In this document: positions 1-64,000 of the stretch, one piece after another
How positions within the stretch are numbered: position 1 is the stretch's first letter
Layout: the number at the start of each line of letters is the position of its first letter
IMG/VR virus record: IMGVR_UViG_3300045988_109366
Location: 32,001 to 96,000 of that record
DNA: 64,000 bases
Strand: one strand, 5' to 3'
DNA from: a virus
The notes under the pieces: generated by a model
The model's database searches: none
What the model was told of the DNA's origin: nothing
Seen by the model: only the letters and a program-made list of their open reading frames with translations
Translations under genes and position numbers: made by a program

Positions 1-2
1 GG

Positions 3-1460
3 ATGTATGACACGTATCGTAATATGACCCGTATGGAGGTTAGGAATCAGGATGGAAATACGATTACCGACTCACACTATTACAATACCATACCATATAT
101 CAGTATGCCTAAGGATATGAAAGGTCTAAGGGATAAGGTTGGGGAGATAATCGATATGGATGATTTTAAGGACATCAAGGACGTTGCCGGACGTCTATAT
201 GACATAGCCATGGATCTTTCCGATATGGGCGTTGATATAAGCGAGGCGATTAGCGATGAGATGGTTATATCTAGGCCGGAGGATATCCGTGACCTTATGG
301 CGTCGCTGGATGTCATGTTATCTTCTATACAGAATGGTGATCCGGTATATGATGACTTTATTTCCGATCTTGATAGGATAACAGGGAAAGGGAATCCGAT
401 ATATGAGGTTCAGGATACTTACTTTACCGGGGATAGGATGGGGTATGTAAGGTCCGGGAAAACATCTCCTTCCGATATGTATGACAGGAACATGTTGTAT
501 GTAGGTAGAAATACATACCATAACACGACCCCGATAACCGACACCGATCAGGCCTATGAGGTGCTGGCTGATATCGGGATAGCCCAGCCCTCGTACTTAC
601 CGACAGGCGTGGTTCCCCAAGGGGCTTCTCGATCTGATATTGGCGTGGTCAAGGATAATATCAAGAAGTTGGTTATGGATAACATCTCATCCTCGAATAC
701 CGAGAACATGATCCTTACCAGATTGATATACCAGCATCCCGTAACCCCTAAGATGGATGATATCGATATTGATCGGGAGTTCAGGAGATACGAGGCTAGA
801 CAGGGAAAGGATCGGGATTTTATCAAATCCTGTACCTCGTTGAGGAAGACCCAGATCAAGGAAAGGTTAAAAAAATCGGATTTGTATAATAATGTCTTAC
901 GTTTCCTTGATTTTAATGGATTTTATAACGTATCTTTGAACCACCATGACAGAGGTACGTTAAAAAACATAGAGATATCGTTGCCGGATGGTCAGGTAAG
1001 GGATCTTCTGTTTGACGTGGCTATCGAGTCCGGTGACAGTAGCATGAGAAACCTTTTCTATCTGGATAGTCAGGACAGGATGATGGATGTCGGGTTTTAC
1101 AGGTATCTGTACCAAAGGAATCCGGGCCTGCTCCGGGAGGTCAACGGCGGCGTCGAGGCGAGACCGGACGGCTTGTTCTTGGCTCGTGGGAGGTATGATG
1201 ATTTCGTGTCATTCCAATCCGGTTTATATGAGAAGGTAGGTGAGACGGTTAATGGCGGGATATATAGCTTCGTGGATAATTTTATATATTCGGACCCATC
1301 ATCATATCAGGATAGTATGGTACGAAAGATAGGTGACGTTACGGTAAGAAGTGACGATAACCGTCTATCAAGGGTAGAGGATAATCCCTCATCCAGTAAG
1401 ATAATTAATGAATACACTGCTAATACAAATAAGTTGATGCGAGATTTTTCGTGTAATTAA
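3..1460 (+). CDS. hypothetical virion-module protein, 5' end outside window
   Basis: ORF open to the window edge (485 codons). Co-oriented with the tail-fibre genes and followed by a hairpin plus T-run. No diagnostic motif. Confidence 0.6.
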   Translation: MYDTYRNMTRMEVRNQDGNTITDSHYYNTIPYISMPKDMKGLRDKVGEIIDMDDFKDIKDVAGRLYDIAMDLSDMGVDISEAISDEMVISRPEDIRDLMASLDVMLSSIQNGDPVYDDFISDLDRITGKGNPIYEVQDTYFTGDRMGYVRSGKTSPSDMYDRNMLYVGRNTYHNTTPITDTDQAYEVLADIGIAQPSYLPTGVVPQGASRSDIGVVKDNIKKLVMDNISSSNTENMILTRLIYQHPVTPKMDDIDIDREFRRYEARQGKDRDFIKSCTSLRKTQIKERLKKSDLYNNVLRFLDFNGFYNVSLNHHDRGTLKNIEISLPDGQVRDLLFDVAIESGDSSMRNLFYLDSQDRMMDVGFYRYLYQRNPGLLREVNGGVEARPDGLFLARGRYDDFVSFQSGLYEKVGETVNGGIYSFVDNFIYSDPSSYQDSMVRKIGDVTVRSDDNRLSRVEDNPSSSKIINEYTANTNKLMRDFSCN

Positions 1461-1525
1461 TCTCTCTTTGACGTCGTGAGACGTTTTCTTTCGAGCATTG
1501 AAACATTGAATTTATAGATTTGCAT

Positions 1526-1561
1526 GAATCCGGGCCGTAGTGATACGTTCCGGATTTTTTT
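1526..1561 (+). terminator. intrinsic terminator
   Basis: Stem AATCCGG (1527-1533) / CCGGATT (1550-1556) followed by T7. Confidence 0.6.
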
Positions 1562-1707
1562 GTCTTGTACCGGTTCTTATTAATACCAATTGCATGACAT
1601 GACGTGCCTTGATGGTGACATATATCACGATCCCAGGATTATTAATTTTTGAACTTTGTAACGCCCGCCATCAGGTGGGGTTATTATTAATTCAAAAATA
1701 AATAGAC

Positions 1708-2241
1708 ATGGGTACAAGTGGAGACAAAATCGTGCTGTTAGACGGCATGGGTTCCGGTAGTGGAAGCGCCACTAACGGTTTATTATCTATGATTCCGGGT
1801 ATGTTTACCAGCCTTTTGGGTGGAAATAAGATGGATCCGAACTTGGTAGCGGCTTTGATGAACGGTCGTAACAACCAAGACCAGTTCGGAGGAGCCAACG
1901 GCTGGTGGTTATGGATCATCGTCCTGTTCTGGTTATGGGGTGGCCGTGGACGTAGCAGACGTTCGGATGGGACTTACATGGGTTATGGTGGTGGAATATA
2001 TGACCATTATGGCAAGGAGCATGACGGTAGGATGGATGAGCTAGAACGCCGTGAGCGTGATCTTGAAAGACGTGAGAGGGAACTGGAACGTGACGAGCGC
2101 GAGCTTGAGAAACGTGAGAGACTCCATGAACGTGAGGACGAGATGTATCGCAGGGGATGGTTCGGTGAGCGTAACATCCGTGACGAGTACGAAGGTACCG
2201 AACCGTATATGCGCAGGGGACGCAGGAGTCGTTACTACTGA
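1708..2241 (+). CDS. small membrane-anchored protein with Arg/Glu-rich coiled-coil tail
   Basis: Hydrophobic WWLWIIVLFWLWGG segment followed by RERDLERRERELERDERELEKRER repeats. Confidence 0.6.
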   Translation: MGTSGDKIVLLDGMGSGSGSATNGLLSMIPGMFTSLLGGNKMDPNLVAALMNGRNNQDQFGGANGWWLWIIVLFWLWGGRGRSRRSDGTYMGYGGGIYDHYGKEHDGRMDELERRERDLERRERELERDERELEKRERLHEREDEMYRRGWFGERNIRDEYEGTEPYMRRGRRSRYY

Positions 2242-2334
2242 GGAGCAGACGCCGATGACCCGGATTATAAGCGGTATATAGACACCCATGGATATCACTT
2301 TTCCAAGGAGCTGGCTAGGGAAGCCGCTGACAAG

Positions 2335-2628
2335 ATGCTTAACGCCGACGGATCCAAGAGAAGATGGACGATGGAGGACGCTAAGCAGATGTTCGATAAA
2401 TGCGGGGCTAAGAAACCTGATAACGCTACGTGGGGAGATATCCAATATCTGTTCGCTATGTTCTATAGCGACTACTTTCCTAAGGTATTGGATTGCGACC
2501 AGAAAATAGTCAAGGCTGTCTTGGCTTATCTGGAAGACCCTGACGCCCCGGAAGGGACGGCGTTCGTAAGGTATCTGGCGGTGCGGTGCTTCGTCGGTGA
2601 CACAATCAAATGGAGTGATATGATTTAG
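2335..2628 (+). CDS. hypothetical protein
   Basis: 97-codon ORF from the first ATG. The frame is open from 2242 and is the same frame as 1708-2241, separated by one TGA. Followed by a terminator. Confidence 0.55.
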   Translation: MLNADGSKRRWTMEDAKQMFDKCGAKKPDNATWGDIQYLFAMFYSDYFPKVLDCDQKIVKAVLAYLEDPDAPEGTAFVRYLAVRCFVGDTIKWSDMI

Positions 2629-2647
2629 GTTTGATACAACGTTGGAG

Positions 2648-2686
2648 AACCCTGTCGGCAATAGAATACCGATAGGGTTTCTTTTT
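2648..2686 (+). terminator. intrinsic terminator
   Basis: 11-bp stem AACCCTGTCGG / CCGATAGGGTT (one G-U pair), then TCTTTTT. Confidence 0.65.
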
Positions 2687-2862
2687 GACCGTAGCTTTAT
2701 TATGATTACATTTGTTCGAGGTAGATCTTTTTGTCATGGTAGGGTGGGCGGGAATGAAAAAAAGGATATCCTCACGGACACCCTTCCCCTTGGTTGAAAA
2801 TCACTTAAAACATTATGAGTTACTACTACACCGCAAATATAGATAAATAAACGTGAATAGCA

Positions 2863-3192
2863 ATGGGTAAGGGGTATTATTGGATAGAACCTGTGGATCG
2901 GACGTTAAATGATTTTCAGTTTTATAAGGCTCGTATCGTGGGTGATCCTGAATATGACGAGAAGCATCATCGTGTTATATTAAGGACGGATAAGTATTTC
3001 CCGGTAGGAAGTATCTTCCATGTCCTTAATGATCCGGAGATGTTCGTTATAGAGAGGAAATTTAAGACATGGGGGAATAAGTATGTCATTAAGCCTTGTG
3101 AAGGTGAATGGGAATGGGAGTCTGTCCAGAAACTTAAAGACAAGGCTATTATATTCCGTAGCGGATTCCTGCACGGGGATGGTGGTTTCTAA
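2863..3192 (+). CDS. hypothetical protein
   Basis: 109-codon ORF on the coding strand of the virion module. Confidence 0.6.
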   Translation: MGKGYYWIEPVDRTLNDFQFYKARIVGDPEYDEKHHRVILRTDKYFPVGSIFHVLNDPEMFVIERKFKTWGNKYVIKPCEGEWEWESVQKLKDKAIIFRSGFLHGDGGF

Positions 3193-3244
3193 CACTTACC
3201 CGTATCTCCCCACCCCTCGATTTCTTGGTATTTATGTATATAAC

Positions 3245-3252
3245 TATATTTG
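3245..3252 (+). promoter_or_regulatory. Bacteroidota-type -7 promoter box TATATTTG
   Basis: Matches TAnnTTTG. Lies 19 nt upstream of the in-frame ATG at 3271. Confidence 0.4.
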
Positions 3253-3270
3253 AGCAAAAATAATTATGAT

Positions 3271-4905
3271 ATGGAAGATTTTCAAGGTAAATACAATGGT
3301 AAGCAGATAGAGCAGCTTTTGGATAAGGCTAATGATATTGATCTTTCCAAATACGCTCTTAAGACGGATAACGCTCCTACCGCCACAAAATTACAGGCAG
3401 CTAGGACTATAGTGCTGTCCGGGGCTGTTAGCGGTAGTGTCTCATCGGACTTTGGAAGTAATGTTACTATCTCCACGACATTGTCGAACTTCGACGCCTC
3501 TAAGATCGCGTCCGGAACCATCAGCATAGATAGGTTACCTAAGGCGGCTTTGGAGAGATTGATCGTGGTAGCTGATGATACGGCAAGGTTTAAACTTACT
3601 ACAGCCACGGCTCAGGTCGGGGACACGGTTAAGGTAACGGCCACGAATAAGATGTATCTGGTCAAGGATGATAGTAAGTTGAATACCGAGGATGGTTACG
3701 AGCCTTATACGGCAAGTTCGGCGTCATCTGTGCCATGGTCTGGAGTGACCGGCAAACCTAGCACCTTCGCTCCACCTACGGCGGCGGCCTCCACCTTAGG
3801 TGGCGTAAAGGTAGGATACACGACTTCTGGCAAGAACTATAAGTTACAGGTTGACGCTTCTGGTAACGCTTTTGTTAATGTTCCATGGACAGATAATAAT
3901 ACGACCTATAATCAGGCCACGGCTGACACTTTAGGATTGGTTAAGATCGGTTATACCTCTAGTGGGAAGAACTATGCCGTATCCTTGGATGCTAATGGTA
4001 AGATGTATGTGAATGTCCCTTGGACTGACAATAACACGACTTACACCCAAGCCACGAGCGATAAATTGGGTCTTGTTAAGATCGGGTATTCGGCTAACGG
4101 AAAGAATTACCCGGTAGCTCTTGACGGAAATGGTAAGATGTATGTGAACGTTCCGTGGACGGACACCAACACCACATATTCCAATATGGGGGCGGCGACC
4201 TCCTCGGCTGCGGGAAAGGCCGGCTTGGTCCCCGCACCTGCCGCCGGAGCGCAAGCCAAGTATCTTCGTGGTGATGGAACATGGCAAACCCCTCCTAATA
4301 CCACATATAGCAACATGGGTGGAGCGACGTCCTCAGCCGCAGGATCGGCGGGATTGGTACCCGCTCCGGCTGCCGGCAAGCAAACCTCTTTCCTTCGTGG
4401 TGATGGCACATGGGTCGTGCCTACCAATACCACGTACGGGTTGGCCTCCACTTCCGCCAACGGCTTATTGAGACAGCTTAATGGTAGCACCTCTAATTTT
4501 ATGCGTGGAGATGGTACATGGGCTACCCCTCCTAACACGACATATGCCGTGGCCAACGAATCCACTAATGGATTGATGGCGGCCGCCGATAAGAAGACCA
4601 TGAACAGGCTTATAGGGGTTAATACGGTCACGACATTAGCCAGCTTACCTATCTCTAAAAGAAGCATCACGGCCACGCTATCAGCGGCTACCACCCTATC
4701 CGTGGCGTCAGGTATGCAGATAGGAGAGGAGCTGATGATCAGGTGTGTCCCGTCTGCGGTCTTTACTCAAGCCATACCAAATTCAGGAGCTTATGTAAGC
4801 ATGAGTGGTACTTCTATAACCACTACGGCTAACAAGCCTTTCGAGATAAATATCTGGTGTTACGCTTCAGGCAAGTATAGCATCGCTGTTAAAGAACAAG
4901 ATTAA
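3271..4905 (+). CDS. tail fibre protein with internal tandem repeats
   Basis: Three ~45-aa repeats (GLVKIGY..GKNY....NGKMYVNVPWTDNNTTY). Then three repeats of SSAAG.AGLVPAPAAG...LRGDGTW..P.NTTY, typical of phage fibre repeats. Start moved from TTG 3250 to ATG 3271. Confidence 0.75.
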   Translation: MEDFQGKYNGKQIEQLLDKANDIDLSKYALKTDNAPTATKLQAARTIVLSGAVSGSVSSDFGSNVTISTTLSNFDASKIASGTISIDRLPKAALERLIVVADDTARFKLTTATAQVGDTVKVTATNKMYLVKDDSKLNTEDGYEPYTASSASSVPWSGVTGKPSTFAPPTAAASTLGGVKVGYTTSGKNYKLQVDASGNAFVNVPWTDNNTTYNQATADTLGLVKIGYTSSGKNYAVSLDANGKMYVNVPWTDNNTTYTQATSDKLGLVKIGYSANGKNYPVALDGNGKMYVNVPWTDTNTTYSNMGAATSSAAGKAGLVPAPAAGAQAKYLRGDGTWQTPPNTTYSNMGGATSSAAGSAGLVPAPAAGKQTSFLRGDGTWVVPTNTTYGLASTSANGLLRQLNGSTSNFMRGDGTWATPPNTTYAVANESTNGLMAAADKKTMNRLIGVNTVTTLASLPISKRSITATLSAATTLSVASGMQIGEELMIRCVPSAVFTQAIPNSGAYVSMSGTSITTTANKPFEINIWCYASGKYSIAVKEQD

Positions 4906-4915
4906 AGAATAGATT

Positions 4916-5965
4916 ATGGCATATACATATATAAACAGGGAAATATATCCCAATATGTTGGTTTTAGACGAACCTCTTGATGATAATTACGCTAAGGGTA
5001 ATAGTTATGATGATTATATTAATGGCAATCCGATTCCATGGATAGAGCTGAGACAAGAACAACTTTCGTTCAAGGAAGCTAATCCTAAAGCCACGGTTAA
5101 GGAGATCATTGAGGCTAGATTAGATGAGTCAAGGGTTCTTAACGAGGAGAAATCGGCTAAATATGAGGAGCTGAGATCTTATGAGACTGAAAATCTCCAT
5201 GAGTTTTTCTTGGATGATCAAGATATTTATATTCCTGAATATGACAGACGTAGCGCTTTGGCTGATGGGGCTATAGTCGGTAAGATAACGATTATGGGTC
5301 TGGAGTTCGATATGACGGAAGGCAAGATCTTGATCGGGATGATGGATAAGTACGATAACGATCTGACAACGGCGTTAGGGGACAAGCAAAAGCAGATCAG
5401 TATAGCCACTACCGTAGAACAGGTGAGAGCTGTCGATGTTCAGTCCGGCTATCCTGATAAGGTAAGTGTTACCACGGCGTACATCCAGCAGCAGGCGAAG
5501 GAGAAGGATGCTCTCGATCCTCAAAAAGTAGCTGTCGAGTTTTCTAGGATGTTGGTTAATGACAAATCTTTATCCTTATCATCCAACGAGAAATTGGATG
5601 TTAAGGTCCTATTTCCTATATGGGGACAAGAAGGAGCGGAGTTCGGGCTATCCGTGGATACCGGATTTTGTCTTAGGGTAGTTAAGGAGGATACGGATAT
5701 CCTTTACGAGGTTATCCAGCCTCATACGTTATCGTCAGAATGGGAGCCTGGACTCAGTACGGCCTCCTTATATAAGGTTGTTGACAAGGAGCATGCCGGG
5801 ACTATAGGTGATCCTATCCCTTATTTCCCTCCTATGGAGATATTTAAGGATAAATATTACATTCAGAACGCTGACGTGTATAAATGCACAAGGGATAGTG
5901 GAACTCCTCTTAGTCATAATTTAAAGGACTTAGTAGGGTTGTATGTTGAGGTTGTACAGGGCTAG
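4916..5965 (+). CDS. hypothetical protein downstream of tail fibre (possible fibre-associated protein)
   Basis: 349-codon ORF, 10 nt after the fibre gene. No diagnostic motif. Confidence 0.55.
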   Translation: MAYTYINREIYPNMLVLDEPLDDNYAKGNSYDDYINGNPIPWIELRQEQLSFKEANPKATVKEIIEARLDESRVLNEEKSAKYEELRSYETENLHEFFLDDQDIYIPEYDRRSALADGAIVGKITIMGLEFDMTEGKILIGMMDKYDNDLTTALGDKQKQISIATTVEQVRAVDVQSGYPDKVSVTTAYIQQQAKEKDALDPQKVAVEFSRMLVNDKSLSLSSNEKLDVKVLFPIWGQEGAEFGLSVDTGFCLRVVKEDTDILYEVIQPHTLSSEWEPGLSTASLYKVVDKEHAGTIGDPIPYFPPMEIFKDKYYIQNADVYKCTRDSGTPLSHNLKDLVGLYVEVVQG

Positions 5966-6052
5966 TCGTATCTACCCCCCCCTATATTTGGCTTGTGATA
6001 TGATATGAGTTATTTTTGGCATAATAAAATGACATTTATAAATAAATAGATT

Positions 6053-6712
6053 ATGGCTTCACGAAAATTTGGTTTCGTAATCGTCGACCCGGTATCAGGA
6101 TCAGGAGATCAGGCGGTTAATATCTCCGGTGAGAAACACACCGGTCGTCTTCAACGCACTATCAACCTTACGGTCACCACGAACGGCGGGGCTAAGAAGG
6201 CGTTGGTAGTTAATCAGGCAGCGGCTGCTGAGGTGGTAAGATCAGACAGCCCTAACGCTTCCGTACAAAAGACAGGTGGTAATGTTACCATCACCGGTAA
6301 GTCTAACAGTACTAAGCTTACATTTTCGGTCACGTCGGCTGAGGAGAACGGGCTTACGTTACAGCTCCCGGCTAACTACACGGCGGCTGGAAAGACTACG
6401 GCTAACGGAGCGGTTATCGCCGACGACCCCGGAGCCGCTGGCGAGTTCGTTTGGAGCATCACGATCTCGGACGTACCGGCCAACGTCACGATCGAGGAAC
6501 TGACAGCTACATTGAAGGTAACTGCCGCTGGTGGCCAGATAGCCAACGTGACGGTAACGCAAGCCGCTGGAAACTCTACTATCGAGCTTGACAAGGAGAC
6601 TATTAACTTGGATGTAAATGGTACTCAACAGACGGTTAACGTAACATCTAACGACAGCTGGACTTGGGCGCAAGCAGCCGCCAGAACCGTATTGAGAATG
6701 ATGGGACGATAA
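6053..6712 (+). CDS. BACON/Ig-like repeat surface protein
   Basis: Two beta-rich repeats ending ...GAKKALVVNQAA and ...ANVTVTQAAG. The pattern is typical of BACON-type Ig-like domains. Confidence 0.5.
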   Translation: MASRKFGFVIVDPVSGSGDQAVNISGEKHTGRLQRTINLTVTTNGGAKKALVVNQAAAAEVVRSDSPNASVQKTGGNVTITGKSNSTKLTFSVTSAEENGLTLQLPANYTAAGKTTANGAVIADDPGAAGEFVWSITISDVPANVTIEELTATLKVTAAGGQIANVTVTQAAGNSTIELDKETINLDVNGTQQTVNVTSNDSWTWAQAAARTVLRMMGR

Positions 6713-6736
6713 TCAGTTTCTTTTCGTTTACTCAGA

Positions 6737-6774
6737 CCCCGATCGACTTAAGCCGGTTGGGGTTTATTTATTTT
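6737..6774 (+). terminator. intrinsic terminator
   Basis: Stem CCCCGATCG / CGGTTGGGG (with G-U pairs) followed by TTTATTTATTTT. Confidence 0.5.
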
Positions 6775-6776
6775 AC

Positions 6777-6784
6777 TATCTTTG
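6777..6784 (+). promoter_or_regulatory. -7 promoter box TATCTTTG
   Basis: TAnnTTTG match 27 nt upstream of ATG 6811. The identical octamer recurs at 8687 and 57976. Confidence 0.45.
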
Positions 6785-6810
6785 CAATAGAACGAAAAAA
6801 CGATATATAT

Positions 6811-7812
6811 ATGGCTAATGATTTGAATATTAATTGGAAAGACGGGGTAGGTGAGGTAACGGACCAGCCTCTGACCATCAGCCCGGGGTCCGGGACCGGT
6901 AACTCCGCTGTTTCTTTTGGCTCGGTAATGAACAAAGGTCTTGATCGTACCCTTGAGTTGGAGATAACAACTGCCAAAGGCGTTAAGAAGACGCTTACGG
7001 TGAATCAGGAGGGATGTAGGCAGGCTTATATCACAAGCGACGGTAAACGGTGGCTGACTAGCGACAATCGGGTGTATGGGGTGTTGAAGAGTGACGCTCC
7101 GTGTCAGTGCAACGGTACTTGCCTTATTTCTTATGTTCGCCCTGATGGAAGTATAACGTACACACCTTCCGATGATTGTATAGGCGTTGTCCTTAACGCT
7201 CAAGGTAAGAGATTTATGATTGAGAAATATGAGGATCTTAATGAAAGCTATGTAACAGCCGGAGCCGGGAAGGACAGCACTTCCATTTTTTATTGGGGTG
7301 GATATGGTACGGATCAGACCGGCATTACAAATTATAACAAAGTAGATGGAAGTGATATTAGAGGTTACCTAAAACCGGAGTCGGGTTCATACAATGGTAC
7401 CCCTAACCTTTCGGCAAATATTACTGCCTGGACAAGCGGGGCTTTATCTGATTGGAATGGAAAATCCAATTCAGAGATATTAAAAGGAATAACTACCGGT
7501 GGTGGGTCTTATACTTCCTATGCGACAATTGGCCATGTGCTTAATACGTTCTTAGCTAGTGCTGACGCTAAAGGATATGATGATTGGTATATCCCATCAT
7601 GCGCTCAACTTGCGTTAATATTTATGAACTTGACGAGTGTCAATAACGCATTATCGGCTATTGGTGGACAACAACTCAGTCCATCCAAAGCCTATTGGGT
7701 TAGCTCAGAGTTTGACTCCAACAGCGGGCATCGCGTGTACTTCAAAGATGGCAGCGTGAACGGCAGCAGTAAGGGCAGCCGTTATAGTGTGCGGTTCATC
7801 AGGGACATTTAA
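6811..7812 (+). CDS. BACON-like N-domain plus DUF1566/Lcl-like C-terminal domain protein
   Basis: N-terminus PLTISPGSGTGNSAVSF...KKTLTVNQEG. C-terminus YDDWYIPSCAQL, YWVSSE, YSVRFIRD. Start moved to ATG 6811, after the terminator and promoter. Confidence 0.55.
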   Translation: MANDLNINWKDGVGEVTDQPLTISPGSGTGNSAVSFGSVMNKGLDRTLELEITTAKGVKKTLTVNQEGCRQAYITSDGKRWLTSDNRVYGVLKSDAPCQCNGTCLISYVRPDGSITYTPSDDCIGVVLNAQGKRFMIEKYEDLNESYVTAGAGKDSTSIFYWGGYGTDQTGITNYNKVDGSDIRGYLKPESGSYNGTPNLSANITAWTSGALSDWNGKSNSEILKGITTGGGSYTSYATIGHVLNTFLASADAKGYDDWYIPSCAQLALIFMNLTSVNNALSAIGGQQLSPSKAYWVSSEFDSNSGHRVYFKDGSVNGSSKGSRYSVRFIRDI

Positions 7813-7901
7813 CCATGGAACTGCTTTGTTTTTACAAAATCTGTAATTACATTTGTGGCGCATGTCCATCACCATGCTTTTCATCGCTAATTTATTATAA
7901 A

Positions 7902-7942
7902 GGGATACAGGTCTGTGATGGGATCGGTATCCCTGTTTTTTT
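7902..7942 (+). terminator. intrinsic terminator
   Basis: Stem GGGATAC (7902-7908) / GTATCCC (7927-7933) followed by TGTTTTTTT. Confidence 0.6.
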
Positions 7943-7946
7943 AGAT

Positions 7947-8225
7947 ATGAAGAAGATAGATGTTTTCGATGTTCAGATTCCTGATGGGAGACAAATCCGT
8001 TGTATGTCGTATAATAAGGTTACTTATTTTGATCTTGACGATATATGTAAGTTATGTTTCAGTTCATACGATTTACATGATGTGGCTGACACTAAGGTCA
8101 TGAGTGAGTTCTTGCGTCGTGATGGGAATCGTTATTGGACTACGATAGATGGCGTAAGGCAGTTGTATCGTAGGATTGAGTGTAAGATGTGTTTTAAGGT
8201 AATAGAGAAATTGAGAAAGTTATGA
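7947..8225 (+). CDS. hypothetical protein
   Basis: In-frame ATG directly after the terminator. The upstream part of the tracked ORF 7815-8225 covers the terminator hairpin. Confidence 0.5.
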   Translation: MKKIDVFDVQIPDGRQIRCMSYNKVTYFDLDDICKLCFSSYDLHDVADTKVMSEFLRRDGNRYWTTIDGVRQLYRRIECKMCFKVIEKLRKL

Positions 8226-8623
8226 GGGAGCAGAAATTTGATTTCGTGATATATCCGTTGGATTTGATTATCACGGTTGGGTTGGATTATAAGACGTCGT
8301 GTGATCGTTTCGAGAATATGGAACCTGAACACGAGGGGAAATGGGGAGATGAAGATGATATGGATAAGGAGGCGTCTTTCGCAAATTTGGTAAGGGATAG
8401 GGATGATGACGATAAATTCGCCATACTTTGGAATTTTTCGAGCGACGATGATTTAATAATGAGAAATATATGTCACGAGTCATTCCATATAGCAATGAGC
8501 GTATGTCAGTTTTGTAATATGTCGCTTGGATTTAAGGTCGGAGAGGATGAACATGCGGTGTATATAGCCGGTTTTGCTGGTGATTGCGTTAGTGAGTTCA
8601 TCAATAGCAAGAATATGGATTAA
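8222..8623 (+). CDS. small acidic protein with HExxH motif (possible zincin-like)
   Basis: CHESFHIAM motif and an acidic central stretch. ATGA-type overlap with the upstream gene. Confidence 0.45.
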   Translation: MREQKFDFVIYPLDLIITVGLDYKTSCDRFENMEPEHEGKWGDEDDMDKEASFANLVRDRDDDDKFAILWNFSSDDDLIMRNICHESFHIAMSVCQFCNMSLGFKVGEDEHAVYIAGFAGDCVSEFINSKNMD

Positions 8624-8655
8624 GTCATAAATTATATAAATAATATAAGAATATC

Positions 8656-8686
8656 AGCCTCCGCTTATTTGTGGGGGCTTTTTATT
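8656..8686 (+). terminator. intrinsic terminator
   Basis: Stem AGCCTCC / GGGGGCT followed by TTTTTATTT. Confidence 0.65.
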
Positions 8687-8694
8687 TATCTTTG
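8687..8694 (+). promoter_or_regulatory. -7 promoter box TATCTTTG
   Basis: TAnnTTTG match 16 nt upstream of ATG 8710. Confidence 0.5.
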
Positions 8695-8709
8695 TAAAAA
8701 CATGAAGTT

Positions 8710-11700
8710 ATGTCGAGTTGCGTAATTAAAAGAAATAGTAAGGGTAAGATAACCCGTGTCTTGACCCCTTCCGGCGAGGTATCTACCTTGTTCGACAAGA
8801 TAGCGGGTATAGCCGCCGTAAGTGACCTTAATAAGGCCGCTGAGGCTTATATGACTATTTATAACGATAAGTTCAGGTCTAAGTTCGGAGACTGGACGAG
8901 ATCCGTGCCAAGAAATAAGGAGGCCGCCAGATCCATAAGCGCCAGACTTAGCGCCAGCGAGTGGGGGCAACTTATGTCAGCCAAGGTCCTGTCCGCCATA
9001 AGCGACATGGATGCCCCGGCGTTGGCCAGAAACCTTGGGAATAGCGACAGTGTCGTGGCTTATCTTACCTCCGGAGAGGTAGGTGATGTCAATGATATGG
9101 CGGTGGTAGATACATCCACGGTACAGGAGGTGGATCTGGATTCCATAAACGAGGATAATATTGGCGATACGATACTGAAAGAGGCGTCATGGGATGATAT
9201 AAGGGCTATCAGGGAGAATATAGATATTAAGGAGACAGCCCGTATGTTATGGAAGGCCGTGGAAAGCGCTTTTACCGGGCAACGACCTAATATTAGGGTG
9301 AAGGGTGGAAATATAGATGGTGAGATCATATTTTCTGGTAATGTCTTGCCGTTAAATAATATTGAGAATTATACTCCTCCATCTTCAAGACTGGTATATG
9401 ATTCCGGTGAGCCTCGCCTGTTCTTTAGATCGGATGACGGCAAGATACACGACTCTTACGCCAACGCCATAAAAGGATCGTCCGGTGGGCGGGTCGAGGC
9501 CGGGTTCTTGGCCGGCAGTGTCGAGGAGAGCGACGTCCCGTCCGGTACGGCTGACATCTCCTTTGGCTCTTCCTCCATAACCCTCAATAACAGTGAGTCA
9601 TTTATCCCGGTCCTTGGTATTAGCTCAAACTCAGATATAAGTACTCGTGGAGGGTTTATTAATTACCTTATCAAGAAAGGTATGTTGAGTGGGGAACGTA
9701 TAAGACTAGGGGATAGATATTATCTTACTGGAGCCGGCAATTCTGATGGTCTTAAGATCTATAACGCTATGAATGCCTTATCCAGCCTCAGGAATAGGTT
9801 TGGAAGTCAATCCTCTGAGATGAACGTATTGGGTTCTATAGGTTTTGATACGGAGGTAAGTAATGATCTTGATCTTATCACGACATCGGGGGAGAAGGTT
9901 ACGGTAAGCAGACCGGAGATCAAGGGTATGTTAAGGCAAGGTAAGTTCGAGGAGCTTAATAATAAGTATGATGGATTCATGGAGCTAGCCTTGTCGTTGA
10001 TGATGGAGGATAACGCTTTGTACGGGAGTAACGTCCGTGGGGTTATCGAGAATGAGAAGGCGGAAGATCTCCAGAATAGGACTGATATCACCAATATCTT
10101 ATCCACGTTAGGCATCCGTGTGATGGGTATGTCTGAGTATATGGATAAGTATAAGATGCGTAATGGCGTGGATCCTTCGGCTAGGGCCTTGTCTGACATG
10201 GCTAATGGGGTTATCGCTTTGGCTGAGGGGGCTACGGTAGAGGATCTCAATGAGGAGGTGGCTCATTTCTTGATCGATACTTATCGTAACCAGCAGGAGA
10301 TTGATGAGGTGCTGGATTCTGTTGTTGGTACGTCGTTATGGAATCAGTTCGCTGGTCGTTACTATGAGGTGTATGGGAAGGAATACCAAGGAGAGGAGTT
10401 GGATCGGATGGTGAAGCGGGAGATCCTAGGCAAGACGTTGGCCCAGCGGTTCGTGCCGGGCATGGAACAGGCGGTAGAGGATCTGGCCTCGTCTGAGGAC
10501 GCCCAGCTCTCCTTGTTTGGCAGGATGGTACGAGCTATACGTAATTTCTTCTCTAGCCAAAGATCGGATTTAAATAAGGTACTTGATAGGATAAAGGAGT
10601 CGGCGTTAGCTGATGATCCAAGCGCCTTTGACGTGCTTCTGCTAAAGGATAGCAATCATCTCATGTATTCGTTATCGGACGTTGACGTGGCTAATAAGTT
10701 GATCAAGAACGGTAGGTCATTGGAAAGGCTATACACTAGATTGCAGAGGATGAGGTCAAGCCAAAGCCAGAGGATCGGTGAGAGTATCTCCCTTCTTCGT
10801 GATATAGGCGAGAAGGTGAGACAAGTCGGTGGTGAGCTTAATAAAAACAACAACCTGCTATCCACCAAGAGTGTCATAGCGACCGCCAAGGCTGAGGTGG
10901 AGTATTTGGTCACTGTTGCCAGTAGCTTGCGTAAGAGCGACAAGGGACTTGATTATGAGACGATACAGGTTATCGATAACGTGTACGGGGAGATAGTGCC
11001 TTTGATCAGGGATCTTCGTGGATTCGTCAATAATCAGGCGGCGGATTATTATGGCGTCAATAAGGTTGGTATGGTAGAGGATATGGATGATATATTACGT
11101 ATGGCTGAGACATCCATGTCCGATATAAACGCCCTTCGAAGTGATCGTAATGAGGACTGGCTGGATGGACAGCTTCGGATGTTTAATATCCCGGAAAGAT
11201 ATTGGAATGGGATAAAGAAGTTGATAAATAACATCCATAAGGATATCAATGTCATGTCCCGATTCTTTGGCACACTGGAGCATAGTGGTAACGCTATTTT
11301 AGGTATGTTAGGCCAACGTCTAGCCAAGGCCCATAATGAAGCCCATATCGAAGGTATATCTAATATCAATAAGATGACTAGGATGATGAAAGAGCGTGGA
11401 TGGGGGATAAAGGATAATGAGGATCTTATACAGAAGATAAATGGGAAGAACTCGGATTACCTTGACTCGTCCCGTGATTTCGCCAAATACGATTTACTAT
11501 ACAGGACCGAGCAGGCTAAGGCTATTATCGATATATATGATCTTAAGAATGTTACGGGTAAGACCGAGAAACAACTTATCGATCTTCTTCTATCCGATAG
11601 AGGCCTTAAGGTGAAGACCCGTGACGACATAGTAGGATATGACGGGGATAAGCCTATTACGAAGGAGGTATATCATGTATTCAAACCTACCATCCAGAAT

Positions 11701-14700
11701 TTTGATATCTCGGACATGACGTTCGAGGATCAGCAACGATATCTCGACGCGATAAATAGGTGGTTGGATGAGAACCGAGAGAAACCTATGGTGCAGGCTT
11801 ATTACGATAAGATCGAGAAAGTTAATAAGAAGGTCGAGGAAAGACTGGGTCGTAGGGTATCGCAAGCCACGTCCGATTTCATGACCCGTATCCGCAGGAG
11901 CCGGTATGTGGCTATGGATAAGTTCGTGAGGAACGGGAAGGTCGATTGGAAGGCGTTTCAATCCGATCCTATAGCTTGGAGATCTTATCTGGATATTTTA
12001 CGTGATAGGGCTATAGCCAAGAGCGAGTGGTATTCCGATGGGACACCAAAGGAAGAGGGATCCGAGGCTCTGATGATGTCCGAGGAGATCAAGGCATGGG
12101 ACGAGGCGTGGGCCGAGGAGTTCGGGAATACCAACGAGGGTCGTAAGGCTTCCGCCGAGTTCAAGGAGATACTTCGTGGGATAGAGCGGTCCGAGGGCGG
12201 CAAGGCTGCGTTTGAGTTCCTGCTAGCTGGCGGTCATCTTGGTTTCTCTAAGGATATGTGGGGATCCGAGGAGGGTGATTATTACGAGAATCTTGTTGAT
12301 AAGATCACGGAGCAATCTGTATCATCATCAAGGATAGAGAAGGTAGAGGAGGCGATGGCGACAATAAACGAGATCAATGACCAGCTAAGGCCTTTGCTTA
12401 TCCAGTACCGGGATAGCACGAGATACGGGGAATATGATTTCGATAGGTTACGTGGATCCGCCTCATTAAGAAAGATAAACGAGTTATATGATCGTCTGGC
12501 TGAGGCTAAGAGCGTTATTAACGCCACCGCTTCCGCTGAGGCTATTGAGATGGATATGCCTGATACGGTGGAGAGTGGAGTCACGGATTCTTACCGTAAC
12601 GCTTTAAGGGATGCCATGGCATACGACAAGGGTATGGATGAGATTAAATTCGCCAAGGAACATATGTCTGCCAGCTCCCGGAGTCAGGTGGATAGGATGG
12701 CCGCCAAGTTATCTCGGAAAAACCCGTCATGGACGACCGTGGAGGCATCGTTTTTGAGAAGGAAATACGGTCCTGGCTTCAATAATAAGCTAGCTAACGA
12801 CATAGCGATGGGTAAGACTGACAAGATCCTTGTCGAGTACGCCAGGACCCGGCTGTATCCTTATATGAGGAGATACTCTCCCAAGGGATATTCTGATTTC
12901 GTTAGGAAGATAAATAACGGTACGTATAAGGTATCCGAGTTCTTTGATGCCATAGAAAATGGTATATCTAAGGAAGAGAGCGTATCCCGTTTCGGGTTTG
13001 ATATTAATATGATCGATCTGACGATCAATAACCAGTGGCTTGATGAGGCTGACGCCGAGAGTTCTTTCCGTAATCCTAATTATAATCCCGATCTGGGTTA
13101 TGGATATCATACGCCTAGGTTCGATAAGTACAAGAACGAGGCTTTTTTCAAGAAATACGGTATTACCAACGAAGGGGAGGAAGCTACGATCAATAAGGAT
13201 AAGTGGGAGATGAGGAAGGAGCTTCTTAACATAAGCCGTAAGGCTATGGAGGATTATGATGAGCGGTTCAGGAATATCTACCAAATACCACAGATATCCA
13301 AGGGCGGCGTGGAGAGGATGGTGCAGGCCGGGGTTGACCCGAAGGCGGCCATCGGAAACGCCGTACGTGACATCGTTGGCGAGAGGGTGGATGATCCCAT
13401 ACATGGTCAAGGACAAGACCTAGGAGGGCTTGATGAGAACGATAACAAATATCGCATGATCCCCAAGTACTATCTGAGCAAGCTAGAGAATGCCGATGAC
13501 GTGTCCCATGACTTCGCCTACTCCTATTCCATGTTATCCTTACAAGCGACCTCTTACAAGTATAAGAGGGCGGCCTTGGATGATGTCATGGGATACAGGA
13601 ACATGATGCTGGAGACGCAATACGACGGCGGTAAGAACCCAGAGGCCACTCACGCCTATAGAATGTTTCAGGACTGGGTTAACGCCAGTATCTATGACGT
13701 CAGGATAAACAATAAGCGGGCGGAATGGGATATAGGCAATTATAAGGTCGATCTTAATAAGCTGGCTCTTATGTTCACCAAATTTGTGTCCAAATCCAAC
13801 TTAGGCTTCTCCCCGTTCGTGGCGGCTACCGGTGCCCTTACCGGGCAGGCCAACTTCCTTTTGGAAGGTATGGTAGGACAGTACATAAGCAAGGACTCCA
13901 TGAAATACGCTTATGGAGAAGCTCAGAAACAGTTAAGTACGTACGTGTCTGAGATCGGGGACATAAATCGTACCAATAAGTTATATGTTGTCGGTGAGGC
14001 CCTAGGCGTATTCAACGTTCGTAACCGTGTAAGATCGGCGGCATATAACAAGATCTGGAGAACCTTATTCCGGGACCTGCCGTTTAAGATGATGGAGGTT
14101 CTTAACTCCCCGTTGGACCCGCAGGTCATTATCTCGGTCATGGATGATACCCGCCTATACGAAGGTCAGTTCTGGTCATACTCCAATTTCAAGGAGATGA
14201 TGATGAAGGACAGGAATATGTCCGCTAACGAGGCTAAACGCGATTGGGAGCGTTTAAGGGATTATTCTATGTGGAACATGGTAGATGTCAAGGACGGAAA
14301 GATCGTGGCTAAGAACGAGGCTAACAAGGATATTATAGACCGATATATACCCACCTTGTCCAGTAGGGTCAGGAGCATGGTGCAGATCTGTGACGGCGCC
14401 TTGAACGAGCAGAACCGGGTGGGGGCTAGCCGGAACGCTATCCTTAATATGGTGCTGCCTCACCGTGGATGGTTTATATTGGCCGTACAGCGGGCGTATA
14501 AGAAAGCTGGTTTCAATTTCCAGACCAACCAGTTCGAGGAAGGATATATGAGAACATTATGGAGATTGGCCGGAAATGTCTATGGCTCGATGTCCGAGGG
14601 TAGGATGGGGGAGGCATATGACGTGCTTAAGGAAGAGTATGATAAGCTTACCCCCTACGAGCAGATTAATATCAAGAGATCGATTATCAATATGGCGGTA

Positions 14701-15156
14701 TTCGCCACGATGGTGGCTATAGGACGGGCCTTGATGGGATATAGGGAGGATAATGAGGATAGCTGGTTCGGACAGTTCATTACCTATATAGGATTCAGGA
14801 CGATCAACGAAATCGCTTCCCAGACATCCCCGTTCATGGAGCTTAACGCCATAGACATGCTACAGGATCCGCTGGTCACCGCCCGAAAGTTAGGCGATCT
14901 CACCGATCCCCGGAACTGGGACCCGTTCGCTACCGTCCAGACCGGTGTGTACAAGGGCGAGAGTAAGTTGTGGAGACAGCTCATGAAGTTCTCGTTTGGT
15001 AAGCAATGGTATAATATCAAGACGGCTAGGGATATTAAGCAGACATCCGACTACTGGCTGATGACCAACGGCATGACGATGGGATTCTTCCTAGGTGGTA
15101 GGAATAAGGATGAGTCTGGGGAGGACGCTAATTGGTACTTTGACAGGGGAAGATAA
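8710..15156 (+). CDS. giant (2148 aa) virion-associated protein, function unknown (ejected/polyvalent or tape-measure-like candidate)
   Basis: Uninterrupted 6.4-kb ORF in the tail module. Mostly helical and charged, with several hydrophobic segments in the last ~400 aa. No catalytic motif recognised with certainty. Confidence 0.6.
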   Translation: MSSCVIKRNSKGKITRVLTPSGEVSTLFDKIAGIAAVSDLNKAAEAYMTIYNDKFRSKFGDWTRSVPRNKEAARSISARLSASEWGQLMSAKVLSAISDMDAPALARNLGNSDSVVAYLTSGEVGDVNDMAVVDTSTVQEVDLDSINEDNIGDTILKEASWDDIRAIRENIDIKETARMLWKAVESAFTGQRPNIRVKGGNIDGEIIFSGNVLPLNNIENYTPPSSRLVYDSGEPRLFFRSDDGKIHDSYANAIKGSSGGRVEAGFLAGSVEESDVPSGTADISFGSSSITLNNSESFIPVLGISSNSDISTRGGFINYLIKKGMLSGERIRLGDRYYLTGAGNSDGLKIYNAMNALSSLRNRFGSQSSEMNVLGSIGFDTEVSNDLDLITTSGEKVTVSRPEIKGMLRQGKFEELNNKYDGFMELALSLMMEDNALYGSNVRGVIENEKAEDLQNRTDITNILSTLGIRVMGMSEYMDKYKMRNGVDPSARALSDMANGVIALAEGATVEDLNEEVAHFLIDTYRNQQEIDEVLDSVVGTSLWNQFAGRYYEVYGKEYQGEELDRMVKREILGKTLAQRFVPGMEQAVEDLASSEDAQLSLFGRMVRAIRNFFSSQRSDLNKVLDRIKESALADDPSAFDVLLLKDSNHLMYSLSDVDVANKLIKNGRSLERLYTRLQRMRSSQSQRIGESISLLRDIGEKVRQVGGELNKNNNLLSTKSVIATAKAEVEYLVTVASSLRKSDKGLDYETIQVIDNVYGEIVPLIRDLRGFVNNQAADYYGVNKVGMVEDMDDILRMAETSMSDINALRSDRNEDWLDGQLRMFNIPERYWNGIKKLINNIHKDINVMSRFFGTLEHSGNAILGMLGQRLAKAHNEAHIEGISNINKMTRMMKERGWGIKDNEDLIQKINGKNSDYLDSSRDFAKYDLLYRTEQAKAIIDIYDLKNVTGKTEKQLIDLLLSDRGLKVKTRDDIVGYDGDKPITKEVYHVFKPTIQNFDISDMTFEDQQRYLDAINRWLDENREKPMVQAYYDKIEKVNKKVEERLGRRVSQATSDFMTRIRRSRYVAMDKFVRNGKVDWKAFQSDPIAWRSYLDILRDRAIAKSEWYSDGTPKEEGSEALMMSEEIKAWDEAWAEEFGNTNEGRKASAEFKEILRGIERSEGGKAAFEFLLAGGHLGFSKDMWGSEEGDYYENLVDKITEQSVSSSRIEKVEEAMATINEINDQLRPLLIQYRDSTRYGEYDFDRLRGSASLRKINELYDRLAEAKSVINATASAEAIEMDMPDTVESGVTDSYRNALRDAMAYDKGMDEIKFAKEHMSASSRSQVDRMAAKLSRKNPSWTTVEASFLRRKYGPGFNNKLANDIAMGKTDKILVEYARTRLYPYMRRYSPKGYSDFVRKINNGTYKVSEFFDAIENGISKEESVSRFGFDINMIDLTINNQWLDEADAESSFRNPNYNPDLGYGYHTPRFDKYKNEAFFKKYGITNEGEEATINKDKWEMRKELLNISRKAMEDYDERFRNIYQIPQISKGGVERMVQAGVDPKAAIGNAVRDIVGERVDDPIHGQGQDLGGLDENDNKYRMIPKYYLSKLENADDVSHDFAYSYSMLSLQATSYKYKRAALDDVMGYRNMMLETQYDGGKNPEATHAYRMFQDWVNASIYDVRINNKRAEWDIGNYKVDLNKLALMFTKFVSKSNLGFSPFVAATGALTGQANFLLEGMVGQYISKDSMKYAYGEAQKQLSTYVSEIGDINRTNKLYVVGEALGVFNVRNRVRSAAYNKIWRTLFRDLPFKMMEVLNSPLDPQVIISVMDDTRLYEGQFWSYSNFKEMMMKDRNMSANEAKRDWERLRDYSMWNMVDVKDGKIVAKNEANKDIIDRYIPTLSSRVRSMVQICDGALNEQNRVGASRNAILNMVLPHRGWFILAVQRAYKKAGFNFQTNQFEEGYMRTLWRLAGNVYGSMSEGRMGEAYDVLKEEYDKLTPYEQINIKRSIINMAVFATMVAIGRALMGYREDNEDSWFGQFITYIGFRTINEIASQTSPFMELNAIDMLQDPLVTARKLGDLTDPRNWDPFATVQTGVYKGESKLWRQLMKFSFGKQWYNIKTARDIKQTSDYWLMTNGMTMGFFLGGRNKDESGEDANWYFDRGR

Positions 15157-15178
15157 CTGATATAGTATGACGAAAAAA

Positions 15179-15221
15179 ATAGCCAGTCAATTGTTTAAGA
15201 CAATCAGATTGGCTATTTTTG
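15179..15221 (+). terminator. intrinsic terminator
   Basis: Stem ATAGCCA (15179-15185) / TGGCTAT (15210-15216) followed by a T-run. Confidence 0.5.
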
Positions 15222-15268
15222 TATTCCCATCTATCCATCTCGGACGGATGGGAATAGGTAATTATTTT

Positions 15269-16210
15269 ATGAATACAAATGTAGATCTTTTTCATGATTC
15301 TACGAAGAACAGTAGTGGAATTTTGACGTCCGAATCCAACGAAATGGGATTGTCTACCATTTTTAATTACAATGGAAATAATGTAGCTTTTATTAAGACC
15401 AGTTATGGTATTCTTATTAATGCCACTGATATGGCTCGCCCATATAATAAGAGACCTGTCGACTATTTAAGACAAATATATGTAAATGAATTAGTTAGTA
15501 CAATTGTGAGCCAGACACACATATCTGAGGATCAATTAGTTATAAAAATGAGAGGAAGCTCTGAAAACGGAGGAGGAACATGGTTATATGAGGATGTGGC
15601 TATAGATTTCGCCCAATGGCTTGATGTTAAATTCAAGGTTTGGTGTAATTCTAAAATAAAGGAACTTCTTACTACTGGTTTGGTGAAGCTGCCAAATTTT
15701 AATAATCCTCCGGAAGCAGCAAGAGCATGGGCTGATGAGTATGAGGCTAGGATGAAAGCTGAGAAGGAAGCTAGATTAGCTTTGGAGGCTAAGGAAAAGA
15801 GTGAGAAAGAAAAGAGAATGGTTCAAGCTGAATTAAATACAGCTATAGATACTATAAAGGAGAATGAACCGGTAATTGATATGTTTAAAAGGTCTATTCC
15901 AAGAGAAGGTGTCCTTATCCGTGAATCATCAAAATATTTTGAGCAGTTCGGATATTATATCGGGATAAAGAACATGTATCCGTTATTACAGGAATTGAAA
16001 TACGTTTTTAGGAACGAGAGAGGTAGGATAGAAGCGTATCAATCCGCTCGTAATTCCGGATTGGTTATATATGGATCTGATCCCGGTGATGAATATTGGG
16101 AGGCTAAGGCCGTGACTATTATGATAACATTAAAGGGATTTGTTAAACTGGAAGAATTGTCAAGAAAGAAAAGGAGCGTTTTTGAGAAATATGGTAGGTT
16201 TACGATATGA
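15269..16210 (+). CDS. KilA-N domain / phage antirepressor (ANT, KilAC) protein
   Basis: KilA-N-like segment ILINATDMARPYNKRPVDYLR...GGTWLYEDVAIDFAQWLDVKFKVW. C-terminal ANT-like segment. Start moved to ATG 15269, after the terminator. Confidence 0.7.
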   Translation: MNTNVDLFHDSTKNSSGILTSESNEMGLSTIFNYNGNNVAFIKTSYGILINATDMARPYNKRPVDYLRQIYVNELVSTIVSQTHISEDQLVIKMRGSSENGGGTWLYEDVAIDFAQWLDVKFKVWCNSKIKELLTTGLVKLPNFNNPPEAARAWADEYEARMKAEKEARLALEAKEKSEKEKRMVQAELNTAIDTIKENEPVIDMFKRSIPREGVLIRESSKYFEQFGYYIGIKNMYPLLQELKYVFRNERGRIEAYQSARNSGLVIYGSDPGDEYWEAKAVTIMITLKGFVKLEELSRKKRSVFEKYGRFTI

Positions 16211-16455
16211 TGCCCCTCACTGTAATCATTCTGATAAAGGCAAGGCTATTAGAGCGCTTACTGGTGATAATAGATATTGATTATAAAGTTTTTGCCCAAA
16301 ATGGTAAAAACCCTACTGAGGGAAGATCAACAATTGTATATATGATAACTGCATTTTGTATGGGATGTTTGATAACGAGGAAAGAAAGATGAGTATAAAT
16401 AAATAGTTATACTATTGATGCTTAATGTAATCCAAAAATGGATTTACATAATAAT

Positions 16456-16493
16456 AGAAGGATAGGATATTATCATCCTATCCTTCTTATTTT
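16456..16493. terminator. bidirectional terminator between convergent modules
   Basis: Perfect 13-bp inverted repeat AGAAGGATAGGAT / ATCCTATCCTTCT, T-rich on both sides. Lies at the plus/minus strand switch. Confidence 0.7.
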
Positions 16494-16515
16494 CGTTATC
16501 AGTCTTTATATTTAT

Positions 16516-17025
16516 TCACAAAATCATCCACATCCATATACTCACACCCGAAGTTCTCTGCCGTCTTCTTGTCGGAGTCGGAGAACTGCCCTTACTTTCC
16601 CGTTCATCATCAACCCTCTCCACTTTAATTGTTCCCATATCACCTGAAGGTAACGTAATACCGCTATACACGTTATTCCAGTTCTCGTCAATGGCCAACT
16701 GATGTAATATCGACCTATATATCTGGTAGGTGTTACCGATAAGTCTCTTCCTATTTATCTTATCCTTACTACCCCCATCATATCCTATATGCTCATAATC
16801 CCCAAGATCAGGGAACAGTCTTCTTCTTATCGCTCGTGAGTTATTGACTATAAAGCTTCTTATCCCCAGCGTTTCCGCTCTATCCATATCATTTATCAAC
16901 GTATCTGTCGTATGTTGTAGGTCCATGTCGCCAGCGGCGAATCTACTGATGTCTTCCACGCATTGGGATATCAACATTAGCTGCTCCCTTGTCAACGTTA
17001 TTTTATAAAGTTGTTTATTATCCAT
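16516..17025 (-). CDS. hypothetical protein
   Basis: 169-codon ORF. Last gene of the minus-strand block. Confidence 0.6.
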   Translation of the reverse strand: MDNKQLYKITLTREQLMLISQCVEDISRFAAGDMDLQHTTDTLINDMDRAETLGIRSFIVNNSRAIRRRLFPDLGDYEHIGYDGGSKDKINRKRLIGNTYQIYRSILHQLAIDENWNNVYSGITLPSGDMGTIKVERVDDERESKGSSPTPTRRRQRTSGVSIWMWMIL

Positions 17026-17254
17026 GATTATCTGATATTAATTTTTCTTTTATATGTTTAGATATATCAATTATCTCATCTTTTATATTGCAATCATCTT
17101 TTAATAATGAACCAAATATACATGATATGGCGCTCTTTAGGCCTAGCGCTATCCCTATCTCCAATATTTTTTTATCGGTATTAGAGATGTCTATAGGTTC
17201 ATATAATATTGATGATATGCTGTTAATTACATATATCACATCATTTTCATTCAT
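17018..17254 (-). CDS. hypothetical protein
   Basis: 78-codon ORF overlapping the downstream gene by 8 nt. Confidence 0.5.
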   Translation of the reverse strand: MNENDVIYVINSISSILYEPIDISNTDKKILEIGIALGLKSAISCIFGSLLKDDCNIKDEIIDISKHIKEKLISDNHG

Positions 17255-17441
17255 TGATGTAGATTTATCGACAATAGCTATAAAATCTTTTATAACCGCA
17301 ATATAAGCTATTTTTATTTCTTTTATCGTATCATCGCTTAGATGCCTATCCTTTATATGTCTTTCAACATACCGGTTTACTAAATTTCTATTTTGTTTGA
17401 TTTGCTCATTTTATTTTTGTCTTTTGCATATTTCATATCAT

Positions 17442-17597
17442 TTACGTCGTTAATTTTATTATCAGTATAGTAAAGATGAATATCACATATATTATAGATA
17501 TCCAAGTCATTACACTTACCATAATTCCTATATTCCTAGGTATAGGATCTATTCTCCTGAATGTCAGGATCATGAATATAAATGTCTTGAAGTTCAT
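17442..17597 (-). CDS. small membrane protein (51 aa)
   Basis: Below the ORF-track cutoff. Its ATG overlaps the TGA of 17594-18124 (ATGA). Two hydrophobic segments. Confidence 0.3.
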   Translation of the reverse strand: MNFKTFIFMILTFRRIDPIPRNIGIMVSVMTWISIIYVIFIFTILIIKLTT

Positions 17598-18124
17598 AAT
17601 TTATTATATTTTTCTATATAGTTAACTATAAAATCTTTAACTCCTTTTGGGGCATCTGTTAGTTTAAGTTTTCCTTGGAATATATCCTTGCCGTACTCGT
17701 CCATGATCTCCCCGAACGAAGGATTCATGACTCTTGTTGACATGCATATCGGTTGATCGGTATCGAATTTGAGGACAATCGTTTTTCCGCTGTTTATCAC
17801 CTTTTTTAAAGCCACGTAAAGTTTTCGGCCTTTTATTATATCACAATTCCCTTTTAGGATATTGGACATATGTATAACATGCTCTTTCTTGATACGGGGA
17901 GCTTGCTTCCTAGGACTTGTGTTATTTATATAAACAATATCCCCTCCATTTAACTTCCATTTATCGAAACATGACAAACATATACCGTAATCCGCCCATT
18001 TTCTTATTCTAGGCAACATCCGTTTACTTCCTGCCGGCATCTTTTTCCCGCAGCATTTGCATTCCCAATCTTTGATGGTCCTGAACTCTGCGTAATCATC
18101 TATCGAATATTTTCTTTTAACCAT
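17594..18124 (-). CDS. hypothetical protein with N-terminal Cys4 zinc ribbon
   Basis: CKCCGK...CLSC motif. Confidence 0.6.
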   Translation of the reverse strand: MVKRKYSIDDYAEFRTIKDWECKCCGKKMPAGSKRMLPRIRKWADYGICLSCFDKWKLNGGDIVYINNTSPRKQAPRIKKEHVIHMSNILKGNCDIIKGRKLYVALKKVINSGKTIVLKFDTDQPICMSTRVMNPSFGEIMDEYGKDIFQGKLKLTDAPKGVKDFIVNYIEKYNKL

Positions 18125-18570
18125 TCACCTGATTTTAATTTTCTTTTTCTATTTTCAAAATTATCATCACCATAATCATAATTAGGACAAGCTTTGTTGC
18201 TTGGTCGTCTAACATAAGTCTTTTGCTTCCTGTTATATTTACTGTTAGGATTTATATAATGGTCACACACTTGCCAAATAGAGCAACATACTTTCCCGTA
18301 TCTTTTCGCCCACTCCTGATCATGTAGATGTATACAAGTGGCGCAAGTCGGATTCTTAAGCTTATCCTTGTTATCATCTATGATCTTATTGACCCGATCA
18401 AGAATAACATGCATTTTTTCAATATTTATGACGTTAAATGCATCTGGTATTGGAAGATATGTCATCGAGCTTATATCTATGTCCATTTCCTTAGACTTAT
18501 CGTAAGCCGATTTGTATTTCCTTATCATCAAATCCTTTAATTGATTTACTTTTCTCTCGTAAGTCCCCAT
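18100..18570 (-). CDS. hypothetical Cys-rich protein
   Basis: 156-codon ORF with several CxxC-like pairs. Confidence 0.6.
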   Translation of the reverse strand: MGTYERKVNQLKDLMIRKYKSAYDKSKEMDIDISSMTYLPIPDAFNVINIEKMHVILDRVNKIIDDNKDKLKNPTCATCIHLHDQEWAKRYGKVCCSIWQVCDHYINPNSKYNRKQKTYVRRPSNKACPNYDYGDDNFENRKRKLKSGEWLKENIR

Positions 18571-18573
18571 ATT

Positions 18574-18837
18574 TCATTCAGTTTTCCATCCTTGTTTCTT
18601 CAATAGATCCACCATCATCCCCTTTATCTTAGGACTGATAGCCTCGGTAAGTATATCAGCGGCTAAGTTGATAGAGAAGTTTGTCATTCTAGATTCCCCT
18701 ATATACTTCTCGCTGGTAACTTCCTTTACATAGTCATGGATATCCTTGATCATCTCATTTTGAGATTTCAGGAGATCCAGTATCTCATCAATCTTATCAT
18801 CCATTTTTCTCAAATACACCTGACAATAACCAGACAA
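18574..18837 (-). CDS. hypothetical protein
   Basis: 87-codon ORF on the coding strand. Confidence 0.55.
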   Translation of the reverse strand: MSGYCQVYLRKMDDKIDEILDLLKSQNEMIKDIHDYVKEVTSEKYIGESRMTNFSINLAADILTEAISPKIKGMMVDLLKKQGWKTE

Positions 18838-18906
18838 TCACTATCAGAAAGAAAAATAGCCCAAGCGCCTCATCCGGGTAATCATGTATAGCTTCTAAAA
18901 TTTCCC

Positions 18907-19488
18907 TCATAACTTAACATCCATTTTGTTGATTATCTTATAAAATATATCCCTAGTCAGCTCAATATCATAAGTAGCGTCATGGAGTTTATCCTCATTA
19001 ATCTCAATACCCATAGTCCTGGCCACGGTCATCAACTTAAAGTTCTCCATATCGTTCCTTACGCCCATCAGGAATGGTGTTACCATAACATACACATCCA
19101 TGCAATTAGGATAGAACCATGATCCAAAATACTTATCCCCACATTGCTGGGATAAAGCCCGTAGGAAGCTGTTATCGAATCCAGCGTTGTTATACCCCAC
19201 TAAATACATTTTATCCCTCTTATCGAACTTATTCACGTATTTGGATAATATACCAACTAACTGCCTGTATCCGTCTTCCATAGGCTGATAAGACTGCACT
19301 TGCTCCAAGGTAACGCCGGCCACGTCCAGCGCCTCCTGCTCTATCGTGGCGGCAGGGTTCGGGGCTGGGCGGATGTCGAACCTCTCGACATCCTGCCCGT
19401 CGATATCCACGATCCCTCCTATTTGGTGTATCCCGTTTCTCCAGAACTTAACCCCGGTTGTCTCTAAATCGAAAAATAGTAATTTCAT
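18907..19488 (-). CDS. DnaQ-like 3'-5' exonuclease (DEDDh)
   Basis: ExoI FFDLETTG, ExoII YNNAGFDNSFL, ExoIII HDATYDIELT. Confidence 0.85.
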   Translation of the reverse strand: MKLLFFDLETTGVKFWRNGIHQIGGIVDIDGQDVERFDIRPAPNPAATIEQEALDVAGVTLEQVQSYQPMEDGYRQLVGILSKYVNKFDKRDKMYLVGYNNAGFDNSFLRALSQQCGDKYFGSWFYPNCMDVYVMVTPFLMGVRNDMENFKLMTVARTMGIEINEDKLHDATYDIELTRDIFYKIINKMDVKL

Positions 19489-19512
19489 ATCTATTGATTT
19501 TTAAAATGTTCC

Positions 19513-19761
19513 TTAATCTTCTCCAATGCCTAAACAATTAAACGCCAACCATCCACTTACAACTCCCATCGCAAAAATAAACAAAACCATAAGCGAGAAC
19601 AGCGCCCAATCTTTTGTATTTAGTTTATTGCTCTCCTTCTTTGCTTTTATTTTTTCAAGAATATTCTTGTCAACATTGAAATCGAAATCAAATATCGTAT
19701 TACTATCTATCTTCCCATCAATATCTTTGTTATTAATAAATATCTGTCTCTTAACACTCAT
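19513..19761 (-). CDS. small membrane protein
   Basis: C-terminal TM segment. The ATG at 19761 forms an ATGA overlap with the upstream gene. Confidence 0.45.
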   Translation of the reverse strand: MSVKRQIFINNKDIDGKIDSNTIFDFDFNVDKNILEKIKAKKESNKLNTKDWALFSLMVLFIFAMGVVSGWLAFNCLGIGED

Positions 19762-19967
19762 ATCCCTAATATTTCTACTACATAAACAAATCCATAACAT
19801 ATATAATTATCAGCATCATGCTCCCCATAATCAACATGCCAAATAACAGCGCATGGGAAATAGAGTGGCATATCCTCAGCCATAGGATCCTCTTTGAGTT
19901 CATCAATGTTTATCTTCTCCCTCCACCTCCACAGGTCTTGGATGTCGTTCAAAATTAATTTCTCCAT
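19758..19967 (-). CDS. hypothetical protein
   Basis: 69-codon ORF. Its 65-nt overlap with the upstream gene is unusual. Confidence 0.45.
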   Translation of the reverse strand: MEKLILNDIQDLWRWREKINIDELKEDPMAEDMPLYFPCAVIWHVDYGEHDADNYICYGFVYVVEILGI

Positions 19968-20490
19968 AACTATGACGGATGTTAGATGTTAGTAATTCAA
20001 TAGCTAAGCTGATCATGGCTCCCGCTTCCGTAAGTTTATTCATTTGGGCGTACACCCTGTGCTCTGCGCTACGATAAGTCTCCCTGCTGCTTATGGTATC
20101 CAGTAAATCATCTATAGCGTTTCTAAGAAGATCGGTCATCCCATGCCCTCCTATACCCTTGAAATAATAAATATCACGACCTGCATAAAACATATCCTGA
20201 TATCTTTTAGCTACGTACTCTATTCCGGATAGATGATATTTTTCGTTGTCTATCTCCACCTCCCCTTTTTCTATAGCCCTCAACAACTTCCAATCTATCG
20301 TTACATAAGTTTCACGATTTTTTACCTTTACATAGGTATATCCGCCATAATGAGAACCCAATGTCCTCATCGTAAGTTCATTGACTTTTTGTTTGTTTTC
20401 ATCCATAATAATCTGGTTTTTAATGTTGATACAAAGATATGATTTAAACAAAAATAAAAGCATGAATAATATTAAAATAATATTAATCAT
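19903..20490 (-). CDS. hypothetical protein
   Basis: 195-codon ORF with a hydrophobic N-terminus. Confidence 0.55.
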   Translation of the reverse strand: MINIILILFMLLFLFKSYLCINIKNQIIMDENKQKVNELTMRTLGSHYGGYTYVKVKNRETYVTIDWKLLRAIEKGEVEIDNEKYHLSGIEYVAKRYQDMFYAGRDIYYFKGIGGHGMTDLLRNAIDDLLDTISSRETYRSAEHRVYAQMNKLTEAGAMISLAIELLTSNIRHSYGEINFERHPRPVEVEGEDKH

Positions 20491-20585
20491 GCTTAAATAT
20501 AAATATATCCCTTCTAATTCTCACGGATATACGTATTCGTACTCATCTGGAGGGGATGTCTTGTATTCAACATCGCACTCCATAG

Positions 20586-21329
20586 TTGTAAATTTCATAG
20601 AAAATCATAGAAATAATTAAGATATTCTACTCCATTTTAGACGCTTCAACACAACTGGCAACCCGGCTGCTCTGCGTCCGTATAGCCGCATCAACTCCTA
20701 CGGCTTGTATGTTTATCGCGGCGTTGAGATCCCTGTCGATCTCCATGCCGCAATCTTTGCAGACAAATGTTCGATCCGATAATTTCAGATCTTTATTCTT
20801 CCAGCCACATCTTGAACAGGTTTTCGAGGATGGGTAAAAACGATCTATAACAATCAGTTCTTTACTATACCACCTACACTTGTATTCAAGTTGGTTACGG
20901 AACATCGAGAAAGAAGCATCATATACAGAACCGGCAAGTTTGTGATTCTGTAGCATACCGGAAGCATTTAGATTCTCAATACAGATAACATCGTAATTAT
21001 TTACCAGCATCGTGGTCAAATTATGCATGTACCATGAACGCTTGTTGGCTATATCACGATGAAGTCTTGATACTTTTAGCCTGCATTTGTTTCTTCGATT
21101 ACTTCCTAATTTCTTTCTTGATAAATGCCGTTGCATCCTTTTTAACTTCGCTTGGTTCTCACAAAGAAAATGGGGATTCTCAACAGCAATCCCATCAGAT
21201 AATGTTTTTGCAAGAAGTTCTTCTTGTGTTTTGTTCGGATACATACGATATTTATATGAACATCTTATTAGACTCATCATCAATTCATTTTAATATATTA
21301 AATATGCAAATAATTCTATGATTTTACAA
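20586..21329 (-). mobile_element. decayed tnpB element bounded by its own inverted repeats
   Basis: TTGTAAA..TCATAGAA at 20586-20612 is the inverse of TTCTATGATTTTACAA at 21314-21329. The pair encloses the truncated tnpB. Confidence 0.45.
20627..21283 (-). CDS. tnpB: TnpB derivative with in-frame internal deletion (REC/WED and RuvC-I missing)
   Basis: N-terminal SYKYRMYPNKTQEELL joins directly to ENPHFL...VICIENLN (RuvC-II), CSRCG..CKDCG (zinc finger) and DRDLNAAINI (RuvC-III). There is no GIDxG RuvC-I motif. 218 aa versus about 370-400 aa for intact TnpB. Confidence 0.7.
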   Translation of the reverse strand: MMMSLIRCSYKYRMYPNKTQEELLAKTLSDGIAVENPHFLCENQAKLKRMQRHLSRKKLGSNRRNKCRLKVSRLHRDIANKRSWYMHNLTTMLVNNYDVICIENLNASGMLQNHKLAGSVYDASFSMFRNQLEYKCRWYSKELIVIDRFYPSSKTCSRCGWKNKDLKLSDRTFVCKDCGMEIDRDLNAAINIQAVGVDAAIRTQSSRVASCVEASKME

Positions 21330-21355
21330 TGGATTACTATCGATTTTGTAATTAT

Positions 21356-21496
21356 TTAATCATACTTGTCTCCTCTTCTGTATACTAACGCTACCCAACA
21401 GTCGTATTTTTTGCTGTATCCTATAAGAGGGACACCTTCCATAGGCGGATTATCTTTCGTTTTGTACCTTAATTTTGTTATTTGCTTTATGCTCAT
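21356..21496 (-). CDS. small hypothetical protein (46 aa)
   Basis: Below the track cutoff. ATGA overlap with the stop of 21493-21870. Confidence 0.3.
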   Translation of the reverse strand: MSIKQITKLRYKTKDNPPMEGVPLIGYSKKYDCWVALVYRRGDKYD

Positions 21497-21870
21497 ATAA
21501 TCTTATGTTTAAGTAATTCCATCATCATCGAAAACAATGTGTCTACAAGAAGTTTCTCGCTACTCCAATATATAGGGATCTCGTCTATATCTCTATACGC
21601 TACAGACCATGCATGTTTTAGCTTATAACATTCTAATGTACAACCCTCTATCTCATATGGGAGCAAATTCAGTAACGTCCCTACATCCCAAACAGGGTTG
21701 GATATATCCGGGGTAACGGCCTCGATCAGTCCTATACGACCAGCGTCATCCTCCATAGAATGTAATTGATCCAGATACTTGTCTCTGAAACCGATGGCGG
21801 TGGAGATAGGGAGGCCGGCCTCAACCAGCACTCTCCCCTGTTCTTTTGTGGTGAATATCCTTTCTTTCAT
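21493..21870 (-). CDS. hypothetical protein
   Basis: 125-codon ORF abutting the methyltransferase gene. Confidence 0.6.
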   Translation of the reverse strand: MKERIFTTKEQGRVLVEAGLPISTAIGFRDKYLDQLHSMEDDAGRIGLIEAVTPDISNPVWDVGTLLNLLPYEIEGCTLECYKLKHAWSVAYRDIDEIPIYWSSEKLLVDTLFSMMMELLKHKII

Positions 21871-22383
21871 CTAACCTTTGATCTTTTTCTCTACAGTAAC
21901 AATCGTATCATTATGCCATCCCCCATGAGCCACTAGAAGAATCTCCTGCTGCTCGAAACCAAGCCCTGCCCCTATACCGCCGGAGTTCCACGCGCAGGTA
22001 ATGACCACCCCGCCCTTCTTGGTGATCCTAGCTATCTCCTTCTTCTGCCTAGCCCAATAACTAGATTGCGTTGTTTGCATATTAACAGATCCTCCAAGTC
22101 TTTTATACGACTCAGATACCTGTCTCGCAGAATATGGTGGATCATATAATACCATATCAGCTATATTATCATCAAGATGACACAAGAAGTCCGTGGCGTC
22201 TTTATGATACATAGCCTTAGTCTCAGGATCAAGATCGTTGGTTATCGTCCCTATATCGCTGTTTCTGGCGAATGGATCCACTATAACCATTCCATCTTTT
22301 TTATATCTATCTATAAGTTCTCTTATCGGTTTTATGCTGAATGTCTCGCTGTTCGGCATTGACCATTTCTTGTTTATAATCAT
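21871..22383 (-). CDS. DNA methyltransferase (N6-adenine/N4-cytosine type, DPPY)
   Basis: Motif I-like IVDPFARNS and motif IV LYDPPYS. Small phage-type methyltransferase. Confidence 0.7.
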   Translation of the reverse strand: MIINKKWSMPNSETFSIKPIRELIDRYKKDGMVIVDPFARNSDIGTITNDLDPETKAMYHKDATDFLCHLDDNIADMVLYDPPYSARQVSESYKRLGGSVNMQTTQSSYWARQKKEIARITKKGGVVITCAWNSGGIGAGLGFEQQEILLVAHGGWHNDTIVTVEKKIKG

Positions 22384-22410
22384 CTCTTAACTCTGTTTTA
22401 AATTTAAGTT

Positions 22411-22596
22411 TCATAGCACTTCTAGGTACAGGATCGCATATGTCATCCCACCAATTCTTGTGCCCTTTCGATGTCCGTCCTCTCCTATCCTTCTACCGAC
22501 AATGACTCCTATATATCTTCCTCTTATGGCTCCCGGATTCCAGCCCTTGTCATGCTCTAAAATATCATCCAACGATATATGTTTGTCTTTCGGCAT
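22411..22596 (-). CDS. hypothetical protein
   Basis: ORF from the internal ATG. Overlaps 22565-22813 in another frame. Confidence 0.3.
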   Translation of the reverse strand: MPKDKHISLDDILEHDKGWNPGAIRGRYIGVIVGRRIGEDGHRKGTRIGGMTYAILYLEVL

Positions 22597-22813
22597 TTCT
22601 ACCGACCAATTGCACCAATAAAGACGATGCCTTGGTCTGTGCCGAGACCAAGGCGCTATCGATCTCCACCGGCTCCACGCCAAGCTCCTCGGTAATCACC
22701 CAGCGGTGCTCATCCCGCATCCGGACGTTCTCGCCCAAGAACAGGACCTTACCTTTTGTCACCTTCTTCCCGGCTTTAAGAGCCTCTACGTCTTTATCGG
22801 TAATCTTTTTCAT
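22565..22813 (-). CDS. hypothetical protein
   Basis: 82-codon ORF with a 4-nt overlap to the upstream gene. Confidence 0.5.
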   Translation of the reverse strand: MKKITDKDVEALKAGKKVTKGKVLFLGENVRMRDEHRWVITEELGVEPVEIDSALVSAQTKASSLLVQLVGRNAERQTYIVG

Positions 22814-23142
22814 ACTTTCGATATTTTATCGTTACAATTAAATTCATCTTTCATCCTGATCTTTATGCCTCCATATGATAATTCCTTATGAGCTGTGACA
22901 AAATAATCAACCGCATCTTCATCTAATAAACTATGCGGGCACCTTTCCCATACAGGACTTTGATCTAGATGATCCCATGTGGCTACAAGTAACCTATTCT
23001 TGTCATCATCAATAGCTATTTTGTATGTCCCTGTAGTAGCCTTACGTTTAATGATCGCTCCATTTAACATCTGTTTCTTAGCCCAGCTCCATGAGCCTCT
23101 CAACCCAAATGTTCTTATAACCCAGTTATTTATCTTCTTCAT
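22810..23142 (-). CDS. hypothetical protein
   Basis: 110-codon ORF. Confidence 0.6.
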   Translation of the reverse strand: MKKINNWVIRTFGLRGSWSWAKKQMLNGAIIKRKATTGTYKIAIDDDKNRLLVATWDHLDQSPVWERCPHSLLDEDAVDYFVTAHKELSYGGIKIRMKDEFNCNDKISKV

Positions 23143-23148
23143 TTCAAA

Positions 23149-23442
23149 TTATTTGTTAAAAGTGTAATATAAATATAAATACATAAATTGAATAGGGCTA
23201 TTCACCATGCCCTTATCAGTAGGATCATCGTATTTGTCAAGCCAAAGACGAAGCGCCTCCCAATCGATATCCTTACGGTCACATACCATGCAGGCTAGGT
23301 TAGCCCCGAACGGCTCCCCGCCGCCGCTCAGCGAGCTATTAAACCTTTTGGCTAGTCTTTCCTTGAATCCCTTATCATACCAAATACCGGAGGTAGCGGC
23401 ATAGCAATAATAAGCGTTGTACTTCAGGTGATTATATACCAA
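23149..23442 (-). CDS. hypothetical protein; tracked TTG start lies inside the tnpB element end
   Basis: 97-codon ORF. The first 5 codons are encoded by the element terminus GGTATATAATCACC. The true start is uncertain. Confidence 0.4.
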   Translation of the reverse strand: MVYNHLKYNAYYCYAATSGIWYDKGFKERLAKRFNSSLSGGGEPFGANLACMVCDRKDIDWEALRLWLDKYDDPTDKGMVNSPIQFMYLYLYYTFNK

Positions 23443-23530
23443 TTTAAACCAGTATAATTTGACGCTTCACAGCCCCGGCCATCGCCGGTGACTCCACATC
23501 CCCTACCCGGTCCACCACCGGTGACGTATT
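23427..23530 (-). ncRNA. candidate omega-RNA (reRNA) scaffold of element B
   Basis: GC-rich hairpin-forming stretch (CCGG-TGGTGGA-CCGG, CCGG-CGATGG-CCGG) between the tnpB stop and the element end. The position matches where TnpB guide RNAs are encoded. Its 5' limit probably lies inside the ORF. Confidence 0.4.
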
Positions 23531-24646
23531 TTATTGGGTTAGAAGATTCTGTTTTTCTAACCCAAATTTCTTTATGTTCCTAGCGGCAAGAAGATCCCTA
23601 TCATTTACGGCTCCACAAGAAGGGCAAGTCCAGATACGATCGGATAATTTAAGATCCCGATGTATGTACCCACATCCGCACATCTTGGAGCTAGGTTCGA
23701 ATCTACCAACCCGAATCAAATTCACGCCCTTCCAATCCGACTTATAGCTTAATATTCTAAAGAACTCGCTCCATGAGCATGAAGCTATGCTATTAGCCAG
23801 CTTATGGTTCTTCATCATCCCCTCCACGTTAAGATCCTCAATAACCACGGTTTGGTTCTCGCCTAGGATATTGTTGACCACATGGTGCAGGAAGTTATGT
23901 CTTTGATTTGATATACGCTCGTATGCCTTAGCTACAGCTAATCTGGCTCTTTCTCTTCTTCGGCTTCCTTTTTGTTTGCGAGTTAATCTACGTTGTAAGC
24001 ATCTTAACCGTGCGGAAGACCTTTCAAGATATTTCGGGTTCTCGAAAATCGAACCGTTCGATAAGGTTGCGAATGTCTTTATCCCGACATCGATACCTAC
24101 AGCGGTATCCGGATTTATAGGAGACTTGTCCGGCAATTTGAGGCCGTTATCTACAAGGATACTGATATAGTACTTATTTGTAGGTGATTTAGATACAGTG
24201 ACAGTCCCTATTTTACCTTTAAACACTTGGTTTGAGTAGAATCTTATCCATCCTAATTTCGGTAACTTAATCCTGTTGTTATCGAAATCAATATGAACAT
24301 TGAGGATATTCTTGAACGATCTCCTTGATCCTCGCTTTGACTTGAATTTTGGGAAGCCTTTCTTTTCCCTAAAAAATCTGGTGAAAGCCTGATCAAGATT
24401 CCTTATTGACTGTTGCAGACATTCGTTAGACACCTCATTAAGCCAAGTATATTCCTCTTGTTTCTTCAAATCAGTCAGTTTCTTGCATAGATCAACAGCC
24501 GTAAGTGATTTTTTATCATCTTGATACGCTTCGATTTTTGTCTGCAAAGCCCAGTTATAGATAAATCGTGTTGATCCGAAAGTCCTCTCTATTAGAGAGA
24601 TCTGTTCGGATGTCGGATTTAGTCTATATTTATAAGCTTTTAGCAT
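23531..24646 (-). CDS. tnpB: TnpB RNA-guided endonuclease (IS200/IS605-type OrfB), apparently intact
   Basis: N-terminal MLKAYKYRLNPT. RuvC-I VGIDVGIKT, RuvC-II VVIEDLNVEGM, zinc finger CGCG..CPSCG, RuvC-III NDRDLLAARNI. Start set at M43 of the tracked ORF. Confidence 0.9.
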   Translation of the reverse strand: MLKAYKYRLNPTSEQISLIERTFGSTRFIYNWALQTKIEAYQDDKKSLTAVDLCKKLTDLKKQEEYTWLNEVSNECLQQSIRNLDQAFTRFFREKKGFPKFKSKRGSRRSFKNILNVHIDFDNNRIKLPKLGWIRFYSNQVFKGKIGTVTVSKSPTNKYYISILVDNGLKLPDKSPINPDTAVGIDVGIKTFATLSNGSIFENPKYLERSSARLRCLQRRLTRKQKGSRRRERARLAVAKAYERISNQRHNFLHHVVNNILGENQTVVIEDLNVEGMMKNHKLANSIASCSWSEFFRILSYKSDWKGVNLIRVGRFEPSSKMCGCGYIHRDLKLSDRIWTCPSCGAVNDRDLLAARNIKKFGLEKQNLLTQ

Positions 24647-24680
24647 ACTACTGTCTTTTGATACAAAGATGTGATATAAA

Positions 24681-24746
24681 AAGTAATTATATACGATTTT
24701 ACTTATGTCATACAACATAATAGTGTAAAGATGTATATAATTACTT
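24681..24746. repeat. 14-bp perfect inverted repeat (hairpin) at the left end of element B
   Basis: AAGTAATTATATAC at 24681-24694 and GTATATAATTACTT at 24733-24746, with a 38-nt spacer. Confidence 0.8.
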
Positions 24747-24768
24747 AATGTTATTTCGGATATGGATG

Positions 24769-25044
24769 TCATTTTTTGTCATATATCAACATAACGTTGA
24801 TAAGATCAGCCTTTCTAACCATCCCCTCAAGTTTATTAAAGCCATCCATATTATCCCCACTGACGATAATAGTAGGATATACTTCTATGCCGTACTTGGA
24901 TATCTCCTCCTCCGTGGCTTTGTTCTCTGGGATCTGGTTTAACGTAACCTCACCCTCATACTCCTGTAATGTGTTGGCGATAATATACCGCATGTAGTCG
25001 CTGCACTCAGCGTCTTTCTTCGTGAAAAAATCAATTCTTACCAT
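24769..25044 (-). CDS. thioredoxin-fold-like small protein (weak call)
   Basis: 91 aa with a beta-alpha-beta start and a ..YPTIIV.. segment. No CxxC motif. Confidence 0.3.
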   Translation of the reverse strand: MVRIDFFTKKDAECSDYMRYIIANTLQEYEGEVTLNQIPENKATEEEISKYGIEVYPTIIVSGDNMDGFNKLEGMVRKADLINVMLIYDKK

Positions 25045-25110
25045 CTCAAATAGTTGTTAATCTGTTAATAATCAAATCAGCGGTAAATATAGCATTATCT
25101 ACCTCATCTA

Positions 25111-25734
25111 CTACTCTTTCTCCTGACTCTTCCATTTCACTAGTCCTTTATTATGTTTATCGTAATACAACATTGCTATAGCGTTCCACACCACCTGCGC
25201 AAGATGCATACATCCTGTATCCGAATCAAATCTCTCCCCTTTCGTATAAGCAACTAAGTGCCGCATGGTCGCACCTAAATACCGATTGAATCCATCAGGT
25301 ATATCTTGCCATGAGTTATCGGCGTACTTCTTGGCTCCTTCCGTATATACCCTCACGATGTCCTCTATCTCAGCCAAAGGAAGGAGATCCCACCGGAGTT
25401 TACCGTCGGCCCGGTCGTCCTTCCCCGTCCCGTCCTTGCCTGGCAGCCCACCTCCTTTATTGGCGTCCTCATTCCCATCTGGCTGGATGATCTCCTCCGA
25501 TAAGGCCTTATTGCTATTCATTACTATCTCCTCCGCCTCATCCTTGTCTATAAGCCGTTCCCTTATAGCTATATGTAGCGGCAATACCTCATCCTCTCCA
25601 GCCCACATGGAACCATATCCCTTTGGATATAACGTTGATAATTTCATCGTACCTGTATTATCCGCCGTTCTTTCAACCTCCCAGATCTCACCCTCGCAAA
25701 AGACCTTGTCAAATTTATTAAATTCGTATTTCAT
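25111..25734 (-). CDS. MazG-like dNTP pyrophosphohydrolase (dATP/dGTP diphosphohydrolase-type domain)
   Basis: LRWDLLPLAEIEDIVRVYTEGAKKYADNSWQ ... MRHLVAY ... HLAQVVWNAIAML matches the phage all-alpha NTP-PPase pattern. Confidence 0.6.
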   Translation of the reverse strand: MKYEFNKFDKVFCEGEIWEVERTADNTGTMKLSTLYPKGYGSMWAGEDEVLPLHIAIRERLIDKDEAEEIVMNSNKALSEEIIQPDGNEDANKGGGLPGKDGTGKDDRADGKLRWDLLPLAEIEDIVRVYTEGAKKYADNSWQDIPDGFNRYLGATMRHLVAYTKGERFDSDTGCMHLAQVVWNAIAMLYYDKHNKGLVKWKSQEKE

Positions 25735-26012
25735 ATCCTTTCCCCTCCCTCTTGGTGTATTCTTATTGCTACATCATCATCAAGTGAGGATAATGCTTTA
25801 ATATGTAATAATATATCTCGTTCATCGTTCTTATTTTTCCCTGCAATACATGATAGAGTATTACCATTCATTTCTATTGTAGCCCATCCTTTTATGACAG
25901 GTTCGTGCCTCTTCAGCTTAGCGGCATCTTCTCTCGTTATCCAATATTCTTCAAAGATTATGTCTGGATACATAGCTTTTATTTCCTCCCCGGTTTTATA
26001 CCACGTTGCCAT
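25731..26012 (-). CDS. hypothetical protein
   Basis: 93-codon ORF with a 4-nt overlap to the downstream gene. Confidence 0.55.
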   Translation of the reverse strand: MATWYKTGEEIKAMYPDIIFEEYWITREDAAKLKRHEPVIKGWATIEMNGNTLSCIAGKNKNDERDILLHIKALSSLDDDVAIRIHQEGGERI

Positions 26013-26027
26013 ATCTCATGTTTTTAA

Positions 26028-26249
26028 TTAATAAAACTCGCTTAAATCCCTGCATTCTGGTGTCTCATCTGTTATGGAATAAAGCTCACCAGATGATAGA
26101 TATACGCAATGCGAGGTCTTCCCGTCCCTCCACTCGCTTTGCTTCGTAATCCCGCAAATAGCGCAGCGTTGGATCCCCGGACCCGCCTTTACCCACGAGT
26201 GTCGTACGTTTTTCTTTCTCGTCCTGTTGGTGTTGTCAAGTTTCCTCAT
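26028..26249 (-). CDS. hypothetical zinc-ribbon protein
   Basis: CAICG...C..C pattern. Confidence 0.5.
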   Translation of the reverse strand: MRKLDNTNRTRKKNVRHSWVKAGPGIQRCAICGITKQSEWRDGKTSHCVYLSSGELYSITDETPECRDLSEFY

Positions 26250-26250
26250 A

Positions 26251-26469
26251 TTAATCCTCCAAAGTCATTATAATCTTATCTTTCCCGATAATAGCCTCAT
26301 TCCCGCTCCTTATATCAAAGCATCTCCCTTCATCTGCCTCCTTGAAATAAAGAACGCCATTGTACTCGAATAAACCGAAGCCGTAATCGTCTAGCTTCAT
26401 TTTGCTAAGTTTTTTGAACTTATATACGTTTTTCATATCCTCCATATTTTCTTTATCCATATAAAACAT
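26251..26469 (-). CDS. hypothetical protein
   Basis: 72-codon ORF. Confidence 0.5.
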   Translation of the reverse strand: MFYMDKENMEDMKNVYKFKKLSKMKLDDYGFGLFEYNGVLYFKEADEGRCFDIRSGNEAIIGKDKIIMTLED

Positions 26470-26611
26470 CGATGCCCCCCATTGACATTACCCCTACAAC
26501 TGCCATAATTAGTCCCTCGTAGAACATGCTGCAATGTAGTTTATTCCAACCCTTCATCATTACAATTATGGATAATATGATTATCGCCACAATAAACAAT
26601 ATCCATATCAT
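26453..26611 (-). CDS. small two-TM membrane protein (52 aa)
   Basis: Below the track cutoff. Starts 1 nt after the stop of the DHH gene. Two hydrophobic helices. Confidence 0.3.
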   Translation of the reverse strand: MIWILFIVAIIILSIIVMMKGWNKLHCSMFYEGLIMAVVGVMSMGGIDVLYG

Positions 26612-26612
26612 A

Positions 26613-27479
26613 TCACATCTCCTTACTTTTTAAGAACTCCATCATATCCTCCACGCTAAGCTGGAAGCCGGCAGCCGCCTTATGGCCTCCTCCACCGGGG
26701 TTGGCCTTGCGTGCCAGCGCCGAGACATCCACCTCCTCCTTGGTGGTATAGAACGAGCATCTGAAGAATCTGCCGTTCCAGCAAAATGGCATCATCAAAT
26801 CATGTTTTCTAGGATCGTACATAGACTCGAATGTGGTGGAGTTAAACTCCGTAGTATTCATACATATCGACTTGTATCCAAATATATCTGCCTCGAATGA
26901 GAACATCTTCATCTCTCCTCTGTTTTTCTCAACGATATACTCCAGTATCGCCTCCCCGTTCCTTATCATGTCATATATGAAGTCATGATCGCCATCCATG
27001 ACCTTTGCCGCCATATCCACGTCAAGACCACAATATCCTCTCATCCCATATTGGAATGAAAGAACGTCACTCCACTCGAACCGGTCGTGATCCCATACAT
27101 CATAAGCACTCAATAATTCTACCACATTAGGAGTTTTGATGTCATCGAAAAGATATTCCCACGTAAGCTCACAGGTCGCCGTCCCTATACGCCTCTTGCC
27201 CTTTACCTCGTAATCCCTCATATCGTCTATGGCTGTCTTATGATGGTCTATCCATATGACATCTGTACCTTTATCCTTCCACTCATCGAAAAGGAATCTT
27301 GTTCTGTTTCCAAATGACACGTCAACTACAAATACCTTATCATATTTATTCACGTCAGGTATTTCCTTGCCGTAATTGTAAGGAAGAAGATCAATGTCTT
27401 CCCCTTTGAAATACTTTTTTACTATAGCCGCTGACATTACTCCGTCAAGATCAGCCTCATGATATATACATCCTGTCAT
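26613..27479 (-). CDS. DHH-family phosphoesterase (NrnA/RecJ-like)
   Basis: Motifs HEADLDG, VVDVS, IDHHKT and DHHA1 GGGGHKAAAGF. Confidence 0.8.
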   Translation of the reverse strand: MTGCIYHEADLDGVMSAAIVKKYFKGEDIDLLPYNYGKEIPDVNKYDKVFVVDVSFGNRTRFLFDEWKDKGTDVIWIDHHKTAIDDMRDYEVKGKRRIGTATCELTWEYLFDDIKTPNVVELLSAYDVWDHDRFEWSDVLSFQYGMRGYCGLDVDMAAKVMDGDHDFIYDMIRNGEAILEYIVEKNRGEMKMFSFEADIFGYKSICMNTTEFNSTTFESMYDPRKHDLMMPFCWNGRFFRCSFYTTKEEVDVSALARKANPGGGGHKAAAGFQLSVEDMMEFLKSKEM

Positions 27480-28936
27480 AATCTGTTGTTTTTGATTAAA
27501 AAATCTATGTATTCTTTTATATCCTTGTTCCTATCATTATCCCAGTCAAATGTCTTGTTTATGAATTTGAAGTACGATACTGGGATCGAATGCAACATCC
27601 ATCCACAATATTTCCCGAATGCCATTACCGTAGAGCCAAGGGGATGGGGCGGTCTACCCGGGATAGGAGCTGCGGTTACGCCCTGCGCCAGCCCCCTCCT
27701 TCGGTCTTTCTTGGCGGCTTTGATATCCAGATCTGTTTTCGTTACCTTATCCCCCATCGGGATATTAGTGATTAGTTTATCGTCGATAAACATCCCCCAT
27801 CCATATCCTTTGTAGTTCTCTATGCTAAGACCCCGTATATCGCCGAATCTCGAAGAGTTATCGCAGCAGTCAACCACCATCGCACTATCCTTTCCATCCT
27901 TGATTCTCACGGCTCTACCAATGGCTTGGTACCATGTAGAGAACGAGAACGTAGGTCTGCCGAATACCACACAGTCCAGTCCGGGATGATCGAATCCGGT
28001 TCCGAGGGCGGAATAGTTGAACACCACCTGCGTCCCACCTGACTTGAACCTCTCGACTATAGCCTCCCGCTGCCTCTTTGGCGCGCCTCCGTGAACTACC
28101 TCCGCCATGCCAGCGCATATCTTGGCGTTCATCCATTCGGCGGCCGTATTGCAGCTCTCAACAGAATCCATAAACACCAGTATAGATCTGCATACGTCTT
28201 TTAATACCATCAACCGACGTAAAATAAGGTTGTTTAAGCCGTTTTTTCTCACCGCCTCACTAATAGACTCGGCCGTATATTCGGAGCCGTTAGAATTAAG
28301 TTTAAGGGCATCTCCATTGAAATCCCATGTCTCATATTTAAGAGGTGTCCAAAATCCTTGCCTTATCATCTCCTCCACCTGTATGACATGGATTAGGTTC
28401 TTGAAATATACCGGTCTCATACGAGTGATGAAATTAAGCCGGGAATATGACACCTTCCCTATCGACATCGTTTTAAGCCTGCATGGTGTAGCGGTAAACC
28501 CTATCACCTTTCTCGGCTTCAGCTCATTCATGAATGTCATGAACTCACTGCCGTCCTCAGGACTGTATCCGGCATGAGCCTCATCTATCAACACGTTCCT
28601 GATTCCCATCTCTTTAAGCTTATCAACAACCTTCTTGACAGATCCCATAGTGGCGTATATCATGTTGGATAGCTCTTTCTTACCACATGAGGCGGAGTAG
28701 ATGGTTGCCGGTATCCCGTAAGATGTGATCTTGTCGTGGTTTTGTATTAGTAATTCGCGAGACGGCTGGAGAACCAGCGTCTTATCTCCCATCAATCTAG
28801 CCGCTTCTGCTATGAGGATCGATTTACCGCAACCTACAGGCCCTACGATCAATACCGGATCATGTCTATCAGAGTTTATGTAATCAGAGATGCTTTTAAC
28901 GCAATCCTCTTGATATGGTCTTAGTTTATATATCAT
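27476..28936 (-). CDS. SF2 DEAH-box DNA helicase
   Basis: Walker A GPVGCGKS, motif II LIDEAH, motif III FTATP, motif VI QAIGRAVR. Confidence 0.85.
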   Translation of the reverse strand: MIYKLRPYQEDCVKSISDYINSDRHDPVLIVGPVGCGKSILIAEAARLMGDKTLVLQPSRELLIQNHDKITSYGIPATIYSASCGKKELSNMIYATMGSVKKVVDKLKEMGIRNVLIDEAHAGYSPEDGSEFMTFMNELKPRKVIGFTATPCRLKTMSIGKVSYSRLNFITRMRPVYFKNLIHVIQVEEMIRQGFWTPLKYETWDFNGDALKLNSNGSEYTAESISEAVRKNGLNNLILRRLMVLKDVCRSILVFMDSVESCNTAAEWMNAKICAGMAEVVHGGAPKRQREAIVERFKSGGTQVVFNYSALGTGFDHPGLDCVVFGRPTFSFSTWYQAIGRAVRIKDGKDSAMVVDCCDNSSRFGDIRGLSIENYKGYGWGMFIDDKLITNIPMGDKVTKTDLDIKAAKKDRRRGLAQGVTAAPIPGRPPHPLGSTVMAFGKYCGWMLHSIPVSYFKFINKTFDWDNDRNKDIKEYIDFLIKNNRL

Positions 28937-29697
28937 TTGGATTTATAGTTATCAAAAACAGCCTTTACGTATTTTAATTTCACTGGGCATTCACGACCAT
29001 CGTCCATTTTCACCGTTAAAGTTTCCTTGGTCTTGCTTATGGCTATCACCTCTCCTACTCCTATCTGGGTATGGACTATATCGCCTAGCTTTATATTACA
29101 TTTGATCATGGTCAAGCTTTTATTAAATTCCTCTATCTTGCTCCTGTCTGTCTCCTTGGTCATCTTAGCCTCTTCCTTAAACATATCATACCCTTCCCGG
29201 ATATTGTCGCCAACCATATTCTCTATCATCTCCCTTAGCTCATCGCTTCTTACGGCAAAAGATATCTGGAACGATTTACTTGTGCCTTTCATCAGGTAAT
29301 CAATCTCCTTCTTACATTCTGCCATTAACCGATCCAGATTATCAAACTTAACGAACTTGGAGTTGCCATTGGCTTTTCTTACCCCATCCTTGAAATCCTC
29401 CAATATCCCGTTAAATACATCCGCCATACACATCATGGAATGTAGCCATACCAGCATATTGAATTTATATTCATTATCAGCATTATTCATCAAGCCTGTC
29501 AAAGACTCACTTTTTGTCAACATGATTTTAGATTCTCGATCTACGATATCCTTTATCTCTTGCCGGTATTTCATGGCGCCAACGAAATCCATCTTAGAAT
29601 AACATTCATTTGATTTCTCTACCAATTTCCTGATATCCTTTCTAGACATCAGAAGATCCAATACCTGTTTTTCTCTTTCGTTTTTATCCATAATCAT
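28933..29697 (-). CDS. hypothetical protein
   Basis: 254-codon ORF with a 4-nt overlap to the helicase gene. Confidence 0.6.
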   Translation of the reverse strand: MIMDKNEREKQVLDLLMSRKDIRKLVEKSNECYSKMDFVGAMKYRQEIKDIVDRESKIMLTKSESLTGLMNNADNEYKFNMLVWLHSMMCMADVFNGILEDFKDGVRKANGNSKFVKFDNLDRLMAECKKEIDYLMKGTSKSFQISFAVRSDELREMIENMVGDNIREGYDMFKEEAKMTKETDRSKIEEFNKSLTMIKCNIKLGDIVHTQIGVGEVIAISKTKETLTVKMDDGRECPVKLKYVKAVFDNYKSK

Positions 29698-29710
29698 TTA
29701 TTTATTGACA

Positions 29711-29718
29711 CAAATATA
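29711..29718 (-). promoter_or_regulatory. -7 promoter box TATATTTG (minus strand)
   Basis: TAnnTTTG match 13 nt upstream of ATG 29697, directly after the terminator hairpin. Confidence 0.4.
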
Positions 29719-29721
29719 ATT

Positions 29722-29747
29722 AAAGCCTAGATATTTACCTAGGCTTT
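29722..29747. terminator. hairpin terminator
   Basis: Stem AAAGCCTAG / CTAGGCTTT with T/A runs on both sides. Confidence 0.6.
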
Positions 29748-29756
29748 TTAATAAAG

Positions 29757-30782
29757 TTAATCTTTTTTATTCTTTCTTTTTGACTCATCCCAATCCGATG
29801 AATACCTACATGTGTTTTGTTTGTGGATTGAGAAATCGCACCAAAAACACAAGGGCTTGGGGCGGGGTTCAAGGCAGGCCGGCTGGCGTCCCATGAGGTA
29901 GCGCTTCTCGTACTTATACCCCTGTTTGGCGTCGTCCCAAACGTGAGCTTGATAGCTATCTATTTTATTTGTCTCGAAATCATACATGTCAAGGAGAATA
30001 TCGTTAAGCTCCTTGACCGATCTCTCTACTTTCTCCTTATCTACCTTCACGTTCTGATTGTCCAGCATGCGGGTAAAGAAATAGCTGCACATATCCGGCA
30101 ATACCTTGTACTTTCTCAGTATGTAGAAGGCGTATATCGGATGCTGGAGATTGTGAAGCAGCTTATCCTCATCGAATAACTTTCTCCCGGACTTCCAGTC
30201 TATCGTATACATGGCTATCCTGTCTTTTGTCTTATACTCTCCACGCCAGTCCACCGATCCTATGATATGTACCTTATCGTACGTCACGCCATCCAAAGTA
30301 AGGGGCTTGGGTAGCTTATAGGGCAGGACGAAGTCCTCCTCCACGCCGGCCGGTCTCGACCCCCGGATCACCTTCTCCATTGGCGTAAGATCCGACCACA
30401 TTTTCTTATAGTTGCCAGCAGCATCCTTCTCAAACAACCCCACAATCCATCTTATTAACCTAGCCGCATGTTGCATGGACTCGATCTGAGATTTTACGCT
30501 ATCAAAAGGTATCTTCTCTATATCGGCGTAATAGTTAAATGCCTTACTCATGTCCTCATAAGAAGGTCTGCATCCGTTCTTGAAGAAATACTCCATCGTC
30601 TGGTGGATAACCGTACCATATGACGTAGCCTCATGCTTCTCCGTGGATCTGTGACCCTCCACGTAAGTCTTATACCACTTATACGGACACTGAACAAACG
30701 TGTCTATCTGTGAGTAGGATGCGGCAAGCACCTTCTCACCGCCTATCGTCTTGCATAGCAAGTTATTCTCCGGAACGATCAT
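29757..30782 (-). CDS. PD-(D/E)XK nuclease, RecB/Cas4-like with Cys cluster
   Basis: N-terminal QCPYKWY, core GSVDW...TIDWKSGRK, QHPIYAFY, C-terminal CFWCDF...C. Confidence 0.65.
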   Translation of the reverse strand: MIVPENNLLCKTIGGEKVLAASYSQIDTFVQCPYKWYKTYVEGHRSTEKHEATSYGTVIHQTMEYFFKNGCRPSYEDMSKAFNYYADIEKIPFDSVKSQIESMQHAARLIRWIVGLFEKDAAGNYKKMWSDLTPMEKVIRGSRPAGVEEDFVLPYKLPKPLTLDGVTYDKVHIIGSVDWRGEYKTKDRIAMYTIDWKSGRKLFDEDKLLHNLQHPIYAFYILRKYKVLPDMCSYFFTRMLDNQNVKVDKEKVERSVKELNDILLDMYDFETNKIDSYQAHVWDDAKQGYKYEKRYLMGRQPACLEPRPKPLCFWCDFSIHKQNTCRYSSDWDESKRKNKKD

Positions 30783-31224
30783 AAAGCCTCTCCGTATTTA
30801 TGTCACGCTCATATAAATCCATCGAAATATTCTGTAGGTTATGCAAATACCTTATCTGGATAAGCTCGCTCAGGTTATCCTCCATATCCCTAAGTCCGAG
30901 ATAATACTCGTCGTCAAAAACCTCCATGGTCATCCCGTGTCCACGATATACGTCCCTATTCTTGTCACTCTTGAAACCGATAGCGTCAAGAAGGTTATCG
31001 TCTATCTCAATAGGCATGACATCATCTTCCCCTGAATACCATTTCATTATCCCATCATCAACCTCACGTTCAAGGATTAATGATCCACTTTCATTACGCA
31101 TACCGGTAACGCACCCTACTCTCCATATATCACCAGCTTTGTCTTTTACAAGATTGCCCGGTCTTAACTCCTTAACTGAAATCATATTCTTCCTCCTCAT
31201 GATCGTCATCACAATCATCGACAA
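30763..31224 (-). CDS. hypothetical protein
   Basis: 153-codon ORF. Confidence 0.55.
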   Translation of the reverse strand: MSMIVMTIMRRKNMISVKELRPGNLVKDKAGDIWRVGCVTGMRNESGSLILEREVDDGIMKWYSGEDDVMPIEIDDNLLDAIGFKSDKNRDVYRGHGMTMEVFDDEYYLGLRDMEDNLSELIQIRYLHNLQNISMDLYERDINTERLYDRSGE

Positions 31225-31270
31225 GAGGGGTCTCTAGCCCCTCTTCCCAATCATCATATCCGAAATCCAT

Positions 31271-31546
31271 TTATTTGTCTTTTAGATAATCATACAACAT
31301 ACCCATAAGCTCTCCTACCGTCAATTCGTGATAAGGCTTGACGTCAAGTGCCTCATCGGGTATACATTTACCCGTTTTCTTTTCCACTTCCATTATGACT
31401 TCTATAAAATCAAAGGGATCCATAGCCATATCCGTATCCAGCTTATACTCGTTCTTTATCTGAGCGGCATGATCAAGACCATTAAATTCACCCATCTTCT
31501 CGAATATCGCCTCCTTGACTACTTTTTCAACTTCTTTTCTTTCCAT
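31271..31546 (-). CDS. acyl-carrier-protein-like protein lacking the phosphopantetheine serine
   Basis: LDTDMAMDPFDFIEVIMEVEKKTGKCIPDEAL...TVGEL aligns with the ACP helix II region, but DSLD is replaced by DPFD. Confidence 0.45.
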   Translation of the reverse strand: MERKEVEKVVKEAIFEKMGEFNGLDHAAQIKNEYKLDTDMAMDPFDFIEVIMEVEKKTGKCIPDEALDVKPYHELTVGELMGMLYDYLKDK

Positions 31547-31547
31547 A

Positions 31548-32246
31548 CTAAATCGACATTTTCAATCTTCTACCTAATTCTTTTTTTATATCCGATATCC
31601 TTTCGATATCCATCTTAACATCGCCTGTGATAGCGTATTCCTTATCCATTCTCTTTGGGGGATCCGGAAGCCGGCTTATGGCGAACAACCATGCCAGCTC
31701 CTTGTTCTTGTTCTCCCTAAGATACAAGTCAGACGTCATGCCATACATTTTTATGATCGTATCGAATAACGTTGATTCCGATAAACTCATATGCACGCTA
31801 TACACATTTGATGGTTTCCAGATCAAGTTATCCAATCTCATCGTATACTCACGTTTAAGATCTATGTGGGATATTACGGCCCTTACTATAGGTTCTTCCT
31901 TGAAGTTGGTGTTAGCCACAAACCAGATAAGCCTTTTTTCCACCTCCTTGATAGCTCCTGTATCCTTACCCGTATCGTTATATACCCCAACGATACGGTC
32001 CCGGATCCCCTCGACCTCCGGTGTCAGACCGGGTGTCTCTATCAGCATCAGCAGCGATCCTCCCCTTGGCGTTATCTTCCACTTCCCATTCTTCTGAAGC
32101 TCAATATAACCAGATGCTTTATAACTATCTATTTTCTCCTTTGGAATGGTGTTAGCCATCTCTTCTTTTTGCCGGATCATCAAAAGATATCCAACATCAG
32201 ACATCGTTAATCCTGATGTCATCATCTGTTCAAAATTTATATACAT
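31548..32246 (-). CDS. hypothetical protein
   Basis: 232-codon ORF in the replication module. Confidence 0.6.
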   Translation of the reverse strand: MYINFEQMMTSGLTMSDVGYLLMIRQKEEMANTIPKEKIDSYKASGYIELQKNGKWKITPRGGSLLMLIETPGLTPEVEGIRDRIVGVYNDTGKDTGAIKEVEKRLIWFVANTNFKEEPIVRAVISHIDLKREYTMRLDNLIWKPSNVYSVHMSLSESTLFDTIIKMYGMTSDLYLRENKNKELAWLFAISRLPDPPKRMDKEYAITGDVKMDIERISDIKKELGRRLKMSI

Positions 32247-32257
32247 ATGTAAATAAG

Positions 32258-32596
32258 TTAAAATATTGACCTAATCTTTCTGGCTACCCTCTCGACTATA
32301 TCGGGATGATCATTTCCGTTATATATATCTATTAGCGTATCTATTATATGTAACCTTATGTTTTTCTTTGATGAATGAAACCAAAAATCTCCATTTTTTC
32401 TGTTTACAGGTTTGAATATCTTCAGTTCTGGTATAAGATAACACGCCACACATGATCTTTCAGCAAGTGATAATTCAACCGCTGTCCTTTCTATTGCTAT
32501 GCATATAAACGCATAATTATCATTCTTTATTAGATTGTAAGCTCTTCTCAACACCCTAAGGGCGTCTGCTTTCGATAATCTCTTTCCCTTTTTCAT
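32258..32596 (-). CDS. hypothetical protein
   Basis: 112-codon ORF. Confidence 0.55.
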   Translation of the reverse strand: MKKGKRLSKADALRVLRRAYNLIKNDNYAFICIAIERTAVELSLAERSCVACYLIPELKIFKPVNRKNGDFWFHSSKKNIRLHIIDTLIDIYNGNDHPDIVERVARKIRSIF

Positions 32597-33197
32597 ATTG
32601 TTTTACTGTATAAGATTCATTAGCCATACCAACCCTACCAACTGATATAGATTGATTTATAGATTGGTTAAGATGCCCTACAACCGACATCTTAGCCCTA
32701 ACCGTATTGGCGCATCTTAGAAGGATTCGATAATCCTCTAACGCCCTCTCGTATCTTACGTCCACCCTAGCCCTTTTATCGGCGTCAGTCATGCTCTTGC
32801 ATGTCCCGTCCTCCCTCAAACTTATAGCTATCTTATCCCGTATGATCCTGATATCATCCTCGGCTATCACCAGCTCGGCGTCAAGAACGCCCTTGTAAGA
32901 GCTAAGAAGATCCTCTACCGCCACTACCTCCCGCTTCAAGTTCTCCAATTCCAATACCATTGAGTTATCGTTCATTCTTTTATACTCCTGTACTTTATTG
33001 GATACCTCATCACAGATGCTCATGATCTCCTTCTCCCTGTCCCGGTTTATGATATACCTGATACTGTATTCGGCCATTTCCTTTAATGAGGATATGATCT
33101 CTCGTATGCCCATCTTGTTTTCGGTGGAGAAATTGGCTTTTAATAACATCTCCATCCCTTTTATGATGACAAGCAAAAAATTTTTTCTCAATCTCAT
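32556..33197 (-). CDS. hypothetical coiled-coil protein (start uncertain)
   Basis: 213-codon ORF with several in-frame ATGs near the 5' end. Confidence 0.5.
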   Translation of the reverse strand: MRLRKNFLLVIIKGMEMLLKANFSTENKMGIREIISSLKEMAEYSIRYIINRDREKEIMSICDEVSNKVQEYKRMNDNSMVLELENLKREVVAVEDLLSSYKGVLDAELVIAEDDIRIIRDKIAISLREDGTCKSMTDADKRARVDVRYERALEDYRILLRCANTVRAKMSVVGHLNQSINQSISVGRVGMANESYTVKQYEKGKEIIESRRP

Positions 33198-33199
33198 GC

Positions 33200-34342
33200 T
33201 TAATAAGGTGTTTCGTCATGTACTACATTGAAATCATCACTGGGCGGTATATATTGTTGCTCCAACGGGATACTGGGAGGCGGGGGCGGTAGCGTCACCA
33301 CAGTCGTGTCCGGCTTGCCGCTACCCACTGGGGCGTCCGAGCCTCCCGGTCTTTCTTGGCGCACCACCCCTCCATCAGGATAATATCGCTCATATCCTTT
33401 CATGATATCTACATGTATAGCGTCAATCTCCTCCAATGATCTTTGACGGACCTTTACGATATGATGGAACAATAACCCATCCACACGGAAGGATCGTCTT
33501 GACTCGCTCTTGAAACGTTCCAGATTAGGATACCATCCTTGCGGAAATTGCATGTATGAGGAGTACCCGTATCTTTTCGGTATATTTAACGCTACCATAG
33601 CCGTACATAACTGTCCCAATGTATCTGATTGATAAAAATCAGATTGCTTTGGCATATGATCCTTTGGATCCCGCCGTCCTTCGATATCACGATTGAGTTG
33701 GGATATTATAAGAAAGAAAATATTAGGAAAAGTTCTTTTAGCGATATTACACATGGTTATCAACGAGTCGATATTTCTTTTGGCGTCTCCTGAACCTTGT
33801 ACTAGAGCCGTATGATCTATAGACACGAATACCATTTTCTTATCCTTGTTTATTGGCATATACTCATTCCATATAAAGTTTTGAAGCTCATCTACGGTTG
33901 ATGGTTTAGGGATGTATGTTATTCTGCTAGAGTTCTCTTCCTTGAGGCATCTCTGCATTTCTTTTACCTCATCTTCTGACATCTCGTTAAGGAGTATATC
34001 TTGTATGTCTTTCCCCATTTTTTTTGATAGTGAACGTAACATCAAATCTTCTGGGTTCATCTCAAACTCACATCTTAACCATACATAATCATCTGCCTGT
34101 GGATTGATATTGACATTCATCACATTGCTCATGATTTTTTGCGCCAGATAAGATTTGCCAACTCCGGGTCTAGCGCCTATAGCCACCGCATGTTGTGGGT
34201 AGAACCCGCCCAGTAACGCCTTGTCAAGATAAGCGTATCCAGTACGAGCCGGGAGAAGCTCTCCCGACTGATACTTTCTTATCCTCTCATAGGCATCCAT
34301 GATAATCTCCTTGGATGACCTCCATATCCTATCCTCACTCAT
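33200..34342 (-). CDS. DnaB-like replicative helicase (RecA-fold C-terminal domain)
   Basis: Walker A GARPGVGKS, Walker B FVSIDH, SQLNRDIEGRRD motif. Confidence 0.8.
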   Translation of the reverse strand: MSEDRIWRSSKEIIMDAYERIRKYQSGELLPARTGYAYLDKALLGGFYPQHAVAIGARPGVGKSYLAQKIMSNVMNVNINPQADDYVWLRCEFEMNPEDLMLRSLSKKMGKDIQDILLNEMSEDEVKEMQRCLKEENSSRITYIPKPSTVDELQNFIWNEYMPINKDKKMVFVSIDHTALVQGSGDAKRNIDSLITMCNIAKRTFPNIFFLIISQLNRDIEGRRDPKDHMPKQSDFYQSDTLGQLCTAMVALNIPKRYGYSSYMQFPQGWYPNLERFKSESRRSFRVDGLLFHHIVKVRQRSLEEIDAIHVDIMKGYERYYPDGGVVRQERPGGSDAPVGSGKPDTTVVTLPPPPPSIPLEQQYIPPSDDFNVVHDETPY

Positions 34343-34635
34343 CCTCGTGCGTTTCTATCGCCAGCCGTATCGGATTTAGATCCTCTGTTAGCTGATCTTG
34401 ATTTATATCTTAATCCCTTAGCCGTATGGCATAGATCCTTCCCCTTCCGATAAGCCTTACCCTTCAGCTTATCGGTCTTGTAATTCTTACGACCCAACTC
34501 CCGTCTCTTGGCTTTCTGCTCAGGTCTGGCGTTGATCTTCTTGTCCGTCTCAGCCTTCTTTCTTCTGGCCTCCGGATGTGTCCTATAATATTCAGTCGAT
34601 TTCCCCATCCTCTTCGTCCTCCTCATCATAATCAT
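34339..34635 (-). CDS. small highly basic protein
   Basis: 98 aa, rich in K/R. 4-nt overlap with the helicase gene. Confidence 0.5.
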   Translation of the reverse strand: MIMMRRTKRMGKSTEYYRTHPEARRKKAETDKKINARPEQKAKRRELGRKNYKTDKLKGKAYRKGKDLCHTAKGLRYKSRSANRGSKSDTAGDRNARG

Positions 34636-34900
34636 AATTCTCTACGATAATATCCTCTCCATCCAGATACGAGGCTTTATCCCCGAGTCTATCTCTCATG
34701 CTCTTATAAGGATCGTCTCCATCCTTTATCTCCCACACACATAAGTGCGGACCTATTATATCAATCAGCATATTAGCCTTATCCTCGCTTATGCCTTTTT
34801 CTATCATCTTATCTCTGCATTTGTAAAAACCACATGTCTTGTTAAATACTGATCCTCCTACATAATATCCAGTAGGCTTATGAATAAAAATTACTTTCAT
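34592..34900 (-). CDS. hypothetical protein
   Basis: 102-codon ORF with an acidic C-terminus. Confidence 0.5.
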   Translation of the reverse strand: MKVIFIHKPTGYYVGGSVFNKTCGFYKCRDKMIEKGISEDKANMLIDIIGPHLCVWEIKDGDDPYKSMRDRLGDKASYLDGEDIIVENYDYDEEDEEDGEID

Positions 34901-34930
34901 CTTTTATACAATTAATATTATCTATCAAAT

Positions 34931-35488
34931 TTATTTATCTTCCTTTATACAGTCTCCATAACTCATATCCATATCACACACCACCGTATCGGTCGTGTCG
35001 TTTACCACATGGAACAGGAACTCCGGACATCCGTGGCAGGCGTTGCTCCCGATCGCCACCGCTCCGTGCCTAGGGCAAGCCTTCTTTACCATGGTTCTAT
35101 CATATATCCGTATATGATTATCGCCATACTTTTCAATATATCTCATGGTATTAAGCAGTGATGGCAAAGACATCTTATATGGGGATACATGTTCTATTGG
35201 TATATCCAATTCACCAGATAGGCTTTTGTAAATATCCTGCACATCCCGTTTTGTTCTATACGCAAATATATTAATCTCAGTCATTGCCATATCCATACTC
35301 CTAAGAAGATCCGGCTTAGCCAGCCTCCCCATCGGCTTCCCAAAAGGATCGGATCTCATCCAAGCCCCACACTTCTCGCACCCAACTTGCTTCCCCTCTA
35401 CCGTATTTATCATAGTGGATGGGTTCTTGCAATACGGGCATACGGATCCGTTTAACATAGCTTTCTGGGCTAAAGACAGTTCTTTCAT
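34931..35488 (-). CDS. hypothetical zinc-finger protein
   Basis: CPYC...CEKC and further Cys/His pairs. Confidence 0.55.
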   Translation of the reverse strand: MKELSLAQKAMLNGSVCPYCKNPSTMINTVEGKQVGCEKCGAWMRSDPFGKPMGRLAKPDLLRSMDMAMTEINIFAYRTKRDVQDIYKSLSGELDIPIEHVSPYKMSLPSLLNTMRYIEKYGDNHIRIYDRTMVKKACPRHGAVAIGSNACHGCPEFLFHVVNDTTDTVVCDMDMSYGDCIKEDK

Positions 35489-35772
35489 ACCTTTTCTTCT
35501 ATCTCAACATTAAATAGATTGCAGAATCTATCAAAATTTCTGTTCTCTATTCTCATATCCTCCTCATACCTGTCAACCGATTTGATGAAATCATTATAAC
35601 AGTCCTCGCACATCCATTGATTGATTACCGCTACATAATAGCCCACGGACGTAGGTCTGTTACACATATCGCAAATACCTAAGCACCCATATCTGGTGAG
35701 CTTATCCATCATCTCCTGTCTTGTTATTTCAAGCACCTTGAATTTCTTGTAATTGTTAACTACCTTTGCCAT
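35485..35772 (-). CDS. hypothetical zinc-finger protein
   Basis: CDMC...CEDC. Confidence 0.5.
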   Translation of the reverse strand: MAKVVNNYKKFKVLEITRQEMMDKLTRYGCLGICDMCNRPTSVGYYVAVINQWMCEDCYNDFIKSVDRYEEDMRIENRNFDRFCNLFNVEIEEKV

Positions 35773-36712
35773 TGTAAATTTGTTTAATAATAAAATAATC
35801 CGCTATATCCATTCCCTCATTTATATTGGGTTTTGATTCTAGAAAATTACTTATCTCTATATTCATCCCCCTCATATCCTTGTCTACCTTCTTTCTCCAT
35901 TCGTTGAAAGCGTCGCCTTTATCAGGGTACAGGACTATCCGCCTCCTACCCAATGTCTCTATCATCTCCCTCTTCAACATATGGATACCGCCACAGGCCA
36001 TAAACAACCTACTAGGGTACACAATATTGCAGATAACAGCCGTCTTCTCTGACTCTACTATATACACCGGAGCGTCATTGGGATAGAAGTTGATAAGAAA
36101 CTCCCCGAACAGGCATTGCCTAAGCAGGTAATCCTGACCGTCCAGTATATGCACCCAACATACATGATCCATGGGAACCTTTACCCTCTTCCCGTCAGGC
36201 CCGTAGTCCATTATCTTCCCGGTCCGCACTACCCAATTCTTATCCAGTTGCCAGAACACACAGCACTTACCCCAGTCCCCTAATCTCATCATCCCCACCT
36301 TATACAAGCTAAATGCCCTATTGGTATGATACGACCCGAAGATATTGGATAGATAATCCTGAAGATCGGATGTCTCGAAAGGATTAAGCGTCTCAAACAT
36401 CTTGCTTACCGGAATGCAGTTGGCTATATCCGGATCCATAGGAGGTCTGTACCTCCTTAATACTTTGTTTGAATCGGTAAAAAGATCATTGTTCCCAAGT
36501 TCGCTCCCTGTTGGATATTTAAAGTAACCACATTTATTTTTATGATCACACATCCCAAACTGCTCTCCAACGATCTGACCGGTGGTTACGTCCACGTACG
36601 GCGTAAAACACTTATCCTTGCCGCATTGCGGGCACGTCAGCTTCCTTCTTGGCTTGCTATGATCCAGCTCATACCGATGAACGCTCTTATTGAACTCCCT
36701 AAATTCCATCAT
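35756..36712 (-). CDS. DNA primase (zinc-binding plus Toprim)
   Basis: CPQCGK..C zinc motif. Toprim E in VESEKTA and DxD-like YPDKGD. Confidence 0.65.
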   Translation of the reverse strand: MMEFREFNKSVHRYELDHSKPRRKLTCPQCGKDKCFTPYVDVTTGQIVGEQFGMCDHKNKCGYFKYPTGSELGNNDLFTDSNKVLRRYRPPMDPDIANCIPVSKMFETLNPFETSDLQDYLSNIFGSYHTNRAFSLYKVGMMRLGDWGKCCVFWQLDKNWVVRTGKIMDYGPDGKRVKVPMDHVCWVHILDGQDYLLRQCLFGEFLINFYPNDAPVYIVESEKTAVICNIVYPSRLFMACGGIHMLKREMIETLGRRRIVLYPDKGDAFNEWRKKVDKDMRGMNIEISNFLESKPNINEGMDIADYFIIKQIYNGKGS

Positions 36713-38154
36713 CCTCTCCTCTCACTCATCACTCTATATATATAATCTCTCAGCGACTCTTTTCTTATCAAACCATTCAACTCAAAATCACCCTCTATAT
36801 CTAAAGACCCGATCCTTGACGTAACCGTATAATTGGTTTTCTCAAACTTATACTTACCTTGAAGATATACAACCGTAGCCATATTAAGTATAGGATTATC
36901 GGTTTGTCTCTTCAACTTATATTGACTTGTCTTAGCGGTAGGATCACCCGGAGCGAAGTTGTATATCTCCTCTATCTCCAATATCTTTCCGTAGTTCTCC
37001 AGTATCATTCTTCTATATAGCTCAAGTTGGAAAGCATACTCGTCATAGAAATTGCCTTTCCTGTTTGATTTGAAGTCCAATATAGCGAATATCCTCCTGC
37101 ATCTCTTTATCTTCTTTTTCTCCGTCTTAGGCTGACCTTTCTCGGCTCCCACCTTATAAAGCTCTCCTGTCTCGACCTCTATCTCCACCATCTCCGGCTC
37201 GCTATCCATCTCCACCACGGCGTCCACCGAAGAAGCTACCTTCAATCTGCTTGACCTCAACATCTTCTCGATCAATACAGGTTTTACATGTCTTTCCTTG
37301 CAGAATATGGCAAATGATATTAGATCCTCTATCAGCTCATCAATGTTATCCACTAATATCCGCTCCATCCTATACTTGTCTATTCTCAGCTTAGCCTCCT
37401 TGACAGCCTTTCTTATCCACGTCGGGATCAGCTTTATCTTAACCCCGGTCAGATACAATCCAAATAGATAATGCATGATAGTACCTAAATCAGCCCTGTA
37501 GTTAGCGTACTCATCAGGATCCTTGCCCTTGAGCCTCATCTCATTCTTCCACTTCTCCAAGGCTCCGGACGTATCACAATACCCATTGGCGATATTGTTA
37601 GTGGCTCCATCGTATATGATAGGATACCCATCAACATCCATCTCATAATACACGCGTTTGCCGGCGACAGTCATTCTATATAACACAGGTGTCGGGATAT
37701 CCTTTATCCATTCAGCGGCATAATACTGTTGCTCTGTCTCCAGATCATACTCAACTTCCATCTCCTCCTTAGGCTCGTTTTTAGGCTCTTCAGCAGGCTT
37801 TTCCTCCTCATCCATATCTTTCTTTGGGATCGTTGACAAAACGTCTAATATGCCAAAGAAAGCGGTAAATTTAGGATCTGTATGATATGATCTTAATACT
37901 GGTAATGATGATCGCCAATAATATGACGACGCATTCTCGTCCTTTATCTTGCCTAAAATCTTGCCTAAAGCCGAACATCCTATCTCTCCATCATCCGCAA
38001 TAGCCACATTGTGTCTCTCGGATAAACGGACTCTCATGTCATCAAACGGCTCTTGATCGCTTATGACTTCTATGATCGTCCCATAACTATATACTGTGTC
38101 ACTTATAGCCTTATATCCTAGGTCTAAAAGTAATCTTTGTTTTCTTCTATCCAT
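36709..38154 (-). CDS. PD-(D/E)XK-family nuclease-like protein
   Basis: C-terminal ILDFKSN...EYAFQLELYRRM resembles the D..(D/E)xK..QxxxY exonuclease core. Confidence 0.45.
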   Translation of the reverse strand: MDRRKQRLLLDLGYKAISDTVYSYGTIIEVISDQEPFDDMRVRLSERHNVAIADDGEIGCSALGKILGKIKDENASSYYWRSSLPVLRSYHTDPKFTAFFGILDVLSTIPKKDMDEEEKPAEEPKNEPKEEMEVEYDLETEQQYYAAEWIKDIPTPVLYRMTVAGKRVYYEMDVDGYPIIYDGATNNIANGYCDTSGALEKWKNEMRLKGKDPDEYANYRADLGTIMHYLFGLYLTGVKIKLIPTWIRKAVKEAKLRIDKYRMERILVDNIDELIEDLISFAIFCKERHVKPVLIEKMLRSSRLKVASSVDAVVEMDSEPEMVEIEVETGELYKVGAEKGQPKTEKKKIKRCRRIFAILDFKSNRKGNFYDEYAFQLELYRRMILENYGKILEIEEIYNFAPGDPTAKTSQYKLKRQTDNPILNMATVVYLQGKYKFEKTNYTVTSRIGSLDIEGDFELNGLIRKESLRDYIYRVMSERRG

Positions 38155-38624
38155 GATAATAATCTGGTTTTTAATTTACCATCCTCCTCGACCCTAGGTG
38201 CGAGATCCCTCATCCTTCTGGCTGCCAACAGCCATACGTTGCCAAACTCGTCCAAGAGCCGGCTGAAATCCATCGTATCTAATAGATAATCGAATCTTGT
38301 ATGCTCATCAGCCGTCAAGTAGATAATGTTATCATTATCCTCGGCGACCGATTTATATTTCCGTTTAGGGTATAAGTGGCATATGTTGCTTACCCCCGGG
38401 CATGGTATGTATGCGCCAGTAGCAGATCTCCTTGTCATACTCAATCTAGCCACATGGGCGCCAAAGAAAACGGCTAGGCTCTTCCCCTTTGGCTTGGCCT
38501 TCACCCGTATCGCCGTCCTTCCCTTTGGCGGTAGTTCCCTAGCCCGGCACGCAGGGCACAACCCCTTGCTCCTTATGGCTACCATCCTGCCGCACCTCTC
38601 ACATGGTAACATCCTACCCTTCAT
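38124..38624 (-). CDS. HNH / NinG-like endonuclease
   Basis: N-terminal CERCG..CPAC zinc ribbon. C-terminal ICHLYPK...NDNIIYLTADEH (H-N-H spacing). Confidence 0.45.
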   Translation of the reverse strand: MKGRMLPCERCGRMVAIRSKGLCPACRARELPPKGRTAIRVKAKPKGKSLAVFFGAHVARLSMTRRSATGAYIPCPGVSNICHLYPKRKYKSVAEDNDNIIYLTADEHTRFDYLLDTMDFSRLLDEFGNVWLLAARRMRDLAPRVEEDGKLKTRLLSWIEENKDYF

Positions 38625-38659
38625 AAAACAGGTTCAAAGAAACCCGCAACTGCCATAAG

Positions 38660-39151
38660 TTGCTGAAACGGTTGAGAGGACGTGAGAAAAGATTCGCTAC
38701 CATCGTGAATCACAGTATTAGCAAATGGCTTGTTGCGAAGGCCAAGAAAGAAAACAAGGGTATCGCTATCGAGGATCTTAAAAATATCCGATTCGGCATG
38801 AACTTCAAAAGACGAAACAAAACATTTCGAAGAAGAAGTAACTCGTGGAGTTTTTATCAGCTTCGTTCCTTTCTTGAATATAAATGCAAGATGAATGGAG
38901 TTAAGATCATTGCCGTCCCTCCGGCTTATACCTCGCAAACATGCCATGAATGCAAACATATAGGTATTCGCAATGGGAAGCGATTCCATTGTAAATATTG
39001 TGGCAATATTGCAGATGCGGACATTAACGCTGCTAGAAATATTGCTACATGGGGGTATGTAAACACCCATGAAAGATGGGAATTGTTGTCGTGTTCTATA
39101 CATGATGGTATTTCTACGTCTAAAGCCCATAAATCTTTAGTTTACGGGTAG
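38660..39151 (+). pseudogene. tnpB: tnpB 3' fragment (C-terminal half only)
   Basis: GIAIEDLKNI (RuvC-II), WSFYQLRSFLEYKCKMNGVKII, YTSQTCHEC..CKYCG (zinc finger), ADADINAARNI (RuvC-III). No N-terminal half and no ATG. Antisense to the surrounding genes. Confidence 0.7.
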
Positions 39152-39152
39152 T

Positions 39153-39521
39153 TTACGCTTTTTTCTTTTTATAACTTTTATTAAACTCCATGAGGCTCAT
39201 GGCTCTATATCTCTTAAGCCTATCTATTTTGCCCTTCGTCCAATCCTGATCCTTGAAATTGATGATCGTGTCGAATATCTGAGCTAGTTCCCGGATATTA
39301 AAACTCCTGTTTTGTATCTTCTTATAGAACCCCGATCTGCTATATCCTAATTTAGAAGCTAGATAAGTTTTGTTAGACAATGTGAGGATACGATAAATCG
39401 TACCCTCCATCTTGCTTATCTCCATCAACTTCTCGGCGACGGATGATGTGGTCTCATAGCTAGCTTTATTGCTTACTATTCTCATGTTTCTCCGGATTCC
39501 TGATCTTACCATCAAACTCAT
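39153..39521 (-). CDS. putative HTH DNA-binding protein
   Basis: YLASKLGYSRSGFYKKIQN looks like a helix-turn-helix. Confidence 0.35.
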   Translation of the reverse strand: MSLMVRSGIRRNMRIVSNKASYETTSSVAEKLMEISKMEGTIYRILTLSNKTYLASKLGYSRSGFYKKIQNRSFNIRELAQIFDTIINFKDQDWTKGKIDRLKRYRAMSLMEFNKSYKKKKA

Positions 39522-39930
39522 AGAAGTCCATCAGTTTCTTCTCTTCCTTGATACAAGTGACAACGAAATCTGATATGGTTCCTTTCATGCCTTCCTCGAA
39601 ATTCTTTTTGGCATGATCAAGGTCATTGGCCCGAACGATGTAGTTAAACGCCTTGCGTTTCTCATTCCCCGATTTCTCGTCTATCGTAATATAATCAGCC
39701 GTGACCTTATAGAACCGGTCTCCATCCATGGCGAATAATTCCGCTATCCGGAATCGTTTGATATCAACACTAAACTCACCGGAGATGAATGGTCTCATTT
39801 CCTCTATGATTCTAGCCTCACATTCGGTATAAGAAAGGGCATCTACTAAATACTCTTCCTTTACCTTCTTCTTCATGCCATTCTCGGCATCGGTCTCATA
39901 AGAAACCGTACATTTAAACCAATTGTGCAT
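39466..39930 (-). CDS. DUF4494-like protein
   Basis: WFKCTVSYETDAENGMKKKVKEEYLVDALSYTECEARIIEEM matches a pattern recalled for DUF4494 of Bacteroides and crAss-like phages. Confidence 0.45.
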   Translation of the reverse strand: MHNWFKCTVSYETDAENGMKKKVKEEYLVDALSYTECEARIIEEMRPFISGEFSVDIKRFRIAELFAMDGDRFYKVTADYITIDEKSGNEKRKAFNYIVRANDLDHAKKNFEEGMKGTISDFVVTCIKEEKKLMDFYEFDGKIRNPEKHENSKQ

Positions 39931-39934
39931 CTTA

Positions 39935-40618
39935 TTAATCTATGTTGTTGTTAAACAATGGGTAATCCTTTATCCCTTCACGAATATATCTTTCCGTATC
40001 ATCATCCACGTCATAAGCTTTCTTAAAAAACGTCATAGCCGTATTCGTATCATGATCCACCAACGGAAGATATTCCTTTACAAAAAGGAATCTAAGATGA
40101 TTCATATGATCAATCTTATTTCTTACATCGATTACCTTCGACCAGATCTCGGCATGGATTTCACTCATTCTTTTTATATCCTTCTTGTATTTATCTACCT
40201 GATCTTTATACTCCTCCTCAATCTTATTATTCTTGTCCTTTATAGATTTGTAGGACTCCTCATCTTTCGTATCAAACATTGGAATATGTTTGATATTGAT
40301 TATATCCAACTTATTATATATCTTCTCATTGGATATAGTGAAATCGTATGTAGTCTTGTATAAATCAAACTTACTTAAGAACTTAGCTATTTTAATAGCA
40401 TCATCCTGATTAAAAACAGCTATGCTCAATCCTTCTAAAAGGTAGAAGAAATTAGATGGAGAAATAGGTTTATAGTCGTATGTCTTCATAACTGGAGGTT
40501 CGTCCACAAACCTAACACCCTCCTTAGCGCATCTTGTTATGATCAATCTATCTATCTGCTCGTCAGTAAGATCATATATCTCCTGATCGGTCATCTCATT
40601 AATTGTCTTCATCGTCAT
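39935..40618 (-). CDS. hypothetical protein
   Basis: 227-codon ORF. Confidence 0.6.
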   Translation of the reverse strand: MTMKTINEMTDQEIYDLTDEQIDRLIITRCAKEGVRFVDEPPVMKTYDYKPISPSNFFYLLEGLSIAVFNQDDAIKIAKFLSKFDLYKTTYDFTISNEKIYNKLDIINIKHIPMFDTKDEESYKSIKDKNNKIEEEYKDQVDKYKKDIKRMSEIHAEIWSKVIDVRNKIDHMNHLRFLFVKEYLPLVDHDTNTAMTFFKKAYDVDDDTERYIREGIKDYPLFNNNID

Positions 40619-40877
40619 CCTTCTCCATCATTATAGCCTTTACCGCCTTTTGTTTATAAACCTCACTCATAAGGCAGGTAAAATCCATATCATCCATACC
40701 AGCCATAACATTGGCTTCTACTTCCAAATTCATCTCAATGTCCATTACCGAGACTTCATAGTTACTATCATCTTCTTTATAGAAAATGACTTTGCCACCA
40801 TACTCGAAACCATCATCTTCGGTCTTAACCATATCGATGATCTTCTCCAATTTCTTTACAAACTCACTCTTTTTCAT
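40599..40877 (-). CDS. hypothetical acidic protein
   Basis: 92-codon ORF. Confidence 0.55.
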   Translation of the reverse strand: MKKSEFVKKLEKIIDMVKTEDDGFEYGGKVIFYKEDDSNYEVSVMDIEMNLEVEANVMAGMDDMDFTCLMSEVYKQKAVKAIMMEKDDDEDN

Positions 40878-40899
40878 ATATGCAATTTTTATGTGTCTA

Positions 40900-40907
40900 C
40901 AAAAGTA
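40900..40907 (-). promoter_or_regulatory. -7 promoter box TACTTTTG inside a 7-bp hairpin
   Basis: TAnnTTTG match on the minus strand, 22 nt upstream of ATG 40877. Embedded in TGTCTAC-TTTT-GTAGACA. Confidence 0.4.
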
Positions 40908-41069
40908 GACATTTTGTTTTTGAATTAAATTAAATAAACATTATTAATAGTTAATACCATCCTTTCTTCTATCATTCATATTTATTCTTTTAAGTAATTA
41001 TATACAACCTTACACTACAAACATACTGAATTATTTTTATATATAAATAATAATCCATATATTCGTGCC

Positions 41070-42293
41070 ATGAGGCTAGTTGAACAACATATAATCAAGC
41101 AAAGCTCAATATATTACAATGAGATTCAAGATCTGTTGCATAAGTGCAAAAACTTATACAACAAAGGATTGTATGTTGTTAGACAACATTACTTTCAATA
41201 TAAGAATGATAATACCGTTAAGTATAAATACCTCAACTACTACCCTCTTGAAAAGAAGTTAAGAACAGAAGATGACGTTGACTATCGTGCTTTACCGTCA
41301 CCGGTAGCCCAACAGGTATTGATAATGGTCGACCAGAATTTCAAGTCCTTCTTCAATCTTCTTAATAAGAAAGGTAGAGGTGAATATTCTGAGAAAGTAA
41401 GAATACCTAAGTATCTTGATAAAGATGGGATGTTTATGGCTGTTTTCCCAACAACAGCCTTTTCTCAAAAATGGATAAAGCAAGGTATTATTAAGTTGCC
41501 AAAGCAATTCTCTTTCACCACGAGAACTAACAAGCAAAATATCCAACAACTCAGGTTCGTCCCTAAGAATGGATATATTATACTTGAAATCGTATATAAC
41601 AAGAAAGAGAAAGATCTTATATATGATAACGGTAATTACCTTGGTATTGATCTTGGACTTAACAATTTAGCATCTTGTGTATCAAATACCGGTTCCTGCT
41701 TTATCATCAACGGTAAGCCTCTAAAATCTATCAACCAGTATTATAATAAAAGATTAGCATATTTAAAATCTAAATTAAAAGACAATAAACAAGTCTCAAA
41801 GCAAATAAGGTCGTTAACCAACAAAAGGAATAACAAGATCAAGGATTATCTGCATAAAGCCAGTAGGGTATTGATTAATCATGTAGTCTCCAATGGCATT
41901 AATACGATCATAATCGGTCATAATAGATGTTGGAAACAAGAGATCAATATCGGAAAGCGGAATAATCAGAACTTTGTTTCTATTCCTTTTAATATGTTTA
42001 TCTCAATGATATCATATAAGGCTACACTTGAGGGAATCAATGTTAAGATCGTTGAGGAATCCTATACCTCAAAATGTAGTTTCTTGGATAACGAGCAGAT
42101 TCGTAAGCATGAGGAATATGTCGGAAGACGTATCAAACGAGGATTATTCAAGACATCTTCCGGCAATATTATTAACGCCGATATCAACGCTGCATTTAAC
42201 ATCATTAGAAAATCGGCAAAAGAAGCCTTCGATGTAAGTATCTTGCCAGAAGGTAGAGGGTTTTGGTGGAACCCGATACGGATTTCCGTATAG
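41070..42293 (+). CDS. tnpB: TnpB-family RNA-guided endonuclease, zinc-finger-less clade
   Basis: VEQHIIK...LYNKGLYVVRQ N-terminus. RuvC-I YLGIDLGLNN, IIIGHNRCWKQE, EESYTSKCSFLD, RuvC-III NADINAAFNIIRK. Confidence 0.85.
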   Translation: MRLVEQHIIKQSSIYYNEIQDLLHKCKNLYNKGLYVVRQHYFQYKNDNTVKYKYLNYYPLEKKLRTEDDVDYRALPSPVAQQVLIMVDQNFKSFFNLLNKKGRGEYSEKVRIPKYLDKDGMFMAVFPTTAFSQKWIKQGIIKLPKQFSFTTRTNKQNIQQLRFVPKNGYIILEIVYNKKEKDLIYDNGNYLGIDLGLNNLASCVSNTGSCFIINGKPLKSINQYYNKRLAYLKSKLKDNKQVSKQIRSLTNKRNNKIKDYLHKASRVLINHVVSNGINTIIIGHNRCWKQEINIGKRNNQNFVSIPFNMFISMISYKATLEGINVKIVEESYTSKCSFLDNEQIRKHEEYVGRRIKRGLFKTSSGNIINADINAAFNIIRKSAKEAFDVSILPEGRGFWWNPIRISV

Positions 42294-42339
42294 ATATATA
42301 TCATTTTACGATTTTAGTGTAAAATGGTATATAATCACC
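42252..42339 (+). ncRNA. candidate omega-RNA 3' scaffold of element A
   Basis: Overlaps the tnpB 3' end. Hairpins at 42258-42274 and 42276-42291 are conserved with compensatory changes in the copy at 45948-46037. Confidence 0.5.
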
Positions 42340-42753
42340 TACCCCAACATCTGCTCCATCTTCTTTAATCCAATTATCCGTATCGCAATGCCAACAATAT
42401 CCTGTTTTGGAATCCTCTTTATGAGAATGAGACCCACAAGTAGCGCACCAATAATTATCATCCGTATCGTATGCGTAGCTTTTATCCTCATGCATCTTAG
42501 CTACTCTGACCATTCTATCTTCTAGCAGTTCTTTTAGATAAGGGCATTCATAAGGTCTATCCTCCTCCCGTAATATCCAAAGCTCGATATCCGTCATCTC
42601 CCCCATCCTGTCCGTGCACATCCGCTCGGCGGCATGACGTACGCTATCTTCCGGCATCCCCGGGACTATCTCCCGGATCACTGCCTCCATCCTCTCTTGG
42701 TATTCGGTGTCTACCTTAGCCACCAAGCCTTCTAATTTATCTATTAAGCTCAT
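42301..42753 (-). CDS. hypothetical Cys-rich protein; last 12 codons encoded by the element A terminus
   Basis: 150-codon ORF. ...GADVGV|GDYIPFYTKIVK*, where the part after the bar is the reverse complement of the element end. Confidence 0.6.
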   Translation of the reverse strand: MSLIDKLEGLVAKVDTEYQERMEAVIREIVPGMPEDSVRHAAERMCTDRMGEMTDIELWILREEDRPYECPYLKELLEDRMVRVAKMHEDKSYAYDTDDNYWCATCGSHSHKEDSKTGYCWHCDTDNWIKEDGADVGVGDYIPFYTKIVK

Positions 42754-42760
42754 AATTTTT

Positions 42761-42775
42761 ATTGTATATAATTAC
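42761..42775 (-). promoter_or_regulatory. solo copy of the LE-type motif GTAATTATATACAAT
   Basis: 15-mer identical to 61214-61228. Lies 7 nt upstream of ATG 42753. Either a promoter or a solo terminus. Confidence 0.35.
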
Positions 42776-42960
42776 TATTTGATATTTATAATCTTTTGAT
42801 CTCTCATCTCATTCTTATCCTTGAACATCATTATCCTATTAACAATACCTTCCGATTCCATGTACGTCGAGAATCCATGTATCCTTAGATATTGAATAGC
42901 TGATAATGATTTCTCCAATATCTCCCTATACTCCATATCTGTTTTAACTGCTTTCTCCAT
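42775..42960 (-). CDS. hypothetical protein
   Basis: 61-codon ORF. Confidence 0.45.
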   Translation of the reverse strand: MEKAVKTDMEYREILEKSLSAIQYLRIHGFSTYMESEGIVNRIMMFKDKNEMRDQKIINIK

Positions 42961-43132
42961 GATCTTTTCCCTCCATTTCTTCTAATATGATTTTAGCCAA
43001 TCCAACGGGCATGAGCGGACGTCTTGCCTTCCCCGACCGCCTACCCATATACGCCGGCTCCACCGGTAACGCCGCCCATGGCATCTTGGATGTCTCTCCC
43101 GTAAATCTGATAGTGATCGCCACAGCTCTCAA
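42944..43132 (-). CDS. hypothetical protein
   Basis: 62-codon ORF. Confidence 0.4.
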   Translation of the reverse strand: MRAVAITIRFTGETSKMPWAALPVEPAYMGRRSGKARRPLMPVGLAKIILEEMEGKDHGESS

Positions 43133-43150
43133 ATGTTACTTGATAGCTGT

Positions 43151-44236
43151 TTAATCCCATCCTAATTGTCTCGCAATACCTTCCATCTCACTATACGCGA
43201 TCCTGTGACATCCAACAACCAATATATCATTCTTATAGCTATTGGTCTTCCATTTGTGACCGGTTGTATCCAATACCATATCGTGTTGGAATTTACTGCC
43301 ATTATGGAAGAGCTTTATCAATTTCCAAAGTCTCTCAGCTTCAGCTCGTCCTATCTTGATATTCTTGCTAGTCTCAATTATGCCACTCTTAATGCGAAGC
43401 CATACGTTAGGCTGGTCATCCTCCAAATAATAATGTGGATATAATTCCAGAATCTTGCCAGACTTCCACATCTCGATCTGTTCTTCAAATTTTTTCTTGC
43501 GATCTTCTTTTTCTTTTCTTCTTTTTTCAAAAATTAAAGCCTCTTTTTTCGCCTGACTGTCTTTCCATCTCTGACATCTGGCCGCATACTCAGCCCACGT
43601 TCCTTCACCACAAATCTCATCTACTATCACATTGGTCGTTCCTAAAGTTTCTAACGCTTGATGATTTAGCAATACCTCAAACACACGCTTTAACTCATGG
43701 ACGTATTCACTTTTAATCTTATCCGATTCATAAGATAACTCATGTTTAGTTCCGATCCAGGTGTTTGCACTCTTTTTAAGAAGGCTCTTGGGAGTACCCA
43801 TATTAAAGAACTCAATATAATCCATTAGACTTCTAAATACTCCCCAAACATCCCTATAAGACAGGCTTGTTCTAACCTTCTTGTATTTCTCGATAGCCTC
43901 TTTGATAAGCTCCAATCGACTGGTGATAAAAGCCATGCTGCCATCATCAGACATATTATATCCAACAGAAAATACCTTTGAGCCAGTTGGTATTGCACTA
44001 CGAACACAATGTTGATGTTTACAGGTGGAAGAAGAATAATACTTATCGTTAAGCAAATACGCCTTTTCACCACACTTATTTCTTACGATTCTTCCAACCT
44101 CAAAATGATAGCCATAAGAATAAATACTTTCACCTTCAAAGAAGAAATTGCTACCTCTAGCTGATTCTTTCTTTTCGTTCGCCCATAAATGAGCTACCAT
44201 ATAGTTATTCATATCAATGTTTTTTTTGTTATGCAA
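43151..44236 (-). CDS. hypothetical protein
   Basis: 361-codon ORF. Conserved-looking N-terminus AHLWANE..ARGSNFFFEGESIYSYGYHF. Confidence 0.6.
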   Translation of the reverse strand: MHNKKNIDMNNYMVAHLWANEKKESARGSNFFFEGESIYSYGYHFEVGRIVRNKCGEKAYLLNDKYYSSSTCKHQHCVRSAIPTGSKVFSVGYNMSDDGSMAFITSRLELIKEAIEKYKKVRTSLSYRDVWGVFRSLMDYIEFFNMGTPKSLLKKSANTWIGTKHELSYESDKIKSEYVHELKRVFEVLLNHQALETLGTTNVIVDEICGEGTWAEYAARCQRWKDSQAKKEALIFEKRRKEKEDRKKKFEEQIEMWKSGKILELYPHYYLEDDQPNVWLRIKSGIIETSKNIKIGRAEAERLWKLIKLFHNGSKFQHDMVLDTTGHKWKTNSYKNDILVVGCHRIAYSEMEGIARQLGWD

Positions 44237-44533
44237 TTACAGATTAATAATACGATATACGTTCATTACATCCGACATCTTGAATTTATCAACATCCGTA
44301 TTCTCAACATCATATGTATATGAGTCAAACAAATTACTTACCGCGCTCAACCAATCATCATCTGTCGGTTCTTCTACCTCATCCATACAATCATACACAT
44401 CCCAGTAATTCATGAGGATACCTTTGTACGCTATTTTCGGACCAGCGTATTCTCCTCTTGACATAAAGCAGATGTTTTTGCCGGCTTCGTTGCCGGCAAC
44501 TATCTTTTTGTAATCTTCTATAATCTTATTCAT
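44237..44533 (-). CDS. hypothetical protein
   Basis: 98-codon ORF abutting the upstream gene. Confidence 0.55.
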   Translation of the reverse strand: MNKIIEDYKKIVAGNEAGKNICFMSRGEYAGPKIAYKGILMNYWDVYDCMDEVEEPTDDDWLSAVSNLFDSYTYDVENTDVDKFKMSDVMNVYRIINL

Positions 44534-44565
44534 TTTTCTGGTAATGATTATGTGTAGACTAAAAA

Positions 44566-45462
44566 TTACTTTAACTCAAATTTAATTCCTTCCGGAAGTT
44601 GGGATCGATCCACGTTATTCACGAAATCATCAAACTTTTCTTTAGTGATTTTTTCTATATGATCACACCAGTTAAAGACTAACGTGTTCGTATGATTATA
44701 ATATATTACATTATTAACAGATAATCCATGATCAAACACACAGAGTATTATCTTCTTCTCAACTTCTGCCTTTCTAATTTGTTTGTCATATAGTTCACAA
44801 ATCTTGGCACGCTCTTTCATCATCTTTGCGTTATGAGTCTCTTCCCGGCGTTTTTCTATATTTTCTGTGGAATAATACCCAGCTTCAATGCGCTCTTCAA
44901 TAAAAGATCGTTCCTTGTCTGTTAGTATTAGGGTAAACCTTTCTTCTTCCAGCTCATATGGATTAACCCATTTCTTTCCACACAGGTTTTCAAGTTCAGC
45001 AAGAAGTTCGTCTGATTCATGTTTCCATCTATCCACAACCCCCATATCGAATAGCAGATACTTAAAATACATCTTATCGTCCGCTGCTTCAGATAATTTG
45101 GAATATTCCTTGTCTGATATACGTAAATATTCAATAGCCACAGACTTATTGCTATTCTTTATGTGATACGTGCCATTTTCCACCGGATATATAGGAGCAC
45201 CATAATGGTTACAACAATGCAACGGTATGAATTTAGCTAATTCCGGACAATGTTTTATAATCTCATCGTGACAGCAACCTCCCATATACTCCTCATATCG
45301 TCCATATTTGTTTTTTTGTCTGATATCGGCCGTTATGCTCCATTCGCACATATTGTTATGACAATCATCATCTAAAGATACAGTGACTATTATTCTATAT
45401 TCCTCTCCATCTTCTTTAAAATAATTTGTTTGCTTATAAATTAGTTTGTTTGCAGTTTCCAT
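44566..45462 (-). CDS. hypothetical Cys/His-rich protein
   Basis: 298-codon ORF. Confidence 0.6.
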   Translation of the reverse strand: METANKLIYKQTNYFKEDGEEYRIIVTVSLDDDCHNNMCEWSITADIRQKNKYGRYEEYMGGCCHDEIIKHCPELAKFIPLHCCNHYGAPIYPVENGTYHIKNSNKSVAIEYLRISDKEYSKLSEAADDKMYFKYLLFDMGVVDRWKHESDELLAELENLCGKKWVNPYELEEERFTLILTDKERSFIEERIEAGYYSTENIEKRREETHNAKMMKERAKICELYDKQIRKAEVEKKIILCVFDHGLSVNNVIYYNHTNTLVFNWCDHIEKITKEKFDDFVNNVDRSQLPEGIKFELK

Positions 45463-45702
45463 ATCATTTTAGTTTAATCATTATACTTGTGGAAAATAAA
45501 ATCCGCACATTCTCCGGGGAGTGTTCCTGCGTCATTACAACGGTAGAATCCTTGTGTTTCCAAATCTACATCTACCGGATAACCTTCTGCTGCTTCCAAG
45601 AAGCGTTTGATTTCCTCACATTCTTCATCCGTTAATCCAGTGTAATCATCATTGATTAACGGGCAAGCCCAATAAATCGGGAGCCTGTATCTTATTATCT
45701 CT

Positions 45703-46037
45703 GGCGATTATATACTATTTTACACCAGATATGTTATAAAACATACAGATGTTATTTAATTTCATATTCTTCTTTTCTAACTTTGTTTCACCCAATCGAA
45801 TCACATAGTCCCTTGTTTCGGACAAGACGATTGGGTAAAAGAGGTCTTTGATATAAGGTTTTACCCTAAAAAAATATTCGTTGGGTAAGTAAAATCAAAA
45901 ACGTTTTGTTTAGTAAAAGAATCCGGCGATCTCACTTTTGAGCAACCGGTAGAGGGTATTGGTGATACCCAGTACGGATTTTCGTACAAATGCATATCAT
46001 TTCTCATTTTTTTGGTGTAAAATGGTATATAATCACC
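45703..46037 (+). mobile_element. non-autonomous (MITE-like) derivative of the element A family
   Basis: 24-bp TIRs with 22/24 identity. 8-bp direct repeat TTATCTCT at 45695-45702 and 46038-46045. No ORF inside. The left ~45 nt and right ~130 nt are homologous to element A. Confidence 0.8.
45948..46037 (+). ncRNA. orphan omega-RNA-like module (no adjacent nuclease gene)
   Basis: About 80% identical to 42252-42339. Hairpins at 45954-45970 and 45972-45987 keep their pairing through double substitutions. Confidence 0.45.
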
Positions 46038-46049
46038 TTATCTCTATAT

Positions 46050-46445
46050 TCATAACTTCATCAATTTACAATATGAATCTTCAAATATAGGGATCAAACC
46101 TTGTTCCCTAAAATACGCTGTTGCAACTTTAAAAGCGTACAAAGGGTTCACTTCTTGTATCTTATTCTTTTTTACTCCCTGGGTAATAATTGGATTACAA
46201 CAATAGAATTTTTCATTACCTAAACTTCCAAATACGCTATCTACATTATACTCATAGCAATTAGTACCTCCCAATATCAGCAAATCACATCCAGTCTCTC
46301 TGGTTCCAAGGATAAACGATTTATTCTTATTTGCTGGAAGCATGAATATTTCCTTATCCATATTAAACCAATCATTCTGATTATATTTTACATCCCGGAG
46401 AACGATCTCATCAATCTCATGGGCATATTCTTCTTGTGTTTTCAT
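46050..46445 (-). CDS. hypothetical protein
   Basis: 131-codon ORF. Confidence 0.6.
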   Translation of the reverse strand: MKTQEEYAHEIDEIVLRDVKYNQNDWFNMDKEIFMLPANKNKSFILGTRETGCDLLILGGTNCYEYNVDSVFGSLGNEKFYCCNPIITQGVKKNKIQEVNPLYAFKVATAYFREQGLIPIFEDSYCKLMKL

Positions 46446-47149
46446 GCTATTTCATTTAATGGTTCAACATATACATCACCATTCTCATAATAAAGTCGAT
46501 CTTCATACTGGTTATGATGAAGCTCCTCACGTATCGCATCTTCATCGTCAGCCCAATGTCCATATTCCTCATGCCATGACTTGAAGAAGTTATCATAACA
46601 TTGTCTCATCAGATCCTCTAAAGAAAAACCCTCCGGATAAGTACACCATACATTGTAATAATCAATTATAGGTTTCAGGAGATAATAATCATAACACATC
46701 CCTGTCAATGGGCAATTATCTCCATAGTCAAACATCACCCTACTATACTTGTGCCTGTATTTGTATTTCCCATCAATATATTTACCTGACGTGGAGAAAT
46801 ACTTGCCCTTGATAATATATGGCATAATATTGTTGTTGATATATCTGAACAGTAATTTGCCGCATAGATTCTCAGGGAATATATCACGATGATAATCTGT
46901 AGGATGTTCATAAATAGGATCTTTGTATTTAAACTCATAACTAAAATCATATCTCTCGTATCCAACCTCCCAACCATAAACCTTAGTATCTGTCAGATCT
47001 TCAAAGGCTTCCATTGACTTTTTATAGTCTATGTCATAAGCATCCATACATTGCTCCATTACATTCCAACGCTCACGCTCTATGATCCTTTCTTGTGAGT
47101 CTTTTGACAGCTCATCAAACTCATACAGTTTTAATACAATCTCTTTCAT
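46442..47149 (-). CDS. hypothetical protein
   Basis: 235-codon ORF with a 4-nt overlap to the downstream gene. Confidence 0.6.
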   Translation of the reverse strand: MKEIVLKLYEFDELSKDSQERIIERERWNVMEQCMDAYDIDYKKSMEAFEDLTDTKVYGWEVGYERYDFSYEFKYKDPIYEHPTDYHRDIFPENLCGKLLFRYINNNIMPYIIKGKYFSTSGKYIDGKYKYRHKYSRVMFDYGDNCPLTGMCYDYYLLKPIIDYYNVWCTYPEGFSLEDLMRQCYDNFFKSWHEEYGHWADDEDAIREELHHNQYEDRLYYENGDVYVEPLNEIA

Positions 47150-47276
47150 AATCCCTCCTCTTTTAATATAACTAGATCCCTAACGTCAATCGAATGACTT
47201 ACGTACCTCCTTATGTTCACGTTTAGAGATATGATTGTGGCTATTCTCACGAACCACCACAATCCAGATTCAGATA

Positions 47277-48014
47277 TTACTCATCCTTTATCTTTACGAA
47301 TGGGTTTTCTACATAAAACTCCACTACATCCTTAGATTTTATAGATGTCACTATACCGGTGGTATCCACAAATCCGTCTGTCTCATCCATTGTCAAATCT
47401 TCTATTTTATCTCCCGGTAGAAAACAAAGATTATAGTCTTGATCAATATACATAATCATCTTTAACCTAACCATGTCATCAATGATGCCTTTCATTCTCT
47501 CCACGACATCCAATTGATCATCACTAAGCATTAATCTACTTTTTGATGATTCCACTAACCTTATGTCTCCATTCCTGTCAACTACAGTTAAGTCATTGAA
47601 TTTATACACATCTTCACGTGTTCTGTAATATGTTTCCTTACAATAAATTTTCCCTTTATCATCTATTTCAATATCAAAATATTCCAACTTATCCTTGACA
47701 GCTCTTCCGTTTTTGTATTTCCACACATCACCTATTGGAATGAACCCATATAATGACTCAAAAACATCATATATTGATAGTCTTGTCTTAGGAATGCTCT
47801 CGCCCTTTTTAAAACATTCTTCGGACGAATAAAATAATTTCCCATCTAATGTCTTCTCAGTCCTACATCCTCCCCATGTTCCTACATATCTAACTACTCC
47901 ATATGTAAAACTGATCAAGATCTTATCAATCTCAAACCACTTTAATCTTCCTGACATATCGTCAAAAAGATATCCACTCTCTAGATAAACCGATAAACAT
48001 TCTCTAATTTCCAT
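47277..48014 (-). CDS. hypothetical protein
   Basis: 245-codon ORF. Confidence 0.6.
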   Translation of the reverse strand: MEIRECLSVYLESGYLFDDMSGRLKWFEIDKILISFTYGVVRYVGTWGGCRTEKTLDGKLFYSSEECFKKGESIPKTRLSIYDVFESLYGFIPIGDVWKYKNGRAVKDKLEYFDIEIDDKGKIYCKETYYRTREDVYKFNDLTVVDRNGDIRLVESSKSRLMLSDDQLDVVERMKGIIDDMVRLKMIMYIDQDYNLCFLPGDKIEDLTMDETDGFVDTTGIVTSIKSKDVVEFYVENPFVKIKDE

Positions 48015-48191
48015 AACAATTTATTTTTTTAATTAAACAACATCATTTGCCTTGATCACTATCCGTATCAATATTATGAACAAGCTCATATAGATCATAA
48101 TCACTACACTCTGCTAAACATAAAGAGAAGACGTTCCTGTCGTTAATCAGGAAATAGCTATCTTCTAATATGAAGATAGATCTTCCTACCT

Positions 48192-48380
48192 CTAAAAACA
48201 GTCCCATAACTCATTGCCTCTTTTATTGCCAAACACTTTCTGAAAAGTATGACGATCTGCCTTATTCTCGAATTTACGCATCCGTCTAATCCACTCATAT
48301 CCGTGCCTCACTAAATCCAAGCCGCCGGCTTCATCGAAGCTCCCGTTTTTATCAATCCATTTATTTACATCTATCAACAT
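48192..48380 (-). CDS. hypothetical protein
   Basis: 62-codon ORF. Confidence 0.45.
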   Translation of the reverse strand: MLIDVNKWIDKNGSFDEAGGLDLVRHGYEWIRRMRKFENKADRHTFQKVFGNKRGNELWDCF

Positions 48381-48386
48381 ACTCCC

Positions 48387-48776
48387 TTATAATATTACAT
48401 TAAACAACTCGTTTAACCTATCTATCTCACTTAGGTATTCATCTTCTTTATCAAATCTAATTTGCGTCCCTCCCTCCAATCCAAAGGGCAGGGTAAAGGA
48501 TATGACCCAGCCCGATCCGTCCACGGCCTGCTCCTTGGGAACCCAAGACATCACCGCTTTCTTGGATATCCACCATCTCCCTATCTGAACGAAATCAGGA
48601 TAGTTGTCCATTAAATACACCATCTGACTAACCATCTTATTAACATCATCAAAAGGCACTATATGATACTTGTTTCTTATCCTGACCTTCAAGAAGGGGT
48701 TATCCATATTATATGCCGCAAATGCTGATATCACGGAACTAGGATATCTAACTCCTTTTATTATCACCCATTTCAT
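48387..48776 (-). CDS. hypothetical protein
   Basis: 129-codon ORF. Confidence 0.55.
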   Translation of the reverse strand: MKWVIIKGVRYPSSVISAFAAYNMDNPFLKVRIRNKYHIVPFDDVNKMVSQMVYLMDNYPDFVQIGRWWISKKAVMSWVPKEQAVDGSGWVISFTLPFGLEGGTQIRFDKEDEYLSEIDRLNELFNVIL

Positions 48777-49071
48777 ATATCACCCCCCTCTTTATATAAC
48801 ATAAATTCATTGGATAAAATTTATCCGCGCTCTCTTTCCCGTCTCCTCGAAAGTTAGCCAGCCCGCATGTCAGGATGCTCACAAGGTTATCCACCACCTC
48901 CAACTCGCTCGATTTGAACCACGCCAACTGGCTGTAAGTTTCACCTATCCATATTATACTCATTCTCCCGTCCCGACTCTCCTTCACCAGCCCTATATGG
49001 TTTTTAGTGTCCTTAATCACATTTAATTCGTCAATATTTGTAAGCCGAACAAAATCCATCGGCCGTATCAC
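48748..49071 (-). CDS. hypothetical protein
   Basis: 107-codon ORF. Confidence 0.5.
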   Translation of the reverse strand: MIRPMDFVRLTNIDELNVIKDTKNHIGLVKESRDGRMSIIWIGETYSQLAWFKSSELEVVDNLVSILTCGLANFRGDGKESADKFYPMNLCYIKRGVIYEMGDNKRS

Positions 49072-49109
49072 TTTATTCTAGTCCATGTCTTTATCCTCCT
49101 ATATCCTTT

Positions 49110-49535
49110 TTATTCTCTCAATTTACGCTTAACCTCTTTAACATATTTAGTAGAATGTAGTCCCCTATGCAATCTTATAGCCCGATCTATATCCTTTTTA
49201 GGATTATGATGAGATTGATATATCTCGAACATTTCCCTAGCCTTGATAGGATTTGTTCTATCATCGTATCTATACCGCTTTTTCTCCCGTTTAAGACACA
49301 ATATCCTATTAACCTCATCAACATACACCTTTTTCATCTGCCACCTCCCTAACGCCCCTGAAGTGGCGTTATACGCCCGATCGTCATTCCTTGACTCCAC
49401 GAAAGACAGGGCGGCCGCCAGCTTATCCCATACCCGTGCCTCGACCACGGCCGGCTTCGGGGCGAGGGGCATGCCTCCGTTTCCTTTTGGCGGTGTTAAT
49501 ATTATCATCGCCATCACAAGTAAGTATCTTATCAC
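49110..49535 (-). CDS. lytic transglycosylase (SLT domain) with N-terminal signal/anchor; endolysin candidate
   Basis: FVESRNDDRAYN..GALGRWQM (E-S...G-x-x-Q SLT pattern). Hydrophobic N-terminus MIRYLLVMAMIIL. Confidence 0.65.
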   Translation of the reverse strand: MIRYLLVMAMIILTPPKGNGGMPLAPKPAVVEARVWDKLAAALSFVESRNDDRAYNATSGALGRWQMKKVYVDEVNRILCLKREKKRYRYDDRTNPIKAREMFEIYQSHHNPKKDIDRAIRLHRGLHSTKYVKEVKRKLRE

Positions 49536-50089
49536 GTTCCCTTGTTTTTATAAAACTCCTCCCCGAATTTCACATTATCCACATAATCTTCCATGCACTC
49601 ATGAACAATTATATGAATATCACCCTCCGTGTATGTCACCTCGGACATCAACCTCTCATTGGTCATCCACCAAGAATAACTATCAATATGCCGTATCTCA
49701 AATCCATGATCATGCAACGCATACATAACATTATATCTTAAATCCCTGTCCATCATCATACACTCGTACACGATATAGCCATTGATACTTTCATGAGACC
49801 TACCGAACGTATAAACGTACCTACCCATCAACTTATACAACTCCCTTGCCACAGGATTCGGGATCGCCTCATCCATATCAAAATCCACATCTGGATCAAT
49901 AACCCACTCTACATCCCGCTCATCAATACAAGCTCTAGGCATTCCTATTGTCCGTCCATAAAGACGTGATCGGTGATCCTTGCTTAATACCGTCCCGATA
50001 TACTTTTCCCCTTTGGCATATCCTATATTATGGTTGCCGGTTATATTAAATACAATTTCAGCTCCTATCTTAATTTCATCCATATTCAA
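49532..50089 (-). CDS. hypothetical protein
   Basis: 185-codon ORF with a 4-nt overlap to the lysin gene. Confidence 0.6.
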   Translation of the reverse strand: MNMDEIKIGAEIVFNITGNHNIGYAKGEKYIGTVLSKDHRSRLYGRTIGMPRACIDERDVEWVIDPDVDFDMDEAIPNPVARELYKLMGRYVYTFGRSHESINGYIVYECMMMDRDLRYNVMYALHDHGFEIRHIDSYSWWMTNERLMSEVTYTEGDIHIIVHECMEDYVDNVKFGEEFYKNKGT

Positions 50090-50260
50090 GATGTTTGTAT
50101 CATTTGTTATCTTTTTTATACAAAAAGAGGATATAATGGTATAATATTATGATATCAAGACACGAATGCGTTATCTATCATATTATCATACATATCCTCT
50201 ATACAACGTCATTTATGGCATTATATCGTATATGATGCCGCAGGTCATAAATACATCTAA

Positions 50261-50503
50261 TTAACCCCTTTTTAAGGGCTTATCGCCATTTAGGGAACTA
50301 GCTATGCCTAATATTTTCGAAATAAGGGCTTTTTTAGCCTTATACTCATCGTTTATCCCTATTATCGCATATCTGTATACCATCCCATCCTTCGACACCT
50401 CCACGCCCACGTATTTAGGCGCAACGGCATCCCTATGTAATACGATAAACGGGCTTTTGCCGTCTAGCTCATTTATCAACTGATTAAACTGTCGCCTTGT
50501 CAT
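50261..50503 (-). CDS. hypothetical protein
   Basis: 80-codon ORF. Confidence 0.5.
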   Translation of the reverse strand: MTRRQFNQLINELDGKSPFIVLHRDAVAPKYVGVEVSKDGMVYRYAIIGINDEYKAKKALISKILGIASSLNGDKPLKRG

Positions 50504-50984
50504 CTGATAGTGATATTATTTCCATGTTATAAATACGATCTCTTTTTACCCTTATCTTCTCGCACAGCTCATCGAAGCACCCATCTTCTTCTAACCTACC
50601 AACATAATATGATACATTCGATTTAGAGCTTCCATGAAGATATATATTTCCTCCTATATTCCTTGAGAAAAAATTAGGCAAGACCATCTTTTGTCTCTTA
50701 TCCTTGTTATCCATGTAAGATATAACAACAACCCATAATTCTGGTTCCCGTTCTTTTATCGATAACATAAGATCAAGACTCGATTGACTATTGATATTCC
50801 TCCTGCCAGTTTCATTATAACGTAGAATAATATAATCATCTGCGTTATCATTCTCAACCATCACGACTATAGGGCGATCGCCCTTCCCATTATCACATAA
50901 TACTCTTGCCTCTTCCCAGTCGCGGAGATATACCTTATCGTAATCTCCGTTTTTGTATATCTCAAAATCAAACTCTATCACCAT
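50484..50984 (-). CDS. hypothetical protein
   Basis: 166-codon ORF. Confidence 0.55.
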   Translation of the reverse strand: MVIEFDFEIYKNGDYDKVYLRDWEEARVLCDNGKGDRPIVVMVENDNADDYIILRYNETGRRNINSQSSLDLMLSIKEREPELWVVVISYMDNKDKRQKMVLPNFFSRNIGGNIYLHGSSKSNVSYYVGRLEEDGCFDELCEKIRVKRDRIYNMEIISLSDDKATV

Positions 50985-50985
50985 A

Positions 50986-51210
50986 TCATTTCCTCCTATT
51001 GATATATTGTTGTGTACGGCCTTCTTTTATTTTTTCGAAATAAAACTTATTCCCATATAACCGGGTGAAGCAGATGTTATACCCGAAATGCTCCGCACGT
51101 CTGATTTGCGCATAACCTCTACTGATATCCTTATCATCAATCAGCGTAACAAAACAATGTGATCCTACTTCTGTATTCAAAACCAGATTTTCCCAATCTT
51201 TTACCTCCAT
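50986..51210 (-). CDS. hypothetical protein
   Basis: Start set at the internal ATG, 1 nt after the stop of the upstream gene. Confidence 0.5.
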   Translation of the reverse strand: MEVKDWENLVLNTEVGSHCFVTLIDDKDISRGYAQIRRAEHFGYNICFTRLYGNKFYFEKIKEGRTQQYINRRK

Positions 51211-51211
51211 A

Positions 51212-51610
51212 TCAAATCTCCTTAAATAATTTTTTGTTATGATTATCGCTATTATACCATTTATCAATATTATCGTACTGCTTTGGATAAACCCCATAAG
51301 ACCTACACCACCTAGGTAACGGCCCGTTCAGCACGTCTAACGCCGTCGCAAGATCGAACGTAGCTCCCTCCTTGACACAACACCCCGATCCACTTCCACA
51401 GCTCGGTATATAGGCTCTGCTATATGCTACGCTCATTCCATATTCCCCATGACTCAGATACCCGATGTTAGGCGAATCAGGGAAGGCGTAATACAACATT
51501 ATATAATCACCCTTACTCCAACCTCTATTATAAGTATCATCCTGCCACGCAAAAACCCTGCAACCGGCTTCTTTCAGTTCCGCTGCCGCTCTTCTTAAAA
51601 CATTGTCCAT
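51212..51610 (-). CDS. hypothetical protein
   Basis: 132-codon ORF. Contains the 12-mer GGTGATTATATA, which is identical to the element terminus. Confidence 0.55.
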   Translation of the reverse strand: MDNVLRRAAAELKEAGCRVFAWQDDTYNRGWSKGDYIMLYYAFPDSPNIGYLSHGEYGMSVAYSRAYIPSCGSGSGCCVKEGATFDLATALDVLNGPLPRWCRSYGVYPKQYDNIDKWYNSDNHNKKLFKEI

Positions 51611-51722
51611 ATTATCTATATTTAATTAAGTTGTGTCAAGGCGCCGGGAACCGACCCCGGATCATATCCGTACACGTACGATCATGATATATCCTTCCGC
51701 CCCGCCAAGGTTTGGTTCAACA

Positions 51723-52076
51723 TTAACAAACTTTCATATCCTCACACATCTTAAAAAAGACCTCTCTTATGATCTTCTTGTATAAGATGTATATCTCATC
51801 ATCATCCTCATCAAACTCCACTCCCCATGAACGTAATAAATATCTAATATCACAATCCGCTATATGAATCCTGAATATAGACGGAACGCTCATTATGTAA
51901 TCCTCAAAAGCCTTCTTAATCCCATCCCTTTTGATATGTTCTTTATACTCATTCTTGAATACACTAAGCATAAAAGACATATATTCCCTATCGTATTTAA
52001 ACTGCTTACCATAATTATCTGTATCTATATGATCCAGTATATATATCTCTATAGCGTCTCTATCGTATTTTGACAT
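51723..52076 (-). CDS. hypothetical protein
   Basis: 117-codon ORF. Confidence 0.55.
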   Translation of the reverse strand: MSKYDRDAIEIYILDHIDTDNYGKQFKYDREYMSFMLSVFKNEYKEHIKRDGIKKAFEDYIMSVPSIFRIHIADCDIRYLLRSWGVEFDEDDDEIYILYKKIIREVFFKMCEDMKVC

Positions 52077-52336
52077 ACTTTTTCCTCCTCCTTTTGATAT
52101 TTTATAACCTTTTTCTCCCCATACGCTTTCGCTAACTGGATAAGTTGACCGGTAAACACCTTGGTACGGTGTTTTACGATCTTATCCACCAGCTCCGGGC
52201 ATCTGGTTCTCCACCTATAATTAACCTCACCTTTAGCTTTCTTCTTATAATACCTGTAGAATGTTACGGCTACTACCACTTCTCCATTCTGCTCAAAAGC
52301 AACCAAATCGTAATTGTTGTAAGTTATTTCGTTCAT
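52049..52336 (-). CDS. hypothetical protein
   Basis: 95-codon ORF. Confidence 0.55.
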   Translation of the reverse strand: MNEITYNNYDLVAFEQNGEVVVAVTFYRYYKKKAKGEVNYRWRTRCPELVDKIVKHRTKVFTGQLIQLAKAYGEKKVIKYQKEEEKVCQNTIETL

Positions 52337-52636
52337 CGTGTAATATATTTTATAAATTCAATCACTCTCTTTGGCAGTGAATCTATATCCTTCACTCTTT
52401 TACCAAAATTGTACATATGACTTCTATGCGGATAATAATCTCCCGCATACATCCCCACTCCTAATGGATGGAATGGATCCTCACTACATGAGAAAACAGG
52501 ATAATACACCACCCCATAACCATCCTTTATTTTTATTTACATATACTATGGTATATCTATCAGCCACTTCGTCGCCAAAATCATATACCCTTACTTTTAC
52601 TTTCACGCAATCCGCGTTTGTTATAATATTATCCAT
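52333..52636 (-). pseudogene. frameshifted ~100-codon gene (two sub-60-codon ORFs)
   Basis: ORF-a 52484-52636 (MDNIITNADCVKVKVRVYDFGDEVADRYTIVYVNKNK...). ORF-b 52333-52536 (...DGYGVVYYPVFSCSEDPFHPLGVGMYAGD...). The total span of 304 nt is not a multiple of 3. An A5 run (plus T5 at 52530-52534) lies in the overlap. ATGA overlap to the next gene. Confidence 0.55.
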
Positions 52637-52665
52637 ATATACCTCCTTTGTTGTTCACTATCTGA

Positions 52666-52908
52666 CTAATCTATTTCCCTTCCATATAAGGTGTATGTAC
52701 CATACCATCCCCTATCCATATTTACCACCTCAATATGATGTATGTGATAACAACCATTAGCTATTCTGCCGCAATCGGCTATCACCATAGCTATATCCCT
52801 ATACCCAGAATCTATGAAAACACGAACCAACCTACCCCCGCTAAATATAGACACCTTGATATCGTCTTTCTCTTTTATAATCCTTCTCATATCATATCCT
52901 CTTATCAA
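52666..52908 (-). CDS. hypothetical protein, tandem paralogue 1
   Basis: 80 aa. Shares ..DI.K..VF......I.DSG(Y/F)R......(A/Y)....... H I.V.N..RGW.G(T/S)YT.YG(R/K)(E/R)ID with the next gene. Confidence 0.55.
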   Translation of the reverse strand: MIRGYDMRRIIKEKDDIKVSIFSGGRLVRVFIDSGYRDIAMVIADCGRIANGCYHIHHIEVVNMDRGWYGTYTLYGREID

Positions 52909-52909
52909 A

Positions 52910-53140
52910 CTAATCTATCCTTTTACCATAATTAGTATATGACCCACACCATCCACGAGCCTCATTCGACACCCTAATATGATCAATGGGCTTATCCCCG
53001 ACCATTTTATTGGCGTACGATATTACATCCGACATACTTCTGAATCCGGAATCCTTAATGGATTTTATAAGCGTCCTATCATACCCGAATACCAATATCT
53101 TCACAATATCTCTTTCTTTCACAGTCCTTCTCGCCCTCAT
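52910..53140 (-). CDS. hypothetical protein, tandem paralogue 2
   Basis: 76 aa. See 52666-52908. Confidence 0.55.
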   Translation of the reverse strand: MRARRTVKERDIVKILVFGYDRTLIKSIKDSGFRSMSDVISYANKMVGDKPIDHIRVSNEARGWCGSYTNYGKRID

Positions 53141-53604
53141 AACATCCTAGCCATAAAATAAACAAACATAAAATCTATTCTCTCTTTGTTATCATCCATT
53201 CTATGCCCGGTAATTTCAAAAACAACCCTACGCTTTTCTACAGTCTGTATATTATCTAACTGAATAGCTATGTAAGGATATTTCATAACTTTCTCTCTAT
53301 TGATGTTATTCAAAATAGCGTTGACATCTTGCCCGCGAAAATACATATTTACCCCTATGTAGCTGGCAACCAAAAGACATTCGTCTATTATCCCATCTGT
53401 ATCGAATAACAATAACATATCATCCTTCTCGATAGTATATCCCATATCAAGAATCTTGATACGTTTGCTCCCGTCCTTCTTATTAGCTATAAGAATCTCT
53501 ATCATATCCTTATCGGTCGTAAGGATATAATACGCCTCATCCTTTGTAATATTATCACGCAGATAAAGCAGCGCTTCATCTTGTAATTTCATAATTTCGT
53601 CCAT
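53137..53604 (-). CDS. hypothetical protein
   Basis: 155-codon ORF. Confidence 0.6.
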   Translation of the reverse strand: MDEIMKLQDEALLYLRDNITKDEAYYILTTDKDMIEILIANKKDGSKRIKILDMGYTIEKDDMLLLFDTDGIIDECLLVASYIGVNMYFRGQDVNAILNNINREKVMKYPYIAIQLDNIQTVEKRRVVFEITGHRMDDNKERIDFMFVYFMARML

Positions 53605-53629
53605 ACTATTAGTATTTTATATTACCACT

Positions 53630-53697
53630 CCAAAAAAAGAACGGCGGTAGACACCCGTGGCCTACCACGCCGTGACACCGCCGCCCGTTCCCATTGG
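53630..53697 (-). terminator. GC-rich long hairpin element (CCAA...TTGG family) acting as an intrinsic terminator
   Basis: Minus-strand sequence: CCAATGGGAACGGGCGGCGG...CGTGG-TAGG-CCACG...CTACCGCCGTTC followed by T7. Confidence 0.6.
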
Positions 53698-53699
53698 TA

Positions 53700-54029
53700 T
53701 TATTCTACCACCTCTAATTTCCCGTAATAAGGATAAAAACAACCGTCTCGATAAACCGAATATCTGAGCGTTTTATCCTTTGCTTCATAGATGGAAACAC
53801 AACCGCTGTTATAAGCGTTGGATAGTTCTTTCGCTACAAATCCGCCTATTCGTTTATAGGTTTTAGGCGTATCACTCAACGGCCTGCCTACATATATTTT
53901 TACTCTCTTGCACTTCTTGTCGCCTACGTATATATCCTTTCCACTAAGCTCCGTTAAATACATGAATCTCATATCAACCGATTTTAAATCCAACATTCCT
54001 CTATCTCTATCTCCATATGATCCGACCAA
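53700..54029 (-). CDS. hypothetical protein (start uncertain; ATGs at 54029, 53996, 53972)
   Basis: 109-codon ORF whose 5' end overlaps the upstream gene. Confidence 0.5.
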   Translation of the reverse strand: MVGSYGDRDRGMLDLKSVDMRFMYLTELSGKDIYVGDKKCKRVKIYVGRPLSDTPKTYKRIGGFVAKELSNAYNSGCVSIYEAKDKTLRYSVYRDGCFYPYYGKLEVVE

Positions 54030-54226
54030 TCACATCTATCAACGTCCTCGCCATCCTCAAAGTAATAGTAGGCCCATACCTGTACGCCTCCTACCTCTAT
54101 ATATCCATCACTTTTCCATTCTATCAACCCGTCTTGCCTTACCACGTTGGTAGGCTCAGACCCTAGCGACAGCAGATTATTTACTATACTACCGCCAAAT
54201 ACGTTCCTTGATTCTTCTTTCGTCAT
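53984..54226 (-). CDS. hypothetical protein
   Basis: 80-codon ORF. First gene downstream of the ORF-poor region. Confidence 0.5.
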   Translation of the reverse strand: MTKEESRNVFGGSIVNNLLSLGSEPTNVVRQDGLIEWKSDGYIEVGGVQVWAYYYFEDGEDVDRCDWSDHMEIEIEECWI

Positions 54227-54258
54227 ATCAATATCAGATTTTTAATATTACACTAACG

Positions 54259-54329
54259 CCAAAGGGGGAACAGGGACGGACGACCAGCGGGGCCTACCCC
54301 ACGCCATCGCCGCCCCCCGTTTCCCTTGG
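54259..54329. repeat. GC-rich hairpin element (CCAA...TTGG family)
   Basis: CCAAAGGGGGAACAGGGACGG ... GGGG-CCTA-CCCC ... CCGCCCCCCGTTTCCCTTGG. Homologous to 53630-53697. Confidence 0.55.
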
Positions 54330-54465
54330 TTCCCTCCGCATCACCCCCCATACTAATAAACAATATCCACCACCAATAACACCATACCCACCATCACTCA
54401 CAACTGCCTTGCCTTGACGAGAAACTCCTACCACTTGCAAACTTTTACATCTGATCGGAAGATAC

Positions 54466-54655
54466 CCCTTGCTCGAAAGGCGTTTCCCTTGCTTGGTGTT
54501 TTTCCTCGCTTGGTGTTTTTCCCCTTGTTTGGAAAGGTTTTCCCTTGCTTGGAGGTGTTTCCCTTGTTTGGTGGTGTTTTTCTTGTTTGGTGTTTTTCCT
54601 TGCTTGGAAAGGTTTTTCTTGTTTGGAGGTGTTTTTTTCCTTGTTTGGAAATGTC
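54466..54655. repeat. iteron-like tandem array, about 10 units of 16-21 bp
   Basis: Core CTTG(C/T)T(T/C)GG followed by (A/G)-rich bases and a T-run, repeated 10 times. All six frames are open only because of low complexity. Confidence 0.8.
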
Positions 54656-54706
54656 CCATCAAGCAACCCCCACCCCCCTCGAAATCCTAAGACCTTCCGA
54701 TACTTT

Positions 54707-54720
54707 GTTCCACGTGGAAC
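54707..54720. repeat. perfect 14-bp palindrome GTTCCACGTGGAAC
   Basis: Read directly from the sequence. Lies 52 bp from the iteron array. Confidence 0.8.
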
Positions 54721-54726
54721 GCCGAT

Positions 54727-54918
54727 TCAGTCTAGGATATCGAGGTCTTTGTTCTTGATTGCCTTATACACTTGCTTTATACAATAGATTGATAATAAAG
54801 CCAATAAAATAACTATGATTAAAGGGAGGGCGTCGCCCGTAGCTATAACATACCGCCCTAACTCAAACGCCATATACCCACAAAACAAGATAAGTACGAA
54901 ATATATAAATATACCCAT
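54727..54918 (-). CDS. small two-TM membrane protein (holin-like topology, weak call)
   Basis: 63 aa from ATG 54918. Two hydrophobic helices and a charged C-terminus KAIKNKDLDILD. Confidence 0.35.
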   Translation of the reverse strand: MGIFIYFVLILFCGYMAFELGRYVIATGDALPLIIVILLALLSIYCIKQVYKAIKNKDLDILD

Positions 54919-55287
54919 AAAAAATATACAATAAGTAAACACGATTTTAAAACAACACTCAAACAATACAACAAATTGAGTATCAACAACATAATATATA
55001 TCAACCCCTAGAGCTACCTCTAAGAGAAGACAAGCCTAGATATAGATAAAAAATATACAATAAGTACCGCCTATTATATACCTTTTAGGATCGATTCAAG
55101 CGCAAATCCATACATAAGGACGCAATTCACACGTCCGTATGGATATAGATATATACAAAATGATACATAATAAAGTATTTTACTTACACATTTATAATTA
55201 AGGCTTAAAATTTACCGCCTCAACACTTTTATGTGTAAGCAAAACATATGATTATGCTGTCATTTTGTAAAATTAGACACAAAAAAA

Positions 55288-55323
55288 GCCCTTCCGTCTT
55301 ATATCACTACAGTACAGAAGGGC
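55288..55323 (-). terminator. hairpin plus T7 terminator (minus strand)
   Basis: Stem GCCCTTC / GAAGGGC with a 22-nt loop, followed by TTTTTTT on the minus strand. Downstream of 55356-55562. Confidence 0.45.
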
Positions 55324-55355
55324 ACAAACTTTAAAATCAAATAAAAACAAACGAT

Positions 55356-55562
55356 CTATTGTCGTAATTTGTTTGCCATATAACTAACACGTTTCCGCCT
55401 ACATTTATCAGAATCTCTACTACAATCTAATTTATTAGACTTGTATAGATCTTTGGTAAGTTCAACGTAAAATTCCATTTGAGACTTTCTTACAGCCTCT
55501 AAAGCCTTTTCTTTTTGAATGGATAATTTCTTATTCAAATTATCAAACTTTTTTTTGTACAT
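55356..55562 (-). CDS. small basic coiled-coil protein
   Basis: 68-codon ORF flanked by a terminator and a GC-rich element. Confidence 0.45.
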   Translation of the reverse strand: MYKKKFDNLNKKLSIQKEKALEAVRKSQMEFYVELTKDLYKSNKLDCSRDSDKCRRKRVSYMANKLRQ

Positions 55563-55584
55563 AATCTATCCTTTTTTAATGGCA

Positions 55585-55682
55585 CCAATAAGAAACGGGA
55601 GACCGGGGACGACACGGCCGGCGTTATCGATATAACCAGCCGAACGCCCGCACGCCCCCCTATTTTCTTTGGTTTCGTCCCC
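55585..55682. repeat. GC-rich hairpin element (CCAA...TTGG family, larger variant)
   Basis: CCAATAAGAAACGGGAG...CCCCCCTATTTTCTTTGG. Nested stems GGGGACGA/TCGTCCCC and GGCGTT/AACGCC. Confidence 0.45.
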
Positions 55683-56228
55683 TTGCCGACAACGAAGCCA
55701 ACCAAATACGCACATACGTTGTCCGTGATACGTATCGACAAGGCGCACTTTGTACGTCAATTTAACCGCACAAAATACCCTTGTAAGGGTTGTTATTTAC
55801 TATCCGTACACATGTTAGGTATTTAAGCAACCCTAACATACGTCGTATTGATACATTAGCACGGAAATAACACCGTAATGCACTCCATGTGTGCTGCTCT
55901 CGCTACACATGGACATACGCCCTATACATGCGTATATACACCAATATACCCCATGTTTTTACATGGCCTATCCGGTTGACCGGACGTATTAACCAGTCTT
56001 GATACATAGCCAAAAATAACGGCACGCCCCTGAACTAGGAGAACGCCTGATCACACTATTAGTCGGCAACCTATTTATACGAACTCTCGATACCCTACCG
56101 ATTCGCATATCTATGTATCAATATGTTAAATATCTTATCTGTTTAGTCTAAATCAGTGGCACGGCGTGAACGTACAGATATCGCCACCATAATGCCCCTA
56201 TATATAAAGATATAAGGACATCTTAATA

Positions 56229-56765
56229 TTATCTTACATTTTTATCGTGAGTAAGATAATAGGTGATACATTTGGCTATCAATGAAAACGAAAAATTCGT
56301 TATTTTAGTAGCCATTCGAGTAGATTTATATCTTTCATTATTGTAAATAACGAAATAACCGCTTTTATCCTCAGAGTATTTAATAGGGGCACAATAGCCA
56401 AAAGCTTTATGTGTTGTGCCCAAAAGAATTTTCTGAGCTTGTTTTTCAGCTAACATTATTTTATTGTTGGCTGATTCATTTTCATCATTGTAAATCTTTT
56501 CTATTTCTATATATTGGCAAAATACGCCATCTATATTTGCAAGAATTTCTTTACAAATAGTAATAACCAATTCTTTATCTTTAGCCAAAGCGACTAAAGA
56601 CGGGATAACATCTTTTGAAACTTCAATATTGTTTTCTTTGATAATATCCATAACATCTTTTTTGCTATTAAACAATCTGCACCAAGATTTTATCGCACCC
56701 GTCAAAGTTTCAGACTCCGACTTTTTCACTGCATTTTGTACTCGATTCAAATCTTTTGCTTTCAT
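56229..56765 (-). CDS. hypothetical protein, isolated AT-rich gene
   Basis: 178-codon ORF with visibly lower GC than its flanks. It has its own -7 box and a ~76-nt leader. Confidence 0.55.
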   Translation of the reverse strand: MKAKDLNRVQNAVKKSESETLTGAIKSWCRLFNSKKDVMDIIKENNIEVSKDVIPSLVALAKDKELVITICKEILANIDGVFCQYIEIEKIYNDENESANNKIMLAEKQAQKILLGTTHKAFGYCAPIKYSEDKSGYFVIYNNERYKSTRMATKITNFSFSLIAKCITYYLTHDKNVR

Positions 56766-56841
56766 ATTAAATCGCCCTTGCCCTAGGGACTTGTATAGGC
56801 ATCTAGCACGCCTCGTTTGTTAATATTGTTATCTCACATTG

Positions 56842-56849
56842 CAAATATA
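56842..56849 (-). promoter_or_regulatory. -7 promoter box TATATTTG (minus strand)
   Basis: TAnnTTTG match upstream of 56229-56765. Confidence 0.35.
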
Positions 56850-57100
56850 ATACATGTTTTATTTCCAAACAAATATTTTACAATAAAAATTCAACGATTA
56901 TATATAATAAAACTAATCAAATGTAAATGTATATTAAAATATTGATTTATATCATTGATAATCAACAATTTAAATCAAAAATAAGCATTCTTTTTTGGTT
57001 GGCTGGTCGTTTGCCGTTCCTTTTTCCCGCCCTTCGTGGATTGGGGGGGCGGTCCAAAAAACGGCAGACCCCACGGCCCGATTTCGGGGAGGTGGTCCGT

Positions 57101-57145
57101 CCCTCATATCCCGCATATCCCTCATATCCCGCAATCCCTCATACC
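57101..57145. repeat. 2.6 copies of a 17-18-bp tandem repeat CCCTCATATCCCGCA(T)AT
   Basis: Read directly from the sequence. Lies about 80 bp upstream of the -7 box at 57224. Confidence 0.8.
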
Positions 57146-57223
57146 TCTACATGTGATGCGCATCCCAACATATCCCTATCAAATCCATTCATCGTCCCCT
57201 CACGACCTTCTCATTAATTTTAT

Positions 57224-57231
57224 TATATTTG
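57224..57231 (+). promoter_or_regulatory. -7 promoter box TATATTTG
   Basis: TAnnTTTG match 26 nt upstream of ATG 57257. Confidence 0.45.
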
Positions 57232-57279
57232 CGATATAATAAAAACATAACATATTATGAATAAAGAAGTTGAATATAT

Positions 57280-57317
57280 GGGGGGGGGTATTTTAACCCT
57301 CAGATAAGGGGGGGGGG
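57280..57317 (+). repeat. two homopolymeric G tracts (G9 at 57280-57288, G10 at 57308-57317)
   Basis: Read directly from the sequence. They lie between a 16-codon upstream ORF and the 163-codon ORF. Confidence 0.9.
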
Positions 57318-57318
57318 T

Positions 57319-57810
57319 ATGTTTAGGCGCAGGACTTCTTCCGGTAAGATCCACTACCGTGTTAATATAAACAAGAATATGTGTCTTGGCGTTGTAGATA
57401 TATATATTGATAGGAAGCCATATCAACCTGGTTTTAACGGATCTTATCTTGATATATATCGCGATAAGAAGATAAAAACTATAAGCATAAGTGGCCAGAT
57501 ATCATATCTAAATCCGAAAAATGAGTACAATGTTATTTTGGGCATAAGTGGAGGTATTATAGAGGGAACCCTTACGTATCAATATAATTCGGGTATGCAT
57601 TGCGAGTTGGCTAATAAGGTGATATACGGGAATAGGATAACTAATTTTGTTCCTGTAACGGAGATAGAAGATCCTGGGAAGATCATTAATTTCACTTACA
57701 GATCTGAATTACAGACTCAGGTTTTAGATGAAAGTCATGTAACTTGGGATGGTGATTATATAAACGATAATTGTATAGTAACTGATCTTTGTTCGGGATG
57801 TGAATCTTAA
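57319..57810 (+). CDS. hypothetical protein; probably begins at ATG 57257 if the G9 tract were one G longer
   Basis: 163-codon ORF. The upstream ORF 57257-57307 would become in-frame with a +1 change in the G9 tract. Confidence 0.55.
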   Translation: MFRRRTSSGKIHYRVNINKNMCLGVVDIYIDRKPYQPGFNGSYLDIYRDKKIKTISISGQISYLNPKNEYNVILGISGGIIEGTLTYQYNSGMHCELANKVIYGNRITNFVPVTEIEDPGKIINFTYRSELQTQVLDESHVTWDGDYINDNCIVTDLCSGCES

Positions 57811-57866
57811 GCCCATGGGAAAAGTTCTCGTGATAACTATCGAGTAACGGTAAGGATAGTGTAATT

Positions 57867-57935
57867 CCAAGGGAAGGAGGGAGACCTCGTCCTACCGGGC
57901 CTCCCCCGTCCTACCGGGCCTCCCGTTCTTTTTGG
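57867..57935 (+). terminator. GC-rich hairpin element (CCAA...TTGG family) acting as a terminator
   Basis: CCAAGGGAAGGAGGGAGACC, then two copies of CGTCCTACCGGGCCTCCC, then GTTCTTTTTGG. Confidence 0.5.
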
Positions 57936-57975
57936 CTTCTCCCTGTCTTATCTTTGACCGGATATCAAAAATTCA

Positions 57976-57983
57976 TATCTTTG
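57976..57983 (+). promoter_or_regulatory. -7 promoter box TATCTTTG
   Basis: TAnnTTTG match 16 nt upstream of ATG 58000. Confidence 0.45.
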
Positions 57984-57999
57984 GAACAAAACTACAATC

Positions 58000-58170
58000 A
58001 TGTTTGATGAAGATATCGAGAAGATAAATGTAAGGGATAGTACGGTTATCCGCGACAACGAGATACATAAGATGTATGACGAGATACTTAATGAGCTAGG
58101 TGATTTGGCCACTGTCGTATCTATGAACTACGTGTATGGCAGGATAAAGGACAGTACTGGATTAAAGTAG
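58000..58170 (+). CDS. small hypothetical protein (56 aa)
   Basis: Below the track cutoff. MFDEDIEKINVRDSTVIRDNEIHKMYDEILNELGDLATVVSMNYVYGRIKDSTGLK. Has a promoter box at canonical spacing. Confidence 0.45.
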   Translation: MFDEDIEKINVRDSTVIRDNEIHKMYDEILNELGDLATVVSMNYVYGRIKDSTGLK

Positions 58171-58359
58171 GATAATAAACCATACTAAAGTCGAGGATAT
58201 ATGATTAAAGACGTAATGGAGAGGGATATGATAAATGAGATATCCACGTTGTTTGTAATGATATTCACGTCAGGGTTGATGTTTGTCATGCCGATGTTAG
58301 ATATAGAGTGTGATGATATTACTATCATAATAAGATCAGGAATAATACTATCTTTTATG

Positions 58360-58908
58360 CTAACCATAATCCCGATCTTGCTTTCTTACGATATAAGGGA
58401 TGAGATCATTGAGTTGATTGGTGATATAGACAGCCAGATCGTGGTAGGCACTTCGGTATATAAAACGAACCTGCCCACCGAAGCATTCCTCCCCATCATA
58501 ATGCTTATGTGACTTACAGACCTTTACATCCCCTTTAGCCAGCTCGTTGAAGAAAGCGGCATTGTAAAGCATTCGATATTTATATAGTTCGTTAAATGTA
58601 TGATATCCGTCGGATACGTTACCCATATCATCTTCATGTAAATATGTTTTCTCAAAAATGTCCTGCTTGCAAGGATAAAACTCCCCGTTTACTCCCTTGA
58701 TGATGTAATCACCTACATTGGCTTTCATAACACCTTCAAGGGTTTCTATACTACAATCAACAGAAGGAGGTATCCTATTATCATCGCCACCTTCCCTAAT
58801 AACTTCTATTTTAACGCTATCACCAGCGAAATCCTTGATCTCATCATTATTAAAGCCTTTCCATTTTACGGCTTCTATCGCAATTGGTTTCTTTACATAT
58901 CTATTCAT
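58360..58908 (-). CDS. hypothetical protein
   Basis: 182-codon ORF. Confidence 0.6.
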   Translation of the reverse strand: MNRYVKKPIAIEAVKWKGFNNDEIKDFAGDSVKIEVIREGGDDNRIPPSVDCSIETLEGVMKANVGDYIIKGVNGEFYPCKQDIFEKTYLHEDDMGNVSDGYHTFNELYKYRMLYNAAFFNELAKGDVKVCKSHKHYDGEECFGGQVRFIYRSAYHDLAVYITNQLNDLIPYIVRKQDRDYG

Positions 58909-58930
58909 AATTTTACGATTTAATATATTA

Positions 58931-59206
58931 TTATCTTTTGATATACCTTTCTATAAGATCTATTGATAGTTTAGCTCCCAGCTCCTCCTCCAATAGGTTA
59001 AGGTAGTTCCGGTGCAGGCATCCGCCCCGCCCCACCTCCCTAAAGCCGGCCCCGTCCCGGATCCTGACCAGCCCTTTCCTTGGATCCATGTCGATCATAT
59101 CCCGAAGCTCGTTCATGTTCTTAAACCTGTCTTCTATTACCTTAAATACATCGATCTTAGGTCTCTTATCCTTATCCTTGGACTTTATTTTAATTCTTCC
59201 ACTCAT
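58931..59206 (-). CDS. hypothetical protein
   Basis: 91-codon ORF. Confidence 0.5.
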   Translation of the reverse strand: MSGRIKIKSKDKDKRPKIDVFKVIEDRFKNMNELRDMIDMDPRKGLVRIRDGAGFREVGRGGCLHRNYLNLLEEELGAKLSIDLIERYIKR

Positions 59207-59211
59207 ATCAA

Positions 59212-59322
59212 TTATCCAGTGACTTTACATGTAATATGATTCATATTATTACCGCGATAAGCGCACATAGATACGTAGGGAGAATACACTCTTCCACATA
59301 TCGGACATCTCCATCCCCACAT
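59212..59322 (-). CDS. small zinc-ribbon protein (36 aa)
   Basis: Below the track cutoff. MWGWRCPICGRVYSPYVSMCAYRG... Confidence 0.25.
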   Translation of the reverse strand: MWGWRCPICGRVYSPYVSMCAYRGNNMNHITCKVTG

Positions 59323-59394
59323 AACAGGATTTGTTTGTTTGTCAATTTCTTTCAAGCCTTCATTAGTAGTGGATGATGTATTTTGTTTTCCATA

Positions 59395-59937
59395 TCATTC
59401 GTTATTTATCTTATCTGTACTTCCAAATCCATTATCCCCTCTATCAGACTTTCCAAGATCTTCTAATGACTTCACTTCTTCCCATACGATACGTTCCCTT
59501 CTACGAATAAGAAGTTGTGCTACTTTACCACCGACATTACAATAATAAGGACTATGTCTATCCATTTTTCTGTGAACTATTATAATCTCCCCGCTATATC
59601 CTTCATCAATAGTAGCAGGGGCGTTTTGCATAATTAGCTCGCTATTAGTAAAACCACTACGTGGACGGATTTCCATCTCATAATCTTCAGGTATTGCTAC
59701 ATGTACACCAGTATGATATATGATTCTTCCATTATCAAGTTCTATATCCTTAACGAACAAATCCATACAAGCATCCTGTTTATGAGCGTATTCAGGTAGC
59801 TTAGCCCCCTCTTCTAGCCATATCTTGACCTTACACGTATCTATACCATCAAGTAACTCAACTGCCTCTTTATAGCTCATAGGTTGTTCTGAGGCTAATG
59901 AAATGGCTCTTGCCAATAAATCTTTAATCTTACTCAT
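59395..59937 (-). CDS. dut: dUTP diphosphatase (trimeric dUTPase)
   Basis: Motifs DACMDL, RPRSG, ATIDEGYSGEI, KVAQLLI, RGDNGFGSTD. Confidence 0.9.
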   Translation of the reverse strand: MSKIKDLLARAISLASEQPMSYKEAVELLDGIDTCKVKIWLEEGAKLPEYAHKQDACMDLFVKDIELDNGRIIYHTGVHVAIPEDYEMEIRPRSGFTNSELIMQNAPATIDEGYSGEIIIVHRKMDRHSPYYCNVGGKVAQLLIRRRERIVWEEVKSLEDLGKSDRGDNGFGSTDKINNE

Positions 59938-60683
59938 TTTATCTTGTCTTTAAATTCTTTCCCCTTCGGACATTGTAATTTACATTCCTCACCACAAGCG
60001 GAACATTTGGGTCTCATTCCGGACACCCCTCTTCCCCCGTACGGCCAGTAGGCGTAATCGCAGACGCTCCAGAACGCCTCCATCGCCTTTATCTTGGCAT
60101 CGACGGTTATCTTCTCCTTAACCTTTTTCATGCTTTTCCTGAACTCGTCTTTCATATCCTTCCCCTCTATCTGTCTAGCCTTACGTCTCTCATTCCACCA
60201 ATTATAGTAGAATTTGTCAGCCATCTTATAGGCTTCCGGATCAAATTTATCACGGTGCAGGATAGGTGCGTCCTTGACCTTTCTCAAATTCCTGCCACAA
60301 ACATAAGCAAGCCCGGCGTACGGAGGTATGTCCTTAGGATCAACCAACCCATCCGGTACGCAGTAGTAGAAGTAGTTGGGCCGGCCGTACCTGACCCAGT
60401 CCCCGGTCTCGTATAGGGCTTGCTTCCGGACCTCGAACCAGCCTTGCATTACTTGGTGCTTTTCCTGTTTCTCGAAATCCTTGTTATAGTCAGCAAGCGA
60501 GATCTTAACCTCAACCTCATAGGCGTACATGGATCTGGTTATAGCCAGATAATCAGACTCCCAGTTATAGACATATAAGTTGTTTATAATCCATCTAGGG
60601 GATACCAAGAACTGTCTGTTAAGGATATCCAATATCCCTCTCTCAGTATATTCAGCACCTTTATTTGATCGCCGTGTTCCCAT
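59934..60683 (-). CDS. PD-(D/E)XK nuclease, MmcB-like, with C-terminal Cys cluster
   Basis: WESDYLAITRSMYAYEVEVKIS core and CSACGEECKLQC tail. Confidence 0.45.
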   Translation of the reverse strand: MGTRRSNKGAEYTERGILDILNRQFLVSPRWIINNLYVYNWESDYLAITRSMYAYEVEVKISLADYNKDFEKQEKHQVMQGWFEVRKQALYETGDWVRYGRPNYFYYCVPDGLVDPKDIPPYAGLAYVCGRNLRKVKDAPILHRDKFDPEAYKMADKFYYNWWNERRKARQIEGKDMKDEFRKSMKKVKEKITVDAKIKAMEAFWSVCDYAYWPYGGRGVSGMRPKCSACGEECKLQCPKGKEFKDKIK

Positions 60684-60951
60684 CTCCTGTCAGAGGATTA
60701 TTCCTATATCCTACCGCCATTATAGCATTACCTATCAACATCCTCAACTTATCCATATCTTTATCATGGAACGAGAAACTGGTTAAGGTATATGACTTAG
60801 TAGCCTTCTCACAAGACCTTATCATCAACATAGCCACATATTCCCCCATCATCTTTCCGTTCATAATATCAAGATCGATTATACCGTGATCTATTAGATC
60901 AACCACATCCCATCCTGCTGGTAGATACTTTTTTATCTGATTAATATCCAT
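60661..60951 (-). CDS. hypothetical protein
   Basis: 96-codon ORF. Confidence 0.5.
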   Translation of the reverse strand: MDINQIKKYLPAGWDVVDLIDHGIIDLDIMNGKMMGEYVAMLMIRSCEKATKSYTLTSFSFHDKDMDKLRMLIGNAIMAVGYRNNPLTGDGNTAIK

Positions 60952-60969
60952 CCCAAATAGTTATTATAA

Positions 60970-60995
60970 ATAGGAGGGTCGTGCTACCCTCCTAT
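60970..60995 (-). terminator. 10-bp hairpin downstream of the tRNA cluster
   Basis: ATAGGAGGGT-cgtgct-ACCCTCCTAT, followed on the minus strand by TTTATAATAA. Confidence 0.5.
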
Positions 60996-61118
60996 AGATT
61001 ACACACGAAAAATAGAACTGAAAGCGATCTTAAGCACGTAAGATTTTATTGATTCCCGTAGGCTGTCTACCGGTTATCGTTAATTACCGTACGGGAATAT
61101 GTTTAAGAAAACACCATG

Positions 61119-61194
61119 TGGGGAGTGGGGGAATCGAACCCTTATCCACGCTACGATTAGGAATCGTAAATTCTATCCGTTAAATTAACTCCCC
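61119..61194 (-). tRNA. tRNA-Arg (anticodon CCT)
   Basis: 7-bp acceptor stem GGGGAGT/ACTCCCC. Perfect anticodon stem TACGA/TCGTA with loop TTCCTAA. T-loop TTCGATT. The T-stem is weak (3 GC pairs plus 2 A-C). Confidence 0.6.
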
Positions 61195-61213
61195 TTTATT
61201 CAAAGATCTATAA

Positions 61214-61228
61214 ATTGTATATAATTAC
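61214..61228 (-). promoter_or_regulatory. solo copy of the LE-type motif GTAATTATATACAAT upstream of tRNA-Arg
   Basis: Identical 15-mer to 42761-42775. Lies 20 nt upstream of the tRNA 5' end. Confidence 0.35.
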
Positions 61229-61243
61229 CAAACAATATTTTAG

Positions 61244-61309
61244 CGAATCCGGCTGGAATCGAACCAGCATCTCCAATATTATGGTAATCATCCAATGATC
61301 CTCGGATCC
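61244..61309 (-). other. tRNA-like remnant (canonical T-arm and acceptor, no foldable D/anticodon arms)
   Basis: GCTGG-TTCGATT-CCAGC T-arm. Acceptor GGATCCG/CGGATTC with one G-U pair. The 5' half does not form a cloverleaf in any register tried. Confidence 0.35.
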
Positions 61310-61390
61310 ATATGTCCCGATCCTCCCGGACAAGGACATCAAACAAAATCTAAACTCTAAATCTAATGACAAATTATATTAATCCAACTG

Positions 61391-61464
61391 TGGACCCGGC
61401 CGGGCTTGAACCGACAACCTTCTGGTTATGAGCCAATTGCTCTTACCGATTGAGCTACGGGTCC
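61391..61464 (-). tRNA. tRNA with CAT anticodon (elongator Met, or Ile2 if lysidine-modified)
   Basis: Cloverleaf GGACCCG-TA-GCTC..GAGC-A-ATTGG-CTCATAA-CCAGA-AGGTT-GTCGG-TTCAAGC-CCGGC-CGGGTCC-A. The G1-C72 pair argues against an initiator. Confidence 0.85.
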
Positions 61465-61531
61465 TAAATACACCACATCGTCTTTCACAAGAGGATGTGG
61501 GACGGAATTTCTCGAAGTTTATATAGTAATA

Positions 61532-62131
61532 TCATGAAACTATTGTCCAACATTCTAGCATATAGCACCAATCATCGAACGGGAACGTCTCTACACCAGA
61601 CCTACCCCATCCCGTCCCCCAACTGTTCTGTAGGACGAAGCCGGCCTTGTCCCATCCGGTGAGGATAACGGCATGACCTCCCAAGTTCTGTCCTTGGCCT
61701 TGCCAGAACCGATTACCATAATTATAGCAATACAGACCTATAACCAGAGGCCCATTCAGCATCAACGCTACCTTAGCTGATACCGGATCTATGATCCTAG
61801 CGTAACTGTTTATTTTCTCCCCATCTACGCCTACGTTCTTGATAGACTTGATAGCGTCACGAAGAACCATCCCGTCCTGGCCCTTATCCTCTCTCAGATC
61901 ATATATATCGTAAGGAGATATTTTAGCTGGTCTTTTGATATCCTTTATAGCTTTTCTCCAGTTAAGGATCTCAGCTAAGCTTACGGCTGCGCAAATAGGA
62001 GAAGATCCTTGATCCACTACGCTATCGACATTATTGATCTTATACTCATCAGGAACAGCCTCATGTTGCATATTCATGATAGCGTCCCTATCATCCGCTG
62101 GTGATGGTATGTAACCTAGTCCGTAACTCAT
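61532..62131 (-). CDS. papain-like (C1 family) cysteine peptidase
   Basis: QGSSPICAAVS (catalytic Cys), GGHAVILTGWD (His), QNSWGTGWG (Asn/Trp). Confidence 0.7.
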   Translation of the reverse strand: MSYGLGYIPSPADDRDAIMNMQHEAVPDEYKINNVDSVVDQGSSPICAAVSLAEILNWRKAIKDIKRPAKISPYDIYDLREDKGQDGMVLRDAIKSIKNVGVDGEKINSYARIIDPVSAKVALMLNGPLVIGLYCYNYGNRFWQGQGQNLGGHAVILTGWDKAGFVLQNSWGTGWGRSGVETFPFDDWCYMLECWTIVS

Positions 62132-62442
62132 TTTTTATCTTTTTTATGATAATCAATTATCTTGATATTAAACGTATCGGATCTTTGCCTAACCTGTATT
62201 GACCCTCTAGCTTTTCCCTTGGCGTCGTACAGGGCGGTGAAACCAAAGTTATCGACCCGGCCGTCATCCAGCGTAAACCTCCACTCCTTCCATTGGCCCA
62301 TCACGGTTCCGGAAGATACTATGGAATCCACCACATAAGATATATCAGTAGTATCGTACTCCGTATAATAGGTTCTAGATGTACTACATCCGACATCCGC
62401 TAAGGTAAATAACATTAACAAGAAAAACAAGATCTTATTCAT
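62128..62442 (-). CDS. lipoprotein (signal peptide plus lipobox)
   Basis: From ATG 62442: MNKILFFLLMLFTLADVGC. 4-nt overlap with the peptidase gene. Confidence 0.55.
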   Translation of the reverse strand: MNKILFFLLMLFTLADVGCSTSRTYYTEYDTTDISYVVDSIVSSGTVMGQWKEWRFTLDDGRVDNFGFTALYDAKGKARGSIQVRQRSDTFNIKIIDYHKKDKK

Positions 62443-63091
62443 TTTTCTTAGTCTTTTTACGTTTCTTAGATTTCTTCTTCTCCTCAGTTTTATTCTCGAC
62501 ATTTACGTCATTGCCGGCATCGGTACCAGTAACCTCAGGGGCGTTATTTTCAGGTATATCGATATGACCTGAATTAGGGTCCATCTTATCCTCCTCAACA
62601 ATAACCTCATCAGCCACATCACCATCTAAAGCCTCAGGATCAATATGATTTTCCAGATACTGGATACGATCTGACATAGCCTTATTTTGCTCCTCTATTT
62701 CCTTGTACCTTCTTCTAGCCTCATCGAGTAATTTAGATGATAGTTTATGTTTCTTCTCTATATCCATATAAGCCCGTTTAAGAGTCTCTTTCTCTTTTAC
62801 CGACTCATTATATAGCTCTCTTGATTTACTAAGCTCATTCCCCATCTTAACTATATGAGAATCCTTTGATTCTATATCCATATCAAGAGAATCCACAAGC
62901 GTATTAAGATATCTTTCTTTTTCCTCCAATTCCGTTATCTTACTACGAGCATCCTCATAATTTCTTTTTAATCTACTTGAATAGCTAATAGCTTCATCAA
63001 GATCCTGTTTTAGAGTATTTATATAACTACTCTTTACTATCTTCAATCCGAACATCCTCAACACTGTTATAAGTTTTACGAATATCGGCAT
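62435..63091 (-). CDS. coiled-coil protein with Lys-rich tail
   Basis: 218-codon ORF with long heptad-like stretches and a KKKSKKRKKTKK end. Confidence 0.55.
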   Translation of the reverse strand: MPIFVKLITVLRMFGLKIVKSSYINTLKQDLDEAISYSSRLKRNYEDARSKITELEEKERYLNTLVDSLDMDIESKDSHIVKMGNELSKSRELYNESVKEKETLKRAYMDIEKKHKLSSKLLDEARRRYKEIEEQNKAMSDRIQYLENHIDPEALDGDVADEVIVEEDKMDPNSGHIDIPENNAPEVTGTDAGNDVNVENKTEEKKKSKKRKKTKKNE

Positions 63092-63575
63092 TTATCTTAC
63101 CGACTATAATTAACTCAGCTATATGTTTATCTTTCTCGACTATAGCCATATCCTTACGGACATTAGTGACCCTGATCATGATATTCCCGTTATTAGACGA
63201 GACGAACGGTGATCCCACCAAAGTAAGTCCCGTATCGCCGGTAAACGACGGCAGCATCATCAACACCCCTATGGTATTATCCGGGAACGATGCCCACACC
63301 CCTGTGTCTATATCAAGGACATCACCCTGCCCTAATGGGAAGGCATTACCCTGCTTGATAGGAATATCCTTACCCAACGAGTTCCATGCTTTCGAGAATC
63401 TTACGGAGTTAAGGAAGATCTTTCCCTCTTTCTCCACCATCCCTACCATAGGTTCGCAATTCAATCTAACCTCGTTTTGTTTATCATCCGGCTTCTCCTC
63501 AAGCTCATCAAGATCTCTGGCTGATGTAAATGACTTACTCTCCAGAAGTTTTTTGATATCTTCAATCGTAGCCAT
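63027..63575 (-). CDS. divergent dUTPase-superfamily-like protein (weak call)
   Basis: GDVLDIDTGV, ..GDTGLTLVGSPFV.., HIAELIIV resemble dUTPase motifs I/III/IV but lack the catalytic consensus. Confidence 0.3.
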   Translation of the reverse strand: MATIEDIKKLLESKSFTSARDLDELEEKPDDKQNEVRLNCEPMVGMVEKEGKIFLNSVRFSKAWNSLGKDIPIKQGNAFPLGQGDVLDIDTGVWASFPDNTIGVLMMLPSFTGDTGLTLVGSPFVSSNNGNIMIRVTNVRKDMAIVEKDKHIAELIIVGKINADIRKTYNSVEDVRIEDSKE

Positions 63576-63576
63576 A

Positions 63577-63837
63577 CTATAATTTTATTATTAAATAAAC
63601 GATCTTCAATCCTAACTTCAAATCAGATGTCTTTTCGAACATCTCCCTAAGAGGTAAGATAGTAGCGTCAAGATCTGACGCTACCCATTCTCCATCCTTA
63701 TAATACATATTCTTTTCCTCGGAATACGCTACACAAGGTCGATGCCCTAAGTTCTTCATAACCGTATCTACCTTATTTTGGGTAGGCATCGAGACACGGT
63801 TCACTTTAGTAGATATATTAAAATTACTTTCTATCAT
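63577..63837 (-). CDS. hypothetical protein
   Basis: 86-codon ORF. Confidence 0.5.
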   Translation of the reverse strand: MIESNFNISTKVNRVSMPTQNKVDTVMKNLGHRPCVAYSEEKNMYYKDGEWVASDLDATILPLREMFEKTSDLKLGLKIVYLIIKL

Positions 63838-64000
63838 AAATCAAATTCTACATATTTATAATCAACATTATTTATCTCAAATATCTTATCCATAAATATT
63901 CTATGTTTCTCTTTAGTATCAAGAAGATTCTCACCATAAAAGAAAAATCTATTTTCATTATCCAATTTTAGATATTTATGAATACTCTTCTTGATAAAAT
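63834..64000 (-). CDS. hypothetical protein, 5' end outside window
   Basis: Frame open to the window edge. Its TGA overlaps ATG 63837 (ATGA). Confidence 0.45.
   Translation of the reverse strand, partial: FIKKSIHKYLKLDNENRFFFYGENLLDTKEKHRIFMDKIFEINNVDYKYVEFDL

Follow-up and report, generated by a model that had tools for sequence, protein, structure and literature searches.

PATE elements that lack ORFs often encode omega-RNAs for which TnpB has to be supplied in trans (Meers et al. 2023, PMC10055086). Elements of the IS200/IS605 and IS607 groups have neither inverted repeats nor an 8-bp duplication (PMC13565253, PMC6188088). TnpB branches associated with DDE transposons and bounded by inverted terminal repeats, DDE-1 to DDE-6, have also been described, IS630 being the partner named (Altae-Tran et al. 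2023, PMC10691335). For prokaryotic OMEGA RNAs, the 3' end of the scaffold is reported to pair with an internal loop as a pseudoknot (PMC13565253).

The locus examined here lies in a window of 64,000 nt, which is the whole stretch of viral DNA that was analysed. It comprises an orphan element, which has no tnpB of its own, and two tnpB-bearing elements.

45703 to 46037, plus strand: orphan element (M-type), a 335-bp ORF-less miniature inverted-repeat transposon carrying an omega-RNA-like module
40993 to 42339, plus strand: element A, 1347 bp, tnpB-bearing, with the same inverted repeats as the orphan and 3.4 kb away from it
41070 to 42293, plus strand: tnpB_A, 407 aa, candidate trans-acting nuclease (Pfam OrfB_IS605 and Cas12f1-like_TNB)
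42215 to 42339, plus strand: omega-RNA 3' module of element A (P3-P6), overlapping the last 79 nt of tnpB
23427 to 24745, minus strand: element B, 1319 bp, a second tnpB element, which shares the inverted repeats but encodes an unrelated TnpB and differs in its internal 3' region

The reading preferred here, at a probability of roughly 0.6, is that the orphan is an IS1595-type miniature transposon with, as its cargo, the omega-RNA gene of an IS607-lineage TnpB that would serve it in trans. Transcription, binding and cleavage are inferred.

The ends of the orphan and the site that it occupies are as follows.

45703 to 45725, plus strand: left terminal inverted repeat of the orphan, GGCGATTATATACTATTTTACAC; the same repeat bounds bacterial DDE_Tnp_IS1595 elements
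46015 to 46037, plus strand: right terminal inverted repeat, also the 3' arm of hairpin P6 and the unpaired ...AAUCACC tail
45695 to 45702, no strand: left copy of the 8-bp target site duplication, TTATCTCT, identical to 46038-46045 and single copy in empty alleles
46038 to 46045, no strand: right copy of the target site duplication, also the first 8 nt of the predicted guide
45474 to 45702, minus strand: body of a small phage gene (78 aa in the related phage L002), the first five codons of which now lie at 46038-46052, beyond the insertion (ORF comparison of window and L002)

A repeat finder placed the orphan between terminal inverted repeats of 23-43 nt, and the expected number of matches to its 23-nt end sequence in shuffles was 0. 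The element was missing from L002, which is otherwise collinear, and from 10 other empty alleles; TTATCTCT is present twice in the window as opposed to once in L002 and in each of these alleles. Empty sites with a single copy of the 8-mer were identified by BLAST at 19 of the 25 sites checked, which rules out the possibility that the 8-bp repeat arose by chance. The duplication is perfect at 13 sites of the orphan and at 12 of A-type elements. IMG/VR crAss-like phage contigs yielded 75 or more unique copies of the orphan, at 13 or more distinct sites and in many unrelated sequence contexts, and at every copy the DNA beyond the terminal CACC is site-specific. The orphan is the product of a DDE-type insertion and a member of a multi-copy family in crAss-like phages. 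Here, the insertion falls within the 5' end of the small phage gene. A search for genes inside the orphan yielded only spurious ORFs of up to 48 aa; in phage csAssE-Sib, annotation pipelines place a hypothetical protein across this element. Diversity along the 75 copies is low and flat, with no excess conservation of the RNA part, and the family is too young for a region-by-region test of conservation.

The pattern GGNNATTATATACNANTTTACAC also bounds bacterial elements of 1.6-6 kb that encode ORFs of ∼310 aa, and these ORFs match PF12762 (DDE_Tnp_IS1595) with E values of 1e-29 to 1e-46. Both repeats and the 8-bp duplication are shared by these bacterial elements and the orphan. Given that the same repeats and duplication bound elements with an IS1595 transposase, the orphan, element A and element B are all non-autonomous IS1595-type elements. 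A search of the window for an IS1595 transposase returned nothing, no tnpB was detected by tblastn in 120 bacterial loci sharing the inverted repeat, and the surroundings of the copies yielded no Y1 transposase. Miniature elements of 130-300 bp in bacteria, and a mini element of only 51 bp that runs from repeat to repeat, exist without the omega-RNA-like region. M, A and B elements have a fixed right-end terminus, GGTGATT (reverse complement; AATCACC), in 73/79, 57/68 and 18/18 cases, respectively, unlike the left end of these elements and the bacterial repeats, which vary. Other end structures were considered: that of IS200/IS605 (including PATE) was rejected, the orphan having inverted repeats and an 8-bp duplication, and that of IS607 was rejected, the window elements being without tnpA and carrying IS1595-type ends. 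A sequence-only reading of this locus, made without database searches, had missed the terminal inverted repeats, the perfect 8-bp duplication and the uninterrupted sites in related phages, and did not recognise a miniature transposon of the IS1595 type as opposed to a remnant of an IS200/IS605-style end.

That reading had aligned 45948-46037 with 42252-42339 at about 80% identity, and this held (81% over 90 nt by BLAST). Using MAFFT and the repeat finder, 78% identity was obtained between 45948-46011 and 42252-42315, and 97% between 46010-46038 and 42312-40. Two hairpins had been claimed, GGGTTT-TGGTG-GAACCC (42258-42274) as against GGGTAT-TGGTG-ATACCC (45954-45970) and ATACGG-ATTT-CCGTAT (42276-42291) as against GTACGG-ATTT-TCGTAC (45972-45987). 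Both were confirmed exactly, as was the claim that the differences in both keep pairing; a further upstream stem claimed at 45791-45835 also held and reads CCCAATCG/CGATTGGG. Homology to element A reaches ∼45912, further upstream than had been stated, and the extended region contains a third helix, CCGG/CCGG in the orphan and CCTTC/GAAGG in element A, that adds two more double changes. The similarity is far above chance: a covariance model trained on the 125 nt that both elements share gave 145.7 bits with the orphan and 135.3 bits with element A, and nowhere else in the window was there a full match. In the orphan, the 3' 125 nt are homologous, helix for helix, to 42215-42339, which covers the tnpB_A stop codon (42291-3) and the right end of element A. 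When the upstream 220 nt of the orphan were compared with element A and 120 TnpB relatives by blastn and blastx, no homology was found beyond the last 90 nt or 13 codons, and P1-P2, the upstream 160 nt of the predicted RNA, have no counterpart in element A. The 3' part of the orphan reads GRGYW*YPVRIFV as against GRGFWWNPVRISV at the TnpB C-terminus. Given this residual match, the region is former coding sequence with an in-frame stop, in which base pairs have nevertheless been repaired.

A consensus structure was derived with RNAalifold and counts of paired cells.

45791 to 46037, plus strand: predicted omega-RNA scaffold, ∼247 nt
45791-45835, plus strand: P1, with an inner stem from 45808-11 to 45820-23
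45847-52 with 45894-99, plus strand: P2, enclosing 45860-66 with 45883-89
45923-26 with 45946-49, plus strand: P3, with an inner stem from 45931-34 to 45939-42
45954-70, plus strand: P4, the first of the two claimed hairpins
45972-87, plus strand: P5, the second of the two claimed hairpins
45994-46002 with 46020-28, plus strand: P6, followed by an unpaired tail, 46029-37
45961 to 45965, plus strand: candidate pseudoknot partner, GGTGA in the P4 loop, complementary to TCACC at the right end (46033-46037)

Across 37 A-type and orphan sequences, 31 pairs were evaluated and 97% of cells were paired, with 10 pairs showing double changes compared with 0-2 in slid controls; the covariation score for this alignment was 0.302, as against at most 0.077 in slid controls. 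Within 32 orphan copies, 61 pairs were evaluated and 99.6% of 1952 pair cells were paired, with 5 double-change pairs (0-2 in slid controls). The sequence-only reading was to be refuted by substitutions that break pairs as often as they keep them, and the opposite was observed. Cell counts of G-U relative to A-C were 223:4, 173:4 and 508:29. Given that G-U is far above A-C, the structure belongs to the tnpB-sense strand, which is the plus strand of the orphan. A TnpB relative of 50% identity, outside the training set, matched the model at 37 bits, with a compensated P3 and further compensated pairs. The orphan plus strand carries a six-helix structure that is maintained by compensatory changes. 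Most of the double changes trace to few events, namely the split between A-type and orphan and one orphan sub-lineage, as the family is young and its diversity flat and low. The earlier view that covariation argues for a functional RNA, and not for a decaying coding remnant, is supported by these larger alignments, although transcription is only inferred. Single-sequence folding energy (z of −2.3 for the plus strand and −4.5 for the minus strand) does not favour the plus strand; it was dropped as a strand argument, since the z-scores did not separate the strands, and the G-U and A-C counts were used instead. A search of Rfam returned no match at the gathering score and only chance-level matches at E up to 10.

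Pairing of the P4 loop, GGUG(A/G), with the terminal UCACC is kept in variants ending in CCACC, CTACC, TTACC and TCACT, and an end pair is broken in the variants TCACA, GGTGT and AGTGA. A GGUGA/UCACC pseudoknot is no more than a possibility that is suggested for the orphan scaffold.

Several observations concern the nuclease that would act on this RNA. Residues D194, E330 and D371 of TnpB_A are invariant in the family, and the family profile matches the structures of ISDra2 TnpB and Cas12f; a direct sequence search against the PDB gave no match, and the family profile was needed. The domains, the invariant D/E/D residues and the profile matches to ISDra2 TnpB make it likely, by inference, that TnpB_A is an active enzyme. 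A relative with 55% identity to TnpB_A adjoins a serine recombinase in the IS607 layout; this is the closest tnpA-linked relative, and it has different ends. The IS607-likeness is limited to the lineage of the TnpB_A protein. The copy of element A in the window has a degenerate left end (AGTAATT...) and no intact duplication, and copies elsewhere have perfect 8-bp duplications. Among 63 A-type tnpB sequences, 9 of 47 predicted pairs show double changes, some of them inside the ORF. Five independent deletion derivatives of element A have kept at least 100 nt of the 3' end and a 5' end of down to 25-33 nt. TnpB_B has 24% identity to TnpB_A over 147 aa only, and the unrelated B-type scaffold has a hairpin loop reading UGGUGAA.

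The orphan and A-type tnpB were found together on at least 12 contigs, which is a lower bound, and the only complete genome holding either holds both. They are seldom close, with a shared locus in 2 of 119 cases. A TnpB homologue listed under 'Parabacteroides goldsteinii' is on a 4.3-kb contig fragment with two tnpB genes, which is uninformative on the host.

Putative signals for transcription and targeting lie on either side of the predicted scaffold.

45778 to 45785, plus strand: putative Bacteroidetes −7 promoter box, TAACTTTG, a match to TAnnTTTG; the RNA start, which is inferred, would be ∼45791
45692 to 45694, plus strand: TAM-like motif TTA, directly 5' of the duplicated target
46038 to 46057, plus strand: predicted guide, TTATCTCTATATTCATAACT, i.e. 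duplication plus downstream flank, inferred by analogy with TnpB omega-RNAs

The consensus of the Bacteroidetes −7 box is TAnnTTTG (PMC7366714), and the putative box is kept in 70/75 unique orphan copies. A scan for σ70 promoters and terminators gave nothing above shuffles, σ70 being the wrong promoter model for Bacteroidetes.

When 27 distinct sites were oriented by the RNA, A occupied position −1 in 26, W position −2 in 26 and T position −3 in 21, and all 27 had a T at the start of the duplication. This polar motif (TWA/T, where the slash marks the start of the duplication) was present at 26/27 sites compared with 3/27 in the reverse orientation (p about 1e-10). It is not mirrored on the other side of the insertion and is missing from bacterial IS1595 sites. 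Position −3 is T for orphan (M) and A-type elements and A for B-type elements (AAA/T), and all three share the inverted repeats. The TAM-like motif is likely to be specific to the TnpB lineage, an inference drawn from sites and not from cleavage data. Given that orphan and A-type sites share TWA/T just 5' of the duplication, an empty site reads as adjacent motif plus guide match. In empty alleles of related phages, the predicted guide has a perfect match behind TTA in 3 alleles and a C at guide position 4 in 6 alleles. No control was available from IS1595-type elements without omega-RNA in the same phages, and a target preference of the local transposase is not fully excluded. The sequence-only reading had also proposed that the flank acts as a guide and that the TnpB encoded 3.4 kb away could act in trans. 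Support for both is only indirect and comes from the A-type TWA/T motif at orphan sites, as opposed to the B-type AAA/T, and from the co-occurrence of orphan and A-type tnpB; binding and cleavage are inferred.

In the preferred reading, the Bacteroidetes-type promoter TAACTTTG (45778-45785) would drive an RNA of ∼250 nt that would run through the right inverted repeat (last hairpin and unpaired AAUCACC tail) into the flank. The guide would consist of the duplicated 8 nt and ∼8-12 nt downstream (TTATCTCTATATTCAT...). TnpB_A of element A (41070-42293) would bind the orphan RNA in trans, and the complex would recognise TWA and then the guide match. This combination would be present only in genomes without the insertion, as in an occupied genome the transposon end would be met after the 8 nt of the left duplication. 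The empty allele of a co-infecting phage would be cut and then destroyed or converted by recombination, and the orphan would spread by such cutting and conversion while encoding no protein. New sites would be reached via an IS1595 transposase from the host or, rarely, from a phage. Against this reading of a guide acting in trans stands the absence of transcript, binding or cleavage data, the case being inferred from sequence alone. It is also possible that TnpB_A would not accept the orphan scaffold, given that the upstream 220 nt are without homology to element A.

A bolder reading, which we hold only tentatively and consider to fall short of even odds, is that of a three-tier selfish system in crAss-like gut phages, in which a protein-less element parasitises both a transposase and a nuclease. 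Modules of TnpB plus guide from two unrelated lineages would have been re-housed between DDE (IS1595) transposon ends, as a prokaryotic counterpart to the arrangement of Fanzor1, the inverted repeat would have been absorbed into the guide scaffold, and the target duplication would shift the adjacent motif 8 bp away. The orphan would then be an RNA-programmed gene drive or an exclusion weapon between co-infecting phages, and only those insertions that by chance lie behind the right motif in the right orientation would be amplified. Such a filter on motif and orientation would explain the polar site signature.

Three rival explanations were weighed. In the first, the orphan is only a young IS1595-type miniature, the 3' region being a recent leftover of a tnpB element or cis-acting subterminal DNA for transposition, with no functional RNA. 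The low, flat diversity over the whole orphan and the mapping of most compensatory changes to few lineage splits are consistent with this, and the location of the right inverted repeat inside P6 means that transposase binding would explain part of the conservation. By contrast, the bacterial miniatures (130-300 bp) and the 51-bp mini element move or persist without this region; ten pairs are changed on both sides at 97% pairing, compared with 0-2 in slid controls; and an excess of G-U over A-C of ∼40 to 1 is not expected from binding sites in double-stranded DNA. Coding constraint is gone, as the in-frame stop indicates, yet pairs are repaired; all five independent deletion derivatives retain at least 100 nt of the 3' end; and the polar site motif is left unexplained. 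This rival is considered unlikely.

The second rival accepts a structured RNA that is not a homing guide and would instead be a TnpB-titrating decoy, a regulatory small RNA or a promoter/terminator cassette for neighbouring phage genes. The conserved promoter-like box and the strong structure would fit any stable RNA equally, the upstream 160 nt (P1-P2) lack a counterpart in element A, and the insertion is in the 5' end of a small gene. However, the 3' 125 nt match the tnpB-overlapping module helix for helix and end at the transposon boundary as guide scaffolds do, only a flank that is read as target would be expected to show the A-type-specific polar motif seen at insertion sites, and copies occur in many unrelated contexts. 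This explanation, too, appears improbable. The third, that the hairpins are single-stranded DNA transposition signals (IS200/IS605 ends acted on by Y1 transposases) and not RNA, is very unlikely: top-strand DNA hairpins would also tolerate G-T wobble, and TnpB elements are classically IS200/IS605 members, but the orphan has inverted repeats and an 8-bp duplication, absent from IS200/IS605 and IS607 (PMC13565253, PMC6188088), its repeats agree with those of DDE IS1595 elements, Y1 transposases were not found close to any of the copies, and the closest tnpA-linked relative has a serine recombinase and different ends.

If the preferred reading is correct and the orphan RNA is loaded by TnpB_A, a guide by itself can serve as the unit that spreads selfishly. 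TnpB/omega-RNA logic would not be tied to the scarless mechanisms of IS200/IS605 and IS607, given that it would tolerate a transposon that duplicates its target, and the locus would offer a natural prokaryotic model for Fanzor-like nucleases coexisting with DDE transposons. It would also provide a ready pair for testing trans-loading and scaffold tolerance, namely a compact nuclease of 407 aa that has no zinc-finger cysteines, together with two natural scaffolds that have diverged, and adjacent motifs would be readable at the sequence level from insertion sites. As crAss-like phages count among the most abundant phages of the human gut, homing or exclusion guided by RNA among co-infecting members would be an unrecognised population-genetic force.

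By analogy, the orphan would work like a PATE, but it is not one. In common with PATEs of the IS200/IS605 type (PMC10055086), it is protein-less, keeps ends and omega-RNA, would depend on TnpB and transposase in trans and would take its guide from the right-end flank. PATEs have asymmetric hairpin ends and no target duplication, and are inserted directly 3' of the TAM by a Y1 transposase. The orphan, unlike them, is bounded by inverted repeats of the IS1595 (DDE) type and flanked by an 8-bp duplication, which lies between the TAM-like motif and the left end, and it lives in phage genomes.

The window elements resemble the DDE-1 to DDE-6 branches (PMC10691335) in having tnpB within ∼250 bp of an inverted-repeat end, and in that solo tnpB copies lie between ends belonging to a transposase that is encoded elsewhere. 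The main text of that study names IS630-type and not IS1595 partners, and the window elements differ from these branches in that one IS1595-type end is common to a guide-only derivative and to two TnpB lineages that are unrelated, one of them IS607-derived. Ordinary IS1595-family insertion sequences and miniatures share with the orphan the inverted repeats GGnnATTATATAC... and the duplication of 8 bp, and their derivatives include some that carry passengers and some without ORFs; these ordinary members carry a DDE_Tnp_IS1595 gene or nothing, with no polar site motif and no fixed right-end terminus.

Fanzor1 in eukaryotic DDE transposons (PMC13565253) is likewise an RNA-guided TnpB-family nuclease, carried by cut-and-paste transposons that duplicate their target, with a duplication between the element and the rest of the target. 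There, the 5' duplication is part of the TAM, the 3' duplication is part of the scaffold, and there is no pseudoknot. By contrast, the orphan has its motif outside the duplication, the duplication apparently forms the start of the guide, a pseudoknot with the transposon end is plausible, and the host is a bacteriophage. The proposed biology is that of the free-standing homing endonucleases of T-even phages (intronless homing and marker exclusion; PMC13565253), by which the allele of a co-infecting phage lacking the element is cut and converted or excluded. The orphan is distinguished from these in that the selfish unit encodes no nuclease and recognition is proposed to be by an RNA guide.

The ORF-less orphan element (335 bp, 45703-46037, plus strand) is homologous to the 3' end of element A, the 1347-bp tnpB element at 40993-42339 (plus strand). 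The sequence-only reading had aligned 45948-46037 with 42252-42339 at ~80% identity and had described two hairpins preserved through paired substitutions; the alignment held, and the hairpins and their substitutions were exactly as described. The 23-nt end sequence common to both elements has no chance expectation, and the homology reaches further upstream, to ~45912. Here, a third helix, CCGG(N19)CCGG in the orphan versus CCTTC(N19)GAAGG in element A, encloses an inner hairpin (CTCA/TGAG and GTAAG/CTTGC, respectively). The hairpin region of the orphan translates as GRGYW*YPVRIFV, the protein family counterpart being GRGFWWNPVRISV. Given the in-frame stop codon, coding constraint is gone from the orphan, and its base pairs have been repaired all the same. 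Five independent internal-deletion derivatives of element A (166-833 bp) all retained a 3' end of ≥100 nt, with the 5' end reduced to as little as 25-33 nt.

The orphan is a miniature transposon: its ends are of IS1595 type and it is flanked by an 8-bp duplication. A repeat finder identified inverted repeats at 45703-45745 and 45995-46037, and TTATCTCT lies directly outside both (45695-45702 and 46038-46045). L002 (MT837795), a fragment of a related phage, is collinear with both flanks but lacks the 335 bp and holds the 8-mer in single copy; ten empty alleles of this sort were present among loci fetched later. The family is multi-copy: scanning IMG/VR with the right-end sequence returned >119 loci, nearly all of them gut phage contigs of 75-160 kb, in which four size classes share these ends.

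Size classes of elements sharing the ends
A-type tnpB elements: 1347 bp
B-type tnpB elements: 1319-1331 bp
Orphan-type elements: 323-338 bp
Repeat-to-repeat palindrome: 51 bp

Perfect 8-bp duplications were observed at 13 orphan, 12 A-type and 2 B-type distinct sites, and empty alleles were found at 19 of the 25 sites checked. On the basis of these duplications and empty alleles, the orphan is a genuine miniature inverted-repeat element that has been mobile recently; the rival identity, a decayed transposon end, is rejected on the same evidence.

In L002, a 78-aa phage gene is uninterrupted (4876-5112, minus strand); the orphan inserted into its codons 3-6. In the window, the disrupted gene (45474-45702 plus 46038-46052, minus strand) has 73 codons still open and has lost its start codon.

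Elements of the IS200/IS605 and IS607 families lack both inverted repeats and target duplications (PMC13565253, PMC6188088). A degenerate end pattern scanned over 185,579 species genomes gave >120 loci in Bacteroidota, Melainabacteria, Acidobacteriota and other phyla. In these bacterial loci, repeat pairs with 8-bp duplications delimit miniature elements of 130-300 bp, and the same pairs delimit 1.6-6-kb elements whose ~310-aa ORFs match PF12762 (DDE_Tnp_IS1595), with the IS1595 zinc ribbon present or absent. No tnpB was present in any of 120 bacterial loci sharing the end. An IS1595 transposase was not found in the window and was found at one locus only, L109, in 2.5 Mb of phage loci. In this 125-kb viral contig, an IS1595-family transposase gene (11601-12768), 48% identical to a bacterial one, adjoins a matching left inverted repeat; the other end of the element was not found in the stretch examined. 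Autonomous phage-borne copies therefore exist. Given that two modules, an IS607-lineage tnpB-plus-guide and the unrelated B, occur within IS1595-type ends, mobilisation in trans is implied. DDE-associated TnpBs with inverted terminal repeats are known in general terms, IS630 being named (PMC10691335); no paper linking IS1595 to TnpB in this way was found in the literature searched, which excluded the supplements of PMC10691335.

The source of the window is a crAss-like phage of the human gut, and its nearest complete relative is csAssE-Sib (OR575929), an epsilon crAss-like phage (PMC11054128). Two TnpB proteins are encoded.

41070-42293, plus strand: TnpB_A, with Pfam OrfB_IS605 and Cas12f1-like_TNB
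~23531-24646, minus strand: TnpB_B, the second TnpB of the window

The two are only 24% identical, over 147 aa. Residues D194, E330 and D371 of TnpB_A are invariant across 29 family members (51-87% identity), and searching with the family profile recovers ISDra2 TnpB (E 8e-8) as well as Cas12f structures. The family has at least 7983 members; one relative, 55% identical, is encoded directly after a serine recombinase, the IS607 layout, and has unrelated ends.

The CxxC...CxxC zinc-finger cysteines that TnpB_B has between RuvC-II and RuvC-III are absent from TnpB_A and its family; only one Cys is present, within SKCSFLDNE... The unrelated TnpB_B carries an HTH_OrfB_IS605 domain, and its element B (23427-24745, minus strand) has IS1595-type inverted repeats as in the orphan and element A, and a 3' region rich in GC. 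As called mechanically, the tnpB_B ORF (23531-24772) begins beyond the left end of element B, and the true start is likely the methionine of MLKAYKYRLNP near 24646. The csAssE-Sib annotation places a 73-aa 'hypothetical protein' (WOZ57376.1) on the minus strand, spanning an orphan-type element with a degenerate left end (L425, OR575929 135411-135632); this is probably a spurious gene call. The window also has two tRNA genes, at 61119-61194 and 61391-61464 (minus strand; Rfam, 45 and 66 bits).

The predicted omega-RNA scaffold of the orphan comprises helices P1-P6, as follows (plus strand).

45778-45785: promoter-like box TAACTTTG, fitting the Bacteroidetes -7 consensus
45791-45835: P1, first scaffold stem
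45847-45899: P2, enclosing an inner hairpin
45923-45949: P3, with an inner stem
45954-45970: P4, hairpin 1 of the sequence-only reading
45972-45987: P5, hairpin 2 of that reading
45994-46028: P6, right-repeat bases AAATGGTAT paired with upstream ATATCATTT
46029-46037: unpaired tail AUAAUCACC, final 9 nt of the scaffold

The box, matching TAnnTTTG (PMC7366714), is kept in 70 of 75 unique copies and, as inferred from sequence alone, would put the RNA start at the foot of P1. Repeat substitutions in P6 are compensated in the upstream arm. Read as the reverse complement, the right-end terminus is fixed: GGTGATT is found in 73/79 orphans, 57/68 A-type and 18/18 B-type elements. Most orphan left ends read GGTTATT or GGCGATT, and GGTAATT predominates among bacterial repeats. 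The terminal UCACC is complementary to the P4 loop GGUG(A/G), and the unrelated B scaffold has a hairpin with loop UGGUGAA. A 3'-end pseudoknot has been described for prokaryotic omega-RNAs (PMC13565253); the complementarity suggests that one may form here, which the variant sequences support only partly.

A 51-bp perfect palindrome, present in L005 (1633-1683), L007 and ~33 other loci, is built solely from the pair of inverted repeats plus the A-type P6 loop (GATTTTA). It is flanked by TAA/TTA, not by an 8-bp duplication, and in other phages lies ~35 bp from the window position of element A (homologous flank ~40915-40958). It may represent a minimal element, or be left over from tnpB capture.

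A compensated, strand-specific structure is common to the orphan and the tnpB 3' module.

Pairing in three alignments
Orphan copies, 250 nt: 32 sequences; 61 pairs in 9 helices; 99.6% of cells paired; 5 double-change pairs versus 0-2 in slid controls
A-type plus orphan, 125 nt: 37 sequences; 31 pairs in 5 helices; 97% of cells paired; 10 double-change pairs versus 0-2 in slid controls
A-type tnpB elements alone: 63 sequences; 47 pairs; 9 double-change pairs

Four of the five double-change pairs among orphans fall in one hairpin (TTACCC/GGGTAA to CCATCTT/AAGATGG and CTATCTT/AAGATAG). The covariation score was 0.302 in the A-type plus orphan alignment versus ≤0.077 in slid controls, and one pair of an inner helix within the ORF was C:G in 31 and G:C in 27 A-type sequences. 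Given that G-U far exceeded A-C cells among one-sided changes (223:4, 173:4 and 508:29 in the three alignments), the structure is assigned to the plus strand; folding energy alone did not discriminate between strands. A covariance model trained on the 125 nt in common identified just the two known window copies (145.7 and 135.3 bits). Outside the training set, it detected the 3' end of a tnpB with 50% identity (37 bits, E ~1e-6), in which the outer P3 helix is CACU/AGUG. Diversity is flat along the element and the family is young, so independent compensatory events are few. The earlier proposal that covariation marks a functional RNA was borne out as to preservation of pairing in larger alignments, with that small number of events.

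The site motif is polar and lineage-specific. At 27 distinct duplication-bearing sites, oriented with the RNA and with empty sites reconstructed, T occupied position -3 in 21, W position -2 in 26 and A position -1 in 26; duplicated base 1 was T in all 27 and base 2 was W in 26. Only 3/27 passed the motif test in reverse orientation (Fisher p ~1e-10), and bacterial IS1595 sites gave 10/35 and 12/35. A DDE transposase is expected to prefer targets symmetrically, and a polar motif therefore needs a polar reader. Over all distinct left flanks, position -3 was T in orphans (17/22) and A-type elements (24/33) and A in B-type elements (11/13), although the inverted repeats are shared by all three. 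It is inferred from these insertion sites that the motif varies with nuclease lineage, the behaviour expected of a TAM, and that the orphan sides with TnpB_A.

Because the same sequence follows the motif in the empty site and the right end in the occupied one, the predicted guide is the 8-mer plus downstream flank. In the occupied genome, the guide match after the motif is just 8 nt, followed by the left end. For the window site, three empty alleles of related phages have TTA followed by a perfect match to the predicted guide, and six more carry C at guide position 4. In L272, L319, L077 and L043, 2, 3, 11 or 6 nt are missing exactly at the junction of right end and duplicated target, the start of the predicted guide; abortive excision or guide change are possible explanations.

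At least 12 IMG/VR contigs hold both an orphan and an A-type tnpB, and csAssE-Sib is the sole complete genome in the phage collection with the orphan (94.7% identity) and the sole one with an A-type tnpB. Both occurred at one locus in only 2/119 cases. Given that they are seldom neighbours, the 3.4-kb spacing in the window is judged incidental.

A-type elements in L328, L004, L113 and L403 are hybrid, their left and right flanks coming from different insertion sites; in L328 the left flank is that of the window element A site and the right flank that of an orphan site. Recombination between copies may thus rearrange phage genomes, and window element A (TTCTTTTA versus TACCCCAA) might itself be such a case. 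In L003 (MT839900, 159-5070), a fragment of a related phage, window 40991-42343 is replaced by unrelated DNA (4.9 kb, several ORFs), and the element A position is possibly a replacement hot spot. A composite in L247 (729-1675) begins with an A-type left end and tnpB 5' part, continues into unrelated DNA and ends in an orphan-type element that is complete.

In the proposed mechanism, the orphan RNA would be transcribed from the internal promoter and read through the right end into the flank; TnpB_A would be loaded with this RNA, and empty alleles in co-infecting phages would be cleaved, which in the terms of PMC13565253 is non-restorative homing. Loading of TnpB in trans with the flank as guide, as first suggested, remains an inference; the A-type site motif groups the orphan with TnpB_A. 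A guide-only element acting in trans has already been stated for the IS605-type PATEs (PMC10055086). By contrast, the orphan has a DDE/IS1595 housing with target duplication, an inverted repeat absorbed into the scaffold and a phage setting, all of which are new with respect to PATEs.
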